From Candidatus Woesearchaeota archaeon (GTDB lineage: Archaea; Nanobdellota; Nanobdellia; Woesearchaeales; UBA583): DNA of 64,000 bases. The stretch is from assembly GCA_965205335.1 (NCBI GenBank), contig OZ242164.1, forward strand, positions 1,088,001 through 1,152,000. The letters are read 5' to 3'. The first letter of the stretch is position 1. Each line of letters starts with the position of its first letter. A program made the position numbers and the translations under genes. The notes beneath the pieces are model-generated. The model was not told the DNA's origin. It was given only the letters and a program-made list of their open reading frames with translations, and ran no database searches. This document shows, in pieces, positions 1 to 64,000 of the stretch.

Positions 1-256
1 GTCCAACGTTTACAAATTCAGTAATTAGATTTGGAACTAATACTTCTGTAATTTCTTCTTCTATTATTTGTTCTCCAGATTTAATCACATCATCAATTGT
101 TGAGTATTTACCTGCAAGAACTTCTTTTCCTAATTTGGTTTTTGGATTCCAAACTTTTTTTTCAACTTCTTCCCGAGGTCTTTCGCGTCGATAGTCTCTT
201 CTTTTATTTCTGTCTCTGTTCATTTTAGAGTTCTTATAATTGTTTTCTCTTATCAT
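1..256 (-). CDS. rps5: 30S ribosomal protein uS5, 5' part (runs off window)
   Basis: Manual translation MIRENNYK...VWNPKTKLGKEVLAGKYSTIDDVIKSGEQIIEEEITEVLVPNL matches the archaeal uS5 N-terminus; follows uL18. Confidence 0.9.
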   Translation of the reverse strand, partial: MIRENNYKNSKMNRDRNKRRDYRRERPREEVEKKVWNPKTKLGKEVLAGKYSTIDDVIKSGEQIIEEEITEVLVPNLITEFVNVG

Positions 257-273
257 TTTTAAAATTTATTATC

Positions 274-792
274 TCATTTAACCTCTTTTATTGCTTGTTT
301 TGTTTTCTCTATTATTCCCGATGCATCTTTTGTAGGTAAGTGAGTACCATTTAATCTCTCTTCTGACGGAAATACTGTTTGGGATGCTCTGATTTTAACT
401 CCTGAATCTTTAATGCCTTTAACTGCAGCATATAATCTCCCACCATAAGAAGAGGAGTTTTGAAGTCCAAAGTCAACAATTATTTCTTCTTTTAAGTTTA
501 GTTTCTGTGCTTTCATTCCAGCTAAGTAACCTGTTAAGTAAGATGCAACTAAGTTCCCTGTATTTAAACTGTATCCCAATTTCTTTAAATCAACTGCTTT
601 AGAACTTAGTAACACTTTATCTCCTTTTTGAGAGTATGAGACAAACTGCACAAGCATATTTTTATTTGAGGAGCGGATTACTGCTCTTATCATATTGCTT
701 TTAAGAAGTTTTAGTCGCAGGGAGTAATTAGTCCTTTGTCTTATTCTTCGGTTAAATCTAAAAATCCTGTTTTTGTTTATGTTTCTTGCCAT
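274..792 (-). CDS. rpl18: 50S ribosomal protein uL18
   Basis: RRIRQRTNYSLRLKLLKS and GNLVASYLTGYLAG motifs; operon position. Confidence 0.95.
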   Translation of the reverse strand: MARNINKNRIFRFNRRIRQRTNYSLRLKLLKSNMIRAVIRSSNKNMLVQFVSYSQKGDKVLLSSKAVDLKKLGYSLNTGNLVASYLTGYLAGMKAQKLNLKEEIIVDFGLQNSSSYGGRLYAAVKGIKDSGVKIRASQTVFPSEERLNGTHLPTKDASGIIEKTKQAIKEVK

Positions 793-794
793 GT

Positions 795-1265
795 TCACTT
801 CACCTCCTCTTTTGTACTTAGCATATTGTTTTGTTCAATGTACAGATTTATGTGCCTTTTATCTCTAAAGAAGTTTCCCTTGGATTTCTTGTATAGTTCT
901 CTGTATGTTTTTTTGTCTAATTTTCCTGAGTCTTTTAGATTTTTCAGGTATGCTCTTAGGGATCTGATTTTAATCATCCATTTTTTTTTGTCACCAAATC
1001 TTGCGTTTGCAGTTCCTTTCCTTTTTCCATGCCCAGATCTTCTGCCCTTTGCTTTCTGGGTTGCAATGTGATTCGCTCTGGTTCTCGAATTCCCTCTTTT
1101 AGGCTTTAGGATAATTGCTTTTTGGGAGATTAAATCTTTAACGCCTTCTCTTGAGATTAATTCTTTGAGATCTTTTTTATTGTCATTGGTTATATTAAAT
1201 TTAATTCTCTTTTTTGATGCTCCAAGAGCTCTTGACACAAGTTCTTTTTGTTTTCTTAGATTCAT
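795..1265 (-). CDS. rpl19e: 50S ribosomal protein eL19
   Basis: KGRRSGHGKRKGTANAR and YRELYKKSKGNFF motifs. Confidence 0.97.
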   Translation of the reverse strand: MNLRKQKELVSRALGASKKRIKFNITNDNKKDLKELISREGVKDLISQKAIILKPKRGNSRTRANHIATQKAKGRRSGHGKRKGTANARFGDKKKWMIKIRSLRAYLKNLKDSGKLDKKTYRELYKKSKGNFFRDKRHINLYIEQNNMLSTKEEVK

Positions 1266-2152
1266 TTTTCAACCTCCTGCGATTTTTTATCAAATTCCTC
1301 TTTTTTCTCCTTGGTTTTATCATCAGACTTAACTTCTTCTTTTTTCTCCTTGGTTTTATCATCAGACTTAACTTCTTCTTTTTCCCCCTTGGTTTTATCA
1401 TCAGACTTAACTTCTTCTTTTTTCTCCTTGGTTTTATCATCAGACTTAACTTCTTCTTTTTTCTCCTTGGTTTTATCATCAGACTTGACTTCTTCTTTTT
1501 TCTCCTTGGTTTTATCATCAGACTTGACTTCTTCTTTTTTCTCCTTGGTTTTATCATCAGACTTGACTTCTTCTTTTTTCTCCTTGGTTTTATCATCAGA
1601 CTTGACTTCTTCTTTTTTCTCCTTGGTTTTATCATCAGACTTGACTTCTTCTTTTTCCCCCTTGGTTTTATCATCAGACTTAACTTCTGATTTCTTTTCC
1701 TCTTTGGTTTTCTCTTTCTTGTCTTTTTTCTCTTTTGGAGTTTTTGTTAAATCCTTTATTGCCTTTTCAATATCTTTAATGTTTGAGATGGTTAGTTTAA
1801 CTTCTTTTGCTTTTTTTAATATCTCTAATTTCTTCTTTTTACCAACAGTTCTTGATATAACTGCTGTTTGGGTTTTTGGGTTGATATTTGCTAAGTCTTT
1901 TGGATTTGAGATAATAACTTCTGATAATCCTTTTTTGTTTAAGCCATATGCTTCTTTTGGTGAGCCAAAACCAACCTGAGGCATTGAAGGTTTGCCTCTT
2001 CTACCTCTTCTAACTTTATTGCCCATTCCTTTTGGTCTTCTCCATTTAGGAAAAGATAGTTTGGGAAATTGACGGGCTTGTACTCTTTTATATTTTGGTT
2101 TTCTACTCTTTAATGCATTTCTTATTTTCAAAGCTAATTTTATATCTGTCAT
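1262..2152 (-). CDS. rpl32e: 50S ribosomal protein eL32 with repetitive charged C-terminal tail
   Basis: KWRRPKGMGNKVR, PQVGFGSP, ISRTVGKKKKLEI; between uL6 and eL19; start chosen at MTDIK. Confidence 0.93.
   Translation of the reverse strand: MTDIKLALKIRNALKSRKPKYKRVQARQFPKLSFPKWRRPKGMGNKVRRGRRGKPSMPQVGFGSPKEAYGLNKKGLSEVIISNPKDLANINPKTQTAVISRTVGKKKKLEILKKAKEVKLTISNIKDIEKAIKDLTKTPKEKKDKKEKTKEEKKSEVKSDDKTKGEKEEVKSDDKTKEKKEEVKSDDKTKEKKEEVKSDDKTKEKKEEVKSDDKTKEKKEEVKSDDKTKEKKEEVKSDDKTKEKKEEVKSDDKTKGEKEEVKSDDKTKEKKEEVKSDDKTKEKKEEFDKKSQEVEK
1297..1688. repeat. Tandem repeat, 10 x 39 bp, encoding SDDKTK(E/G)(K/E)KEEVK in eL32
   Basis: atcatcagact recurs at 1319, 1358 ... 1670 with a 39-bp period. 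Confidence 0.97.
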
Positions 2153-2153
2153 T

Positions 2154-2732
2154 TTATACATACCTCCTGTGAGGTTTTTCCACAATGAAAATACCATCCT
2201 GAATTACTCTTCTGTCAAAATGTGTGATTCTTGTTGATTGTTCAAGTAATGCCGCAACTTGTCCAACTCTTTCTTTATCAATTCCTGAAACTGTGATGTC
2301 TTTTGATTTGACTTCAACTTTCACATCCTGAGGCAATTTAACAATTCTTGGAACTTTTTCCCCTAAGAGATTTTTTACAATGAATTCATTTCCTTTAACT
2401 TCAACGCTCATAGGAAACTTAGCATATACAACTGATAGTTTGTATTCAAATCCTTCTGTAACTCCTTTAATAATGTTATTTATATGTGCTCTGTATGTGA
2501 AAATAATTCTTTTTTCTCTTTTGGTTAATATCTTTGTTTCAATAATAATTTTGTTATTTTCAACTTTTATATGAACTCTTGGATACCTTAATTTCCTTGA
2601 AATTTCACCTTTAGGACCTGTTATCGTTAATTCATTGTTTTCATATTTAGCACTAACTCCCTCTGGCATATCAATTTCCTGTGTTAAGGTTTTCCAGATT
2701 TTCTTTTTTGTTTGAATTTTTTGGTCAGTCAT
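2154..2732 (-). CDS. rpl6: 50S ribosomal protein uL6
   Basis: ITGPKGEI, NIIKGVTEGFEYKL, DRRVIQDGIFI. Confidence 0.97.
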   Translation of the reverse strand: MTDQKIQTKKKIWKTLTQEIDMPEGVSAKYENNELTITGPKGEISRKLRYPRVHIKVENNKIIIETKILTKREKRIIFTYRAHINNIIKGVTEGFEYKLSVVYAKFPMSVEVKGNEFIVKNLLGEKVPRIVKLPQDVKVEVKSKDITVSGIDKERVGQVAALLEQSTRITHFDRRVIQDGIFIVEKPHRRYV

Positions 2733-2742
2733 TTTCAAATAT

Positions 2743-3132
2743 TTAGTAACAGTATGCAACTAATGTACCTCCAATATGTGTTTCTTTTGCCTGTTTTTGA
2801 GTTATAAGTCCCTGATTTGTTGAAATCAGAAGAACCCCGAAATCTTTTGCTGGCAGGAATCTTCGTTCATAGGCTTCAAGCTCATTAATTTTTACAGGAA
2901 ATCTTGGTTTAATAACTCCACATTTGTTTATAGTGCCAACTAAATTAACCTCAATTAAACCCCCTCTTCCATCCTCATGTATTTCATAAGAGCCAATATA
3001 ACCATTTTCTTTAAGTGCATTTAAAATGCTTAGTATGAATTTTGATTTTCTTAAAGTAACTTTCTTGTTTAAAGCCTTAACTGCATTATTTATTTTTGAT
3101 AGTGAGTCTGCTAATTGATCGTTTAGTGTCAT
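2743..3132 (-). CDS. rps8: 30S ribosomal protein uS8
   Basis: DQLADSLSKINNA, INKCGVIKPRF, FLPAKDFGVLLISTNQG. Confidence 0.97.
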   Translation of the reverse strand: MTLNDQLADSLSKINNAVKALNKKVTLRKSKFILSILNALKENGYIGSYEIHEDGRGGLIEVNLVGTINKCGVIKPRFPVKINELEAYERRFLPAKDFGVLLISTNQGLITQKQAKETHIGGTLVAYCY

Positions 3133-3176
3133 TTTAATAATTCACCTCCTTAATTTTTGATTGCATTTTTTCTACC

Positions 3177-3407
3177 TCAATTTAATTTTTTAAACCCTAA
3201 TTTTGTTGCATTTAGCCTAAAACATTGTCTGCAAATTCTTAATCCAAACTGTAGCATAACACTTCTTGTTGTTCCACAGAAATCACATTTGGTAATTCCT
3301 CTCCCAAATTTTCTATCTTTTGGAGCATTATGTTTTTTATATTTTCTCCACTTGGCAGGTTTATTTTTCAACTGGGTTTTTGCTTTTGTATAATCTTTTG
3401 AAGTCAT
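3177..3407 (-). CDS. rps14: 30S ribosomal protein uS14 (Zn-binding, N-terminally extended)
   Basis: CDFCG...LRICRQCFR...LGFKKLN. Confidence 0.95.
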   Translation of the reverse strand: MTSKDYTKAKTQLKNKPAKWRKYKKHNAPKDRKFGRGITKCDFCGTTRSVMLQFGLRICRQCFRLNATKLGFKKLN

Positions 3408-3408
3408 T

Positions 3409-3933
3409 TTATATTACCTCCGCCTCAAAGTTCTGGTTTAGGTATGAGATTACCTCATCCTGAGTTACTTTATGTCTTTTTGGGATTCTTGCAGGTCTTA
3501 GTCCTCTGGATTTAATTCTGAATCCACTTCTTGCAAATGTAACCATAACCTCAAAGCCCATAATTCCTATGTCTGCATCGTATTTAATTCCTGATAATTC
3601 CAAGTACTCCTCAAATCCAATTGAAAAGTTTCCGTATGTGTCAAGTGATGATGCTTTTAATGTTTTTCCCCGTGAATTTAATATCCATTTGAGAAATTTT
3701 TTTGCTTCATCTCCTCTTAGGGTTACTTTGTATCCAATTGGAAGACCTGGTCTTATCTGCCAAGTTGCAAGTCTTTTTTTTGCAACATTTTTAACAGGTG
3801 TTTTTTCAGTCAGTTTTTTTAATAGTCTTTCGGCTCTTTGCATACCCTGTTTATCGTTCCCAACGCATACATTGACTGTAACTTTTTCAAGAAAGATATT
3901 TTTCATAGAGTTTGTTTTATTTTCTGATGCCAT
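3409..3933 (-). CDS. rpl5: 50S ribosomal protein uL5
   Basis: LEKVTVNVCVG, IRPGLPIGYKVTLRG, GNFSIGF. Confidence 0.97.
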   Translation of the reverse strand: MASENKTNSMKNIFLEKVTVNVCVGNDKQGMQRAERLLKKLTEKTPVKNVAKKRLATWQIRPGLPIGYKVTLRGDEAKKFLKWILNSRGKTLKASSLDTYGNFSIGFEEYLELSGIKYDADIGIMGFEVMVTFARSGFRIKSRGLRPARIPKRHKVTQDEVISYLNQNFEAEVI

Positions 3934-3934
3934 T

Positions 3935-4651
3935 TTAATTAAACTTCTTTAAATCCTCCTCTTTAATTCCAACTACATAACAGTAATCTTTTGCTGTTGT
4001 GTGTACTTCTTTATTTATTTCAAGAGAAACTGCATCTCTTGTGATTCCATTGTAGTTTATGAAATTTTTAATTTTTCCAAACCTGCCCCGGAATTTACCG
4101 TCAAATATATACACAAATGAATCTTCTTTAAGGCTTAGGATATCTGATATTTTCTTTTTGGAATAGTCATAAACCACCGTACCATTAACAGATACTTTTT
4201 TGAAGTCTTTTTCTGAAACTAATGTGTTGTATCCGTTCATAAAATTCAACTGGAATTTTTTCCCTGATGTAATTGTCTTGTTTGTGACTTTTAAATAAAT
4301 CAAGTTATCTTTTGCTTCAATTAGTTTTAGTCTGCCAAATGTGTCAAATAGAACAGTAAATTTCTCTTTGGTTTTTGAGATTTCAAATGTGTCAAATATA
4401 CCAACTGCTGTTTTGATGTCTGAGATTTTTCTGCCGTTTACAAGTATTTCATCATTGTGTACTATGTGTTTTACTTCTTTGCCTATCTGAGCGTAACTTA
4501 AGACATCTCTTAGTAATACTAAAACAGATGTTATGTATTTTAGTTTGTGTGAACCTGCTCTTGGTTTTGAAATAAATGTGATATTTTTTCTTTTAATAGG
4601 CCATGAACTTGGCATATTGCTTCTTTTTAAATGTCTGCTATTGCTTGCCAT
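3935..4651 (-). CDS. rps4e: 30S ribosomal protein eS4
   Basis: HLKRSNMPSSWPIKRK, PRAGSH, LLRDVLSYA. Confidence 0.95.
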   Translation of the reverse strand: MASNSRHLKRSNMPSSWPIKRKNITFISKPRAGSHKLKYITSVLVLLRDVLSYAQIGKEVKHIVHNDEILVNGRKISDIKTAVGIFDTFEISKTKEKFTVLFDTFGRLKLIEAKDNLIYLKVTNKTITSGKKFQLNFMNGYNTLVSEKDFKKVSVNGTVVYDYSKKKISDILSLKEDSFVYIFDGKFRGRFGKIKNFINYNGITRDAVSLEINKEVHTTAKDYCYVVGIKEEDLKKFN

Positions 4652-4652
4652 T

Positions 4653-5054
4653 TTATTTTTTAGCCTCCTTTTTTTTGAATTTTCCTAATTTGTCTGCTCT
4701 TGCTTTATCTGATAAATCAAGTTTTGTAATCATTAGATTCGAAGGGTGAACAGGATACATTGCATCTGAGCCATCACGCCTTTTAACTGTCACTTTGTCA
4801 ATGTAGATTTTTAATTTTGATAATGAGACTCTTGAAACTTTGCCACTTAAATCTTTGAACTGTCCTGCCATAACTCTTACTGTATCTCCTTTTCTTACTG
4901 GAACTGATCTTGTGTTATATTCTTTTCTAAGTTCTTTTGATAGTGACGCCCCAATTAGTCTGTGTTTTATGTGTAGGGGAGATTTGAAAATGTATTTTCT
5001 TTGTTTTCTTTTTTGAGATGACGCCTTCCACTCTTTTGACCATAATTTTTTCAT
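4653..5054 (-). CDS. rpl24: 50S ribosomal protein uL24
   Basis: RKQRKY..PLH, VRKGDTVRVMAGQFK, VHPSNLMITKL. Confidence 0.97.
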   Translation of the reverse strand: MKKLWSKEWKASSQKRKQRKYIFKSPLHIKHRLIGASLSKELRKEYNTRSVPVRKGDTVRVMAGQFKDLSGKVSRVSLSKLKIYIDKVTVKRRDGSDAMYPVHPSNLMITKLDLSDKARADKLGKFKKKEAKK

Positions 5055-5067
5055 ATTCTTTTCATCC

Positions 5068-5472
5068 CTATACGACTATGTTAGCAATTCTTGCAACCGC
5101 TGGAAATCTTTCTCCAACTTCTTTTGCAATTGCTCCTTTTATAATTGTTCCTCTTGGACCTGCAGATTTTTCATCTTTTAGAATTATAGCACCATTTGAT
5201 TCAAACTTTAAGGTTTGTCCGTTTGGTCTTTTGAATTCCTGTTTCTGACGAACAATTACACATTTTACAACATTATGCTTTATGTCCGGCTTTCCTTTGA
5301 CAACATTTGCTGTAACTATATCTCCAACCCCTGCATTTTCAAGTTGTCTTTTAACTGTCTTATATCCTTTAACGGAGATTATCTTAATTACTTTAGCTCC
5401 TGAGTTATCAACAACTTCAACATTTGCTCCAATCGGAAGCCCTCTTGAGCAGTTTCTTTTAATTGCCTTCAT
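5068..5472 (-). CDS. rpl14: 50S ribosomal protein uL14
   Basis: VDNSGAKVIKII, PRGTIIKGAIAKEV. Confidence 0.97.
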   Translation of the reverse strand: MKAIKRNCSRGLPIGANVEVVDNSGAKVIKIISVKGYKTVKRQLENAGVGDIVTANVVKGKPDIKHNVVKCVIVRQKQEFKRPNGQTLKFESNGAIILKDEKSAGPRGTIIKGAIAKEVGERFPAVARIANIVV

Positions 5473-5818
5473 TTTGCTTTTGATCTCCTAAAATTTTCAA
5501 AACAACGAAATGCTTTGTCTTGGATAGGGGTCTGCATTCTCCAATAAGGACAGTATCTCCTTTTTTTGCCAAGATGCTGTCAGGATTATGAGCAGAAACC
5601 TTAGTTCTTTTTTTGAAATACCTATTATATTTTGCATCTTTTACAATTGCATCCCATCCAACTTTTACTGTTCTTCGCATTGAATCTGATACAACAATTC
5701 CTTCAAACATTTTACCTCTAACAGAGAGATTTCCAAAGTAAGGGTCATTTTTATCCTCAGATGTTGTATCCTTCTTTTCTGGTTTGAAATCCACATTATA
5801 TCCTACTGATTTTTTCAT
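5459..5818 (-). CDS. rps17: 30S ribosomal protein uS17
   Basis: PYFGNLSVRG, GDTVLIGECRPLSKTKHFVV. Confidence 0.97.
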   Translation of the reverse strand: MKKSVGYNVDFKPEKKDTTSEDKNDPYFGNLSVRGKMFEGIVVSDSMRRTVKVGWDAIVKDAKYNRYFKKRTKVSAHNPDSILAKKGDTVLIGECRPLSKTKHFVVLKILGDQKQNEGN

Positions 5819-5988
5819 TTTCTTATTTCTATTAATATTGTTATACGCAAAGAAGGTAAATTTTTTATTTATCTACAATAGTAGAATGTATCTTACCTTC
5901 TAACGAAAGTACATTTGAAGTCATATCTGACTTAATTAATGCACTTTAACTTCGCTTTGATAAAAGTCATGATCCGAATCTATTCGGT

Positions 5989-6276
5989 TCATTTTAATTT
6001 TTTTATTCTGTTAGTTAAAGTATTAAAGAGGAGGCGTCCATCTATATATAAAGGTTTGCCCTTTATGGTTGTTTTAAAAACTATGTTTCTTTTAAGAATC
6101 CTACTTGTAAAGCCATTTCCATGAAGTACAAGAAAATTAGCACTTTCATGTATGACTATTCCACTTTTTCCAATCTGATTCGGATTTTTTGATTCAATTA
6201 TTTCAATTCTTGAGCCAACTAATGATTTGTATAGTGCCCCAAACTTAAATTCTTCTTTAACGCTTAAACTACTCAT
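5989..6276 (-). CDS. rnp1: RNase P protein Rpp29/Pop4
   Basis: LVGSRIEIIESKNPNQIGKSGIVIHESANFL; conserved position between SUI1 and uS17. Confidence 0.88.
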   Translation of the reverse strand: MSSLSVKEEFKFGALYKSLVGSRIEIIESKNPNQIGKSGIVIHESANFLVLHGNGFTSRILKRNIVFKTTIKGKPLYIDGRLLFNTLTNRIKKLK

Positions 6277-6378
6277 TGCATTATTGTATAAGAGAATATA
6301 TAATATAAAATTTTGTTAGTTAGTTTTAAAGTGAATTATTTACTCTATTCAAGAGTATTCATATAAAAACCTGATTTC

Positions 6379-6702
6379 TTAGGAACTTATATGAATAGAA
6401 TCTTTGTTAAATCCCTCTTTAACTAATATTTCAATTAGAATCTTTGTTTTATCAGTTCGTCCAAATAGAATTTCTAAATTACCTCTTTTAATAGTTCCTG
6501 CAACAGCCATCTTGTTTTTTATAGTTTTTAAGAGTTCTTTCATTTTTGCAGGCTCGCTATCTATTCCAGAGATTACTCCCCAAAATTTGCCATATTTTCT
6601 TCTCTCCACTTTAATTTCTATAAGAGAAACAGTTTTACCCACTTCCTGACAAACACAAAGTTCAGTTGGAAGCCCACAAAAAGCACATGTATTTTCTATC
6701 AT
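6379..6702 (-). CDS. Translation initiation factor aIF1 (SUI1)
   Basis: CAFCGLPTELCVCQEV, ERRKYGK; conserved operon position. Confidence 0.92.
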   Translation of the reverse strand: MIENTCAFCGLPTELCVCQEVGKTVSLIEIKVERRKYGKFWGVISGIDSEPAKMKELLKTIKNKMAVAGTIKRGNLEILFGRTDKTKILIEILVKEGFNKDSIHISS

Positions 6703-6896
6703 CTATATCACTTCGTTATTTAATCTTGTTTTTATTCTTGCAACGTTTCTTCTCACTAATTTAATTCTTGCTTTCTTTTTAAGAGAATCTTCTCCTGCAA
6801 GAGAAGCCGATTGAAGGTTGAATAATTCTTTTTTTAAATCAACTAATAGGGAATCAAGTTCTCCTGATTTTTTTTCATTATTTCTTCTTTTTTCAT
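6703..6896 (-). CDS. rpl29: 50S ribosomal protein uL29, frameshifted at an A8 run (not in ORF track)
   Basis: MKKEEIMKK, then -1 frame KSGELDSLLVDLKKELFNLQ...KARIKLVRRNVARIKTRLNNEVI*; position between uS3 and SUI1. Confidence 0.88.
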
Positions 6897-7588
6897 CCTT
6901 CTTGCTTTTGCTCTTCTACATTAAGTTTTTCTGTTTCTTCTTCTTTATCTACTTTTTGGTTTTCCTCTTCAACATTGCGAGAAATTGAAGTATCTTCAAT
7001 ATATATAACTTTATCAGGAAGTGGAGTATCTGCAAGCATTATTTGTACTTTAACACCAACAACACCTGTTTTTAGAGTTACACTTTCCTGAGCTTTATCA
7101 ACTAAGTAATCACTTATGTAACCTGTTTTCTTTAAGTATCCTTTGTGAAATCTCCATGATTTGGCTCTTGATGAGGGCAGTTTTCCTGAGATTTTTATCT
7201 CACATCCAATAGCACCTGCATTCATAACGTTAGTTAAAGCTTTAAATCCTGATAATTTGAATTTCTGTGAGCCAAAATTTGCAAGGTTATTGGCAATCAC
7301 TTTAGCAACCAAAGGGGCTGACAGATATAAATCTTTAACTTCACCAATTTTAATCTGAGGGTTTTCAAATTTAAAATTATTCTTTAATGTGGATGTCAGT
7401 TTGCGGATATTTGAACCTTGTCGTCCAATTACAAGTCCAGGGGTTGAAGTGTAAACTATAATTCTCTCGCCAAGAGGAGTTCTCTCAAATTTCACTTCCT
7501 TAACTGCAACATCTCTAAGTTCCCCTCTAATAAAGGAATCAACTTTAAATTCAATAAATCTATCTTTTAATACTTTTCTTTCTATCAT
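6893..7588 (-). CDS. rps3: 30S ribosomal protein uS3
   Basis: RTPLGERIIVYTSTPGLVIGRQG, GAIGCEIKISGKL. Confidence 0.97.
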   Translation of the reverse strand: MIERKVLKDRFIEFKVDSFIRGELRDVAVKEVKFERTPLGERIIVYTSTPGLVIGRQGSNIRKLTSTLKNNFKFENPQIKIGEVKDLYLSAPLVAKVIANNLANFGSQKFKLSGFKALTNVMNAGAIGCEIKISGKLPSSRAKSWRFHKGYLKKTGYISDYLVDKAQESVTLKTGVVGVKVQIMLADTPLPDKVIYIEDTSISRNVEEENQKVDKEEETEKLNVEEQKQEG

Positions 7589-8085
7589 TTTTGATCCTTA
7601 GCCTCTATTTTATTTGTATCTGTTTTTTTAACAGTTTTCTTGTTTTCTTTTATCCCAACAATTATTTCAACATTAGTTGATTTCATTTTTCTTCCGGAGT
7701 ATCTTCCATAATGGTATCTTGAAACTCCTTTTCTGCATGATGCTGATGTAATATATAAGTCATCTCCCAATTCTCTCTCTTCAGCATTTTTCTGAGCTGA
7801 TTTAATGAGTTTTAGAAGTTCTGTTGCAACATTTTTAGGGTATCCTCCAGTATCAATACCTTTTCCTCTTTTGTGAGCTACTTCTTGCTTGTATCTTGTA
7901 TATGAAACTACTGCCTCTTGCTTAGTCACTTTTTCAAGAAAGTCAATTGCAGTTTTTAGTTTTTTTCCTTTAATTGCTTTGCAAACTTCAACAGTTTTCT
8001 TTAGAGAAATTTTTAAATTATTTCCTGATGCTCTTGCCATAATGATTTTATCGTAGTTTTGGTATGAATATTTGTAGTTTGCCAT
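7585..8085 (-). CDS. rpl22: 50S ribosomal protein uL22
   Basis: ISLKKTVEVCKAIKG, GGYPKNVA. Confidence 0.96.
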   Translation of the reverse strand: MANYKYSYQNYDKIIMARASGNNLKISLKKTVEVCKAIKGKKLKTAIDFLEKVTKQEAVVSYTRYKQEVAHKRGKGIDTGGYPKNVATELLKLIKSAQKNAEERELGDDLYITSASCRKGVSRYHYGRYSGRKMKSTNVEIIVGIKENKKTVKKTDTNKIEAKDQK

Positions 8086-8089
8086 TTAT

Positions 8090-8464
8090 TTATTTCCTCA
8101 CTTCAGTTTTTTTAACTCCACCGCTTGAATGCTGAATTCCTATTTTTCTTGTAGGTGCCATCTCCCCAAGTCTTAATCCAAGCATTTCGTCTGCAATCTG
8201 AACTGGAATAAATTTCTTTCCATTGTAGATTCCAACTCTTACGCCAACCATCTCAGGCAGAACAATCATATCCCGACAATGCGTTTTTATATTTTTTTCT
8301 TTGTTTCTTAGTTTTTTTAAGAGTTTGTTCTCCTGCTCTGTAAAACCTCTTTTAATTTTTCTTCTTACATTTGAGTCAACTAGTTTGCTAAATTCTTCTA
8401 ATGAGAGAGATTTAAGTTCTTCTATTGTTTTTCCATGAAATTTAAATATTTTGTCCTGAACCAT
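8090..8464 (-). CDS. rps19: 30S ribosomal protein uS19
   Basis: IKTHCRDMIVLPEMVG..YNGKKF..EMLGLRLGE. Confidence 0.97.
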   Translation of the reverse strand: MVQDKIFKFHGKTIEELKSLSLEEFSKLVDSNVRRKIKRGFTEQENKLLKKLRNKEKNIKTHCRDMIVLPEMVGVRVGIYNGKKFIPVQIADEMLGLRLGEMAPTRKIGIQHSSGGVKKTEVRK

Positions 8465-8466
8465 TT

Positions 8467-9198
8467 TTACTTGTTTCTCCCTGTGTGTCTTGGTCTCACC
8501 ATTCCAACTTTTCTACCTGGTGGCGCGTTATGCGGAGCAATTGTAGGCCTTCCTTTTCTAAGGGATCTTGTTGAACCATGCGGATGGTCGTAAGCACTCA
8601 TTGAAACTCCTGATACTTTGGGATATAACTTATTTTTCTTTTTCATTGCCATAAATTTTGAGCCTGCTTTTAGGAATGGTTTTTCTAATCTTCCTCCCCC
8701 TCCTATCTGCCCGACAAATGCCCTGCATTCTCCTTTAAGGAATTTTTCTTTTTTTGATGGAAGCAGGATTTTAGTTATACCTTTCTGATGTAAAACAACT
8801 GTTGCAAATGAACCTGATGATTTGACAAGTCTTCCAGAATCACCAGAGATAAGTTCAATGTTAAAAACCTGTGTTCCTTCGGGAATGTTTTTTAGCATGT
8901 ACGCATTTCCTATTTTTATGTCTTCTTTTTTAACTTTTTCCCTTTGGTTTATTAGAATTTCTTTTCCAATATAAGCACTTTCAAATGATGGGATTAGGGC
9001 TTCTTTTCCATTTTCATATTTTATTTTAAGTAATGGTGCACTATGTCCTTTTGAATGAACTACATCAATGATTTTACCTTTAATTACATCATCCTTTGGG
9101 TAAGCGTTATATGATAGTTTGCCTGCAAATCTAAATGAGTGTGATCTGTATGTTGAGGTTCCTCTTCCTCTTCTTTGTTGTATTATTCTTTTTCCCAT
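8467..9198 (-). CDS. rpl2: 50S ribosomal protein uL2
   Basis: MGKRIIQQRRGRG, PKVSGVSMSAYDHPHG, PPGRKVG. Confidence 0.97.
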   Translation of the reverse strand: MGKRIIQQRRGRGTSTYRSHSFRFAGKLSYNAYPKDDVIKGKIIDVVHSKGHSAPLLKIKYENGKEALIPSFESAYIGKEILINQREKVKKEDIKIGNAYMLKNIPEGTQVFNIELISGDSGRLVKSSGSFATVVLHQKGITKILLPSKKEKFLKGECRAFVGQIGGGGRLEKPFLKAGSKFMAMKKKNKLYPKVSGVSMSAYDHPHGSTRSLRKGRPTIAPHNAPPGRKVGMVRPRHTGRNK

Positions 9199-9201
9199 TT
9201 T

Positions 9202-9510
9202 TTATACTAAGCCTAATTCAGATGATAAGTCTGATGCACCCCCATCCTGCATGAAAGTTACAATTGCTCTTTTGTTGCCGTTAATGTTATTGACTGTGTT
9301 GACTCTTTTTACTTTTTTGCCAAGTTCATTTTCTATTAAGAGTTTTATAACAGGTTTTGAAACTTCCCTTGCTACTTCAAATGTTAGTTTGTTTTCAAAT
9401 TCAATCATTCTTGTTGCTTTTTCGGTAACTATTACTCTTTTAAATGTGTCATAGAATTGTTTTGATAATTCTTTTTTGAAGGTGTCATCGGAATTGGTTT
9501 CTTTTGCCAT
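9202..9510 (-). CDS. rpl23: 50S ribosomal protein uL23
   Basis: VTEKATRMIEFENKLTFEV, VKRVNT, KRAIV. Confidence 0.95.
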   Translation of the reverse strand: MAKETNSDDTFKKELSKQFYDTFKRVIVTEKATRMIEFENKLTFEVAREVSKPVIKLLIENELGKKVKRVNTVNNINGNKRAIVTFMQDGGASDLSSELGLV

Positions 9511-9511
9511 T

Positions 9512-10366
9512 TTATTGTTTTAACTCCTCCTTTGAATTTTCTTTTGTAGTTTTGTTTTGAGAATCTGCAAGGAATGTGTCTGTAAATTCTTTCGCACCTT
9601 CTAATGTGAATAAGACTGCTCTTCCTGATTTTTCACTCATACCAAAATCTGATACTATTAGTGAATTTGCAGGTATAACATCTAAGCCTAAGATATTTCT
9701 TGCGGATTTGTTTAGCACTTTATCCATTGAAGATGTGACAATTAAAGGTCCTCTTTTTGTTTTGTATGTTCTGTTTCTCATTGTTCCTCTCCCTGCTCTG
9801 ATTTTTCTTGTAGAGGTTCTTTTAATTTCTTCACTAAATCCTAATTTGTTAAGTAAGTCTTTGATTTCTTTTGTTTTGGTTATATCTTCAATTTTTGAAT
9901 CTAATATGAATGGGTAATTCTGAGGGACTTTCTGTCCGTTTGCGCAAACTAAATCCCTGTTTAATGATGCCATAAATCCTGTCAGAATTGCAAGATTCCA
10001 CTCTTTATTGTTTATGTTCTTTGTGATGTTTTTTTCTGATCTTGGGGCGTGAGCTTTTCTTCCTCCAACAGTCATGCCTGCAAAAGCACCTACAAATCTG
10101 TGTTGCATTCCTCTTGACCACATTGCTTTTTTAGGTGTTCTTGATGCACCTCTACCATATGTGGATCTATATCTTTTTCTTCTTTTTGAAACGTTGATAG
10201 AACTTCTTTTACCTGCAAGAGGATCTGCTCCTTTCTCCTGCCTAAATAAACTAAATTCTGAGAGAACTGCTTTTTTGAATATATCGTCACGAATTGTACA
10301 AACTGGCATTTCAAATGTAAAATCCCCAATTTCTTTTCCTGTTTTGTCTATTATTTGCACTTTCAT
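9512..10366 (-). CDS. rpl4: 50S ribosomal protein uL4
   Basis: GADPLAGKR, GRGASRTP, TVGGRKAHAP, KIRAGRGTMRNR. Confidence 0.97.
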   Translation of the reverse strand: MKVQIIDKTGKEIGDFTFEMPVCTIRDDIFKKAVLSEFSLFRQEKGADPLAGKRSSINVSKRRKRYRSTYGRGASRTPKKAMWSRGMQHRFVGAFAGMTVGGRKAHAPRSEKNITKNINNKEWNLAILTGFMASLNRDLVCANGQKVPQNYPFILDSKIEDITKTKEIKDLLNKLGFSEEIKRTSTRKIRAGRGTMRNRTYKTKRGPLIVTSSMDKVLNKSARNILGLDVIPANSLIVSDFGMSEKSGRAVLFTLEGAKEFTDTFLADSQNKTTKENSKEELKQ

Positions 10367-11364
10367 TTTCTAATATATGTAATTTGAGGTGATATTTTTG
10401 GGTATCTCTTATTTGGCCTTGATGCTCTTGTCAGAGTGATTAGTCTTTTTTTAGGACCTTGAATACTTCCCTTAACTAAGAGATATTCATTTTTAATTAT
10501 GCCGTATGCTCTAAACCCTCCTGTTCTGTTGATTTCTTCCGGATTGTTCGATACTTTTAGTATCCATTTGTTCCATTCAGTTCTGCGATGGAAACCATGC
10601 TGACCCGGTAATGGGATTGTTGTCAGAACTCTTGACGGGGTCCATGCTCCAACGTTTCCTGCATGTCTTCTTGTTTTTTCTGATTTGTGTGATGTTAGTT
10701 TTACACCAAATCTTTTAACTGCACCTGAAAATCCCTTGCCTGTTGTTATTGCATGAGTGTCAACTGATGTTCCTGCGGATAGAACCTCTGATGCTTTTAT
10801 TTCAGCACCTAATTTGGATAATGCAAATGTAATTTGCTCTGATAAATCTCCGCTAATTGCAAGTTCTAAGACTTCTGGCTTCTTTTTACCGATGGTTGTC
10901 AGGCTCGGGGTTGTTACAATTTTAACTCTTAATTCTTTTATGTCATTTTCTTCAGCAAATTTAATTAATTCATCAGATGATGGAATTTTTGAGTCTTTTT
11001 TGTATAAGTCTAATTTTCTTGCTAAGTTTTTGTCTTTTAAGTTTGTGGATATTTCTTTTTTTATTTGCAGGTTTCCATAGTCATCAAGTCCTAATAGTTT
11101 GATGCTTAGAATTTTAACTGGAGGGGCTTCAAGTATTGTAACTCCTAAATCAATCTCAGTTCCTTTTGTTAAGGTATGTGAAAAATTATCTATTACTCCA
11201 ATATTTGTCATGCCAACTTTGTACGCTGGAAATCCTAAGAAATTAGTCTCTTTTGGGAGAGATTTAACTGATTCCCAACTATTTATTACTGCTGTATGCT
11301 TTTTAGCCCTAACTCTAGGCCAGTAAGCCTTACTGCCTCTTTTTCTTGTACTTCTGCTTGCCAT
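10363..11364 (-). CDS. rpl3: 50S ribosomal protein uL3
   Basis: GFPAYKVGMT, TTGKGFSGAVKRFG, GQHGFHRRTEWNK. Confidence 0.98.
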   Translation of the reverse strand: MASRSTRKRGSKAYWPRVRAKKHTAVINSWESVKSLPKETNFLGFPAYKVGMTNIGVIDNFSHTLTKGTEIDLGVTILEAPPVKILSIKLLGLDDYGNLQIKKEISTNLKDKNLARKLDLYKKDSKIPSSDELIKFAEENDIKELRVKIVTTPSLTTIGKKKPEVLELAISGDLSEQITFALSKLGAEIKASEVLSAGTSVDTHAITTGKGFSGAVKRFGVKLTSHKSEKTRRHAGNVGAWTPSRVLTTIPLPGQHGFHRRTEWNKWILKVSNNPEEINRTGGFRAYGIIKNEYLLVKGSIQGPKKRLITLTRASRPNKRYPKISPQITYIRK

Positions 11365-11376
11365 TCTTTAAACGCA

Positions 11377-11422
11377 ATTGCCTGCACAGGTTACATTTGC
11401 TGTATTGCCTTCACAGGATTAC
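11377..11422. repeat. Imperfect direct repeat in the r-protein operon leader (attgcct[g/t]cacagg x2)
   Basis: 11377-11394 attgcctgcacaggttac and 11404-11422 attgccttcacaggattac, 12 nt before the uL3 ATG. Confidence 0.6.
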
Positions 11423-11509
11423 TTTTAACTCTAAATTATATTTAAAAGAGTACTGTAATAAGAAAAAGTAATTTAGTTTGGTTTTTAAAGGTTGGGGTAA
11501 TTCGAGTGT

Positions 11510-11956
11510 TTAGTTAAGGTTGGTGTCATATTGTAATTGTTTGTTTTCAATGTTTTTTAGTCTGTGTAGTATGTCTTTGTTTTCTGATATGAATTTTCTC
11601 ATTTCTACAAATGCATTTATTATCTGAATGCTTATTTTGATTGCGGTTTTGCTGTGAAGTGCTGCTGAGAGCATTGAGACACCCTGTTCTGTGAAAGCGT
11701 AAGGCAGGTATTTCCTATATTTTCCTTTCCCTTTTTCTAAGGTTGCAATTTGTGACCTTAAAGAATCATACTCTTCTTGAGTTAGTTGAAACATAAATTC
11801 TTTAGGAAACCTCTCACTGTTTCTTTTGACTTGTTGATTTAATCTTTTTACTTCTACTTGGTAAAATTCAGCTAAATCAGAATCAAGCATGACTTGAACT
11901 CCTCTAATAATATGAATTTTATTTTCTATGTTTTTAATTAAGACAGTTTTTTCCAT
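11510..11956 (-). CDS. ORF6N (KilA-N-like) DNA-binding protein, probably C-terminally truncated
   Basis: IRGVQVMLDSDLAEFYQVEVKRLNQQVKRNSERFP..FMFQLT, LPYAFTEQGVSMLS. Confidence 0.9.
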   Translation of the reverse strand: MEKTVLIKNIENKIHIIRGVQVMLDSDLAEFYQVEVKRLNQQVKRNSERFPKEFMFQLTQEEYDSLRSQIATLEKGKGKYRKYLPYAFTEQGVSMLSAALHSKTAIKISIQIINAFVEMRKFISENKDILHRLKNIENKQLQYDTNLN

Positions 11957-12044
11957 TCTGTTTTTATATCTCTACTCTTATTATTACTTATAAGATTTTT
12001 TAGAGAGTTTTTCAAAATTATTAAGAATTTGAATAATAACTCGG

Positions 12045-13628
12045 TTAAATTTGATTCATCAGGTTTAGGACTTTTTCTTTGTTTTCTATTATGAAAGTGC
12101 TTAGTTTTGGACCTTTGTCTTTGCCAATTATTAGTCTGTACATTATTTTAAAGAAATGAATTGTATCAAGGTTATGGGTTGTTGCGATTTCTCTAAATTT
12201 AGACATCATTTCATTTGAATCGTCAGTTATTTCAAGTTCTTTTTTGAGTCTTGTTATTGCATCTTTTTCATTTTTTTTGAGATTGTTTATGTAGTCCTCT
12301 GGAACAATTTGATGAATTTTAAATTTCATTTCGTCTGGAGCGTAATCCCAAAGCCAGTTTTTAGCACATTGGGTTCTTTGTTCTAATCTTATGTTGTCAA
12401 ATTGAGTTTTTAGTTCATCTTTAAAGTGTTCTTTGATTTTATCAATATTAAAGTCATTTGCCTGAGCAACTGTTGTTAGATGTCTAAAACTTGGCTGGAA
12501 TGGACATTCTTTCTGGATTTTATCACCATTAATCGCTGAAAGTTCATAAACTCTTTTTAGTGTGGCAAGTTTTTTTTGGTTTTTTTCTTTCTCTAATCCG
12601 TAATATATTCTTTCAAGTTTGTCAAAGTCTTCGTAGATTTTTATTACGTCCAAGTCAAATGAGATGTCAAATTCAGAGTTTGGTCTTGAACCTGCAAATA
12701 AGTATAAGACCATTTGAGGAGTGTAGACCTCCAAGACATCGCAAACTCTAAGAGCGTTTCCTTTTGAGGATGATATTTTTCCTCCCTGTCCTTTGATTCT
12801 GACAAAGTCATACATTGTATATACTGGTGGTTCACGTTCAAAGATTTGTCTGATTATTTCACAGCCTGTTGTGTATGAACTGCCAGCAGTTGAATGGTCT
12901 TTTCCCCCCGGTTCAAAGTTTACTTTGTAATAGTCCCACCTCATAGGCCAGTCTGCTTTCCATCTTAGTTTTACTCTTGGGTTTTGTTTGAAGTTGATTT
13001 CTTTTTCTGTGCCTTTTTCGTTTGTGTAGGTTAAGGTGTATTCTCCGTCATATGAGATGATTTTGTTTGTGTCTTTTTTTGTTTCGTTGTCGTATATATC
13101 TATGGGCATCCAAGTGTTAGGCCGGGATTCATCTCTGTATTTGTTTAATGCATCAATTACTTTGTGTTTGTTATTTAGGACTTTTTTTATTGAGTTCGCA
13201 TATATTCCGCTTCGCTGGAGTTCATATTGGTTCTGAAAGCCAATCGGGAAGTTGAATACTGAGATTTCGTTTTCAAATGTTTTCATGAATTCTTCTGCAT
13301 AAGAACCTTCGCCAAATGGGTTTGGAACTTCTCCGTCCGGCATTCTAAGGTATTTTTCCCATTCTTCTGGAACATCACTTGGAACTTTTCTGAATGCATC
13401 GTATGAATCCCAAGAGTAGATGAATTTGACTTTTTCCCCTTTGTCAATAAGAGCACGTCTTACCATTTCAGTTGTGATTAGTTCTCGGAAGTTTCCAATG
13501 TGAATGTATCCGCTTGGAGTAATTCCCGAATATACTACATATTCTTTTTCATTGGGAAATTTATCTATTGTTCTTTGAGCTGAATTATCCGCCCAGTACA
13601 CGTTTTCAAATGATATTCCTTTTTTCAT
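12045..13628 (-). CDS. lysS: Class I lysyl-tRNA synthetase (C-terminal part of the 879-aa ORF; possible own start MKKGISF)
   Basis: YWAD, SGITPSGYIHIGNFRE, KLRWKADWPMRW, FEPGGKDH, KISSSKGN, KGPKLSTFI. Confidence 0.97.
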   Translation of the reverse strand: MKKGISFENVYWADNSAQRTIDKFPNEKEYVVYSGITPSGYIHIGNFRELITTEMVRRALIDKGEKVKFIYSWDSYDAFRKVPSDVPEEWEKYLRMPDGEVPNPFGEGSYAEEFMKTFENEISVFNFPIGFQNQYELQRSGIYANSIKKVLNNKHKVIDALNKYRDESRPNTWMPIDIYDNETKKDTNKIISYDGEYTLTYTNEKGTEKEINFKQNPRVKLRWKADWPMRWDYYKVNFEPGGKDHSTAGSSYTTGCEIIRQIFEREPPVYTMYDFVRIKGQGGKISSSKGNALRVCDVLEVYTPQMVLYLFAGSRPNSEFDISFDLDVIKIYEDFDKLERIYYGLEKEKNQKKLATLKRVYELSAINGDKIQKECPFQPSFRHLTTVAQANDFNIDKIKEHFKDELKTQFDNIRLEQRTQCAKNWLWDYAPDEMKFKIHQIVPEDYINNLKKNEKDAITRLKKELEITDDSNEMMSKFREIATTHNLDTIHFFKIMYRLIIGKDKGPKLSTFIIENKEKVLNLMNQI

Positions 13629-14684
13629 TTGATTTTGGTTCTTGTGATTCTTTTCTTTGCTTCTCATTTTATTTCTTGGTTTTGTAATGTTTAAATATTC
13701 TTCTGCTATTTGTTTTAAATATTTATCTAATTTATGTATAAATTCATCTTCATCATTCAAGTGTGTAATTACTGTTTTTGATGGTATATGTAAACTCTTA
13801 TTAGGAAAATTATCTTTTAATGATAAGTTGTTAATTTCATTCACAATTTCATTTAAATTTTTTTGGTCTTTTATATCCTCTTTAATAAATCTCTTAATAT
13901 TTTCAATTATATTTTCGTATTGAAAAGGACTTGAGTCTAATTTTCTGAATATATTTTCTTTCTTTTGTTTGAAAATATTTTCGCTTTTATTAATTTTATA
14001 TAAATCAAACATATCTCTTGGTTTAAATTGCTCTCTTGTAATTGTTGCTCTTATTTTTTCTAATATTATCTCGTCTATTGAATATGCATTTAAAATAGGT
14101 TTCACTAAATTATAATTTGTAAGTGCTAATTCTGTTTTATCTAATGAATAATAATCAATAATATTTTTTATTTCAAGTTTATTCGGTTTATTTATTAAAT
14201 CTTCAAAAAATGATATTTCAATTTTGATAGGTGATTCAAGGTTAGAATAAATTGATTTATAATATAAGTTAAGAATGTATAATTTTCTGGAATTTATATC
14301 TCTGATGTATTTTTCATTTGTCCTGTCTTCTTCAAATTCTAATTTGGACATATCAGCTATTTTTTTGATTTCGCTAATAATCGGAATAACTCTCTTTTTA
14401 ATCTCTCTTTCTCTTCTATTTTTTGTTTGTGTTTCTCTTATTTTATTAGCGTCCTGATGAGTAAAATCCAAGTCCTCACTAATTCTATGGTATTTAAGAT
14501 AATTCTTGGTTAGTAATGTTCCTCCTTTAAATATCAACTTGTCTAAGTTCGGTGTTTCTTGCTTCGCCCAGTTCGATAAGAACAACGAGAGAACATAATC
14601 TTTTTCTAAAAAATCTTCTGAAATAGGAGCATGTATCTCTTTTTTTAGTTTATCAACATACAATCTAAGTTCCTTATTATTCAT
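12045..14684 (-). CDS. AbiEii/AbiGii-family nucleotidyltransferase toxin fused in frame to class I LysRS (879 aa)
   Basis: N-terminal LEKDYVL, LIFKGGTLL...YHRISEDLDF, EKIRA..R..PRDMFDL; no stop codon before LysRS. Confidence 0.85.
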   Translation of the reverse strand: MNNKELRLYVDKLKKEIHAPISEDFLEKDYVLSLFLSNWAKQETPNLDKLIFKGGTLLTKNYLKYHRISEDLDFTHQDANKIRETQTKNRREREIKKRVIPIISEIKKIADMSKLEFEEDRTNEKYIRDINSRKLYILNLYYKSIYSNLESPIKIEISFFEDLINKPNKLEIKNIIDYYSLDKTELALTNYNLVKPILNAYSIDEIILEKIRATITREQFKPRDMFDLYKINKSENIFKQKKENIFRKLDSSPFQYENIIENIKRFIKEDIKDQKNLNEIVNEINNLSLKDNFPNKSLHIPSKTVITHLNDEDEFIHKLDKYLKQIAEEYLNITKPRNKMRSKEKNHKNQNQMKKGISFENVYWADNSAQRTIDKFPNEKEYVVYSGITPSGYIHIGNFRELITTEMVRRALIDKGEKVKFIYSWDSYDAFRKVPSDVPEEWEKYLRMPDGEVPNPFGEGSYAEEFMKTFENEISVFNFPIGFQNQYELQRSGIYANSIKKVLNNKHKVIDALNKYRDESRPNTWMPIDIYDNETKKDTNKIISYDGEYTLTYTNEKGTEKEINFKQNPRVKLRWKADWPMRWDYYKVNFEPGGKDHSTAGSSYTTGCEIIRQIFEREPPVYTMYDFVRIKGQGGKISSSKGNALRVCDVLEVYTPQMVLYLFAGSRPNSEFDISFDLDVIKIYEDFDKLERIYYGLEKEKNQKKLATLKRVYELSAINGDKIQKECPFQPSFRHLTTVAQANDFNIDKIKEHFKDELKTQFDNIRLEQRTQCAKNWLWDYAPDEMKFKIHQIVPEDYINNLKKNEKDAITRLKKELEITDDSNEMMSKFREIATTHNLDTIHFFKIMYRLIIGKDKGPKLSTFIIENKEKVLNLMNQI
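13665..13725. repeat. 61-bp direct repeat, copy 1 (3' end of the AbiEii domain)
   Basis: 58/61 identical to 15407-15467. Confidence 0.92.
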
Positions 14685-15315
14685 CTTTATATAACCCTTC
14701 TTTTACTTTCTTCTGAAATGTCTTTGGATAATCACTTAATATAGAAATTACTTTTGATTTGTCAATTGCTTTTTCTAATTCTATTGGTACTCTTTTTTTG
14801 AAATAAATAAAATCTAAATATATTTTCTCATTTAAACCGATATTCTGGGTTATTCTGTTTTTTGTTTTGTTTTGTTTGTAATTATCTTGTTTGTAATTGT
14901 TTATGTGCTGAGGTTTTGTTTTTTTGAAGTCAAATTTAGTTCTTATTATTGTTTTTTCTCCTGAGATTTTATTGTTGATAATGTTTATTTTCTTGTGAGC
15001 CTGCCATAATATGTTATTTAATTCTAAGCCTTTTTCAAGTGAAATATACCATTTTACATTTGATTTATTTAGAACACTAAACACTAACTCAGATGGATTG
15101 TATCTCAGTTGATTAAGTCTTCTTTCGTTATCCGATAGTATATAGTAATAGTTTTGGATTATAAATTTAATTTTTCTATTTTCTCTTAGTTTCTTTAGGT
15201 ATTTTTCAGGTTCGTCTTGCACTACATCACGAATTAGTTCAATTAATAATTTTTTTGAAACAATCTTTTCCTCCAAATTATCCAATTTAAAGTACAATAT
15301 GTATATTTCTTTCAT
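14677..15315 (-). CDS. AbiEi-family antitoxin / transcriptional regulator (type IV TA)
   Basis: WYISLEKGLELNNILWQ and EKIYLDFIYF resemble AbiEi motifs; stop overlaps the AbiEii start. Confidence 0.75.
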   Translation of the reverse strand: MKEIYILYFKLDNLEEKIVSKKLLIELIRDVVQDEPEKYLKKLRENRKIKFIIQNYYYILSDNERRLNQLRYNPSELVFSVLNKSNVKWYISLEKGLELNNILWQAHKKINIINNKISGEKTIIRTKFDFKKTKPQHINNYKQDNYKQNKTKNRITQNIGLNEKIYLDFIYFKKRVPIELEKAIDKSKVISILSDYPKTFQKKVKEGLYKDE

Positions 15316-15365
15316 TTTTATTAAATTTTATTTGGAAGCGTTTATTTATAAATATATTGCTCAGT

Positions 15366-15388
15366 ATTATTGATTTTTTATCAATAAT
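15366..15388. promoter_or_regulatory. Perfect inverted repeat ATTATTGAT-N5-ATCAATAAT, likely AbiEi operator
   Basis: Lies just upstream of the TATA-like tttataaa (about 15345-15352) of the abiE operon. Confidence 0.6.
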
Positions 15389-15406
15389 CAGAAATAATTT
15401 TTATAG

Positions 15407-15467
15407 CATTTTATTTCTTGATTCTGTAACGTTTAAATATTCTTCTGCTATTTGTTTTAAATATTTA
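15407..15467. repeat. 61-bp direct repeat, copy 2 (relic AbiEii 3' end with stop codon)
   Basis: Minus strand reads KYLKQIAEEYLNVTESRNKML* (stop at 15401-15403). Confidence 0.9.
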
Positions 15468-15525
15468 ACTCCTATATAATCCTTATTTTACTTTGTTTTG
15501 AAATATCCTTTCGTAATTATCTAAC

Positions 15526-15705
15526 TTAACTTTTATATCCAAATTTTTTGTTATATGTCTTATGATCAACTATTGCAAGAATAAATGCAATTATCTCTAC
15601 CTCATTTCCTTTTATTGTATAAAGCAGTCTCCAAAAATTTGAAAGTTCAACTCTGTATAGATTTTCATATTGTGAATATTCCTTTGAAATACATTCTATT
15701 TTCAT
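15526..15705 (-). pseudogene. Truncated RelE/ParE-like toxin (59 aa)
   Basis: MKIECISKEYSQYENLYRVELSNFWRLLYTIKGNEVEIIAFILAIVDHKTYNKKFGYKS*; resembles the C-terminal half of archaeal RelE-like proteins. Confidence 0.6.
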
Positions 15706-16226
15706 TATCCTTTCCTACAACGTATATTTTATTTGCTTTCGCTCTATGTAAAATAACTCTATTAAGACTTTCACCTTCATCTGTGTCCCCTGCAAGTGTA
15801 ATTTCATCGTCATCAGCTTCTAATCTAACTTCACTATACTCAACATCATTAGTTCCTTCATACTATATTCTGTTTGGGATTCCTTCAAACTTTCCTGATA
15901 TTGACTATAAATCTTAGAAATTTCAGACGTTCTATAAAGTGTAAATCTATTTTATTTATATATATTACCAAATCTTCTAGTAATTTTAAATGAATAAGAA
16001 ACACTTTCTCTAATAAACAAAGCCTTAAAATTAATGAGAAATATTTAATTAAGTAGCCGATATGTTACAAGTTAGAAAGACAGTTGAATTTTTTACAAAA
16101 CAAAGTTGAAGAGATTTTATGATTTTTATTCCAAAATCTTTTTAAAGGGGTTTTTGTTTCTTTTTAATAACTAAAGTTTAATATTTTAGTGGGATAAAGG
16201 TTGTTAATGCAATTTTATACCTAAAA

Positions 16227-16655
16227 ATGGCAAGAATGCATGCAAGAAGGAAAGGAAAATCAGGCTCAACAAGACCTGTACAGGTTGATTTGTCAAATAT
16301 GACAGTTAAACCGAAAGAGATTGAATCCATTGTCTTAAAGCTTGCTAAAGATGATGTGAAACCAAGTAAGATTGGGATAGTTCTGAGGGATACTTATGCA
16401 GTTCCCAATGTTAAAGCCGCAACGAAGAAATCAATTTCTCAGATTTTAAATGATGGCGGAATGGGATTGCAAGTTCCCGAAGATTTGAGTGCTTTGATTC
16501 AGAAGGCTCAGAGATTAAATAAGCATTTGGAAAATAACAGCAGAGATACTCATAACCGAAGAGGACTTGCTTTAGTTGAAGCAAAAATCAGAAGGCTTGC
16601 TAAGTATTATGTTAGAACTTCAAAACTTCCAAAGGGGTGGAAATACAAGAATTAA
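16227..16655 (+). CDS. rps15: 30S ribosomal protein uS15
   Basis: MARMHARRKGKSGSTRP, IGIVLRD, EAKIRRLAKYY. Confidence 0.98.
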   Translation: MARMHARRKGKSGSTRPVQVDLSNMTVKPKEIESIVLKLAKDDVKPSKIGIVLRDTYAVPNVKAATKKSISQILNDGGMGLQVPEDLSALIQKAQRLNKHLENNSRDTHNRRGLALVEAKIRRLAKYYVRTSKLPKGWKYKN

Positions 16656-16723
16656 AATGGTAAGTTTAGAATATAAAAGTTTAATTAGAGAAGTTTTGAG
16701 ATTTGTGGAGGTGAGTTATTAGA

Positions 16724-17299
16724 ATGGCAAAGATGGTGAAAGTTTCGAAGGTTAAAAAGGTTAAAAGGAAATTTCCAATTGAGATTCTTGCTCCTGAGCA
16801 TTTGAATTCAGTAAGGATTGGAAAGAGCAATGTAACTGACTTGAATGCTATTGTTGGTAAGACTTCAAAAGTTAATATGATGTATGTTACAGGCAATGTT
16901 AAGAATCAGAACGTAAGATTAACTTTTGTTATTGATGAGGTTAATTCCGGACTCGCAAAAACCAAAGTTAAGACATATGAACAAATTCCTTATTACTTGG
17001 GAAGATCTGTTAAGCCGGGTTCTGATTTGGTTGAGGATTCATTTGTCTGCACTTCAAAAGACGGATTGAAAATAAGAATCAAACCATTCATTGTCACAAA
17101 AATGAATACAAGTGCTCTTACAAATTCACTTTTAAGGTCAAAGACAAAAGAGTTAGTTACTAAAGCAGTTGAATCTCGTTCATATGATGATTTTATTTCA
17201 TCAGTGATTGCAGGAGAGGAGCAAAATGCTTTGAGAAATGGTTTAAGAAAGATTTTTCCATTGAAAGCACTTGAGTTTAAAAAAATTAGTCTGGAATGA
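16724..17299 (+). CDS. rps3ae: 30S ribosomal protein eS1 (S3Ae)
   Basis: EILAP, TSKDGLKIRIKP, KIFPLKALEFKK; follows uS15. Confidence 0.85.
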   Translation: MAKMVKVSKVKKVKRKFPIEILAPEHLNSVRIGKSNVTDLNAIVGKTSKVNMMYVTGNVKNQNVRLTFVIDEVNSGLAKTKVKTYEQIPYYLGRSVKPGSDLVEDSFVCTSKDGLKIRIKPFIVTKMNTSALTNSLLRSKTKELVTKAVESRSYDDFISSVIAGEEQNALRNGLRKIFPLKALEFKKISLE

Positions 17300-17333
17300 A
17301 CCAGTTAAAATAATTTAGAGTTTCATGTAAAAA

Positions 17334-17591
17334 ATGAATATAATTGAAAAGGTTGATGATAAGAATGTGCTAAGAATCATAGTTGATTCTAATGAAGAGT
17401 CTTTATTTTCTCTTCTAAAGGTTTATTTAGAGGCTCAGAGTAATGTAGAACTGGTTGGTTCTTACAGGGAACATCATCTTGTGGATAAAGTGGAGTTTTT
17501 CCTGAAAGTTTCAAAAGGAAATGCAGTTGATGTTTTTAAGAAAGCTCTTAAGAGCGTTAAGAAGGATTTAGAATCTAAAAAGGTTAAATAA
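17334..17591 (+). CDS. rpoL: RNA polymerase subunit Rpo11 (L)
   Basis: SLFSLLKVYL..V..GSYREHHLV..FLKV pattern and size. Confidence 0.75.
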   Translation: MNIIEKVDDKNVLRIIVDSNEESLFSLLKVYLEAQSNVELVGSYREHHLVDKVEFFLKVSKGNAVDVFKKALKSVKKDLESKKVK

Positions 17592-17594
17592 AAA

Positions 17595-18014
17595 ATGGGA
17601 ATAATAGGGTTTAGTTTTACAAAAATCAATTGTGAAAGAAAAAAGGAAGGAGTTAAGGGAAGTATTGAGATTAAACACAATATTTCAATTGTGAATGCTG
17701 AGAAGACCACTTTAAATGTTGGGGGAAATAAAAATGATGTGCTAAAGATTGATTTTAGTTTCAGTGTTTTGTATGGTTCATCTCTTGGGGGAATTGTTAT
17801 TGAGGGCAATGTCGTTTATGCAGACACAAAAGAGATTATAGATGAAACTGTAAAGAAGTACAAAGCAGATAAGAAATTAAATTCAACTGTTAATCAGCAT
17901 GTTTACAAATTTGTATATAGTAAGGCAATTATTAAGGCTTTAGAACTGTCAGATTCATTGAATCTGCCAGCCCCAATTCCAGTAGTTCCCAAGATTAATA
18001 AAAAGTCCAATTAG
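17595..18014 (+). CDS. Conserved archaeal hypothetical protein
   Basis: MGIIGFSFTKI...ALELSDSLNLPAPIP; clean ORF coupled to rpoL. Confidence 0.75.
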   Translation: MGIIGFSFTKINCERKKEGVKGSIEIKHNISIVNAEKTTLNVGGNKNDVLKIDFSFSVLYGSSLGGIVIEGNVVYADTKEIIDETVKKYKADKKLNSTVNQHVYKFVYSKAIIKALELSDSLNLPAPIPVVPKINKKSN

Positions 18015-18094
18015 AGCGACTTTTTTTGGGTTTAGTAAAAAGTTTTATAAAGCATTTGGAATTTTTTTAAGTATTAAATTTGCTTGTGTGTTTG

Positions 18095-18243
18095 CCCAAC
18101 ATAGCTCAACGGTAGAGCGGTCGGCTGTAGAATCAGATTGACAGGTCATGATGACTAATTGGATGAAATTTTGACAGCCTCCTCTTTGTGTTGTATTAGA
18201 TGTAGAAACCGACAGGTTCCCGGTTCAAATCCGGGTGTTGGGA
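18095..18243 (+). tRNA. tRNA-Tyr(GTA) with a 77-nt intron (18131-18207) at position 37/38
   Basis: Acceptor CCCAACA/TGTTGGG (C1:G72); anticodon arm GTCGG-CT-GTA-G^...^A-CCGAC; canonical BHB (CTGT:GTAG helix, two 3-nt bulges). Confidence 0.93.
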
Positions 18244-18278
18244 CTTAGGGTGTGTCCTAAAGGTAATGCAAATTTATT

Positions 18279-18353
18279 GCCCAAGTAGTGTAGTTCGGCC
18301 TATCATGACGCCCTGTCGAGGCGTCGACCCGGGTTCAAATCCCGGCTTGGGCG
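18279..18353 (+). tRNA. tRNA-Asp(GTC)
   Basis: Cloverleaf; ACGCC-CT-GTC-GA-GGCGT; TTCAAAT T-loop. Confidence 0.96.
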
Positions 18354-18444
18354 CTGAAAAGATTTGAGCATCAGTCCAAGTGGGCTGTTATGTCATAGCA
18401 AGGATTTTCACAATCCTTCAGATAAAATCACATAAACGTGTTTT

Positions 18445-18518
18445 GAGCTGTTAGCTCAGTCTGGTAGAGCACTGGACTTTTAATCCAGGTGTCGCGGGTT
18501 CGAATCCCGTACAGCTCG
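18445..18518 (+). tRNA. tRNA-Lys(TTT)
   Basis: Cloverleaf; CTGGA-CT-TTT-AA-TCCAG. Confidence 0.96.
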
Positions 18519-18575
18519 TTGCTTTTGAATCTGGTATGGTTCAGAAGAAAATCAATCCAATTAACTAATTAACAA

Positions 18576-18803
18576 ATGAGTAATCAAAGAAACTTTCTAA
18601 TACCTAAGCACAGAAAACTTGCAGAAGATGATGCAAATCAAATTCTGAAAAAATATAATATTGATTCCAAGTCAAAACTTCCCTCAATCAAGATTAAGGA
18701 TTTTGCTATTTCTGAACTTGATGTTTCTGTGGGGGATGTGATTGAGATTTCAAGGGAATCTTTTGCTGGAAAAAGCAAATATTACAGGGTGGTAGTTGAG
18801 TAA
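18576..18803 (+). CDS. rpoH: RNA polymerase subunit Rpo5 (H)
   Basis: LIPKHRKL, LPSIKIKD, GDVIEISRES, YYRVV. Confidence 0.96.
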   Translation: MSNQRNFLIPKHRKLAEDDANQILKKYNIDSKSKLPSIKIKDFAISELDVSVGDVIEISRESFAGKSKYYRVVVE

Positions 18804-18804
18804 G

Positions 18805-20283
18805 ATGGTAAATTATGATTATAAAGAAGTTTTAAAGGCGTATTTTAAAGATAGGAAAGTGGTTGAGAGTCAAATTCAATCTTACAACTACTTTATTGAA
18901 GAGGGGATAAAGAATATTATATTAAATTTTGATAGAAAAAATATTCCTGAGTACTTGCTTGAAACATATGATGAAGTGAATTTATCAATTAATAATGTCT
19001 GGTTGGAAGAACCTGTCCATATTGAAGTGGATGGTTCAATTACTAAATTAACACCTAATACGGCAAGATTAAGGGGTTTAACTTATAGTTCTCCTCTTTA
19101 TATGAAAGTTACAACTCTTATAGGAACTCAAAAGGATAAGTTTGATGTTCAGATTGCTAAGATGCCTATTATGCTTAAGTCAAGTAAGTGCATATTAAAG
19201 GATAAGACGGAAGATGAGTTGATAGAGTTAGGAGAGGATCCTTATGAACCAGGAGGATATTTTATTGTTAATGGAACTGAGAAAGTTGTTGTTCTGATGG
19301 AGGATTTGGCTTTAAATAAATTTTTTATTGAGAAAAATTCAAATGAATTTTTTGGCAGAATGTTCTCAGAGAGAGGAGTTTATAAATCACTTCAAGAGAT
19401 TAGAAAGAACAAGGATGGATCTTATACTTATACTTTTGGCAATTTTAGGAATATTCCCATTTTTTTGTTGATTAAGACTTTGGGAATCACTTCTGATAAG
19501 GATATTGTTGCTTTGACAGGTTTGACAGATTCAGATATTATTTTCCAGATGTCAGAATATAGTGGGATCTCAAATACTGAGGAGGCAACTGAATTGTTAA
19601 GCAGAAAGTTTAATCTTATTGGTTCTACTAAAGAGAAGGAAGATAGAGTGTCATTTTATATAAATAATTTTGTTCTTCCACATGTTGGTATTTCCAATGA
19701 ATCAAGAATTACCAAAGCCCAATTAATTTGCAAACTTTTAAAGAAGTATTATGGTGTTTCAAATGGTATTGGTTGTGTTGATGACAAGGATCATTATTCA
19801 AATAAGAGAATTAGATTGGTTGGGCAGTTGTTTGAACATTTGTTTGTTAATAATTTTAATGAGTTAATAGTTGATATTTTAACTAATTTTCAGAGAATGA
19901 TTAAAAGGAGAAGGTTTTCATCAATGAAGATCATAATCAGAGAGCAGTTATTGACGCAGAAGATTAATTCCGCTCTTGCATTGGGAACGTGGTCAGATGG
20001 CAGGAAGGGTATTTCACAATATTTAAAGAGAAATAATTATTTTGATATGCTTTCGCATTTGACAAGAGTGGTTTCTCCACTAAGTACTTCACAGGAGAAT
20101 TTTTCAGCAAGGGAGTTGCATCCAACTCATTTTGGAAGGTTGTGTCCAGTAGAGACTCCTGAGGGGCATTCAATAGGGCTAAGGAAGAATTTAACGCTCA
20201 TGGCATCAGTTACGTATAGGTATCCTGACTTGAGTGAGGAAATGTTTAAAGAACTTGAAAAGTTGGGGCTTGAGAGGTGTTAA
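18805..20283 (+). CDS. rpoB2: RNA polymerase subunit Rpo2N (B'')
   Basis: GEDPYEPGGYFIVNGTEKV, DDKDHYSNKR, ARELHPTHFGRLCPVETPEG. Confidence 0.97.
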   Translation: MVNYDYKEVLKAYFKDRKVVESQIQSYNYFIEEGIKNIILNFDRKNIPEYLLETYDEVNLSINNVWLEEPVHIEVDGSITKLTPNTARLRGLTYSSPLYMKVTTLIGTQKDKFDVQIAKMPIMLKSSKCILKDKTEDELIELGEDPYEPGGYFIVNGTEKVVVLMEDLALNKFFIEKNSNEFFGRMFSERGVYKSLQEIRKNKDGSYTYTFGNFRNIPIFLLIKTLGITSDKDIVALTGLTDSDIIFQMSEYSGISNTEEATELLSRKFNLIGSTKEKEDRVSFYINNFVLPHVGISNESRITKAQLICKLLKKYYGVSNGIGCVDDKDHYSNKRIRLVGQLFEHLFVNNFNELIVDILTNFQRMIKRRRFSSMKIIIREQLLTQKINSALALGTWSDGRKGISQYLKRNNYFDMLSHLTRVVSPLSTSQENFSARELHPTHFGRLCPVETPEGHSIGLRKNLTLMASVTYRYPDLSEEMFKELEKLGLERC

Positions 20284-20284
20284 A

Positions 20285-22096
20285 ATGAGAGTAGATGTGT
20301 TTTTAAATGAAGTATTTATTGGAACTTGTCTGGATGGGGCAAAATATACTCAAGCTTTTAGAAAGGCAAGAAGGGCAGGTAAGATAGATGACTGCCTGAA
20401 TATAAGATTTAATAAGGATTCAAGGATTATAAATATTGAAGGTTCACCTGGAAGAGTTGTAAGACCACTTGTGATTTGTGAAAATGGAAAGTCTAAATTA
20501 ACACAAGACGTTTTAAAGAAACTTAATATTGGTGAGTATGGATACAATGATTTGCTTTCTAAAGGAGTTATTGAATATCTTGATTCTTTAGAGGAAGAGG
20601 ATGTTTATTGCGCAATGAGTCCAGAGGAGATAACATTAGAACATACTCATCATGAACTCTCACCTATTCTTATGTTTGGATTAAATACAGGAACTGTGCC
20701 TTTTTCAAATTATGATGAACCGAGCCGTCTGATGCGTGGACAGAAAACAGTAAAACAAGCAGTGGGATTGTATGCTTTGAATTACAGATATAGAAAAGAG
20801 ACAGACAGAAATTTGTTAGTTAATCCCCAGAAACCATTAGTTGAGACTTTTGTTTATGATTTACTTGAATTTGATAAACATCCTGCAGGACAGAATTTAA
20901 CAATTGCAATTATGAGTTATGAAGGTTATAATATGGAGGATGGTATTATTTTAAATCAATCTTCTATTGAGAGAGGTATGCAGCGCACATTTTATTATAA
21001 ACTTTATTCAACTTCTGAGATTAAGTACCCGGGTGGTTTGACTGACAATATTGGAATTCCAAATAAGGATATTAAGGGCTATCGGATGGAGAGTGATTAT
21101 AGGTATCTTGAAGATGATGGAATTGTTTATGTAGGACAGCGGATTGAAACTTCTGATGTAATTATCGGTAAGATTTCACCTCCAAGGTTTATAGAGGAGA
21201 TAGAAGGTTTTGGGCAGATGATTAATTTGAATATTGATTCTTCTCTTGCTTTAATGGAAGAGGAGAAAGGAGTTGTCTCAAATGTGTTTGTTGTTGAGAA
21301 TCAGGGTGGAGATAAAGAGATTAATGTACTGTTAAGAGATCAGAGAGAACCAGTTGTAGGGGATAAATTTGCATCAAGGCATGGACAGAAAGGTGTTGTA
21401 GGAGGAGTTATGAAGCAATCAGATATTCCTTTTAGTGAAAATGGTATTGTTCCTGATTTGATTTTCTCACCACATTCTATTCCCGGGCGTAAGACAGTGT
21501 CTCATGTTATAGAGGTTTTAGCAGGAAAGGTTGCATCTCTTAGAGGTGATTTTGTTGATGCTAATCCTTTTGATGGAACTTCTGAGGATGATTTGAGAAA
21601 ACAGTTAAAGAATATGGGTTTTAGTCCAACAGGAAATGAAGTTATGTATGATCCAAAAACAGGTAAGAAGATGGAAGCAGAAATTTATATTGGTTCAATT
21701 TATTATCTAAGGTTATCTCATCAGGTTGTAAATAAACTTCAAGCAAGAGGAACTGGCCCTGTTCAACTTTTAACAAGACAGCCCGCAGAAGGAAGAATTA
21801 GAGGGGGAGGGCTTAAGTTAGGAGAGATGGAAAAGGATGCATTGATTTCTCATGGTTCTTCACTTCTTTTAAAGGAGAGATTTTCTGCGGACCAAACGAG
21901 AGGACTTGTGTGCACAAGTTGTGGGCATTTAGCTGATCCTTATCTATTCAATTATAAAAGCAAATGTCCTATTTGTGGTGGCAGTAAGTTTGAGGAAGTT
22001 GAGCTTGCGTATGCATTCAAGTTATTAATGAATGAGTTCAAATCGCTTGGGATTAATCCAACTTTTGGAACTAAGGATAGGTTTTTTGAGGAATAA
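20285..22096 (+). CDS. rpoB1: RNA polymerase subunit Rpo2C (B')
   Basis: GYNMEDG, GDKFASRHGQKG, LTRQPAEGR..GGLKLGEME; ATG directly after the B'' stop. Confidence 0.97.
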   Translation: MRVDVFLNEVFIGTCLDGAKYTQAFRKARRAGKIDDCLNIRFNKDSRIINIEGSPGRVVRPLVICENGKSKLTQDVLKKLNIGEYGYNDLLSKGVIEYLDSLEEEDVYCAMSPEEITLEHTHHELSPILMFGLNTGTVPFSNYDEPSRLMRGQKTVKQAVGLYALNYRYRKETDRNLLVNPQKPLVETFVYDLLEFDKHPAGQNLTIAIMSYEGYNMEDGIILNQSSIERGMQRTFYYKLYSTSEIKYPGGLTDNIGIPNKDIKGYRMESDYRYLEDDGIVYVGQRIETSDVIIGKISPPRFIEEIEGFGQMINLNIDSSLALMEEEKGVVSNVFVVENQGGDKEINVLLRDQREPVVGDKFASRHGQKGVVGGVMKQSDIPFSENGIVPDLIFSPHSIPGRKTVSHVIEVLAGKVASLRGDFVDANPFDGTSEDDLRKQLKNMGFSPTGNEVMYDPKTGKKMEAEIYIGSIYYLRLSHQVVNKLQARGTGPVQLLTRQPAEGRIRGGGLKLGEMEKDALISHGSSLLLKERFSADQTRGLVCTSCGHLADPYLFNYKSKCPICGGSKFEEVELAYAFKLLMNEFKSLGINPTFGTKDRFFEE

Positions 22097-22099
22097 AAA

Positions 22100-24673
22100 A
22101 TGGCAAATATAACAAAAAGAATTAACAAAATCAGATATACTATATTTTCACCAAAAGAAATTATTAAGCAAAGTGTTGTAAAGGTAATTACTCCTGAAAT
22201 TTATGATAAGTATGGTTTTCCTGTTGAAGGAGGATTAATGGATTTGAGAATGGGAGTTATTGAACCAGGATTATCGTGTAAGACTTGCGGGCAGTCATAT
22301 AAGAATTGTGAAGGGCATTTTGGATATTTAGAACTTGCAAGACCAATTTTAAATATTAGTTTTATTGATGATATTTTTATGATTGTAAGGTGCACTTGTC
22401 AGGAATGTTCAAGAATTTTAGTTGTAGAGGATAAGATTGTAGAATTAACGAAAGAGCATGAGAAAGCAAGAGCCCAAATGACTACTGAGAAGTTTTTGAA
22501 ATTTAAAAATAAGTTTCTGCTTGCTTTGTCAAAGATTAAGACATGTCCTCATTGTGAAACTAAACAGGAAGAAATTAAATTGGATAAGTCATCAGTGTTT
22601 ATATTTACACAAGGGAATAAGAAAAGGTTATTAACAACAGAGATTAGATTTAGGTTTGAAAATATTCCTGATTCTGATTTGCCTTTGTTAAAGGTTTATG
22701 ATATTAGGCCTGAGTGGTTATTATTAACTATTTTGCCAATTCCTCCAGTTTCTATGAGATCAACTATTACATTGCAGTCCGGTCAGAGATCAGAAGATGA
22801 TCTTACGCATAAATTAACTGATGTTATTAGAACAAATCAAAGGTTGCATGAACATCTTTTAGTTGGTGTGCCTGAAGCAATTATTGAGGATGTGTGGGAT
22901 TTGCTTCAATATCATATTTCAACTTACATGAATAATACAATCCCAGGGCTTCCTCCTGCAAGGCATAGAAATGGAGATCCTTTAAAGTCAATTGCTGAGA
23001 GAGTTAAGGGTAAAAAGGGTCTTATTCGTAATAATTTAATAGGGAAGAGAGTAAATTATTCTGCTCGTACTGTTATTTCCCCAGACCCAAGATTAAAGTT
23101 AAATCAGGTTGGAGTTCCATTTGAGGTTGCAAAGAAGTTAACTGTTCCAGAGGTTGTAACAGAAGATAATATTGATTATTTAAAAGAACTTGTTAGAAAT
23201 GGACCTATGAATTATCCTGGGGCAAATTATATAAAGACTAAGTCAGGAGCCAAGAAAACTATTGTTTCAGAGGTTCTTGATGTTCTGCTTGATGAGATTG
23301 AGCCAGGGTATGTTGTTGAGAGGCATTTGCTTGATGGAGATTCAGTTGTTTTTAACAGGCAACCATCTTTGCATAAACTTTCAATGATGGGACATATTGT
23401 AAGAGTTCTTCCAATTAAGACTTTTGCAATTAATCCTGGTGTATGTAAGCCTTATAATGCAGATTTTGATGGGGATGAGATGAATCTTCATATGCCCCAG
23501 ACTCTTGAGGCAAGGCAGGAAGTGGAAAGGTTAATGGATGTAAAGCATCAGTTGATTTCTCCAGCAAGTGGGGATGCTGTTATTGGCTGCGTTCAGGATT
23601 CAATTACTGGTTTGTATATTCTAACTAATGAAATGATTTTAGATAGAGAGGAAGCATTAGAACTTATTTTTTCAATTGGTTTTAAAGATTTGAACAGGAT
23701 TGATTTTGGCAAGAAGGTGAAGGGTAGTGAAATTTTCTCAGTAATTCTGCCTGAGGACTTAAATTTCATAGGAGAGAGTAAATCAGGTGATGTTCTAATT
23801 AAAAATGGAAAATTAATAAAGGGAGTTATTGATAAGAAAACTATAGGAGATGGAGGAGGTACTTTATTGAGACATATTCATAAAAATTATGGTTCTGATT
23901 TGGTGTTAGATACGGTTTCATTTATGTTTAATTTGGGAATTCAAACATTGAAGAAGCAAGGGTTTACAATTTCAATGAGGGATTTTGATATTCCAAAGGA
24001 AATTGAAAAGGAAGTAAGTAAAATTAATAGCAAAGCATATATGGAGATTGATAAGGTCATTGAGGAGTATAAGAAAGGAAAGTTTGAGAGAGTAGCAGGA
24101 CTTTCAACAGAGAGTTCGTTTGAAATTAAGATTCTTTCACTTTTAAATGAGATTCGGGATGATAGTATGAAGATTGTTCAGACGAAACTTGACAAGTCAA
24201 CAGGGACCATGCTTATGGCAGATTCTGGGGCCATGGGTAAGGTTTTATCAATTGTTCAGATGCACGCTGGTGTTGGACAGCAATCACTTAGAGGACAGAG
24301 GCTAACAAGAGGGTTTACAGATAGAACTTTGTCATGTTTTAAAAAAGGGGATTTGAGTCCTCAAGCAAGAGGATATATTAAGTCTTCACTAAGAAAAGGA
24401 CTAAAACCACATGAAGTTTTCTTTGGTTGTATTACGGGGCGTGACGGATTGATGGATACTGCCCTTAGAACTCCCAAGACAGGATATTTGTACAGGCGTA
24501 TGGCAACGGCAATGCTTGATTTTGTAGTTAATTCTGATCTTTCCGTGAGAAATGAGAGTGGACATATTGTGCAGTTTAAATATGGTGATGATGGTATTGA
24601 TGTAGCAAAGACAGTTAGTGGGGATTTTGACGTAAAGTCAATTGTTGAGAATACTTTACGAGATAAGATTTAA
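22100..24673 (+). CDS. rpoA1: RNA polymerase subunit Rpo1N (A')
   Basis: Catalytic YNADFDGDEMN, FNRQPSLH. Confidence 0.98.
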   Translation: MANITKRINKIRYTIFSPKEIIKQSVVKVITPEIYDKYGFPVEGGLMDLRMGVIEPGLSCKTCGQSYKNCEGHFGYLELARPILNISFIDDIFMIVRCTCQECSRILVVEDKIVELTKEHEKARAQMTTEKFLKFKNKFLLALSKIKTCPHCETKQEEIKLDKSSVFIFTQGNKKRLLTTEIRFRFENIPDSDLPLLKVYDIRPEWLLLTILPIPPVSMRSTITLQSGQRSEDDLTHKLTDVIRTNQRLHEHLLVGVPEAIIEDVWDLLQYHISTYMNNTIPGLPPARHRNGDPLKSIAERVKGKKGLIRNNLIGKRVNYSARTVISPDPRLKLNQVGVPFEVAKKLTVPEVVTEDNIDYLKELVRNGPMNYPGANYIKTKSGAKKTIVSEVLDVLLDEIEPGYVVERHLLDGDSVVFNRQPSLHKLSMMGHIVRVLPIKTFAINPGVCKPYNADFDGDEMNLHMPQTLEARQEVERLMDVKHQLISPASGDAVIGCVQDSITGLYILTNEMILDREEALELIFSIGFKDLNRIDFGKKVKGSEIFSVILPEDLNFIGESKSGDVLIKNGKLIKGVIDKKTIGDGGGTLLRHIHKNYGSDLVLDTVSFMFNLGIQTLKKQGFTISMRDFDIPKEIEKEVSKINSKAYMEIDKVIEEYKKGKFERVAGLSTESSFEIKILSLLNEIRDDSMKIVQTKLDKSTGTMLMADSGAMGKVLSIVQMHAGVGQQSLRGQRLTRGFTDRTLSCFKKGDLSPQARGYIKSSLRKGLKPHEVFFGCITGRDGLMDTALRTPKTGYLYRRMATAMLDFVVNSDLSVRNESGHIVQFKYGDDGIDVAKTVSGDFDVKSIVENTLRDKI

Positions 24674-24674
24674 A

Positions 24675-25817
24675 ATGGCTGAGAATAAATTAGTTACAAG
24701 TTTTAGGAAGGAGAATCCAGAGTTTCCTTCATACATTTTAGATAATTTAAGTAAGTACTTGCCAGAGAAAGTAACAAATGAGCAAGTTAAGAGGATTTTA
24801 GAGAATGTTGCATCAGAGTATAGAGATTCACTGATTACTCCTAATGAAGCAATTGGAGTAATTACTGCCCAATCCGTAGGAGAACCTTCAACACAGATGA
24901 CTTTGAATACATTTCACTTCGCAGGTGTTGCAACCCAGTCAGTTGAAGGACTTCCACGCTTGATTGAGATTTTAGATGTTAAGAAGAATTTGGAGCAACC
25001 TGTTATGAGAATTCATTTAAAGCCTGAGTTTGCAAGTGAGGAAAAGTTGAAGTTTGTTGCAAGTAAGATTAAGGAAACCAAACTTCTTGAGTTTTCAAAT
25101 AATATTGATATTAATACAGATGAGAAAATTATTAAGATAGATTTGAATTTAAAGCAGTTCAGGAAGTATAAAATAGAACCAGAATCAATTCTTTCGTATT
25201 TGGATAAAAAGATTAGAAATAATGGCCAGATTGTTGATGATAAGATCTTGGTTATTAAAGATAATGCAAATGTAGGTTTAAAGGATTTGATGAGTATTAA
25301 GGCACTTGCTATGAGTTCAATTGTGTATGGAATTAAGGGAATTTCAGATGTTTCTATTATTAAGGAAAATGATGAGTATATGATTTTAACAAGAGGAATT
25401 TCTTTAAAGCAGGTTATGAAGTTAGATGAGATTGATCCTTTTCGGATTTCATGTAATGATATTTTCGAAACTTGTGATAGCTTTGGAATTGAAGCTACGA
25501 GGAATTTGATTATTAATGAAATTATGGAAGTGGTTAAGGCTCAGGGGCTTTCAATTAATGAGAGACATGTTTTGTTAATTGCAGATATTATGACTTATAC
25601 AGGAGAACCAAGAGGAATGACAAGGTATGGTATTGTTGCAGATAAAACAAATGTTTTAACTAAGGCATCTTTTGAAACGGCTTTAAAGCATGTTTCCAAA
25701 GGAGCTATTTTGCATGAGGAAAATTTGTTAAATTCAATTACAGAAAATGTTATGACAAATCAAATGATTCATATCGGAACAGGAGTTCCGAAAATTGCAG
25801 TTAGGAAGTCAAAGTAA
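24675..25817 (+). CDS. rpoA2: RNA polymerase subunit Rpo1C (A'')
   Basis: AQSVGEPSTQMTLNTFHFAG, GLPRLIEI. Confidence 0.98.
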   Translation: MAENKLVTSFRKENPEFPSYILDNLSKYLPEKVTNEQVKRILENVASEYRDSLITPNEAIGVITAQSVGEPSTQMTLNTFHFAGVATQSVEGLPRLIEILDVKKNLEQPVMRIHLKPEFASEEKLKFVASKIKETKLLEFSNNIDINTDEKIIKIDLNLKQFRKYKIEPESILSYLDKKIRNNGQIVDDKILVIKDNANVGLKDLMSIKALAMSSIVYGIKGISDVSIIKENDEYMILTRGISLKQVMKLDEIDPFRISCNDIFETCDSFGIEATRNLIINEIMEVVKAQGLSINERHVLLIADIMTYTGEPRGMTRYGIVADKTNVLTKASFETALKHVSKGAILHEENLLNSITENVMTNQMIHIGTGVPKIAVRKSK

Positions 25818-25827
25818 TTAAATGAAA

Positions 25828-26190
25828 CTAATATACTCTTCTTGCAAAATGCCCTATTCCTAATCCTAAAAAGAGAAATATTACAGAGAGTATTGGTAGT
25901 GTTAGAATTAGTAATCCACCAATAAAGGCGCAAGCCACTGCAACTAAACCTAATTTTCCTCCACGGCGGTAAATTAGACACATAAATATAAGAAATAAGA
26001 TAATTGGAAGAACCTGCAGTAAGATGATGTGTCCTATGTTTATTCCAAAGTTGTTTAGGATATTAGTAAGAGCATTAAGAATCTCTTCGGTAGGATTGAT
26101 TCCAACAGTTAACCATATTCCCGATAAGAAACCAAACCCGATTATTAGTTCTCTTAGACTCATTCCTCTTGATTTAAATCTTCTATACAT
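25828..26190 (-). CDS. Small hypothetical membrane protein
   Basis: Four hydrophobic segments; TATA-like element upstream. Confidence 0.7.
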   Translation of the reverse strand: MYRRFKSRGMSLRELIIGFGFLSGIWLTVGINPTEEILNALTNILNNFGINIGHIILLQVLPIILFLIFMCLIYRRGGKLGLVAVACAFIGGLLILTLPILSVIFLFLGLGIGHFARRVY

Positions 26191-26313
26191 AGGATAAATG
26201 CATATTATTCTATTTATAAAAATTATCTTGTTTTTGATAGTGATATTATAATATTTTTGTAACCTTTTTTTCTTAAAGATAATCTTTATAAAAGGTAAGT
26301 TTTAGTTCTATGT

Positions 26314-26652
26314 ATGGCAAAGAGTAAAATTGTTAATGTGGTAACTCTTGATGATTTTGAGAGAGAAGTTAAGAAGGCTAATGGGCTTGTAGTGGTTGAT
26401 TTCTGGGCCTCTTGGTGTGGCCCTTGTAAGGTGCTAACGCCTGTTTATGAAGCGTTATCAGAGGATGAAGAGTTTTCAGATGTTAAGTTTGTTAAGGTGG
26501 AGGCTGATGAGGCTGAAGAGGTTTGTGCTAATAATGGTATTTCTGCTCTTCCTACTTTGAAGATTTTTAAGGGAGGAGATGTTGTTTCCCAGAAGGTTGG
26601 AGCTTTGAGTAAATCAGAATTGAAAAGTTTTATTAATTCTGTAAAAGGCTGA
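26314..26652 (+). CDS. trxA: Thioredoxin
   Basis: DFWASWCGPCK. Confidence 0.97.
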   Translation: MAKSKIVNVVTLDDFEREVKKANGLVVVDFWASWCGPCKVLTPVYEALSEDEEFSDVKFVKVEADEAEEVCANNGISALPTLKIFKGGDVVSQKVGALSKSELKSFINSVKG

Positions 26653-26656
26653 GCAG

Positions 26657-27331
26657 ATGTATAAAGTCATCGGAATTGATGAGGCAGGAAAGGGACCTGT
26701 TTTAGGTTCAATGTTCATTGGTTTTTCTATTGTTAGTCTTAAGAGTTTAAAGAATTTGAATTCTTATCAGAAAATGCTTAAGGATATGGGAGTTCGTGAT
26801 TCTAAGGAGTTAGCCCCGTTAAAGAGGAATCAGATTTATAATAAACTTAAGTCTGATATGAATATGAAGTATTCTCAATTAACTCCTGTTTTAATTGATA
26901 GAAATCATGCTCGGGGTGGAAAGTTAAATGAACTTGAAATTCGTTCTATTGTGAAAATTTTAGAGGATGAAAAACCTCAACTTGTAATTATTGACGCTTT
27001 AACTTCAAATCCTCAGAAGTTTGGAGATGAGATTTTAAGAAGATTGTCTTTTGAGTGCAAGATTATTTCAGAGAATAAGGCTGATAAGAAATATGAAATG
27101 GTAGGAGCGGCAAGTATTATTGCAAAGGAACTTCGCGAGCAGGAGTTATCTCAGATTAGAAAGAATGTCAAGTTTGATTGTGGCAGTGGGTATCCAAGCG
27201 ATCCTAAGACAATAGAGTTTCTAAAGAAATATTATAATAGTTGTGAGTTTGGTTTTATTTTCAGAAAGTGCTGGGATACTTATAAGAAGGTTGTAAATGA
27301 GAAGGAGCAAAAATCTTTAAGTGATTTTTAG
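26657..27331 (+). CDS. rnhB: Ribonuclease HII
   Basis: GIDEAGKGPVLG, DSK, VGAASIIAK, GSGYPSDP, C-terminal PIP-like QKSLSDF. Confidence 0.97.
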   Translation: MYKVIGIDEAGKGPVLGSMFIGFSIVSLKSLKNLNSYQKMLKDMGVRDSKELAPLKRNQIYNKLKSDMNMKYSQLTPVLIDRNHARGGKLNELEIRSIVKILEDEKPQLVIIDALTSNPQKFGDEILRRLSFECKIISENKADKKYEMVGAASIIAKELREQELSQIRKNVKFDCGSGYPSDPKTIEFLKKYYNSCEFGFIFRKCWDTYKKVVNEKEQKSLSDF

Positions 27332-27364
27332 TTTTGGTTTGTTAGTTAAATAAAAATCTAGGAA

Positions 27365-28465
27365 TTAGAAATCATATAATACACTTCTGCTTATTTCTCC
27401 ATTGTCAATGTAGATTGAAAGTACGTTTGATTTGCCATCATTTAAACCAAATTCTTGAAGAGTGTCCTGTTCATCTCTGCTAAAGGATTTTTTTAAATGA
27501 AATTCATACTTGATTATAATATCCCTATCTGACCTAATCTTAAAAAACTTTTGACAATACTTATTTTTTAGCAGATCTCTTATCTTAGAATTGTTAATTC
27601 TTCCGTCAAATAAAACATCATGAACATCATAAATCTTGAATTCCTCATATTTATCATAGTAATCAATTGCGTATCCCCATAAACTCTTTATATTCTCCTT
27701 GAAATTGAGATTGTGTCTTGAGTTTATAAATTTTAGATTTTTTTCAACTTCTGATAAATCCCTAAAACCTGTATAATGAGTTGTTCTAACTAATTTTCCA
27801 TCTTTATAAGTAAAACCAATTGCATAATAAGAAATAATAGAGTTTATTGGGTTGTTCCTTATTAAATCAATAACTCTTAAGTCAACTTTTAGTTTGTTTA
27901 GAATTTTTATTATATTATTACAACTTTCTTTTGAATAGATGTAATAGTAAAATAAAAATCTATCACAATCCTCTTCTTTGGGAATAGTGATATTTGGAGA
28001 TATGAGTTTGTCAAGTTCATTTCTTAGTATTCTAAATGTGTCATATTTAGCCAAATGGGAATTCTCTTTTATTTTTTTCTTTTCATAAGATAATTTATTC
28101 CTATTTAATATCGGCTCTTTATTTAATTTTGAACAATAAATCAAATAATTGTCAAAACCTAAAATATTTTCAATTTCATCTTCAGAGAAGTCCTCAAAGA
28201 AAATAATAAATTTTGAACTCAGACTTGGATAGTTAGAAATAAGATATTTTTGGAAAATTCTATTACATAAATCATCTAGATTATCTTTCTTTATTATTGT
28301 AACCTCGAAGTTTTTAAAATACTCTAAATAATGAAAAATTAAGTGAATGTTTTTAGCTAACTGCTCATTTAATACTATTTTTACTTTTTTCTTGAAATTA
28401 AATTTTTTTAACTCTTCTATAACTCCTTTTTCATCCCATTTTCTAAGTTCATAGTAATCGCTCAT
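27365..28465 (-). CDS. Hypothetical protein (366 aa)
   Basis: Long clean ORF; no confident family. Confidence 0.75.
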   Translation of the reverse strand: MSDYYELRKWDEKGVIEELKKFNFKKKVKIVLNEQLAKNIHLIFHYLEYFKNFEVTIIKKDNLDDLCNRIFQKYLISNYPSLSSKFIIFFEDFSEDEIENILGFDNYLIYCSKLNKEPILNRNKLSYEKKKIKENSHLAKYDTFRILRNELDKLISPNITIPKEEDCDRFLFYYYIYSKESCNNIIKILNKLKVDLRVIDLIRNNPINSIISYYAIGFTYKDGKLVRTTHYTGFRDLSEVEKNLKFINSRHNLNFKENIKSLWGYAIDYYDKYEEFKIYDVHDVLFDGRINNSKIRDLLKNKYCQKFFKIRSDRDIIIKYEFHLKKSFSRDEQDTLQEFGLNDGKSNVLSIYIDNGEISRSVLYDF

Positions 28466-28579
28466 TTTTAAATCCTTATTATTTAAGTCACAAAGAATAT
28501 TTATATACTTTTAAGTATAAGTATTTTTTATATGTTTTTATTTGTTTCTGATAGATTCTTATTTATTATCATAATGATA

Positions 28580-28880
28580 AATATAAAATTAAAACTTATT
28601 TTCATCTGTTTCATATGGGGAAAAAGATAAACCAATAAAATCATATGGAGCAGGAATAATTTCCATGAATGTCTGGGAGAATGTTAAGTTTGATTGCGGC
28701 AGTGAGTATCCAACCGATTCTAAGATAACAGAGTTTCTAAAGAAATATTATAATAGTTATTAATTTGGTTTTATTTTGAGAAAGTGTGGAGATACATATA
28801 AGAAAGTTGCAAATAATAGAAACAAAGTCCCTTAAGTGATTTTTAGGTTTCAGTTTGTTAGTTTGAAATAGAAGTTCTAT
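28580..28880 (+). pseudogene. Chimeric duplicate: promoter/5' end of the 30244 gene joined to a decayed copy of the rnhB 3' end
   Basis: 28580-28680 aligns to about 30205-30307; 28678-28880 aligns to 27162-27360 with internal stops. Confidence 0.88.
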
Positions 28881-28959
28881 TATGGAATTTTCTTTTATAG
28901 TTCATTTTTTAGTAAAGTAGTAACTAAATTATAAAAGTAAGAATTCTTTATGGTAGATT

Positions 28960-29415
28960 ATGGTTAAGAAAAGTCTTCCCAAAGTTAAGAAATCTCTTAA
29001 GTCATTTATTCTTGAGGAAGACGCTAAAGTGATAGATAAATCAATGGTCAAGATTGCTGTAGTTACTTCTTTTGCAGGGATTATGATTATTGATTCAATA
29101 GATGATGCAAACGCTTTGTTTAGTGATAAATATGATAAACATTGTCATAATAATGAACTAAACGTGATTTCCAATAAAACAAATATTCAGGGGATAAACC
29201 CAAATGATGCTAAATCTGGAGGATTGACAGGAAAATCAATCACAACTGTTCATGGAAATCACTTCAACCACGCAAATGGTAAAGTGTACAATTGGTGGGG
29301 GAGTGATGTACCAGATTGTGAAGTTCGTCTCAATATTGACGATTATAGGATGAGTACTCCAGAATTAGATCTTGAAAACAAGTATAATCCTGAATCAGAT
29401 GGAGATCAAGAATAA
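28960..29415 (+). CDS. Putative HxsA-like RiPP precursor with His-Xaa-Asn repeats
   Basis: Leader LPKVKKSLKSFILEEDAKV plus hydrophobic stretch ending ANA; core HCHNN and HGN-HFN-HAN. Confidence 0.7.
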   Translation: MVKKSLPKVKKSLKSFILEEDAKVIDKSMVKIAVVTSFAGIMIIDSIDDANALFSDKYDKHCHNNELNVISNKTNIQGINPNDAKSGGLTGKSITTVHGNHFNHANGKVYNWWGSDVPDCEVRLNIDDYRMSTPELDLENKYNPESDGDQE

Positions 29416-29724
29416 ATTTACCAAAGTCACTAGAAATTTGAAGAATTAAGAATTTCAACAATAGGATTAGTCTATAGTATAAAAAGATTATATTCAATTG
29501 AGAAAACTCTACTTTCTGATATACATAAGTCTTGCATACTCTTGTAATGGATTAATTCTATAAACTAATACTCTATGTATATAACATCTCCGTAATTTTC
29601 ATAATCATTATTTTTGTCTTCTCTTAATAGTTCTTTATATTGTTTATATCTGTAATCAGTTTTACATGAAGACTTTTTACTGTCTTTTTTCTTAGTTTAA
29701 ATTTGCAAAGTGCCTTGCTCCACT

Positions 29725-30126
29725 TTATAGGTTTTCAAGATATAATATTCTATCCCTTGCAATTTTAGTACTGTATGCAATTTCAAAATTAGAGGTTTTT
29801 ATGTTCTCTAAAAATGGAATGTCTTTATTTGAACTTATTGTTCCAAGTGAAATTAAACATTCGTGTTTGACAATTATTGATTTGTCGTTTTCAAATGTCT
29901 TTTTTATTAAGTTTATTGATTTTCTGCATGAGCCCATTTCCCCAATAGCAAATATTGCCTCATAACGGACAAGTTCGCAAGGTTCATTTTGAATAGTATT
30001 ATATAAAATGTTTAAGGATTTCAAATCTCCGATGTTCATTAGTTCAAAAATTGAAGCTATTTTAAGATAGGAGGGACTGTTTTTATCATTTATTATTTTA
30101 ATATGATAATTAAAATCCTTAGTCAT
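29725..30126 (-). CDS. HEAT/PBS-lyase repeat protein
   Basis: ELVRYEAIFAIGEMG and IIVKHECLISLGTI repeats. Confidence 0.8.
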   Translation of the reverse strand: MTKDFNYHIKIINDKNSPSYLKIASIFELMNIGDLKSLNILYNTIQNEPCELVRYEAIFAIGEMGSCRKSINLIKKTFENDKSIIVKHECLISLGTISSNKDIPFLENIKTSNFEIAYSTKIARDRILYLENL

Positions 30127-30243
30127 AAATTTAAATAATCAAATCCAAGTTAAAAATGTTGTTCTGTGTTTTAAAAAAAATTTAGGAATATGAAAAAAGT
30201 TTTTAATAAATATTAAATTAAAATCTGTCTTCATGTGTTTTAC

Positions 30244-30470
30244 ATGGAAAAAATAAACCAATAAAATCATATAGAGCAGGAGTAATCTCCCTAAATGTCT
30301 GGGAGAACGAATATGGCGAGGAAAAGATTAAATCATATTCATTTCAGAGATCATATAGGGATAAATCAGATAAGTGGCAACAAACACAAAGTCTAAGGTT
30401 ATCAGATCTTCCCAAGTTAATGGTTCTTTTAGAGGAAGCATATAAGGAACAGATAATTTCTGAGAATTAA
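30244..30470 (+). pseudogene. Small putative ssDNA-binding (PC4/Whirly-like) protein, frameshifted after codon 3
   Basis: KPIKSYRAGVISLNVWENE...SFQRSYRDKSDKWQQTQSLRLSDLPKL; ATG-to-stop span is 227 nt, one base short of a full frame. Confidence 0.7.
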
Positions 30471-30483
30471 ATTTGGAGAAATA

Positions 30484-30555
30484 AGCGCCTAGCGCGATTT
30501 GAACACGCGACCTGCGGTTTACAAGACCGCCGCTCTACCACTGAGCTATAGACGC
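30484..30555 (-). tRNA. tRNA-Thr(TGT)
   Basis: Reverse-complement cloverleaf; GCGGT-CT-TGT-AA-ACCGC. Confidence 0.96.
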
Positions 30556-30654
30556 ATAATAGAAATAGTGCAGTTTTCTTTAAAAATATTTTCATAATGC
30601 CGACTTTGTATAACAAGCAATTTCCGTATGAACAATAATAATTATAAGGAGTAA

Positions 30655-30948
30655 TTAATTAAACTTTTCTTTAATTTTTTGTTCAAGTTCTTCTTTTGGT
30701 TCATTCACATTAATATTAATTTGAGTATTATTAATTATTATTGTCGTGTTTGACTCTTGCTTTTGTTTTAAATATAGTCTAATGGCAAGAGTAAGTCCTA
30801 TAACTATTTCTATTGTTAAATTAATATCTATATCAAAAGAAATATTAAAGCCAAGACTTTCCCTAAGTCTTATTTTAAAAGGCACATCCTTATCTTTTAG
30901 ATAATCCTGAATTGTACCCTTGTTTTGAGTATTACATTTGATTTCCAT
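30655..30948 (-). CDS. Hypothetical protein
   Basis: 97-aa ORF with TATA-like element upstream. Confidence 0.55.
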   Translation of the reverse strand: MEIKCNTQNKGTIQDYLKDKDVPFKIRLRESLGFNISFDIDINLTIEIVIGLTLAIRLYLKQKQESNTTIIINNTQININVNEPKEELEQKIKEKFN

Positions 30949-31007
30949 AAAATAAAGATAAAACTTCTACTATTTAAATATATTTAAAATTAAGTTCAAA
31001 TAAAATA

Positions 31008-31499
31008 TCATTTCTTCTTTTTGTATTTTCTAAATGTGAAATCTTCAAATTCTTTTTCTTCAATTATTTTGTAATTGTCTTTGTTGAATTTGGGAAAATA
31101 AATGTCTCCTTCATAGTTTTTTTTGACGTGGGAGATGTATAAGTAAGTTGCATTGTCAATCATCTGCTCATATATTTTAGAGCCTCCAATTACAAAGATT
31201 TCTCCTTTATATTTTTTAGCTTCTTTTAGGGCATTATCAATGCTTGGGCATACAATTCCTCCCTCTGCTTTGTAATTTAAATCCCTCGTTAAAATGATAT
31301 TTGTTCTGTTTGGAAGGGGTCTGAATTTTTTAGGGAGGGACTCCCAAGTTACTCTTCCCATTATAACAACATTATTCATTGTTGCTTTTTTGAATAGTTT
31401 AAAATCTTCAGGCATGTACCACAGAATTTTCGCCCCATCACCAATTACATAATTTTTGGAAATTGCGGCAATAACACTATATTCAACCATAGAATTCAT
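31008..31499 (-). CDS. folA: Dihydrofolate reductase
   Basis: IAAISKNYVIG, VIMGRVTWESLP, RPLPNRTNIILTR, VIGGSKIY, GDIYFP. Confidence 0.97.
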   Translation of the reverse strand: MNSMVEYSVIAAISKNYVIGDGAKILWYMPEDFKLFKKATMNNVVIMGRVTWESLPKKFRPLPNRTNIILTRDLNYKAEGGIVCPSIDNALKEAKKYKGEIFVIGGSKIYEQMIDNATYLYISHVKKNYEGDIYFPKFNKDNYKIIEEKEFEDFTFRKYKKKK

Positions 31500-31528
31500 C
31501 TAAATAAATTTCTTTATAATATTTCTTA

Positions 31529-32620
31529 TTACGTTTTAGGAATAATTTTAAAAACAGCTAATTCGTTAGAAGTTCCAAGTCTCATTTTAGGTCCCCAAAG
31601 TCCAACACCATCTGATGTGTATAGGATAAACTCATCAATTTTAACTAAACCTGATGGGTAGTCAAAAAATAGTTTGAGCATTAGAGTATATGGGAAAATC
31701 TGCCCTCCATGTGTATGCCCTGTAATCATTATATCAACCCCTGAATTTTTAGCGGTTAAGACTTCTGAGGGTTTGTGGTATAAGAGTAAATTAAGTTTTT
31801 GAGAATCTATTAATTGAGGGTTTTTGTTTAGGATAGTTTCTAAGTGATTGTTATAATTTGAGTCATCAGCTCCAAGTAAATTTATTTCTTCAAATGCATG
31901 GCTTTTATTTCTAAGTACTATATAATGTCTGTTTGTGATATCTAATATTTTGTCGTAATCATGATAGAATTCATGATTTCCCAAAGTGAAATATACTGGT
32001 ACATCAAAGTTTAATAAGGGTTCTAAGTCTTCTTCTTTAAAGTTTCGGGTGTCAATAAAGTCACCTGTGAAAACAATAAAATCAATATCTTCTGTGTTAA
32101 TTATATTGTTGGACAATTCTTGTATTTCTTTAAGATGATAATCACCAATACTTCCATATTGAGGGTCTGTTATTTGAAGGATGTTATATTCTCTTGAAAC
32201 TTTGTCTGACTGTATTTCGTATTTATGGGTTTTAATTGGCAGTTCAAATGTAATTATTGAGATTAAAACAATGATTGCAAGAAAAATAGTGAAACATTTT
32301 CCTAAGCTAAATTTTAGTTTAATTTTAAAGAATTTAAGAGATATGTTAGTTATGTGATATATTAGGTAGACTGGCAGAGCAAGGGCTAAAATTCCTATAT
32401 AATAGTTTGTGAGTTGAGATAGTGTGAAAAAGATTTTTCCTGAGCCAAATTCTCCAAATAGTATTAGAATGAATATGGATATTGAGACATACAAGGATAT
32501 GAGGAATGCTTTTTTTTTGCCTTTGTAATATATTGTAATAATGCTCTTGTAAAAGAAATAATTTAAAAAACACCATACAGAAAAAAATAATGCGAAAAAT
32601 ATGAGTACTCTTATATTCAT
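31529..32620 (-). CDS. Membrane-anchored metallophosphoesterase (YkuE-like)
   Basis: N-terminal TM helices; TGDFID, LGNHE, GHTHGGQ. Confidence 0.92.
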   Translation of the reverse strand: MNIRVLIFFALFFSVWCFLNYFFYKSIITIYYKGKKKAFLISLYVSISIFILILFGEFGSGKIFFTLSQLTNYYIGILALALPVYLIYHITNISLKFFKIKLKFSLGKCFTIFLAIIVLISIITFELPIKTHKYEIQSDKVSREYNILQITDPQYGSIGDYHLKEIQELSNNIINTEDIDFIVFTGDFIDTRNFKEEDLEPLLNFDVPVYFTLGNHEFYHDYDKILDITNRHYIVLRNKSHAFEEINLLGADDSNYNNHLETILNKNPQLIDSQKLNLLLYHKPSEVLTAKNSGVDIMITGHTHGGQIFPYTLMLKLFFDYPSGLVKIDEFILYTSDGVGLWGPKMRLGTSNELAVFKIIPKT

Positions 32621-32623
32621 TCT

Positions 32624-33616
32624 TTATACAGCAATTGGAGCTTTGATTGGAGATTGGGATTTGTAATTAGTAACTTCAAGGTCATCAAATTTAAAGTCTT
32701 CAATTTTTTTCTGTCCTCTGTCTTTGATTATTAATTTTGGAGGGTTGAAACTTTCTCTTGATAATTGTTCTTTTACTTGTTCTATGTGGTTTAGATAGAT
32801 GTGAACGTCTCCTCCTGTCCATACAAATTCACCTACTTCTAAGTTGCATATTTCTGCGATGATGTGAACGAGAAGTGAGTAGGATGCAATGTTAAATGGT
32901 ACTCCTAAGAATGTGTCGCAGGATCTTTGGTATAATTGGGCAGATAGTTTTCCATCATTTACATAGAACTGGTATAAGCAGTGACAGGGTGGAAGTCCGG
33001 ATTTAACCATTTTGGGAACATCATTTGCATTCCAAGCTGAAACTATTAGTCTTCTTGAGTTTGGGTTTGTTTTAATTTGTTCTATTACATCTTTTATTTG
33101 ATCTACCCCATTGAAATCTCTCCATTGTTTTCCATAAACTGGTCCAAGTTCTCCCCATTTTTTGGAGAATTTGTCATCAGAGATAATTTTTGAGACAAAG
33201 TTTTTCATTTCCTCTTTCCATTCGTCCGAGTATTTTGGGAATTTTTTTTCTAATTTATTTTCTTTTAGATAATTCTGGAAGGGCCATTCGTTCCATATTC
33301 CAACTTTGTTCTCGCATAAGTAACGGATGTTAGTGTCTCCTCTTAGAAACCACAGGAGTTCATGAAATATTCCTTTGTAGAAAACTTTTTTGGTTGTAAG
33401 AAGTGGAAATCCTTTTGATAAGTCAAATCTCATCTGGTATCCAAAAATACTTATTGTTCCAACTCCTGTTCTGTCTCCTTTTTTATTTCCATTGTTTAAA
33501 ATGTGTTTTAGGAGTTTGTGATATTCTCTGTCAAAATCGTTTAAGTTGTTCATATCTTGGTTTAAGGGCGATTTCTTGTTTGGTTTTTTAATCATGTATA
33601 GTTTAGGTAATTTCAT
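32624..33616 (-). CDS. thyA: Thymidylate synthase (bacterial long form)
   Basis: [35 protein letters not shown]; start may be at 33553. Confidence 0.98.
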
Positions 33617-33848
33617 ATACGTAGTTAACTATTAATCCTTTATTAAATTTTTGTTGTGGGAATGTTTAAGTCTGTGAAAAGATGTAAGTTTTTTGAATTT
33701 AAGGACAGGAAAAGAAAAATATTTCATTTGATACATTTGAAATTAATTATATGTGTTTTTAGAATTATTTTTTTATTTTCTTTTAATTTTTAATAGAAAA
33801 ATAGAAAATAATAGTTAAATTCATAAATAATTAGATATTTATACATTT

Positions 33849-35058
33849 ATGATAATTCAATTTCAAACTAAAGAATTATGGTTCATATAAAGATGAACAA
33901 ATCCTCGATTTCACCAAGAAATCAAAAGAAAAAAGCGGAATTAAATCTGTTAATAAAATTAACAATCTCGAAATATTAAAAGTTGTAGGATTAGTTGGGG
34001 TTAATGGTTCAGGTAAGAGTTTATTACTCAAAGGACTGGACTTTATGAAAGCAATGGTTTTAAATTCACACGCTCATAATGTCAATACAAATATTAATTA
34101 CTTTCCTTTCTTAAACTATGATGGAAAACCAATTGAATTTGAAATTAATTTTATTGCAGAAAATAAAAAATACTCTTATGGATTTTCTTATACTAACAAA
34201 GAAATAATTACGGAATTTCTTGAAGTACATGAATCTCAAAAGCCAACAAGGGTATTTTTTAGAGATGAAAAGGACTTAGAAAATAGATTTAAGATTAACG
34301 AGAGATATAAAAGTGAGTTAAAGCCCTTATCTTATAATGTAATCTCTCAAACTTTAATGGTTTCAAGGGCGGTTCAATTGAATTCAAAAATTCTAAAGCC
34401 TGTGTTTGATTTCTTTAATAGAATAGTTGATATTCAGAATTTATTTAATGCTCCTGTGGATTTCTCTTTGCTAGAAGATAAAAAACAAAAGGAAAGTTTG
34501 TTAGATAAATTATCTTATGCAGACTTTTCAGTTTACGATTTAGAGTTAGTTAAAGAGAAAATAAAACAAGTTTCTCTGTTAGAGATTAATGTTGGCAATA
34601 AACCAGATATTAAAAAAAATATCCAAGAAATAGATATAAGTAATTTGTTATTGTTTCATGAGAACGATAAAAAAAATATAAAAGTTAAATTTAACTTTGA
34701 ATCAACTGGAACTCAAAAGTTTATTCTAATATTTTACAATCTATTAAAATTGTCAGAAGATTCAATTATATTGTTTGATGAAATTGAGAACTCTTTTAAT
34801 ATTGAGATAGTGGAATATATAATAAAATACTTTAATAAAAGTAAGAGTAACCAACTTTTATTTACAACTCATCAACCAGATATTTTAAATTATTTAAGAT
34901 CTGACCAAATTAATATTATTGAGAAAAAAAATAGTGTGAGTGAGATAATTAACTTACATAAAATAGTCAAGAACAACCCCAAAATTAACAAGAACTACGG
35001 AGATTATTACAGAGAAGGAGTTTTAGGGGGTTTTCCAAATGTCTATAAAGAAGATTAA
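33849..35058 (+). pseudogene. AAA_21-family ATPase (RloA/AbiL-like), frameshifted near codon 8
   Basis: MIIQFQT, then +1 frame KNYGSYKDEQILDF...Walker A GVNGSGKS (upstream of the tracked 34045 start), ESTGTQK, FDEIE, QLLFTTH, YREGVLGGFP. Confidence 0.85.
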
Positions 35059-35536
35059 AAAAATAATTCAAATATATTGTGAAGGCATTTCTGAAAAAAA
35101 TTATTTTGAAGCACTAAAAGGTAATAATACAATTAGTGAATCTTATGTTCTAAAACCAAATTCAAGTGAAAAAGATTTGAATAATGCAATTAAGAAATAT
35201 GAGAGTGAAAAGCCTAATAAGGAATCTAGATTAAGTGGTGTTGACATTATAGGAGTATTTGTTTATGACTCAGATACATTTAATTTAGGTCTTAAAATAA
35301 TAAGTGAGAAAATTGAAAAATATAAAGAACAAATATATTTTAGTGAAGAGAATTTTGAAGATTTTTTAAGATGTCACAAAACTACAAGATTTTATCGTGA
35401 TAGAAAACCTCATTTAAGTAGGGAACTGATTGAAGAGATAAGAAATCTTGATTCTGAATATGTTAGAAGAAATTTAAATAAACCTAATAGATTTAGCGAT
35501 TTCAAATCTATTAGGTTTATTAATAGAATTATTTGA
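35039..35536 (+). CDS. RloB-like (TOPRIM) protein
   Basis: IYCEGISEKNYF, FVYDSD, SEENFE; overlaps the ATPase stop. Confidence 0.8.
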   Translation: MSIKKIKKIIQIYCEGISEKNYFEALKGNNTISESYVLKPNSSEKDLNNAIKKYESEKPNKESRLSGVDIIGVFVYDSDTFNLGLKIISEKIEKYKEQIYFSEENFEDFLRCHKTTRFYRDRKPHLSRELIEEIRNLDSEYVRRNLNKPNRFSDFKSIRFINRII

Positions 35537-35563
35537 AGGGAAATTATGAAAAATTAATTTTAA

Positions 35564-36568
35564 CTATTTTTCATTTGAAATTATTCTTTTTGGGTAGACT
35601 CCTATGTCCATGAAAGTTTTATGTGTTTTAATAAAGAGCCCTTTTTCTTTGTTCATTACATCCCTGCTTGTTAAAAGAGATTCTCCTATTGCAATTAGTT
35701 CCCCTTTTAATGAGAATATAGCAACTTCTTCACCAATTTGTATTCCATCATCTAATTTGGAAACTCCTGGTATTGCTAAATTGTGCCCGTGAGATAGAGA
35801 GTCAATGCAGTTATCAAAGACATATACTTTTCTGAATTCTTTTAATATTTCTTCCATTGGTCTTATGTATTTGCAAAGTTCTTTTTCAATAATTTCGTTT
35901 TCGTTTTTAACTTCTTTATGTAACTCCCATAAATTGCGTAATTTATCTAAACTAATTATATTGTCAGATTCCGTAAAGGGACCTGCTTTAATGCGTCTTA
36001 GTTCAATCATCTGACCGCCAACTTTTAATGATTCAGCCATATCAGAACAAAGTTTTCTTATGTAAGTTCCATGCTGGCAGGATACTTCAAATAAAATGTA
36101 TTTGTTATCATCTGTTTTGTCAAGAATTTTTAGAGAATATATTTCTCTTTCACGCTCTTCTCGTTTTACCGCACTAATTATTGGAGGGGTTTGTTTAATT
36201 CTGCCCGTAAATTTATTAAAGACTTGGTTTAAATTCTCATCAGATACTTCTTTGTGCAGATACATAAGGCATATGTAAACTTTATCTGATTTAAGCATGT
36301 ATTCCATTAAACGTGTTGCTCTGCCTAAACCAATTACTAAAACTCCGCTAACTTTTGGGTCAAGTGTGCCAGAGTGTCCTGCTTTATCACATCCAAGTAA
36401 ATTGCAAATAAAATCAGCATTTTGATGAGAGGTAGAACCACAGTCTTTATCAATAATAACAAAACCTCTTTTAATCAATTCATAGATATTTAATTTGGTG
36501 ACATATTGTCCATAAGAGTCATTTGTTTCTTCAATGGATTTTATTAGGAGTTTAGAGCCTGATTTCAT
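35564..36568 (-). CDS. cbf5: H/ACA pseudouridine synthase Cbf5
   Basis: GHSGTLDPKVSG, GTYIRKLC, PUA domain. Confidence 0.97.
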   Translation of the reverse strand: MKSGSKLLIKSIEETNDSYGQYVTKLNIYELIKRGFVIIDKDCGSTSHQNADFICNLLGCDKAGHSGTLDPKVSGVLVIGLGRATRLMEYMLKSDKVYICLMYLHKEVSDENLNQVFNKFTGRIKQTPPIISAVKREEREREIYSLKILDKTDDNKYILFEVSCQHGTYIRKLCSDMAESLKVGGQMIELRRIKAGPFTESDNIISLDKLRNLWELHKEVKNENEIIEKELCKYIRPMEEILKEFRKVYVFDNCIDSLSHGHNLAIPGVSKLDDGIQIGEEVAIFSLKGELIAIGESLLTSRDVMNKEKGLFIKTHKTFMDIGVYPKRIISNEK

Positions 36569-36659
36569 AAATAATGCAAAGAGAATTCTTTTATAAGGTT
36601 TACTTAACAGGAAAAACAGGAAAACAAGATTTATAAATGCGATTTCACTTTTTATTTTT

Positions 36660-37181
36660 ATGTTCTATAAAATTAAATTGAAAGATTACGTGGATTTAAG
36701 CCCTGATTTGTTTAAAGGAGATTTGAATGAGTCAGTTAGGGAACAATTGCTAAGAAATTATAAGAATAAGACAACAGAGGATTTGGGAATGGTTGTTACA
36801 ATTGATAGTGTGGATGATGTTGGAGAGGGTTTTAAATTGCCAGAAGATGCTTCAAGGCATTATGTGGTTGAGTTTACAGCTATTGTTTATAAACCTGAAC
36901 TTCATGAAGTTGTTGAGGGTGAGGTTAGCAGTGTTACAAATTTTGGGATGTTTGTTAATCTTGGAATTATTGATGGATTAGTTCATTTGTCTCAGACTAT
37001 GGTAGATCAGGTATCTTTTAGTAAGACAGGAAGTATTTTAGGAGCTCAGAGTGGACAGACACTAAAAGCGGGAGATCAAGTTAGAGCAAGTGTTGTTGCA
37101 ATTTCGTTTAAGGATATTAGAGATGTTAAGGTTGGTTTAACTATGAGACAACCTGGGTTGGGGGCTCTTGATTGGTTATAA
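36660..37181 (+). CDS. rpoE1: RNA polymerase subunit Rpo7 (E')
   Basis: YKPELHEVVEG, FGMFVNLG..DGLVHLSQ, GLTMRQPGLG. Confidence 0.97.
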   Translation: MFYKIKLKDYVDLSPDLFKGDLNESVREQLLRNYKNKTTEDLGMVVTIDSVDDVGEGFKLPEDASRHYVVEFTAIVYKPELHEVVEGEVSSVTNFGMFVNLGIIDGLVHLSQTMVDQVSFSKTGSILGAQSGQTLKAGDQVRASVVAISFKDIRDVKVGLTMRQPGLGALDWL

Positions 37182-37182
37182 A

Positions 37183-37371
37183 ATGGCAGGTAAAAATGTT
37201 TGTAAGGAATGTGGATATTTTACAGATGATAAAAAATGTCCTTCATGTGGAAGTTCTGGGTTTGCTGAAAAACACAAAGGTGCAGTTCTTATTTTTGATT
37301 TAGATGAATCAGAAGTTGCAAAGAAGATTAATGCAGAACTATCAGGGAAGTATGCCCTAAAATTTAATTGA
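37183..37371 (+). CDS. spt4: Transcription elongation factor Spt4 (RpoE'')
   Basis: CKECG..CPSCG, SEVAKK..GKYAL. Confidence 0.94.
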   Translation: MAGKNVCKECGYFTDDKKCPSCGSSGFAEKHKGAVLIFDLDESEVAKKINAELSGKYALKFN

Positions 37372-37376
37372 TTTCT

Positions 37377-37865
37377 ATGATAAAATCTAATTTTAATTTC
37401 ACTAAATTGAAAACTTCTAAGGTTAAGGAGTTATTAGGTAGTCTGGAAGTAATTTATGGATGTAAGTTAGATGAGTTGTATTCTTATGATTTTTTTATAA
37501 ATTCTAAAAATAAGGTGTATGTGTTTAGCGGTAATTTAAATGGTTTTGATATGAAAAGAGTTAATTTAATTGGTTTGTATTTTGGGACTTATCATAGTGA
37601 TTCTAAGTTTCGTTTGAGTATTGAGGGTAGTAAGTTTGTTAATCCAAAGAAGAATTTTGTTGTTTTAAAGGAGAAGTTTTTGAAAAATTATTTAGCGTCA
37701 GAAAATTTGTTTTTAGAGGAGATTGAAGAGGACAAGTCGCAGGAGAGTGTTTTTTTGATTGTTAAGTGCTCTGGTGAGAATTTAGGTTGCGTTTCTAAGA
37801 AAGAGAATTTGTATATTAATTATATTCCCAAGTCAAGAAAACTTGAGTTTAATAGGGTTTTTTAA
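37377..37865 (+). CDS. NIP7/RsmF-C-terminal-like PUA protein
   Basis: GLYFG..FRLSIEG, LGC..NYIPKSRK. Confidence 0.6.
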   Translation: MIKSNFNFTKLKTSKVKELLGSLEVIYGCKLDELYSYDFFINSKNKVYVFSGNLNGFDMKRVNLIGLYFGTYHSDSKFRLSIEGSKFVNPKKNFVVLKEKFLKNYLASENLFLEEIEEDKSQESVFLIVKCSGENLGCVSKKENLYINYIPKSRKLEFNRVF

Positions 37866-37906
37866 TTTAGATAATTTTTTAAATTTGGGATTTTATGTAT
37901 TTATAA

Positions 37907-38209
37907 ATGAAAAATAAAGAACGCAAGAGTCTTCAATTGAAATATGCAAGGGAGAATATTAATTTTTTTTTTAGATTGCTTGAGAAAAGGTTTTGTGCTG
38001 AGTATGATAAGATGTATGTTCGTGAGATAAAGAGGTTGTCTGAGGGATTTAATATAAGGTTGAGCCGAGAGGAGAAATTAAAATTTTGTAAGAGGTGTAA
38101 TTTGTACTGGGATTCTAAGTCGCATGAAATCAGATTTGATTCAGATAGTAATGTAAAGGAGTATATTTGCAAGAATTGTTCATATGTTAGAAGGTTTAGG
38201 TATAAGTGA
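37907..38209 (+). CDS. rnp4: RNase P protein Rpp21
   Basis: ARENINFFF, FCKRC..ICKNC..RRFRY zinc ribbon. Confidence 0.85.
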   Translation: MKNKERKSLQLKYARENINFFFRLLEKRFCAEYDKMYVREIKRLSEGFNIRLSREEKLKFCKRCNLYWDSKSHEIRFDSDSNVKEYICKNCSYVRRFRYK

Positions 38210-38289
38210 TAATTTAGGAGTTTATTTTTGATATTTTGGTTTTTGTCAAATTCTTAATGTTTATAAAAAGGAAAATCTTAGCAAAAGTT

Positions 38290-39021
38290 ATGTATACATT
38301 AGTTGAGTATAATTCTGATTGTGAATTTTTAATGTCTGAACTGGAGAGGTATAAGCAGATTCCTTTTGCTATGTTTAGGTTAAGTCTTAATGGGAAGGAA
38401 AATATTAAAAGTCAGTTGAGGAAGATTCGTGAGATTAGAGATAAGATTGATGCCCAATTCTTTGCAGTATGTGTAAGTGTTGAGAAATTGGAGAATTCCT
38501 CTATTGGGATAATAAATCAGTTAAAGCAGGAATTTGATTTGGTGATTGGGCTTGGGGGAACAAATAAGATAAATAGGTTTTTTTTAGAGAATACTCAAAT
38601 TGATTTTCTTGCAGATCCTCATAATAGTATTTCCAAGTTAAAGATTGATTTTATTCATCATTTTAATTCAGGTTTGAATCAAGTATTGTGCAAGATAGCA
38701 AAGGAGAAGAAGATAGGTTTGCTTTTTTCATTAAATTTTACAGAAGAGAGAACAAAGAATATTTTAAGGGAGTTTGGAAGGATTAATCAGAATGTAAGGT
38801 TTGCAAGAAAATATGGGTTGCCTATTTATATAAATTTTATTGTTGAGAGAAAAGAGCATGTTAAATCTATTAATCAGATAAAGGCTATGAGTTCAATTTT
38901 TGATGTTTCAAATGAACAAAGGATGCAGACAGTTAATGTTTTAGAGCAGAGAGTTAAAGAGAATAGGTTTAAGAAATCACCAGATTATATTTCTGATGGG
39001 ATTAGAGTAGCGAAGAATTAG
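38290..39021 (+). CDS. rnp3: RNase P protein Rpp30
   Basis: GGTNKINR, SGLNQVLCKIAKEK; next to Rpp21. Confidence 0.8.
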   Translation: MYTLVEYNSDCEFLMSELERYKQIPFAMFRLSLNGKENIKSQLRKIREIRDKIDAQFFAVCVSVEKLENSSIGIINQLKQEFDLVIGLGGTNKINRFFLENTQIDFLADPHNSISKLKIDFIHHFNSGLNQVLCKIAKEKKIGLLFSLNFTEERTKNILREFGRINQNVRFARKYGLPIYINFIVERKEHVKSINQIKAMSSIFDVSNEQRMQTVNVLEQRVKENRFKKSPDYISDGIRVAKN

Positions 39022-39082
39022 AGAATAGTAATAAATTCATATCTTCGTTAATCTTTTAAAAGGCAGGGTAATCTTATTATAT

Positions 39083-39862
39083 ATGCTGTACACAAAAGAA
39101 GGGTATCCTCAGGTAAATGAAATTGTTTTATGCATTGTAAGAAAGATAACTTCTAATACTACTTTTGTAAATATTCCCGAGTATGAAAAGGAAGGAGTTA
39201 TTACTATTTCTGAAATTGCCCCAGGGAGAATCAGGAATTTAAGAAATTATGTTATAGAGGGGAAAACAATTGTCTGTAAGGTTTTAAGGGTTGATGAAAT
39301 TCATAGAAGAATTGATGTGTCTTTGAGAAGAGTTCCAATTAAGGTTATGAAGGATAAACTTGAAGAGATTAAAAAAGAGAGTTATGCTGAGAGAGTTTAT
39401 TTGGATATTGCAAAGGAATTAAGTTCAGATAAGGATAAACTTTTTGAAAAGACATATGAACCTATTTTTGAGAATTATGAGACAGTATTTGAAGCTATGT
39501 ACGATATAATGCTTGATGATAAGAAGGCTGATATGTTTATAGATCTTAATGAAAATGAGAAAGAAGTGTTTGTTAGAATTATTAATGATAGGATTAAACC
39601 AGAGGAGGTTATTTTTAAAGAGAAGTTTGAATTGACATCTACAAATGAAAATGGGGCCTGGTTAATAAGGGATTCTATTAGTAATTCGTTAGAACCTTTA
39701 AATTATGATAAGTTTGAGGTTTATTATCTGGCGGCAGGAAAGTTTGGAGTAACTATAATTCATGATGATATTAAGTCAGCTCAGAAATTGTTTAATAGTT
39801 TTAGAGATAATCTTCTAAAGGAAGCTAAAGGGCATGATTTAAGGATTAATATTTCTCAATAG
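39083..39862 (+). CDS. eif2a: Translation initiation factor aIF2 alpha
   Basis: GYPQVNEIV, SEIAPGRIRNLR, KVLRVD..IDVSLRRV. Confidence 0.95.
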   Translation: MLYTKEGYPQVNEIVLCIVRKITSNTTFVNIPEYEKEGVITISEIAPGRIRNLRNYVIEGKTIVCKVLRVDEIHRRIDVSLRRVPIKVMKDKLEEIKKESYAERVYLDIAKELSSDKDKLFEKTYEPIFENYETVFEAMYDIMLDDKKADMFIDLNENEKEVFVRIINDRIKPEEVIFKEKFELTSTNENGAWLIRDSISNSLEPLNYDKFEVYYLAAGKFGVTIIHDDIKSAQKLFNSFRDNLLKEAKGHDLRINISQ

Positions 39863-39863
39863 A

Positions 39864-40535
39864 TTATTTTAGATTAATTTTGAATAATTTGTTTTCCCAT
39901 AAGTCATATTTTATTAGTTTGTTTTCTTTTATTTTTAAGAAATATTTTAAGGTCTGATTATAGCATAAACAAGCGCAGGCAAATGTGGTGGATGCTAACA
40001 CTCCAACATCACAACATTTTTCATCTTCAATTTCTTTTGGGAATGTTTTTTGAAATAGATTATCATCAGAATAAAATATGCAACTAATGAATTGTGTTTT
40101 AATTGCTCCATTGTATATCCAGTCTTTTTTATTTTGGATGCAGTATTTGTTTATGGTTTGTCTTGTTTCAAAGTTATCAGTGCAGTCAATTATAAGATTA
40201 CATTTTAAGCACATTTTGGAAATGTTCTCTTCATCTAAGAAAGTGCAAAAGGATTCAATTTTAGCGTTTGAATCAATTTTTTTGAGTTTTTTTTTAAGCG
40301 TATCTGATTTGAATTGTCCTATGTCATCTTCTTCAAAGTTCTGTCTTTGTAAGTTGGTTTCATCAATTAAATCACTGTCAATAATTGTCAGGTTCAGAAA
40401 TCCTCCCCTAGCTAAGAGTTCACATAAAACACTTCCAATACCTCCGCATCCCACAACTACAATCTTCTTATCTTTTATTGTTTTGGAAAAGTCCTCAGGG
40501 ATGAAATTAAGTTGTTCTTGGCGTGAATATCTCAT
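39864..40535 (-). CDS. ThiF/MoeB/HesA-family E1-like enzyme
   Basis: RYSRQ, VGCGGIG, NLQRQ, DCTDNFETR. Confidence 0.94.
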   Translation of the reverse strand: MRYSRQEQLNFIPEDFSKTIKDKKIVVVGCGGIGSVLCELLARGGFLNLTIIDSDLIDETNLQRQNFEEDDIGQFKSDTLKKKLKKIDSNAKIESFCTFLDEENISKMCLKCNLIIDCTDNFETRQTINKYCIQNKKDWIYNGAIKTQFISCIFYSDDNLFQKTFPKEIEDEKCCDVGVLASTTFACACLCYNQTLKYFLKIKENKLIKYDLWENKLFKINLK

Positions 40536-40586
40536 AGAGATATGAATTAAATAAGTTTTATAAAGTCTTTGCAATTACACTTAATT

Positions 40587-41084
40587 ATGAATGAGACAAT
40601 TAATGAGTCTGTTAATGAGACAATTGCTCAGATTCCTCAGGTTTTAGGGGTAAGTGTTGATGTGCCGCTAACTTTTCATCCTGCGGTGGATATTTTTTTT
40701 TTAACAGTTATAACTGCTTTGTTTACAACAATTATTAGGAAGTATTTAACAGATCAGGCTCATATAAGAGCGTTAAAAAAGGATATGAAAGAACTTCAAA
40801 AGAAGATGCGTGATGTTATGAAAAAAGACCCCAAGAAGGCTCAGAAACTTCAAAAGGAGGTTATGAAAAAGAATTTAGAGAATATGAAAAATGAGATGAA
40901 TCCTAAAATCATGCTTACGACAATGATTCCTCTTTTGTTTGTGTTTTTTCTTGTAAGGAAATTATATGAACCATCAGGTGATATTCTATTTTTAGGGTTT
41001 ACTGAGTTTACATGGCTTGGGACATATATTGTATTTTCAATAATTAATTCAATTGTTATTAAGAAAGTTCTAAAAGTTGCGTAA
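40587..41084 (+). CDS. DUF106 / EMC3-TMCO1 family membrane protein
   Basis: TM-coiled coil-TM layout; WLGTYIVFS. Confidence 0.85.
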   Translation: MNETINESVNETIAQIPQVLGVSVDVPLTFHPAVDIFFLTVITALFTTIIRKYLTDQAHIRALKKDMKELQKKMRDVMKKDPKKAQKLQKEVMKKNLENMKNEMNPKIMLTTMIPLLFVFFLVRKLYEPSGDILFLGFTEFTWLGTYIVFSIINSIVIKKVLKVA

Positions 41085-41179
41085 GGCTTTTGAATTTAAT
41101 TTTTAAGTGGTTTGAGAAGAGTTGTGTTTTGAGTTGTTAAGTTAACGTCACTTGATTACTGTATGCAATGACAAAAAGC

Positions 41180-41431
41180 CTATATAAAAATTATAAGAAA
41201 AAATATAAGAAAAATGATTATAATAGCAACAGCAGTTATTCGGGGAGAATAATCAGAATATAAATCTAAGTCTTTATATGTTTCATGATACCTATTTGGA
41301 TGTCTTAATCTTAAATGTGTTTCATTATCTGGGAATAGCTCTAAATTTTCAATCTTATTATCTGTTTTATTATGATTTATATGATGTACTACTTCTTTTG
41401 GTTTTAATTTTCTTCTCAGGTGTTTCTCCAT
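41180..41431 (-). CDS. Small HNH endonuclease-motif protein with C-terminal TM helix (possibly 5'-degraded)
   Basis: (LVHRWK)MEKHLRRKL..EVVHHINHNKTDNKIENL. Confidence 0.75.
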   Translation of the reverse strand: MEKHLRRKLKPKEVVHHINHNKTDNKIENLELFPDNETHLRLRHPNRYHETYKDLDLYSDYSPRITAVAIIIIFLIFFLIIFI

Positions 41432-41592
41432 TTTCCAACGATGGACAAGCTTACCACTATCCTTAAATTGCTCATACTCATTCTCATTAATTTCAATTTT
41501 GTCTTTAAATGTCGTTATTATTTAGTAGTAATTTATTATTTATAAAATTTATGTTAATATAGATAACGCTAACTTAACAACCCAAGTTTTAG

Positions 41593-42093
41593 TGTGTAAA
41601 CGGGTGACATATGTCACCACCCTAAAAATTAACAAGACTTGTTAATTTTATGGAAAAATACGAGATTAGGAAAGTTTTCATAAAACTAAGAGTTAAACAA
41701 AACTCTTATTCTAAATGCAAGAAAATACTTGCTGAGAAGTGCAAATACTTTGTAAGTATTCGTACTTTAAAACGTTGATAACAACGTTTTAATAAAGAAA
41801 TATGGAATTATCAAGATAAGTCTACGAGACCAAATAAGATCTATTACAAAGTTACTTTAGAAACTGAGAAAGCAATTTTAAATCCTCGATATAGAACTGA
41901 TTGGAGGAGCTAGAAAGCTTCATAAATTCCAACTAATCAGGATATTTCAGAGATAACCATTAATAGAGTTATTTAGGTATAGATACAATGTTTTTAGGCC
42001 TCATCAGAGCTTATTTGTTCAAACTCCTTCTTATGAGTTTGACAACTTTCAGAGAAAGTTGAGGTGGTGACATATGTCATCCGTTTACACACA
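41593..42093 (+). mobile_element. Internally deleted IS481-family element (MITE-like, about 500 bp)
   Basis: 29-bp TIRs tgtgtaaacgg[g/a]tgacatatgtcaccacc (1 mismatch); flanking direct repeat gttttag; transposase relics VSIRTLKR**..QDKSTRPNKI and YNVFRPHQSL..TP. Confidence 0.9.
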
Positions 42094-42141
42094 GTTTTAG
42101 TTTAATTTATAAAGAGATAGTGATTATTTTTAGGTATTAGA

Positions 42142-42579
42142 ATGGCTCTAAAATTAGTGATTGGTACAAAGTCAGGTAAGTCATATCAAAAGGAACTTAC
42201 AGGAAATGAAGCTGAGGCTCTTTATTCAAGAGTGCTCGGGGATGAACTAAATGGAGATATTTTAGGGATTTCTGGAGCTAAATTTGTTATAACTGGCGGT
42301 TCTGATTCATCAGGTTTTCCCATGAGAAGAGATGTTAGCGTTAGAAGAAAGAGAATTCTTATCACTAAGAGTTTGGGATTTAGAGGAAAGTTAAGAGGTA
42401 AGAGGTTTGGAGGGCTTAGGATTAAGAAAACTGTTGCAGGAAATAGTGTGCATGAGAAGATGCATCAGTTAAATTTAAAGTGTGTGTCAGGCGATGATAA
42501 GGTTGAAAAAATATTTGCTCCACCACCTGAGGAGAAAACTCCTGATAATGCAGAGTCAGAGCAAAAGAAAGAGAGTTAA
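42142..42579 (+). CDS. rps6e: 30S ribosomal protein eS6
   Basis: GKSYQKE, ITGGSDSSGFPMRRDV, KKTVAGN. Confidence 0.96.
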   Translation: MALKLVIGTKSGKSYQKELTGNEAEALYSRVLGDELNGDILGISGAKFVITGGSDSSGFPMRRDVSVRRKRILITKSLGFRGKLRGKRFGGLRIKKTVAGNSVHEKMHQLNLKCVSGDDKVEKIFAPPPEEKTPDNAESEQKKES

Positions 42580-43922
42580 TTGATTTCTATTGTTTCTCCG
42601 TCAGGAACTACCCACAAATTTTTACTTTGTTTGTAACCAAGTTCTTCGGCAAGTTCAATCATTCCTTCTTTTAGTCTTATATGTCCATGAACTGGAACTA
42701 TGTGTTTGGGTTTAATCATTCCCAATAAGTCTCTGTGGTCTTCTCTTGATGCATGTCCTGATACATGAATGCCTTTGAAGATCTTGCATCTGTAAGTTTC
42801 AAGTTTGGAATCTAAAACCTGTCTTGCTTCAATGTTTACCTGAGTTGGAATGACTTCTGAACTAAATATTACTTTATCGTCTTCTTTTAACTCAAAAGGT
42901 GTTCTGCCTTCTGCAATTTTAGATAAAACTGCATTTTCTTCTCCCTGATGTCCTGTGCATACTGCAATATAATCCTTTTTATTCTTGTTTATAATATCAA
43001 GCCAATGATTAACTTCTGATGGTGTCTCGCATATAATTACCCCTTTTTCTCTAAAATCAATTATTCCTGCATTCTTTGCGGCTTTGCTGTATTTAGCAAT
43101 AGATCTACCCATAAAGACTATTTTACGTCCAAGTTCCTGAGTTAGTTCAACAATTGATTTAAGCCTTGTAATATGTGAGGCAAATGTTGTTATGATTACT
43201 CCTTGAGTATTTACTATGTCTGTTTCAATAAATATATCACGAAGCATTTCTTTTACAACAATTTCTGATAGAGTTTTTCTTTTCAGATTTGATCTAACTG
43301 AATCAACTACTAAAAGTTTAACTCCTAATTTGTTAAGTTCTTTAATTCTCTCATAATTAGTTCTTTGTCCAAGCGCTGGCCTGTTGTCAAATTTAAAATC
43401 ATTTGCATATAATATAACACCTTCTTTTGTGTGTATCGCAACCATTGCAGTCTGAGGGATTGAATGCGTCACATTAATGAATTCAACTTCCACGCCTGAG
43501 GGCATAACAAAGGAAGAATTAACATTTACTTTGATGAATTTGTTTTTCAAAGGTGAATTAACATATCTCTGAGATTTCATTAAGACCTTCAACACTTCAA
43601 TTGTAAATGGTGTTCCATATATTGGAGCCTGTGGAAACAATTGAGCCATATACTGAACTGCTCCTATGTGGTCTAAGTGAGCATGGGAAATAACAATTGC
43701 TTTAACTTTGTCCTTTTTATCCATAAGCATCTTAGGGTCTGGAATAATGTTTTTTTCAATCATTTCCTCCATACTCATTTTATCAACTTCATCATTATAC
43801 AAAATAAGATTGCTTAATTGAAGTCCCATATCACATATAATAATTTCATCTTCTATTTCAAAAGCCATCATATTACGGCCTGCCTCATCTACTCCTCCTA
43901 TACAATGCATTTTTATTGTCAT
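42576..43922 (-). CDS. rnj: Ribonuclease J (beta-CASP)
   Basis: SHAHLDHIG, THSIP, TGHQGE, HVSGHA. Confidence 0.96.
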   Translation of the reverse strand: MTIKMHCIGGVDEAGRNMMAFEIEDEIIICDMGLQLSNLILYNDEVDKMSMEEMIEKNIIPDPKMLMDKKDKVKAIVISHAHLDHIGAVQYMAQLFPQAPIYGTPFTIEVLKVLMKSQRYVNSPLKNKFIKVNVNSSFVMPSGVEVEFINVTHSIPQTAMVAIHTKEGVILYANDFKFDNRPALGQRTNYERIKELNKLGVKLLVVDSVRSNLKRKTLSEIVVKEMLRDIFIETDIVNTQGVIITTFASHITRLKSIVELTQELGRKIVFMGRSIAKYSKAAKNAGIIDFREKGVIICETPSEVNHWLDIINKNKKDYIAVCTGHQGEENAVLSKIAEGRTPFELKEDDKVIFSSEVIPTQVNIEARQVLDSKLETYRCKIFKGIHVSGHASREDHRDLLGMIKPKHIVPVHGHIRLKEGMIELAEELGYKQSKNLWVVPDGETIEIN

Positions 43923-44162
43923 TTTTCATATATTTTGTAATTATGTTTTTTTTTGTGAGGATAAGAATTAGATTTTAGATTTAATACTAAGGTTAAAACC
44001 AAAAAAACCTCAAAGGTTTCCTAAGTTTTCTATCAAAATATTAAAAATAAAGATTATATCTCTAATCCTAACCTAATTATAAGTAGGATTTGTTAATTTA
44101 TAAATATTTGCAAATAATCAAGGTAAGAATAATTTTATAAAAGTATATCATATTCTATTATT

Positions 44163-44699
44163 ATGAAGTTAGTGCCTAAGTATTCATATGAGTTTAATTG
44201 TGTGTTAAATTCTGATTTTTCTGAGAGTGAACAAATTAAAAACTTTGCATCGATTATATCTGATAAGGATAGATTTTTGGTTTTGTTGCCTTATTTTGAG
44301 AGTAACAAGGATTTTATTGAAGAGAGATTAGGTTTTGAGTTACCTCTAATCTTAGAATTTTATGTGGTTCGCTGCGAGAAATTTAAGTCTTTTAGTGAGC
44401 CAGTAACAATTGAGTATAGTATCAATCCACAGGAGATGTTTCTTTTTTTATTTAAGGAAGTTTTAAAGGTTACAATAAATATGAGGTTTCCTGATGAGGT
44501 TACACGTGAGAAATATATTAATTCTTTTATTGGATATGTTTGTATTAATTGTGATTTTGATTCTCAAAATTTTAAGGAATTTGAGGATGCTCTGCACAAT
44601 GAATCAAAGAGATTATATCCTGATTATGAGAATTCTGAAATTGATTTTAGTACAAAGACAATGAAAGAACACTTAGAGAGTATGTATAAAGATGATTGA
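44163..44699 (+). CDS. Hypothetical protein
   Basis: 178-aa ORF with TATA box, overlapping the lgt start. Confidence 0.7.
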   Translation: MKLVPKYSYEFNCVLNSDFSESEQIKNFASIISDKDRFLVLLPYFESNKDFIEERLGFELPLILEFYVVRCEKFKSFSEPVTIEYSINPQEMFLFLFKEVLKVTINMRFPDEVTREKYINSFIGYVCINCDFDSQNFKEFEDALHNESKRLYPDYENSEIDFSTKTMKEHLESMYKDD

Positions 44700-45435
44700 G
44701 CCTGTTGCATTCTCTGTTTTTGGATTGAAGATTTATTGGTATGGACTCTTCTATGTGTTTGGGTTTTTCTTTGCTTATTTGTTTATGATTTATTTTGCAA
44801 AGGATTTTGGGTTTAAGAAGAAATTCATTGAGGATGTTTTTCTTTACTTCATGATTTTTTCAGTTATTGGGGGGAGAGTGTTTTATATTATTTTTTATAA
44901 TTTAGAATATTATATAAGCAATCCTCTTGAGATATTTGCAGTGTGGAATGGAGGAATGAGTATTCATGGAGGTATTTTTTTTGGGTGTTTAACTCTTTTA
45001 TATTTTTCAAGAAAGGCTAATGTGGAATTTTTAAAGTTGACAGATTTGTTTGCTATTCCTGCATCACTTGGGGTTGCATTTGGAAGGTTGGCTAATTTTA
45101 TTAATCAGGAATTAGTTGGCAATGTTACTAACAGTGAAATCGGAGTAATTTTTCCTCTTTATGATAATGAGAAAAGATTGCCGTATCAGTTATTTGCAGG
45201 ATTTAAGAATCTAATTGTGTTTAATATTTTGCTTTATATTCAGTTTTTTAAAAAGGTTAAAAGTGGTGTTATTACAGCATTGTTTTTAATTTTTTATTCT
45301 TTTGGTAGATTTTTTATTGATTTTTATAGAGAACCAACAATTGTACTTGGCATAATTTCAATGGGGCAGTTGCTAAATTTGATTTTTGGTTTGTTTGGAT
45401 GCTATTTGCTTATAAGAATTCTAAAGAGCAAATGA
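44692..45435 (+). CDS. lgt: Prolipoprotein diacylglyceryl transferase (bacterial type)
   Basis: YWYG, GGRVFY, WNGGMSIHGG, GRLANFINQELVG, RFFIDFYREP. Confidence 0.93.
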   Translation: MIEPVAFSVFGLKIYWYGLFYVFGFFFAYLFMIYFAKDFGFKKKFIEDVFLYFMIFSVIGGRVFYIIFYNLEYYISNPLEIFAVWNGGMSIHGGIFFGCLTLLYFSRKANVEFLKLTDLFAIPASLGVAFGRLANFINQELVGNVTNSEIGVIFPLYDNEKRLPYQLFAGFKNLIVFNILLYIQFFKKVKSGVITALFLIFYSFGRFFIDFYREPTIVLGIISMGQLLNLIFGLFGCYLLIRILKSK

Positions 45436-46956
45436 TTATTTTAAGAGCCTTTTTATGAAATATCCTGTAAATGCAATAGTTCCTAATATGTAGAAGGCTG
45501 ATAGGAATATGAATCTTATGTATTTCTCATTGAAAATGATTGGGTTGTATATGTTCTGGATTTGGATGAGGTAAGGGATTTGACTGAAATAAAATATTGA
45601 GGTGTAAATAATGAAAAATACTAATACTATGATTGGTATTAATTTGTGTTTTAGGTTTTGAGATTTTGAATGAACTATGAAATAATAAACTTCAATGTTA
45701 ACCACTATGAAAATAATTAGAAAGATCAGCAGATTGAATATAGTTTTTGGTTCAATTATATTATTTGTGATTAGATTATGTGTTTTTATTTCAACGCCTA
45801 ATATTCCAGAAGAACTATCAAGGACTCCTATTGTCAAGGGTGTATCTAAATCAGGCAGAAAGATGATTGCAAGAAAGAGTAGGGACGATACCAAGAATAG
45901 ATATCTTATTAGAATTGGAGTTTTTGATTTTTTTTGAATTATTTTATAGATATAATAGAGAGGACCTGCCATGATTAGAAAGAAGAAGAGAATTGCACAC
46001 AGATACGCAAGTAGAATTATGGCAGATAAAGGGATTGAGTTTACAGTTTGGAAATCATAATAGATTTTACTTTTTTCAAAATCAAAGATGTTAATTATTG
46101 GTTCATTTAGCAATTGAGAGTACAAAGGGTTTCCATTGCCTAATGTGTATGGGACAAGATAAACCCCTATGTCAACAACTAAATGAAGAGCCAAGATTAC
46201 AGATACTCCAATCATGAATGTTTTCTTGTTTGAGAAATAAGATATTAGAGTTTGATAGAATGAGTTTCCTGTGTTCGAGATTGTTTGCAAAAAATTAGAT
46301 GTGTCTGATTTGGTATGGTGTGCTATGTATTTTGCAAGATAGTAAATTGAGCCAAGTATTAGTATTAGAGAATCAACTGCAAGTGCAAACCATTCCATAA
46401 AGAAGTTAAATACTGTAATGCTAAAGAAACTTAGAGTTAGAATCAGGATAATGTATTCTCCGATTGCTCTTTTTATTTGAAAACTTCCAATTAAAGAGTC
46501 TTTGGTTGGTGTGTATTTTCTAAGTAAGTGTATTGCTACAAGAATTATGATTGCTAATCCTAGTATGAAGAGGCTTTGCTCAAATTCAGCACTGCTTTTG
46601 GCAGAAATTGACTGAAAGAAATTAATTACGAAACTGAATATTATAAAGTCCGAGTTTAATATTGATTCTAAGTTTACATAATGTATCATTAGTTTGGGTA
46701 CTGCCATCATAGAGAATGAGATTATTAGGATTAAGTCCATTAGTTTGTCTTTTGTTCCAATGAACATTTTTGTAAAACTTGCTTTGTAGAATATGTAACC
46801 TATTAAACCCCATGATAGAAGTTTTTTAAAGAAATCCAAATCAGCCAAGAGGAAATTCAGGAAGTCAAATATGTTTAATAGAATGAATAATGCAAAATAA
46901 AATGAGAGGATGAGTTTCTTTTGGATTGTTTTTTTTGGTTTGGAATCCCTGTTCAT
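45436..46956 (-). CDS. Polytopic membrane protein of unknown function
   Basis: About 12 hydrophobic segments. Confidence 0.8.
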   Translation of the reverse strand: MNRDSKPKKTIQKKLILSFYFALFILLNIFDFLNFLLADLDFFKKLLSWGLIGYIFYKASFTKMFIGTKDKLMDLILIISFSMMAVPKLMIHYVNLESILNSDFIIFSFVINFFQSISAKSSAEFEQSLFILGLAIIILVAIHLLRKYTPTKDSLIGSFQIKRAIGEYIILILTLSFFSITVFNFFMEWFALAVDSLILILGSIYYLAKYIAHHTKSDTSNFLQTISNTGNSFYQTLISYFSNKKTFMIGVSVILALHLVVDIGVYLVPYTLGNGNPLYSQLLNEPIINIFDFEKSKIYYDFQTVNSIPLSAIILLAYLCAILFFFLIMAGPLYYIYKIIQKKSKTPILIRYLFLVSSLLFLAIIFLPDLDTPLTIGVLDSSSGILGVEIKTHNLITNNIIEPKTIFNLLIFLIIFIVVNIEVYYFIVHSKSQNLKHKLIPIIVLVFFIIYTSIFYFSQIPYLIQIQNIYNPIIFNEKYIRFIFLSAFYILGTIAFTGYFIKRLLK

Positions 46957-47008
46957 TGTGTGTTTGCAGTAAAAAATCTTTATAAATTTGGTTTACTACT
47001 TAGAAACT

Positions 47009-47866
47009 ATGTTTAGTGTTAGCAGTAGGTTATGTATGGAGAGAAGGTCTGTTTTTTTAATTAATTTTTTTTTAATTTTTATTATTCTTTTCTTTTTTCT
47101 TTATGACATTTCTGTGATGTATCTTTTTTATTTTATATTAATTTTTACATCTGTTTTGTCATATTTATATTTTAGAAAATCCAAGAGTTTAGCCAGAGCA
47201 TTGATTACAACTAATTTATTTATTTTTTTCTATTTTCTATATCCATTTATTGCACTCTTTATGCATGAGATTTTTGAGAGTTTCTGGTATATTTTCATTA
47301 TTTTTTATCATATTTTGATTGGATATTTGTTTTTGGTTCTCAGTGGGAATTCAAAGAATTTGTTAGGTAATATTGAGAAGTTTTCTTCAAAGGTTTTTTT
47401 GTTGGTTCTGTTATGTGGTATTGTTTTCGGATTTTTGTTTTTTCTTGTAGGTGAGCCAATTTCTCAAGAAATACTAAAGGGAGAAGGCATGAATTCACAA
47501 GTTATCAGTTTTATTATTCTTTCTTCTTTTCTTGTGGCTTTTTCTGAGCAGATGATTTTCAGTGGTTTTTTGTTTAATACATATAAAGGGCTTAGTCCAA
47601 GGTATCATGCCTTTTATCAGACGGCAATAATTTTTGTTCTGTTTCATTCGCTGAGGTTTGAGGTTTTATTTGAAGCGTATTTTAAGAGTTTTGGCGAGTT
47701 GTTTTTATTGTATATTTTTCTATATTATGTTTTGTTGTTTTTCTTTATGATTTCAGCATTGTATTTTTATTCTTTCAAGCATAAAGAGGTTGAAGGTAAT
47801 TTTATTTATCCTTTGTGTTTGCATTTTTTAACGGATTTTGTTTGGTTATTTTTCTATTTTACATAA
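47009..47866 (+). CDS. CPBP (Abi/CAAX type II) intramembrane protease-like protein
   Basis: AFSEQMIFSG, FVLFH, LHFLTD (EE motif degenerate); start inferred from TATA spacing. Confidence 0.7.
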   Translation: MFSVSSRLCMERRSVFLINFFLIFIILFFFLYDISVMYLFYFILIFTSVLSYLYFRKSKSLARALITTNLFIFFYFLYPFIALFMHEIFESFWYIFIIFYHILIGYLFLVLSGNSKNLLGNIEKFSSKVFLLVLLCGIVFGFLFFLVGEPISQEILKGEGMNSQVISFIILSSFLVAFSEQMIFSGFLFNTYKGLSPRYHAFYQTAIIFVLFHSLRFEVLFEAYFKSFGELFLLYIFLYYVLLFFFMISALYFYSFKHKEVEGNFIYPLCLHFLTDFVWLFFYFT

Positions 47867-48014
47867 GTTCTTATGTTAAGTTTTGATGAATTGGTAGTAA
47901 ATCTGAAGAAATCTTTAATGTAAATGGTTCTTCGCTAAGTTTTAAAAAGGAATATTTATTAACTTTTTTATGAAATATCTATTTTATAGTTTATTTCATG
48001 TGTAATTTAAAAAG

Positions 48015-48575
48015 ATGACAGAACTTAAAAGGGAATATGTAGTCCCGCTAAGGCGAAAGATGAGAACTGCGCCAAAGTGGAGAAGAAGTAAAAAGGCAGT
48101 GTCTGTTTTGAAAGATTTTATGCGAAAACACATGAAAACGGAGGTTGTTGTTATTTGCTCTGATTTGAATGAGTATATATGGAAATGCGGCAATAAGAAT
48201 CCTCCCGGAAAGGTGTCTGTTGTTGCACTGAAAACAGATGTTAATGGCACAGAGAAAACTATTGTGAGTTTAGCAGATGTTAATATTGATAAACAGTTGG
48301 AGTCATATGCAGAGTCTAAACCTGGGGTTGCAACTTCTGATGAATCCAAGGATAAAGGTGTTGAGGATGCAAATGTTAAAGAGATAGATTCAAAGGATGA
48401 GAAAAATAAGTCTGAGGAGAAGCAGACTGAAGAAGCAGATTTAGAGGATAAGATAAGTGAGAGTAAGGATGAACCCCAAATTGAAGATGAAATAGAAATG
48501 AATAAGGAGAAAAAGGAACAGGAATCAGGAAATGATGAAAAGGAGGAAAGTAAAGAGGTGAAGAAGGATGAGTAA
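48015..48575 (+). CDS. rpl31e: 50S ribosomal protein eL31 with acidic tail
   Basis: REYVVPLR, PKWRRSKKAV..F..KHMK, LNEYIW..NPPGKV. Confidence 0.95.
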   Translation: MTELKREYVVPLRRKMRTAPKWRRSKKAVSVLKDFMRKHMKTEVVVICSDLNEYIWKCGNKNPPGKVSVVALKTDVNGTEKTIVSLADVNIDKQLESYAESKPGVATSDESKDKGVEDANVKEIDSKDEKNKSEEKQTEEADLEDKISESKDEPQIEDEIEMNKEKKEQESGNDEKEESKEVKKDE

Positions 48576-48948
48576 ATTAGTAACTGAGTTAAAGAGTGTG
48601 AAGGAGATTAAAGCCCCCATTTGGGCTCCTTTTGTTAAGACTGGTTCAGGTAAGCAAAGGCCTCCACAGAGGTTAGATTGGTGGCATGTCAGAGCGGCAT
48701 CTGTTTTAAGTAAGATTCATAAGTTTGGTCCGATTGGAACAAATAAGTTATCAAAGCAATATGGGTGTAGGAAAAATAGAGGTCATAGGCCTGAGAAGAA
48801 AGTTGATGGGTCAAGAAATATTATAAGAAAATGCATCCAGCAACTTGAAGCGGCAAATTTAATAAAACAAGTTAAATCTCCAAAGGCAGGAAAGGTTTTA
48901 ACGAAAGAAGGGACAGAATTCTTAAAGAAGGTAAATAAAAATGGTTGA
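48568..48948 (+). CDS. rps19e: 30S ribosomal protein eS19
   Basis: WAPFVKTG..RPP..DWWHVRAAS, GSRNIIRKCIQQLE. Confidence 0.97.
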   Translation: MSKLVTELKSVKEIKAPIWAPFVKTGSGKQRPPQRLDWWHVRAASVLSKIHKFGPIGTNKLSKQYGCRKNRGHRPEKKVDGSRNIIRKCIQQLEAANLIKQVKSPKAGKVLTKEGTEFLKKVNKNG

Positions 48949-49207
48949 TGGTATAATTGTAAATTATAGAAGGGGAAGAAGAACCCAGACAACTAATCAG
49001 ATGATTATTTTAGTTCCGCAATATGATAAGGAGAAGGCTAATACTCTTATTGGAAAGGAAGTTGTTTATGTTTGCTTGGGAAAAAATAAAACTCAGATTA
49101 AGGGTAAGATAACATCTGTTCATGGTAATAAGGGAGCAGTTCGGGCTTTGTTTGAGAGAGGAGTTCCCGGTCAGGCGATTGGAGATAAGATAGAGGTGAG
49201 GGTGTAA
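48941..49207 (+). CDS. rpl35ae: 50S ribosomal protein eL33 (L35Ae)
   Basis: NYRRGRRTQ, GKITSVHGNKGAVRALF..PGQAIG. Confidence 0.96.
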   Translation: MVDGIIVNYRRGRRTQTTNQMIILVPQYDKEKANTLIGKEVVYVCLGKNKTQIKGKITSVHGNKGAVRALFERGVPGQAIGDKIEVRV

Positions 49208-49210
49208 AAA

Positions 49211-49900
49211 ATGGCAAAGTTGAGAAAGTGGTGTGCTTACAGGAAGGTTGAAAGACCTTATACAAGATGGTCTAAGGTTAGAAAGAAAGCATTTGTAAAG
49301 TCAAGACCAGGTAAGAAAGTAATCAAGTTTGATATGGGAGATATAATCGGAGGATATAAGCAATTTGATACTCATTTAACTCTTGTTTCAAAGGATTTAG
49401 CTCAGATTAGAACTAATGCAATTGAGGCTTCAAGAATTACAGGTCTTAAGAAGTTAGAATTAAGACTTGGTAGAATGGGGTTTTATTTTAGAATTAGAGC
49501 AGTTCCTCATCAAGTTATTCGAGAAAATGCATTAGCGGCAGGAGCTGGAGCAGATAGACTTTCAACTGGTATGAAACATTCTTTTGGGAAAATGATTGGA
49601 ACAGCATGTCAGGTTCAGAAAGATAAAGTGATTTATGATTTGTATGTTCCTCGTGAGCATGAAAATCTTGCAAGAGAGATTCTAAAGAAAATGTCCGGAA
49701 AGTTGCCAATTAGAACAACAATTAAGTGTGAATATGTTAAAGCCATTGAGCTAACTGAGGAAGAGAAAGCCGCAAGGGATGCTAAGGAAGCAGCAAGGAT
49801 GGAAGCTAAGGAGGATATCGAGGAAGAGGAAGGAAAAGAAGAAGTGGCAAGTGATGAAAAAAGTGATTCTACAAATGAAAAAGAAGTTAAGGAAGAATAG
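49211..49900 (+). CDS. rpl10e: 50S ribosomal protein uL16 (L10e) with acidic tail
   Basis: RPYTR, IRENALAAGAGADRLSTGMKHSFGK. Confidence 0.97.
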   Translation: MAKLRKWCAYRKVERPYTRWSKVRKKAFVKSRPGKKVIKFDMGDIIGGYKQFDTHLTLVSKDLAQIRTNAIEASRITGLKKLELRLGRMGFYFRIRAVPHQVIRENALAAGAGADRLSTGMKHSFGKMIGTACQVQKDKVIYDLYVPREHENLAREILKKMSGKLPIRTTIKCEYVKAIELTEEEKAARDAKEAARMEAKEDIEEEEGKEEVASDEKSDSTNEKEVKEE

Positions 49901-49948
49901 TATTCTTTCAATAAGTTTTTTAAATGTTTAACACTAATTTATTGTATT

Positions 49949-50023
49949 GGCCCTGTGGTCTAGTCTGGATATGACAACAGCCTTCTAAGCTGTGGATCGC
50001 CAGTTCAAATCTGGCCAGGGTCG
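49949..50023 (+). tRNA. tRNA-Arg(TCT)
   Basis: Cloverleaf; ACAGC-CT-TCT-AA-GCTGT. Confidence 0.96.
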
Positions 50024-50094
50024 TTAATATATAAGAGGTTTTTAGTTTGTGTGCAAAAAACTTTTTAAAAGGAAAAGTTTTTCCTCTTATAAAT

Positions 50095-50169
50095 CCCCCT
50101 GTGGTGTAGTCCGGCCAATCATTTCGGCCTTTCGAGCCGAGGACCTGGGTTCAAATCCCGGCGGGGGGG
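50095..50169 (+). tRNA. tRNA-Glu(TTC)
   Basis: Cloverleaf; TCGGC-CT-TTC-GA-GCCGA. Confidence 0.94.
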
Positions 50170-50269
50170 CTTTTGTTTAATTCTTTTTATATAAAACCCA
50201 ATAACTTCAATTTTCAAGAAAAATATAAACTAAGAAATCACCTGTAATATGTATCTTTTAAATAGAATT

Positions 50270-50617
50270 CTAATGCTCATTTTGTTTGTCTTTATCTTTG
50301 GGGATTTTAATTTCTTTATGAGGCAGAAGAGCTGCTTCAAGAATTTTTGAGCGTATTTCCTGTGTGCGTCTTAATTGTTCAATATAACTTGCAGATTCAA
50401 TTAGTTCATCAAAGAATTCCATTATGTTTTCATCTTTTATTACTGAACCATCTTTAAAACTCATACTGATAATGTAGTTTTTCTCATCACAATCTATTAG
50501 AAAGTAATAGTCTTCTAATTTTACATAACAAGCCTGAACCAGAATTTCTTTGGGATAAATGTTCTTGTTGATTTTAATAGTTGCAGTTTTGCCATCAATT
50601 GAATAATTTTTCTTCAT
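50270..50617 (-). CDS. hxsD: His-Xaa-Ser system protein HxsD
   Basis: INKNIYPKEILVQACY..YYFLID, EFFDELI..TQEIRSKILEAAL; adjacent to hxsB. Confidence 0.8.
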   Translation of the reverse strand: MKKNYSIDGKTATIKINKNIYPKEILVQACYVKLEDYYFLIDCDEKNYIISMSFKDGSVIKDENIMEFFDELIESASYIEQLRRTQEIRSKILEAALLPHKEIKIPKDKDKQNEH

Positions 50618-50638
50618 GATAGTACATAAAAAGAAATG

Positions 50639-50646
50639 TTTATAAA
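50639..50646. promoter_or_regulatory. Palindromic TATA box TTTATAAA shared by divergent hxsD and hxsB
   Basis: Exactly 21 nt from each ATG in a 50-bp spacer. Confidence 0.75.
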
Positions 50647-50667
50647 TATTCTTCTTGTGGAAATAAT

Positions 50668-52092
50668 ATGTTTCTCAAAAAAGAAGGAGAAGATCACATT
50701 CTGAATTTTTATAGGCATAAATTATATGATAAAAAAAGAAATCTGTATCTTTTAACAGTTGATGATGGAAATTTCATATTTTTAAATAAGGAAAGTATGA
50801 CAAATCTGAAAAAGGGATTGGTAACAAATGAAGAGATATATGAAAAATTATTAGAGAGGGGAATAATTATTAATGATTCAAATTTTAATGATATTGTTAA
50901 GAAGACAAGAAAGAGATATGCTTTTCTTATGAATGGAACTTCACTTCATATTGTTATTCCAACGTCAAGGTGTAATCTTGGATGTACTTATTGTTTTGCA
51001 TCACCTGACCCTATAACTGCCCCTCGTGACGAAAAGGATTTAGATGAGAAAACGGCAATTAAGATAGTTGATTTTATTATGAATTCTCCGTCTAATGTAA
51101 TAACTATTGAGTTTCAGGGCGGTGAGGCAACTGCAAGATTTGATTTAGTAAAAATTATGGCACAACATGCAAAGAAATTAAATGAGAAACTAAAGAAGGA
51201 TTTGAGATTAACTATTGTTTCAAATTTAACTCTTATGACAGATGATATGGCAAATTGGTTAATTGATAATGATGTTAGTATTTGCACATCACTTGATGGA
51301 CCAAGATATGTTCATGATGAAAATAGGTTTATCCATGTAAGAGAGGGGAAAGAGGTTGGAACTCATGATAAGGTTATTTACTGGATTAAAAGGATAAATG
51401 GTTTCTATAAGGAAAAGAAGAAGCAGGGACAAGTTTCTGCTCTTATGACTATAACAAAGCACTCTCTTCCTTATTATAAGGAGATAGTTGATGAGTATGT
51501 TTCTCTTGGGATTTATTTGCTTGATATAAGGCATTTAACGTTTGTTGGAAAAGCAACACAGACTACTCTGCCAATTCATTATAGTGAAAATGAGTTTATT
51601 GATTTTTATAATAAGTCTTTAGAGTATATGAAGGAGCTTGAAAAGAAGGGAATTAGAACGGTAGAACGAATGAGGGATATGTATTATACAAAGGTGTTAG
51701 TGAATAGACCAACATATCATGCTGATTTTGAAAGTCCATGTGGAGCGGCAACAGGACAGATTGTATATCATTCAAATGGAGATATTTATACTTGTCATGA
51801 AGCGTTAGGGCGTGATGAGTTTAGACTTGGAAATGTGTTTTCTGATTCTTGGCAGGATATATTCACAAAGGAAGAGACATCTAAAGCTATACTTAATTCA
51901 ATGCTTGAATCAAATGTTAAATGTGATAGGTGTGTTTTCAAACCATATTGCGGAACATGTATGGTTGAGAATTTTTATCATTTCGGAAAGTTTAATTTTT
52001 ATCCAACAAAGACTGCAAAGCATAGTGAGACTATAATGCAGTGCACAAAGATATTTGATGAGGTTCTGGAAAAGGCACTGAAAGTTGATTAA
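50668..52092 (+). CDS. hxsB: His-Xaa-Ser system radical SAM/SPASM maturase HxsB
   Basis: SLHIVIPTSRCNLGCTYCFAS, TIEFQGGE, SPCGAATGQ..NGDIYTC, CDRCVFKPYCGTC. Confidence 0.88.
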   Translation: MFLKKEGEDHILNFYRHKLYDKKRNLYLLTVDDGNFIFLNKESMTNLKKGLVTNEEIYEKLLERGIIINDSNFNDIVKKTRKRYAFLMNGTSLHIVIPTSRCNLGCTYCFASPDPITAPRDEKDLDEKTAIKIVDFIMNSPSNVITIEFQGGEATARFDLVKIMAQHAKKLNEKLKKDLRLTIVSNLTLMTDDMANWLIDNDVSICTSLDGPRYVHDENRFIHVREGKEVGTHDKVIYWIKRINGFYKEKKKQGQVSALMTITKHSLPYYKEIVDEYVSLGIYLLDIRHLTFVGKATQTTLPIHYSENEFIDFYNKSLEYMKELEKKGIRTVERMRDMYYTKVLVNRPTYHADFESPCGAATGQIVYHSNGDIYTCHEALGRDEFRLGNVFSDSWQDIFTKEETSKAILNSMLESNVKCDRCVFKPYCGTCMVENFYHFGKFNFYPTKTAKHSETIMQCTKIFDEVLEKALKVD

Positions 52093-52191
52093 TACAATAT
52101 GAATCAATTATTCCTATTTCATATAGAGAACCTAAAAGATTATATAATAGCAACCAAAGATTTAAAAAGAATTTAGATATTCTATATTTAC

Positions 52192-52437
52192 ATGGCTGAA
52201 TTTGATAAGAGTTTAGATGTTGAATTATTCGGAGAAGAAGTTGATTTCGAAACGACTAAAATTAGAGTTTCTGTTATGAGTTATAATGAAGGAAGACCTA
52301 AAGTCCAAATTTCAAGAGAGAATTTTGATGCTAATTTGGAGGAGTGGAGATGGTCAAAACTTGGCAGAATGACAAAGGAAGAAACCTTAGAGGTTATTCC
52401 ATTGCTTCAAAAAGCATTAGAGAATATACCTGAGTAA
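52192..52437 (+). CDS. Small conserved protein, PC4/YdbC-like
   Basis: VSVMSYNEGRPKVQISR..KLGRMTKEE. Confidence 0.65.
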   Translation: MAEFDKSLDVELFGEEVDFETTKIRVSVMSYNEGRPKVQISRENFDANLEEWRWSKLGRMTKEETLEVIPLLQKALENIPE

Positions 52438-52461
52438 GTTCAATTAATTAACTCAAATTTA

Positions 52462-52629
52462 AGTAGTGTTATAGGTATGGGAAATATGTTCTCTGGTGCA
52501 AGTTCATTTAATTGGGATTTGAGCGGTTGGAATATAAGTAGTGTTACCTCCTGTAATATATTAAGTGAGAGTGCTACTTCATAGACATCCTATAATAAAC
52601 CAACTTTTCTTTCACATCTATCTTGTTGA
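52462..52629 (+). pseudogene. DUF285/BspA-like repeat surface protein remnant
   Basis: SSVIGMGNMFSGASSFNWDLSGWNISSVTSC..TS*TSYNKPTF; internal stop, only the C-terminal fragment present. Confidence 0.82.
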
Positions 52630-52768
52630 GTTTTATTTTTTATTCTTTTTTTGGAATTATTTATGATGCATTTAAATAGCAGATTCTAATCATAGTGGGA
52701 CTTCTTAAATTTATTATTACTTTGGAGTTTAAACTAACTTATATATATTTTTCAAAGGGGAATTTTTC

Positions 52769-55700
52769 ATGGTTAGAAGGAATTTATTTGGAATTTTCAT
52801 TAGTATTTTTGTCATTTTTTTTGTTCTTACGGGGATAGAAGTTCTTGTTTTTGCGGATACAAACAGTGTTTGGCATAATGCCTCTGACGTAAGAGGAGGG
52901 GTTTTAGGAAGTGACGAAGGTTTTCAGGATTTTATTTTAAACAGTACATTGAGTTTGAGAGATTCTGGGAAGATAACTGATGTTCCAACCCCGATAAATG
53001 GAAGTGATGCAGTTAATAAAGATTACGTTGATGCCCAAGTTGGAGGAGTATGTAAAAAAGGAGTCTGTACTTGGACGAGGGGCATAGTTTGTCCATCTAG
53101 TTGGACAAAGGTTGGTTCAGGGGAATATGACACTTATGGATTTAGATTAGATCCAAATTTTAATAGCAGTGATAACAATAAAATGGGATCCTTTTGCTGT
53201 AGAAATTTTATTTCTTTCCCTGCTGAAGACGGATTATGCGGTTCGGGTAAAGACACTTGTATTATTGGTAACATTTACAACTCCTCTTCCAATTCAACTC
53301 ATCATATATGGTATTGCAGTGGAGTTAATGGTGGAACTAACTCAAGTATGTGTAGCAAATTAATCCCTTCTACTCCTGTGAATGGAATATGCAATAATGC
53401 GGTAAGAAATGGCTGTACAAGTGGGACATCTAACGATGGAGCATACTCTGACACCCCCACCCACTACAGATGGCGTTGTGATGGTTTGAATGGGGGAAAT
53501 AATTCGGGTATGTGTAGTAAGGCAAAACTGTGTGGAACCTGTCAAGGGACTTGTTCTTCTCCTTCCGGTGTATCATGTGGAACTTCAATACCGGCTGTAT
53601 CTGGCACTTGCTCCATTAGTGGTGCATCTTGCACCAAGACCTGTGGCACAGGCACTTATTGTTCATCTGGGACTTGTGTCGGTGGTTTTTGTATTAGTCA
53701 ACCAGTAGGAGATTGTGATAATTCTAGGAGAAATGGGTGTGGAGTTGGGAGTGCTAATGATTACGCATATGCTGATACAACTTGTGAGCACAGATGGCGT
53801 TGTGATGCATCTGGAGGTAATTCAGTAATGTGTAGTATAGTCAAACCAAGCGCTAATACATGTAATGCACTATCATGTCCTTCCCGATCAAATGTATCAT
53901 GTGGAAGTCCAATACCAGACCAATCAGGCACTTACTCTTGTAGTGGAAACTCCTGCGCTAGAACTTGTTCAGGAACAGGTACCTACTGTCCATCTGGGAC
54001 TTGTACTAGTGGTTCTTGTCGTTGCATCAGCTCTAATACAGCATGTTCAGGAGGTAAATGTGATTATCAAATAGATAATTGTGGTAATAGTGTTTTCTGT
54101 GGTGATTGTCCAGTAGATGGAAATTGGAGTGATTGGAGTTCTTGTTCTGCAACCATTTGTGGTAGTACTGGGAATCAAATGAGAACATGTACAAATCCTT
54201 CTCCACTATATGGTGGGGCTCAATGTAGTGGTAGTAATTCTAGGAGTTGTACTGCGCCAGGTCATCTTGTGAATGGAAACTGGAGTGATTGGAGTGCCTG
54301 TTCAGCAACTGCATGTGATGTAGATGGAGCTCAAACTCGGTCGTGTAATAGTCCCTCTCCTGCTTGCGGAGGGTCTGATTGTAGTGGTTCAAGCAGTAGG
54401 TCTTGTACAGGAACAAATCGAAGGGATGGTGGTTGGAGTTCTTACGGTGCTTGGAGTAATGAAGGTTCCTGTGGTCAGTATGTAAATTGCAGACAGCGCG
54501 AAGAAAAAGAGCGAACCTGCACTAACCCTAGTCCTGGATGCAGTGGTTTAGCCTGTAGTCCTAATTCTCCCATAGAAACACGTGACACCAAATCCTGCGG
54601 CAGGGTTAATGGAGGCTGGAGCACACTCCTTCCCCCAAGTAAAGTGCCATGTGGTGAAACTAGAACCGCTACTTGCAACAGTCCGCATCCGCAATGTGGA
54701 GGGACCTGTCCTGAACCTAGACCATCTGTAACAGGTACCAAATGTTCATCAGGAATCTGTAAAAATGGTGTGTGTAAAACATGTGATGTGATACCAGAGT
54801 GTGGAAGTAGTGCAAACACCTGTTCCTCTGGAGATCATAATCATCATCCATCCGATACTGGTACAAGATTTCTTTGGACTTGTAGGAGTGATCCATATGA
54901 TAGTAGTATATGTACCCCTCATAGAGTATCGTGTGGTGCAGATAAGCCTCCCTGTGAGGTGTGTAATTCCTGTGGACAATGTAATACAGGGCGTGAGGCT
55001 GGTGATGGTAGATGTTATGCTACTACCGATCCTTATCCACTTATTACTGCTCCTCCTGATTCATCTTGTCCTGTAGTAAATTGTGAAGGTTCCTGGAGTG
55101 ATACTAATGTGTGTAGTAAGGCGTGTGGTGGTGGATTTTTGCAACAGGTATTTACTATAACTCAGCAACCACAAAATGGAGGAACTGCATGTCCATCTTC
55201 ACCACGGTGGGGAACAACGTCTTGTAATACTGGATGCTGTCCTGTGAATGGAGTATGTTATTACGTTGATTTTGCCATTGAGGGTTATCACGGTGGATGT
55301 ACTTTTGGAGTGTTAGATGGAGATCCTCATTCTTCTGCTAATTGGTATTGTCAAGGGATTTGTGGTGGAAGTTTTGCCACGTGCGATTCTTGCACGGAAG
55401 AGTTTGGTTGTACTTCTCCGTCTCCACCTCCACCTCCACCTCCTCCACCTCCACCTCCACCACCGAGTTGTGGTGGGTCACGTTGTGATGATGATGGTTA
55501 TTGTACTGCAGATTGTCCTTGTAGTAGTGGAGAGGGTGATTGTGATGGACCTAGTCATTGTTCTCCAGGTTTAGTGTGTTGTAACGATGTTGGGAGTCAA
55601 TATAGTTGTCCAAAGTCTTACACAGATATTTGTTTGAGTTCATGTCCATCTCCACCACCTCCACCTCCTCCACCTCCACCTCCACCACCGAGTTGTGGTG

Positions 55701-56065
55701 GGTCACGTTGTGATGATGATGGTTATTGTACTGCAGATTGTCCTTGTAGTAGTGGAGAGGGTGATTGTGATGGACCTAGTCATTGTTCTCCAGGTTTAGT
55801 GTGTTGTAACGATGTTGGGAGTCAATATAGTTGTCCAAAGTCTTACACAGATATTTGTTTGAGTTCATGTCCATCTCCACCACCTCCACCACCTCCACCT
55901 CCTCCTACAGGGGGTTGTACACCAGCTACAATAGATAATTGTGTCCTTAGTGCTTATGCCACTCACCAACAATTTGAGAGTGGTCATTGCACTGTTGGTG
56001 GAGGTAATTGTGAATATCAATGTTTTAATGGGGCGTGGATAGTCCAAACTCATTGTATAAATTAG
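52769..56065 (+). CDS. Exported Cys-rich surface protein with thrombospondin type-1 repeats and poly-Pro linkers
   Basis: N-terminal signal/TM; DAVNKDYVD; WSDWSxCS..RTCTNPSP..GG..C repeats; GEGDCD modules. Confidence 0.9.
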   Translation: MVRRNLFGIFISIFVIFFVLTGIEVLVFADTNSVWHNASDVRGGVLGSDEGFQDFILNSTLSLRDSGKITDVPTPINGSDAVNKDYVDAQVGGVCKKGVCTWTRGIVCPSSWTKVGSGEYDTYGFRLDPNFNSSDNNKMGSFCCRNFISFPAEDGLCGSGKDTCIIGNIYNSSSNSTHHIWYCSGVNGGTNSSMCSKLIPSTPVNGICNNAVRNGCTSGTSNDGAYSDTPTHYRWRCDGLNGGNNSGMCSKAKLCGTCQGTCSSPSGVSCGTSIPAVSGTCSISGASCTKTCGTGTYCSSGTCVGGFCISQPVGDCDNSRRNGCGVGSANDYAYADTTCEHRWRCDASGGNSVMCSIVKPSANTCNALSCPSRSNVSCGSPIPDQSGTYSCSGNSCARTCSGTGTYCPSGTCTSGSCRCISSNTACSGGKCDYQIDNCGNSVFCGDCPVDGNWSDWSSCSATICGSTGNQMRTCTNPSPLYGGAQCSGSNSRSCTAPGHLVNGNWSDWSACSATACDVDGAQTRSCNSPSPACGGSDCSGSSSRSCTGTNRRDGGWSSYGAWSNEGSCGQYVNCRQREEKERTCTNPSPGCSGLACSPNSPIETRDTKSCGRVNGGWSTLLPPSKVPCGETRTATCNSPHPQCGGTCPEPRPSVTGTKCSSGICKNGVCKTCDVIPECGSSANTCSSGDHNHHPSDTGTRFLWTCRSDPYDSSICTPHRVSCGADKPPCEVCNSCGQCNTGREAGDGRCYATTDPYPLITAPPDSSCPVVNCEGSWSDTNVCSKACGGGFLQQVFTITQQPQNGGTACPSSPRWGTTSCNTGCCPVNGVCYYVDFAIEGYHGGCTFGVLDGDPHSSANWYCQGICGGSFATCDSCTEEFGCTSPSPPPPPPPPPPPPPPSCGGSRCDDDGYCTADCPCSSGEGDCDGPSHCSPGLVCCNDVGSQYSCPKSYTDICLSSCPSPPPPPPPPPPPPPSCGGSRCDDDGYCTADCPCSSGEGDCDGPSHCSPGLVCCNDVGSQYSCPKSYTDICLSSCPSPPPPPPPPPPTGGCTPATIDNCVLSAYATHQQFESGHCTVGGGNCEYQCFNGAWIVQTHCIN
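55466..55900. repeat. Near-exact tandem duplication, 225-bp period (Cys-rich module plus poly-Pro)
   Basis: agttgtggtgggtcacgttgtgatgatgat starts at both 55466 and 55691. Confidence 0.95.
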
Positions 56066-56177
56066 CCCTTTGGATGATGTATATAGATAGGACTTCATAT
56101 CCAATATTATGGAAGACTTTCCTGACAATGAGGTGTGATTTTTCAAATTCTATAAATTTTTGAAGTTTGAATATCAT

Positions 56178-56258
56178 AATCCAATTTTTTGGTGGTGCAG
56201 AGGATCATATGGTGGAAGTAATATTCTTTGCAGTCAAAGTCCTGACCCTCTTCCCTAA
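56178..56258 (+). pseudogene. Relic of a WxCxGxxGG-C surface-protein module
   Basis: NPIFWWCRGSYGGSNILCSQSPDPLP* resembles IWYCSGVNGGTNSSMCSK in the upstream gene. Confidence 0.55.
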
Positions 56259-56349
56259 GAAAAATAGTTCCATTCGGTCAAAATAACTGCAATCTTGCTC
56301 CAACCATATCATACAATAAATAATATAATTAAAACAATTAAAAAATAAT

Positions 56350-58221
56350 CTAAGCCTTCTTCCCTTTCTTACTTGACTTCTTCTTATCTGATTTCTCCTC
56401 TGCTTCAACATCAACGACATTGTCATCAGGCTTTGAACCCTCCTTAGAATTCTCTTTTGAGGAACTTGCCTTTGCTTGCTGCTCCTGAGCCATCTTGGAA
56501 TACATCTCCTGAGCTTCCTTTTGAATCTCATCCATTTTTTCCTTGATCTTTGAAACATTCCTTTTCTCAGCCTTAAGTGTCTCATCCAACTCATTAATCT
56601 TTTCAATAACACCTGATGCAACTTTCTGATCCACCTTATCCTTATTTTCATCAAGAGTCTTCTTAGTCTGGTAAACCAACTGCTCTGCAGAATTCACAGT
56701 TTCAATCTCTTCCTTTCTCTTCTTATCTTCATCTGCATGCTTTTCAGCTTCCTTTTGCATTTTCTCAATTTCCTCCTTAGAAAGATTTGTTGATGCTACA
56801 ATCTTAACCGACTGTTCCTTTCCTGTTCCCAAATCCTTGGCGCAGACATTCACAATACCATTAGCGTCAATATCAAAAGTAACCTCAATCTGTGGAACTC
56901 CCCTTGGAGCAGGTGGAATACCTTCAAGATTAAAAGAACCAATAGCCTTGTTATCATTAAACATAGCCCTCTCTCCCTGTCCTATACGAATAGTTACAGC
57001 CGCCTGATTATCCTCTGCTGTTGAATAAACCTGAGACTTCTTTGTAGGAATAGTTGTATTCTTTTCAATCATCTTCGTAAAAACACCGCCAAGAGTTTCA
57101 ATACCAAGACTTAACGGAGTAACATCAAGCAATAAAACATCCTTAATCTCTCCTGCTAAAACTCCTCCCTGAATAGCTGCTCCTAGTGCAACCGCCTCAT
57201 CAGGATTAACAGACTTATCCGCCTGCTTTCCACTTATCTCCTTTACTAAATCAGAAACTGCAGGAGTTCTTGTTGAACCTCCAACTAAAAGAACCTTATC
57301 AATCTCTGATAACTTCAACTTTGAATCCTTAATTGCTTGCTCTGTTGGTTTTCTTAACTTATCTAAAATAGGAGAAATAAGTTCATTAAACTTAGCCCTT
57401 GTAATCTTCATTTCAAGATGCTTTGGCCCATTAGCATCTGCTGTAATAAAAGGCTCACTAATCTCCGTTTCCAATTTAGATGACAGCTCAATCTTTGATT
57501 TCTCTGTTGCTGTTTTCAGCCTCTGAGCTGCCTGAGGATCTTCTCTTAAATCAATCCCATGTTCCTTCTTGAACTCATCTGCAACATAATCAATAAGAAT
57601 CTTATCAATATCATCTCCTCCCAAATGATTATCTCCTGCTGTTGCTTTTACTTCAAAAACTCCATTATCAAGTTCAAGAACTGAAACATCAAAAGTTCCA
57701 CCTCCAAAATCAAACACTAAAACATTATGTGCACCAGTTTTATCTATACCATAAGCAAGAGCTGCCGCAGTTGGTTCATTAATAATTCTCTCAACCTCAA
57801 AACCTGCAATCTTACCTGCATCCTTTGTTGCCTGTCTTTGCGAATCACTAAAATATGCCGGAACTGTAATTACTGCCTTTTTAATATCTTCTCCAAGATA
57901 ATCCTGTGCATCCTTTTTAATCTTGCTCAAAGTCATTGCTGAAATCTCTTGAGGTGTATAATCCTTTCCATGAATATTTACCTTATAATCCTCTCCCATA
58001 TGTGTTTTAATTGATAAAACTGTTTCATTGGGCTTAACTACTGCTTGTTTCTTAGCAGGCTCTCCCACTATTCTCTCCCCATCCTTTGAAATATGAACAA
58101 CAGATGGAGTGGTCCTTGTCCCTTCCAAATTTGGAATAACTACCGGATTTCCTGATTCAATGATTGAGAAACACGAATTTGTTGTTCCCAAATCAATCCC
58201 TAATATTTTTTCTTTTGCCAT
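56350..58221 (-). CDS. dnaK: Chaperone DnaK (Hsp70)
   Basis: [33 protein letters not shown]. Confidence 0.99.
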
Positions 58222-58445
58222 TTTCTTAAATATCATTAAATTTTACGTTTTTGATAAAAGCAACTAATTAATTTTAATTTATAAATCTTATTATTTTTTA
58301 ACAAAACTGAAAAAAACAAAGAAAAATAAGAATTTGTGATAATACTAATATGATCTACTTTAATTCATAATTTGCAAAATTAGAAACTCGACATAATTAT
58401 TAAAACACTAAATTTATATACTGATTTAAACTTTTTCTAAATAAA

Positions 58446-58928
58446 ATGACAATAGAACGAACATTTACCATGATTAAGCCTGATGGCGTTCAGAGACAAA
58501 TAGTAGGAGAAATAATCACAAGATTTGAGAAAATAGGATTAAAACTAGTTGGTATGAAATTCATCCATGTAGATGCAGAATTTTCAAAAAAGCATTACTC
58601 AGAACATATTGGCAAACCATTCTACAAAGGACTTGAAGACTTATTAGTAAGCGGTCCCGTTGTTGCTATGGTTTGGGAAGGTGCTAAAGCAGTTGAATTA
58701 GTTCGTAAAATGGTTGGTTCAACTGAACCTGCAAACTCCCAGTCAGGTACAATTAGAGGAGATTATGCCCATATGAGTTATGCAAGAGCAGACGAATTAA
58801 ACATAGGAGTTCCAAACTTAATTCACGCCTCAGACTCTTTGGAAAATGCCCAGAAAGAAATATCTTTGTGGTTTAGCGAATCTGAGATATTTGACAATTA
58901 CGAAACAGTGCATTCAAAATTCATGTAA
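58446..58928 (+). CDS. ndk: Nucleoside diphosphate kinase
   Basis: [28 protein letters not shown]. Confidence 0.98.
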
Positions 58929-58970
58929 ACTAAATTGAAAGGAAGAATAAATTAGGTTATACAATCATTT

Positions 58971-59444
58971 CTATTTTTTAAACTTCTTAACAATGCCATA
59001 TAAAACCAATCCAAAAATACAACCTTGGATAGCACCGTAGATAGCACCCAAAAAAGCACCAAAAATAGCAAGAATAATTGTAATAGTAACTGAGTAAGCA
59101 ACATCTACTCCTGTAGCAACAATAAATGCTAAGATAAAAACGGTAAAAATAAGAACTATGATAACACTAATAATTGTTTCAGTAATGCAGCAAACCATAA
59201 CACATCTTCCTAATGAATCCACTTTATATTTATAGCATAAAAATCCAAGAACAGCACCAAAAATAGCAGCAGAAACAATTCCAATTATAGTAGCAATAAT
59301 ATATACAGCAGAATCAAAAGAAATAATCATGTAGATAAGATTCATAATAACTCCGAAAATAACGCTTATTATAGCGTAACTAATAGCACCCCATATAGCA
59401 CCGTCCCAACCATTCCTGAACAGAAATTTATTTTTATTAACCAT
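58971..59444 (-). CDS. Hypothetical membrane protein (Gly-rich TM helices)
   Basis: Four hydrophobic segments. Confidence 0.7.
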   Translation of the reverse strand: MVNKNKFLFRNGWDGAIWGAISYAIISVIFGVIMNLIYMIISFDSAVYIIATIIGIVSAAIFGAVLGFLCYKYKVDSLGRCVMVCCITETIISVIIVLIFTVFILAFIVATGVDVAYSVTITIILAIFGAFLGAIYGAIQGCIFGLVLYGIVKKFKK

Positions 59445-59527
59445 AAAACTCTATACAACTTTACTAATTAATAAACTTTTCCTCTCTATGACGTAGACGT
59501 ATAAATCTGTCCAAAACAAAACCTTAC

Positions 59528-60106
59528 TCAAACTCCTAAACTTATCAGAATATAATTAAAGTAAAGAGTTACAATAATTAACATAAAAATAAGTTTAATT
59601 AAAACAATACTCGCCAAAACTCTCTGCCATATAGTTTTATAATAATTCTTTAAATTAACTACTAAATTGACGAAATAATACACAAACAGAATAGACATTA
59701 AAATCTTTAAAAATAACAAAATTTCATCATTGTATATCATATTCATCACCAACCATACAACATTCAATAAAATAATAAAATGCATTGAAACAACAAAAAA
59801 TACTAAATACCCTTCCCAGAAATGATAAGGCTTGCCCTCAAAAGCAATAAGAAATAAATTCAGAAGAAAATAAACTATAAAAAGTGCTATTGGCACACCG
59901 ATAACACCTAAAAGAATTTGATTCATTACAGAAACATATGTACTAAGAGCGATTACAACATTAACAATAGCAAGAACTCCAAGCAAAACCAAACAATAAA
60001 TAAGCAGATTAGAAGTTCTAAACTTGCTTGCAAATATTTTCATATTGTATAATGACTTAAAAAAATCAAAAATCCCTAACTCTTTTTTTAAAGATTTCAC
60101 TACCAT
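59528..60106 (-). CDS. Hypothetical membrane protein (Yip1-like topology)
   Basis: Five hydrophobic segments. Confidence 0.7.
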   Translation of the reverse strand: MVVKSLKKELGIFDFFKSLYNMKIFASKFRTSNLLIYCLVLLGVLAIVNVVIALSTYVSVMNQILLGVIGVPIALFIVYFLLNLFLIAFEGKPYHFWEGYLVFFVVSMHFIILLNVVWLVMNMIYNDEILLFLKILMSILFVYYFVNLVVNLKNYYKTIWQRVLASIVLIKLIFMLIIVTLYFNYILISLGV

Positions 60107-60161
60107 AAACAAATTATAAAAGATTATTTTATAAACTTTTTCTTTCTAAAGTATTAGTTAA

Positions 60162-60662
60162 ATGAAAAAAAAGGCTCAGGTTAAATTTGGAGAAACAATA
60201 GGGATAATAATCATAGTATATATTGTTTTAATGCTTGGACTTCTTTGGTATAATGATGTCAATTCTGATAGTTTAGATGAATTGTATAAAGGAGACCAAA
60301 AAAGCAGAGGATTTGAAAAATACTACTATATCACAAATAACCACATGCTCCGTGAGGCTCAACAAGGTTCTATTGATGAAGAATTTAATCTTGAATCAAT
60401 TCATGCAATGAATATATACTCTAAATCTAAAAATGGAAATGATTACTTATATAAATTCTTAGGATATTCAAATGTAAGTATAAAATATTATGATGCTAAT
60501 CTGGAAAATCACCAAGTAATAGAAATTTATTCAAATGTTCCAGATAGCAGTAACATAAATGACGAAGAAATATTTAGAACATTAATTCCAATAGTTGATA
60601 AATCAAATAATACAGTACTAATTGGAGTATTAGAATTAATTAATTATGAACTTAAAAGATAG
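60162..60662 (+). CDS. Pilin-like protein with class III signal peptide
   Basis: MKKKAQ|VKFGETIGIIIIVYIVL. Confidence 0.75.
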   Translation: MKKKAQVKFGETIGIIIIVYIVLMLGLLWYNDVNSDSLDELYKGDQKSRGFEKYYYITNNHMLREAQQGSIDEEFNLESIHAMNIYSKSKNGNDYLYKFLGYSNVSIKYYDANLENHQVIEIYSNVPDSSNINDEEIFRTLIPIVDKSNNTVLIGVLELINYELKR

Positions 60663-60792
60663 TTTAAATTTCTCTATAAAATATTTAATAAACTCTTAAA
60701 ATTTCAAAACCTGAATAAAAAATCATACTTAATTATAATTTTCACATATAATTAATAAAAAATTATATATAATACTTATCATAAACTCTTTT

Positions 60793-62844
60793 ATGGCTCA
60801 AGCATTAGATAGCAAAAAACTAATGAAAGAATTTCATAATTTCTTTGAAGAACATATGAGATCACAAATTAGAGAAGCTATTCACAGTGAGAAAGATACA
60901 CTTCACATAAATTTCTTTGACATTTCAGAATATGACATAGAATTAGGAGACCAACTTCTTGAATATCCACAAGATGTTCTAAAAATTATGGATGAAACAC
61001 TTAAACAATTCTCTGAAGATGATAATTCAAATCACTTAAAAGCAAGACTTACCTCCCTTCCTAAAACAGAACACCTAATGATTAGAGACATTCGCTCAGA
61101 GCATTTGGGAAAACTTATATTAGTTGAAGGACTTGTAATAAGGAAAACAGATGTAAGGCCCAGACTAACGCATATTGAATATCTATGCACAAACCCGGAC
61201 TGCACTTACTCACAGGAAAAATTAAGAATTCCCCAGATTGAAGAAAAAGCTAAAAAATTGAAAGCATGTGTTAGATGCAAAGCCCCAATTGAAATTGTAA
61301 ACAGGGTGCTTGTAGATTCTCAGAACCTTCTCTTAGGTGAAATTCCCGAGCAGTTAAAAAACTCAGCAGACCAGCCAAGAAGAATAAATGTATTACTAAG
61401 TGAAGATTTAGTTAGTCCTTTCAAAGATTCTCGAACAAACCCAGGGGCAAAAGTATATGTTGTTGGGACAGTTAAAGAAATTCCAAAACAAACCAGAACA
61501 GGAGCAGACAGTGTAAACTATGATATTATTATTGATGGGCATTATATAGATTTATCCCAGAAAGATTACTCAGAAATTAAAATTAGCAAAGAAGAAGAAG
61601 AAAAAATTAAAGAATTATCAAAAAAAGATAATGTGTATGATATTTTAACAGAGAACTTTGCTCCTTCAATCTTTGGGTATAACAGGGTTAAAGAAGCTAT
61701 CCTACTTCAGTTATTTGGAGGTTCTCCTAAGGAGAAAGAAGATGGAGTAAGAGTTAGAGGTGATATTCATGTATTATTAATTGGAGACCCAGGGGCCGCT
61801 AAATCGCAAATGCTTAAAGCTGCAACAAGAATAGCCCCCAAATCATCATTTGTATCAGGAAAATCAGCAACAGGTGTTGGAATGGTTGCAGCGGTTGTGC
61901 GTGATGATTTAACAAAAGGATGGGCATTAGAAGCAGGAGCCTTAGTTTTAGCATCAGGCGGGCTTGCCTCAATAGATGAAATGGATAAAATGTCTGATGA
62001 TGACACATCCGCTATGCATGAGGCATTAGAACAGCAAACAGTATCAATCGCTAAAGCAAACATTCAGGCAACATTAAGATGTCAAACAACAGTATTAGGT
62101 GCGGCAAATCCCAAATTTGGAAGATTTGATCCTTATGGTGATATTGCAAAACAAATTGACTTTCCGCCAACTCTACTTTCAAGATTTGATCTTATATTTG
62201 TTTTAAGAGACATTCCCGATAAGAAAAGAGATGACTTAATTGCAGACCATATTCTTCAAACAAATAAGGATACATCAAAAACAATTACAGATCTTGAACC
62301 TGATTTTATTAAAAAATTTATTGCGTATGCAAAAGAGAATTGCAATCCCATTCTAACTCAGGAGGCAATAACTAAAATAAGAGAATTTTATGTGAAAATT
62401 AGATCAAGTGGTGCTGATAATGAAGAGTCAGGCGTTAAATCTGTTCCAATTACAGCAAGACAACTTGAAGCTATTGTAAGACTCTCAGAAGCCTACGCTA
62501 AGATTAAACTAGATAATATCATTAAAGTTGAATATGCTCAGAAGGCAATTGATATGATTATGTATTGCTTAGAAAAAATCGGAATAGACCCGAAAACAGG
62601 TGAACTTGATATTGACAGAATTACAACAGGAGTTACAGCAACAACCCGAAATCAATACAAAACAATTAATGATATTATTGACAGACTGGAAACAGAAAAA
62701 CCAGACATTAGTTATGACGATATTTGTGAGCAGGCAGACAAAACAAATGTTCCAAGAAAAGAAGTGGCGAGAATTCTTGACAAATTAAAACAAGAAGGAA
62801 TAATTTATGAACCAAGAAAAAATATTTACAAAAAACTCTTATAG
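60793..62844 (+). CDS. mcm: Replicative helicase MCM
   Basis: GDIHVLLIGDPGAAKSQ, IDEMDKM, LSRFDL, ITARQLE. Confidence 0.98.
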   Translation: MAQALDSKKLMKEFHNFFEEHMRSQIREAIHSEKDTLHINFFDISEYDIELGDQLLEYPQDVLKIMDETLKQFSEDDNSNHLKARLTSLPKTEHLMIRDIRSEHLGKLILVEGLVIRKTDVRPRLTHIEYLCTNPDCTYSQEKLRIPQIEEKAKKLKACVRCKAPIEIVNRVLVDSQNLLLGEIPEQLKNSADQPRRINVLLSEDLVSPFKDSRTNPGAKVYVVGTVKEIPKQTRTGADSVNYDIIIDGHYIDLSQKDYSEIKISKEEEEKIKELSKKDNVYDILTENFAPSIFGYNRVKEAILLQLFGGSPKEKEDGVRVRGDIHVLLIGDPGAAKSQMLKAATRIAPKSSFVSGKSATGVGMVAAVVRDDLTKGWALEAGALVLASGGLASIDEMDKMSDDDTSAMHEALEQQTVSIAKANIQATLRCQTTVLGAANPKFGRFDPYGDIAKQIDFPPTLLSRFDLIFVLRDIPDKKRDDLIADHILQTNKDTSKTITDLEPDFIKKFIAYAKENCNPILTQEAITKIREFYVKIRSSGADNEESGVKSVPITARQLEAIVRLSEAYAKIKLDNIIKVEYAQKAIDMIMYCLEKIGIDPKTGELDIDRITTGVTATTRNQYKTINDIIDRLETEKPDISYDDICEQADKTNVPRKEVARILDKLKQEGIIYEPRKNIYKKLL

Positions 62845-62907
62845 ATTCAATTATAAAATAAAAACTTGTAATTATTCATAATGGAAAATGCGAGAATCCT
62901 GATTAAA

Positions 62908-63354
62908 TCAGAATTTATTTTCATATTTTTTAAGAGCATAAGGAAGTTGAGAATGCAGATTAGAAGGAAGTGAATCCTTTGTAAACCAACCTATATCATC
63001 AAACTTGTGGGGTTCACCTATTTTTACCATATCTCTATCAACAAGAACTTTAAAATCAAGTGCAACCCAATGAGTTTTAGTGCCATCTCCTAATTCCCTA
63101 TGAACATCCCTATATCCTAAAAATTCATACTCAATAACATCTGTGCAATATTCTTCCTTTATTTCCTTTCTTAGAGTCTCTTTAATAGAATCTCCGAATT
63201 CAAGTGCTCCACTTCCACAATCCCATTTCCCATTTTCATCTCTACAATTTGCACTTCTTTTAGCAAGTAATAACTTCCCATTATTATCAAAGCAGAAATA
63301 AACAACACAAATTCCAGTATAATCCACTCCTTTTTTCATAATAAAAATCCCCAA
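62908..63354 (-). CDS. NUDIX hydrolase
   Basis: GALEFGDSIKETLRKEIKEEY Nudix box. Confidence 0.92.
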   Translation of the reverse strand: MGIFIMKKGVDYTGICVVYFCFDNNGKLLLAKRSANCRDENGKWDCGSGALEFGDSIKETLRKEIKEEYCTDVIEYEFLGYRDVHRELGDGTKTHWVALDFKVLVDRDMVKIGEPHKFDDIGWFTKDSLPSNLHSQLPYALKKYENKF

Positions 63355-63408
63355 TAAATTATCAATTATAAGCTTATCCTAATTAGTAATATTTTACACA
63401 TTCCTTTC

Positions 63409-63729
63409 TTATCTAAAGAACTTAATAGCCAATGGATAATCCCATAACTCACCATTAGTTGCTTTAACAATTGCAATAATTGGAAATACAATATTAAGTA
63501 TTACAAGTGCTATCACAAGAAAAATCCCAATTAATACAAATGTAAGTATAAATGAGATGACAAAATATATAAGAAAACTAAATTGCCAGTTCAGAGCTTT
63601 TTTAGAATGTTCTTTCAAAGAATCATCTTCCGCCACACAGTATGTAATTAGAGGCCCAATAAAACCTGTAAGAATTCCAAGCAGATGAGCAAGAAATCCT
63701 AAGTCATTATTTGAATTATTTTCTGCCAT
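63409..63729 (-). CDS. DUF4870 family membrane protein
   Basis: LAHLLG..GPLI..HSKKALNWQ..IIAIVKA..YPL. Confidence 0.88.
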   Translation of the reverse strand: MAENNSNNDLGFLAHLLGILTGFIGPLITYCVAEDDSLKEHSKKALNWQFSFLIYFVISFILTFVLIGIFLVIALVILNIVFPIIAIVKATNGELWDYPLAIKFFR

Positions 63730-64000
63730 AATGATTACTATCAATAATATTTATTATAATTCTTTCTATTCACACTTAGGTAAAAATCCCTTAAATAAGC
63801 ATTTGATAATTAAAATTTCATATTTATTTCAATATTAGATATTTTATAAGTTTGAAAATTTTTAATGAATAAATTTTATCTATCACCTAAAAAAATTAAT
63901 CAAATAATTTCCTTATATGCTTAATCAGAAGTACTATCAAAAGTTTTATAAATATATTAGCATTAATTTTACCTTAGAAGGTTCATATAGCTTCGGGTTA

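Follow-up and report, generated by a model that had tools for sequence, protein, structure and literature searches.

A toxin reading frame that runs into lysS: an apparent one-off AbiEii-lysyl-tRNA synthetase fusion in a Woesearchaeota archaeon

Introduction

In the genome of a Candidatus Woesearchaeota archaeon, an AbiEii-type nucleotidyltransferase toxin and the lysyl-tRNA synthetase (LysRS) share a single open reading frame, preceded by an AbiEi-like gene. Does this frame encode a selected hybrid enzyme, has a toxin-antitoxin (TA) module placed an essential gene under its own promoter, or did the toxin lose its stop codon while LysRS is still made alone? The question is addressed here by computational analysis of a 64,000-nucleotide stretch of contig OZ242164.1 (the window, whose coordinates are used throughout). 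The coding regions concerned are:

12045..14684, minus strand: fused ORF, 879 aa, AbiEii toxin and LysRS in one open frame
13668..14684, minus strand: AbiEii/DUF1814 toxin part, residues 1-339, without its own stop codon
12045..13667, minus strand: lysS, class I lysyl-tRNA synthetase, residues 340-879 (540 aa, 63.8 kDa if started at Met340)
14677..15315, minus strand: abiEi-like gene, putative antitoxin/autoregulator, 212 aa, named from a PADLOC match and its pairing with AbiEii

Results

The toxin half and its upstream partner

The Pfam family PF08843 (AbiEii) matched residues 47-262 of the fused ORF (E 1.6e-21; score 77.7 bits, cut-off 22.5), and the PADLOC AbiEii model matched the toxin part with an E value of 2.3e-35. 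The 879-aa ORF with intact AbiEii motifs, as originally proposed, was confirmed: FKGGTLL, YHRISEDLDF and EK.RA..TR...K.RD..D are present in the translation, and their columns are invariant in eight of eight homologues, the window protein counted among them. DUF1814 nucleotidyltransferases are described in PMC7450476 as having four conserved motifs, the pol-beta-type motifs I and II followed by the C-terminal motifs III and IV; by our own reading, the three strings would correspond to motifs I-IV. The fold predicted for the toxin (pLDDT 76.8, pTM 0.79) gave 13 PDB matches at E<=0.001, all of them DUF1814-type nucleotidyltransferases, namely JHP933, a related H. pylori nucleotidyltransferase, MenT3/TglT and MenT4. 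A sequence search of the PDB with the toxin returned nothing useful, the best profile match having an E value of 0.049 (MenT4).

A stand-alone toxin of this family is about 300 aa long and has its own stop codon, whereas the frame examined here continues into lysS. In 80 of 80 AbiEii loci from other genomes the open frame is at most 389 aa (maximum 389, median 319), and stand-alone homologues stop 0-14 residues past an IAEEF motif. The IAEEY of the window toxin is followed by a TATA-like box and then by Met340 of the fused ORF; as read from the sequence, the stretch between toxin and lysS holds no stop codon and no run of at least five T.

The abiEi-like gene overlaps the toxin start by 8 nt. 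Residues 17-206 of its product aligned with positions 15-203 of the PADLOC AbiEi model PDLC02273, which has 205 positions (E 5.5e-8). Pfam and NCBIfam gave no family for it at E<=0.01, and its structure model (pLDDT 40.8) was too poor for fold comparison. Of the 80 AbiEii loci, 72 contain an AbiEi-like match. Of the AbiEi antitoxin that had been proposed upstream of the toxin, the overlapping gene is thus there, and it can be called AbiEi-like only by the PADLOC model and the conserved pairing with AbiEii. Two candidate control elements precede it:

15366..15388: candidate operator for AbiEi, a perfect inverted repeat (ATTATTGAT-N5-ATCAATAAT) a short way upstream of the abiE TATA box
15345..15352, minus strand: TATA-like TTTATAAA, candidate abiE promoter, 37 nt before the abiEi start codon

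A palindrome ATTATTGA-N6-TCAATAAT lies at an equal distance from the start codon in all three modules compared, that of the window and those of two genomes of the same genus (G013 and G005). The abiE TATA region and its flanks are likewise conserved in the G013 and G005 modules, at -34 and -33.

The synthetase half and its start codon

PF01921 (class I LysRS) matched residues 363-718 (E 6e-110, model positions 2-359 of 360), and the NCBIfam model TIGR00467 (lysS_arch) scored 462.3 bits against a cut-off of 147.55 over positions 2-499 of 515, so that the claim of a complete class I LysRS stands. The translation also contains the strings HIGN and KISSSKG, which we take to be class I LysRS motifs. 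Throughout the 1.2-Mb, 95%-complete genome, one PF01921 match and no class II LysRS was found above the cut-offs (best TIGR00499 match, 92 bits against 427.6). By these profile searches, the class I enzyme is the sole LysRS found in the genome, with a presumptive housekeeping role.

Two ATG codons come into consideration as the start of LysRS:

13667-13665, minus strand: ATG of Met340, likely LysRS start (P0001 start and promoter score)
13626..13628, minus strand: Met353, the start originally proposed, less likely

The closest LysRS homologue, P0001, is a 540-aa protein, 91% identical, that begins with MESKEKNHKNQNQ at the equivalent of Met340. The stretch NKMRSKEKNHKNQNQ, which had been read as a linker between the two halves, is therefore from Met340 onward the N-terminal tail of LysRS. 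Residues 338-353 at the junction have a pLDDT below 50 in the predicted structure. The position of Met353 is occupied by Thr in P0001.

A candidate lysS promoter within the toxin codons

Promoter statistics were collected on crude ORF calls of our own (first ATG, ORFs of at least 120 aa). TATA-like hexamers upstream of the first ATG of 651 ORFs peak at -29 (131 ORFs), -28 (85) and -30 (67); so sharp a peak is the sequence signature of leaderless mRNAs, which this genome appears to use. Such an element precedes Met340:

13690..13697, minus strand: candidate lysS TATA box TATTTAAA, -30..-23 from the Met340 ATG, inside toxin codons

Within TATTTAAA, TTTAAA begins at -28 from the ATG and is preceded by the purine-rich AGAAGAA. 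Met340 has a promoter PWM score of 4.16, which places it at the 55th percentile of the presumed true starts; among 4178 internal in-frame ATGs, only 1.7% attain this value. By contrast, Met353 scores -0.18, which is background-like, 22% of internal ATGs equalling or exceeding it. A TATA motif in the interval -31..-27 is found at 253 of 651 gene starts vs 67 of 4178 internal ATGs. In relatives, where 8 of 11 lysS loci were readable by pattern, a TATA-like motif lies at -27..-30 in five of the eight and at -37..-40 in three. Contrary to the view that lysS has no space for a promoter, this TATA box, at the genome-typical distance (-28), lies within the last codons of the toxin. It should be noted that such a motif alone is no proof of use, because a repeat copy upstream of the cassette (copy A, below) has the same TATA box and ATG, yet just a 2-codon ORF after it.

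Direct repeats bracket an AT-rich cassette

The abiEi-like/AbiEii pair is bracketed by the copies of a direct repeat family (D1), spaced 1742 nt apart:

13665..13735: direct repeat copy B, which holds ~20 codons from the end of the toxin, the TATA box of lysS and the Met340 ATG
15407..15477: copy A of the direct repeat, which lies upstream of the cassette and holds a relic toxin 3' end, then ATG, CTA and TAA (Leu, stop)

The two copies align without gaps, with an identity of 90% across 71 nt and of 94% across 64 nt, and their homology ends exactly past the ATG. An exact 37-nt core, counted by hand from both copies (13689-13725 = 15431-15467), fits the ends of the assembled contigs described below. 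The GC content of the cassette is 24%, vs 34.5% for lysS and 30.9% for the genome. Elsewhere, in G013 and G005, such cassettes stand alone, again with a gene overlap of 8-11 nt and with the same promoter palindrome. The best reading of these sequences is that the pair forms a mobile, AT-rich, two-gene cassette. Its flanking repeats of 64-71 nt could delete it by homologous recombination, leaving lysS with its promoter.

The junction in independently assembled contigs

The junction was checked against Logan contigs (X1, X2, X4 and X5); none of the listed runs that contain the stretch is recorded as RNA. Contigs from two runs of one sample (X1 and X2) cover 11879-13718 and 13696-15460 with 0 differences from the window. 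No indel is thus seen at the junction, since these independent contigs differ nowhere from the window over those stretches, and the 879-aa ORF stands at the level of contigs. A stop codon hidden by an indel error was likewise ruled against by the gapless alignment of copies A and B, by the reading frame of P0001 and by the absence of differences in the Logan contigs.

The fusion is confined to one genome

In 19 genomes of the same genus no match spanned toxin and LysRS, and none of their 12 LysRS matches starts before query residue 343. AbiEii and LysRS occur together in none of 96 close LysRS homologues (483-1539 aa), and among 1.84 billion representative proteins none of the best 150 of 2469 matches contained both parts. 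No LysRS within 3 kb, nor an open frame above 400 aa, was found at any of the 80 AbiEii loci of other genomes. The other AbiEii-LysRS fusions for which a search had been suggested therefore did not appear in any of these four collections, and the recurring domain architecture seen in fixed multidomain aminoacyl-tRNA synthetases was not found for AbiEii-LysRS: by these searches the fusion is a singleton of one genome. A genus-wide DNA search with the junction gave, in relatives, only the 5' part of lysS and short AbiEii 3' matches, and, within the genome of the window, the second repeat copy. Searched as a back-translated pattern, the LysRS N-terminal tail had 0 matches in metagenome contigs. 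In 11 relatives, none of rpl3, S15, ORF6N or a ParE-like ORF was found within 1.5 kb of lysS. A literature search for fusions of AbiEii with an aminoacyl-tRNA synthetase gave matches concerning MenT toxins only.

A contig of a relative from another study (X4) shows 111 differences from the window in 2177 nt and is ~95% identical in lysS. Its lysS is without the toxin, because the contig joins 13685 to 15186 via 106 other letters. X4 keeps a 5' relic of abiEi (15186-15254) and a stretch from the region upstream of abiEi (15375-15416); its similarity to the window ends 18 nt before the lysS ATG, and the TATA box of the window is not kept there. The retention of these upstream relics but not of the TATA box also fits a lysS driven from upstream.

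Discussion

We consider it likely that a recombination junction removed the stop codon of the toxin, that LysRS is made alone from Met340 and that the 104-kDa fusion is a minor read-through by-product. The locus looks like a recent one-off accident rather than a designed hybrid enzyme, because the synthetase appears to retain its own promoter and start codon. In this DPANN archaeon the abiE cassette lies directly upstream of lysS, with the last codons and the stop of the toxin missing at the proposed recombination junction; since this stop is missing, the toxin frame runs via ~30 nt of putative lysS promoter into Met340. LysRS would then be mainly the normal 540-aa protein, translated from a leaderless mRNA beginning at Met340, while transcripts from the AbiEi-repressed abiE promoter would yield a small amount of the 104-kDa AbiEii-LysRS fusion, because no stop codon and no oligo-T terminator blocks them. 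As the chance that a random join is in frame and stop-free is ~0.126 (about 1 in 8), the fusion can be explained without selection. The mundane option of the original prediction, a lost toxin stop with LysRS made alone, is hence the one that fits best, with the start codon corrected from Met353 (13628) to Met340. Toxin and putative antitoxin genes are intact with all conserved motifs. A working fused toxin and a recent event would each account for this, so that the intactness is no guide to whether the fusion is a by-product or a selected chimera.

The more elaborate readings of the original prediction, a toxin aimed at tRNA-Lys or an essential gene captured by a TA module, found no comparative support, as no fused or adjacent homologue was seen and the close relative X4 carries lysS without the toxin. 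That the 104-kDa protein has been selected, for example with LysRS bringing the toxin to tRNA-Lys or the tether tuning or stabilising the toxin, is in our opinion improbable: a singleton with 0 fused forms, a toxin-free relative with a ~95% identical lysS, a junction made of the LysRS N-terminal tail (pLDDT below 50 at 338-353) and of no dedicated linker, a canonical candidate promoter and a start kept for the short LysRS, and the one in eight random joins that would give the same ORF all stand against it, even though 879 codons are open in a genome of 31% GC and every toxin motif and the whole LysRS are intact. The fusion protein is probably made in some amount, as neither a stop nor a run of at least five T separates the halves. 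Other class I LysRS proteins carry extra domains at the N terminus (B3_4 in P0097 and P0205, Aldedh in P0151 and P0160), and DUF1814 toxins are reported in PMC7450476 to target tRNA acceptor ends. The odds are poor that the 104-kDa protein is made and matters, by coupling lysine charging to defence or by aiming the toxin at tRNA-Lys. On this improbable reading, the repeat-flanked cassette might moreover alternate by recombination between a stop-terminated and a synthetase-fused toxin. Little probability is also given to transcription, and perhaps translation, of lysS from the AbiEi-controlled abiE promoter only, so that the TA cassette would control an essential gene and hence could not be lost. 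The missing intergenic space, the conservation of the abiE promoter and operator palindrome, and X4, which lost the toxin but kept 15186-15254 and 15375-15416 and whose similarity ends 18 nt before the lysS ATG, agree with this idea. However, the spacing between the TATA box and Met340 is precisely the one typical of the genome, the lysS of relatives has its own TATA box, the flanking repeats would permit a clean loss of the cassette that leaves promoter, ATG and lysS, and a sole LysRS under a repressed TA promoter would be costly.

The fusion might also owe its existence to an exact 37-nt repeat wrongly resolved in the assembly, the true lysS lying behind relic copy A and the toxin, carried by a circle or standing in tandem at another place, ending with its own stop (...NKML-stop, as in copy A); we hold this to be very unlikely. 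The X1 and X2 contigs do break exactly at both repeat copies (11879-13718, 13696-15460, 15438-...), so that the k=31 graph is blind to which resolution holds, and the alternative one restores a normal toxin stop and a normal lysS upstream region. By contrast, ordinary reads are longer than a 37-nt repeat, the genome was assembled into a single contig of 1.2 Mb, the depth of the cassette contig (3.8 and 3.4) equals that of its flanks (4.8, 3.3, 4.3 and 3.0), a 1.7-kb circle with the TA pair alone has no replication gene, and X4, from another study, orders the end of copy A, the abiEi 5' relic and lysS.

If the preferred reading holds, namely a lost toxin stop with LysRS made from Met340, the locus chiefly serves as a warning and as a small snapshot of evolution. 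In archaea with leaderless mRNAs, a promoter can sit within the preceding ORF, and one lost stop codon then yields a striking fusion ORF with the main product unchanged; annotation pipelines would report an 879-aa toxin-synthetase. With its mobile TA cassette, its relic copy with a stop and a relative that lost the toxin, the locus would show a gene fusion at birth. An active fusion protein would be unique among the proteins found in these searches as a tRNA-targeting toxin linked to an aminoacyl-tRNA synthetase, and would offer a direct handle on how DUF1814 toxins choose tRNAs.

Comparison with known systems

The module resembles AbiE of Streptococcus agalactiae and lactococcal plasmids, in which a regulator-like gene likewise overlaps a DUF1814 nucleotidyltransferase gene and the promoter contains an inverted repeat; the AbiEii models of Pfam and PADLOC and the PADLOC AbiEi model match here as well. 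According to PMC7450476, AbiEi binds to the abiE promoter and represses it. By contrast, the present module has an archaeal host, a putative antitoxin that matches no Pfam AbiEi family and a toxin without a stop that runs into lysS. The predicted fold of residues 1-337 is similar to those of MenT3/TglT and MenT4 (E 1e-5 to 1e-4, TM ~0.46-0.57), but identity is only 11-16% and the MenAT toxins of solved structure (MenT3/TglT, MenT4 and MenT1) are stand-alone proteins. As described in PMC7450476, MenT3 attaches pyrimidines to the 3'-CCA ends of tRNAs and prevents their charging; by homology, the chemistry of the toxin studied here is likely nucleotide addition at the tRNA 3' end. An extra N- or C-terminal domain is also known from other class I LysRS proteins, with B3_4, tRNA_bind, aldehyde dehydrogenase or metallophosphatase; tRNA_bind and B3_4 each recur in several separate clusters or representatives, in contrast to the AbiEii addition, which these searches found once only. 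The closest counterparts are the G013 and G005 cassettes of the same genus, in which abiEi homologues (61-69% identical) precede stand-alone AbiEii genes. While these toxins have their own stop 0-14 residues past IAEEF and lie in other neighbourhoods, not beside lysS, the cassettes share with the window the 8-11-nt overlap, the promoter palindrome, the TATA region and 54-69% protein identity for both genes.

An in-frame AbiEii-LysRS ORF behind an AbiEi-like gene

The ORF listing gave two overlapping genes at this locus:
14677..15315, minus strand, AbiEi-like ORF, 212 aa
12045..14684, minus strand, fused AbiEii-LysRS ORF, 879 aa

The AbiEi-like ORF precedes the fused ORF and its end overlaps the start of the latter by 8 nt. 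Pfam placed AbiEii (PF08843) at residues 47-262 of the fused ORF (E 1.6e-21) and class I LysRS (PF01921) at residues 363-718 (E 6e-110), the NCBIfam lysS_arch equivalog scored 462 bits (cut-off 147.55), and PADLOC identified the first 339 residues as AbiEii (E 2.3e-35). At E<=0.001, the predicted structure of the toxin part (pLDDT 76.8) matched 13 solved chains, and every one was a nucleotidyltransferase of the DUF1814 type (JHP933, a related H. pylori protein, MenT3/TglT and MenT4). Profiles, fold matches and ORF listing thus bear out the arrangement originally predicted. The toxin part has the profile, the motifs and the fold of the AbiE/DUF1814 kind but is not a stand-alone protein with its own stop. 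The 212-aa ORF is AbiEi according to PADLOC (E 5.5e-8, near full length) and has no family match in Pfam or NCBIfam, which leaves its place in the AbiEi family supported only in part.

The fused ORF is the sole class I LysRS of the genome (a single contig of 1.2 Mb, 95% complete, 30.9% GC), in which no class II LysRS was found above the cut-off (best match 92 bits vs 427.6). As a class I enzyme the LysRS is unremarkable, and its nearest homologues carry the source labels Woesearchaeota or Nanoarchaeota, which places the host among DPANN-type archaea. It has no tRNA_bind domain; LysRS of 685-735 aa with a C-terminal tRNA_bind (PF01588) are encoded at three same-genus loci (L013, L014 and L015, in genomes G014, G005 and G019) and by homologues P0010 and P0014-P0021.

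The toxin/synthetase boundary and a probable lysS promoter

Stand-alone cassettes of two genes, coding for proteins of 203 or 204 aa and of 323 or 314 aa, occur in two genomes of the same genus, G013 and G005. These proteins are 54-69% identical to those of the window, and the genes likewise overlap, by 8-11 nt. In an alignment of eight AbiEii homologues, FKGGTLL, YHRISEDLDF and EK.RA..TR...K.RD..D are invariant, and the stand-alone proteins end 0-14 residues past the IAEEF motif. Near its C-terminal end (residues ~272-316; 13700-13870, minus strand), the window AbiEii has two insertions of about 6 and 13 residues, both absent from 7/7 aligned homologues; its model is of low confidence at residues 287-308, spanning the second insertion.

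The closest LysRS homologue, P0001 (540 aa, 91% identical across the compared part), begins with MESKEKNHKNQNQ. For this reason, the residues described in the original prediction as a linker are not a linker and correspond to the N-terminal LysRS tail. LysRS would naturally start at Met340 (ATG 13667-13665), giving exactly 540 aa with a computed mass of 63.8 kDa, against 104.5 kDa for the complete ORF.

Start sites were compared on 651 ORFs (120 aa or longer, with an upstream gap of 60 nt or more), the first ATG being taken as the start. TATA-like hexamers peaked at -29 (131 ORFs), -28 (85) and -30 (67) and were nearly absent at -26 to -22. Because this peak lies so sharply 28-30 nt before the first ATG, the mRNAs of this DPANN archaeon appear to be mostly leaderless, and the peak helps start-codon calling in this genome. 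Met340 has TTTAAA at -28, behind a purine-rich stretch. With a weight matrix built on the 651 starts it scored 4.16, the 55th percentile of starts and a value reached by just 1.7% of 4178 internal in-frame ATGs. By contrast, Met353 (13628), the start named originally, scored -0.18 and is replaced by Thr in P0001, and is the less likely start. A TATA motif in -31..-27 was present at 253/651 starts vs 67/4178 internal ATGs and is thus about 24 times as frequent at starts. In relatives, 8 of 11 lysS promoters were readable by pattern (L012, L018 and L019 being left out), with the TATA-like motif at -27..-30 in five and at -37..-40 in three. These data point to a lysS promoter within the last ten toxin codons, where the original prediction had seen no space for one.

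Direct repeats and history of the cassette

The abiEi-like gene and the toxin part form a cassette with direct repeats on both sides:
13665-13735, direct repeat, downstream copy
15407-15477, direct repeat, upstream copy

The copies (64-71 nt, 1742 nt spacing, 90-94% identical) each encode the toxin C-terminal KYLKQIAEEYLN, followed by about 20 nt and an ATG. Past this ATG the downstream, live copy continues into lysS; the upstream copy instead has CTA TAA (Leu, stop) there, which argues that it is a relic toxin 3' end retaining its stop. In base composition the cassette differs from the sequence around it in being richer in AT (24% GC vs 34.5% for lysS). Upstream of abiEi, a perfect palindrome, ATTATTGAT-N5-ATCAATAAT, adjoins a TATA-like box; both are kept in the G013 and G005 cassettes, as would be expected of an autoregulated AbiE unit. 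The repeats could derive either from tandem duplication followed by decay or from Campbell-type integration into a relic, and recombination between them would excise the cassette, leaving promoter, ATG and lysS.

Logan contigs from two runs of a single sample, likely to be the source, cover 11879-13718 and 13696-15460 with 0 differences, so no indel hides a stop at the junction, the error against which a check had been advised. The contigs break exactly at both repeat copies. As these share an exact core of 37 nt (by manual count from the two sequences), a k=31 graph cannot tell an integrated cassette from an empty site plus circle. Such a mis-assembly is nevertheless very improbable: ordinary reads are longer than 37 nt, cassette and flanks have equal depth, and a circle with the TA genes only could not replicate. 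Moreover, one contig from another study, of the relative X4 (111 differences in 2177 nt), holds, one after another, the end of the upstream copy, abiEi 5'-end relics, 106 other letters and lysS, similarity at lysS starting 18 nt before the ATG. This close relative thus has lysS without the toxin.

The neighbourhood also contains a 148-aa ORF6N-domain protein (11510-11956, minus strand; Pfam E 2.8e-35) that PADLOC matches to its candidate defence family PDC-S05 (E 6e-63). This protein is shorter than a 303-aa homologue near the AbiE cassette of G005; X4 has about 430 additional letters at the 3' end of this gene, and another relative, X5, lacks the gene, skipping 11502-12044. A 59-aa ORF at 15526-15705 (minus strand) weakly resembles ParE-like toxins, its Pfam match (E 9.6e-4) falling short of the cut-off, and it scores well for a promoter (3.71). 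With these genes and AbiE, the lysS neighbourhood looks like a small defence/TA island between ribosomal-protein operons.

Search for other fusions

The fusion is not conserved. The fused protein matched 14 of 19 same-genus genomes, through the LysRS part in 12, always from query residue 343 or later, and through the toxin part only in two; no match spanned both parts in any of the 19. The two Pfam domains did not occur together in any of 96 LysRS homologues of 483-1539 aa. Of 2469 hits in 1.84 billion representative proteins, the best 150 included none matching both parts; where LysRS was long, the added domain was B3_4, aldehyde dehydrogenase, tRNA_bind or metallophosphatase. At the best 80 of 170 confirmed AbiEii loci from species-representative genomes, an AbiEi-like neighbour was present in 72, and neither a LysRS in the flanks (up to 3 kb) nor an open frame above 400 aa was found.

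Five same-genus genomes (G007, G008, G016, G017 and G018), including a single-contig, 94%-complete one, were not matched by the class I LysRS query and may use another or a divergent LysRS. One same-genus lysS match (L012, G006:C36:1682-3277) has two in-frame TAG codons, for which a broken gene, sequencing error and recoding are possible explanations.

Origin and possible function of the fused ORF

The structure of the locus, the integrity of both domains, the singleton status of the fusion and the presence of a promoter-like site were observed directly. By calculation, about one random join in eight would keep the frame and contain no stop, so that the ORF needs no selection to explain it, and a chimera selected as such is improbable. 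Rather likely, normal LysRS is made from Met340 and the 104-kDa fusion is incidental, although the same TATA and ATG lead nowhere in the upstream repeat copy and X4 lacks this TATA box. That X4 yet retains abiEi-proximal relics would suit a lysS driven from the abiE promoter, which we consider equally improbable as the selected chimera. The mundane option of the original prediction, loss of the toxin stop with LysRS made separately, is hence favoured to the same degree as incidental fusion, with Met340 in place of Met353, and the long ORF most probably arose by accident from a promoter-in-ORF architecture.

If the fusion is incidental, LysRS would come mainly from a leaderless mRNA beginning at Met340, while the AbiEi-like protein presumably binds the palindrome and represses the abiE promoter. 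On the abiE transcript, ribosomes leaving the toxin would meet no stop, and some fusion protein is probably produced. MenT3 is reported to extend tRNA 3'-CCA ends and block charging (PMC7450476); by homology, a modification of tRNA acceptor ends would be expected of the toxin part. No AbiEii-LysRS fusion appears in the portions of the literature searched, and the in-frame union is so far new and unique, within a cassette that is itself a new archaeal addition to the AbiE/DUF1814 systems.
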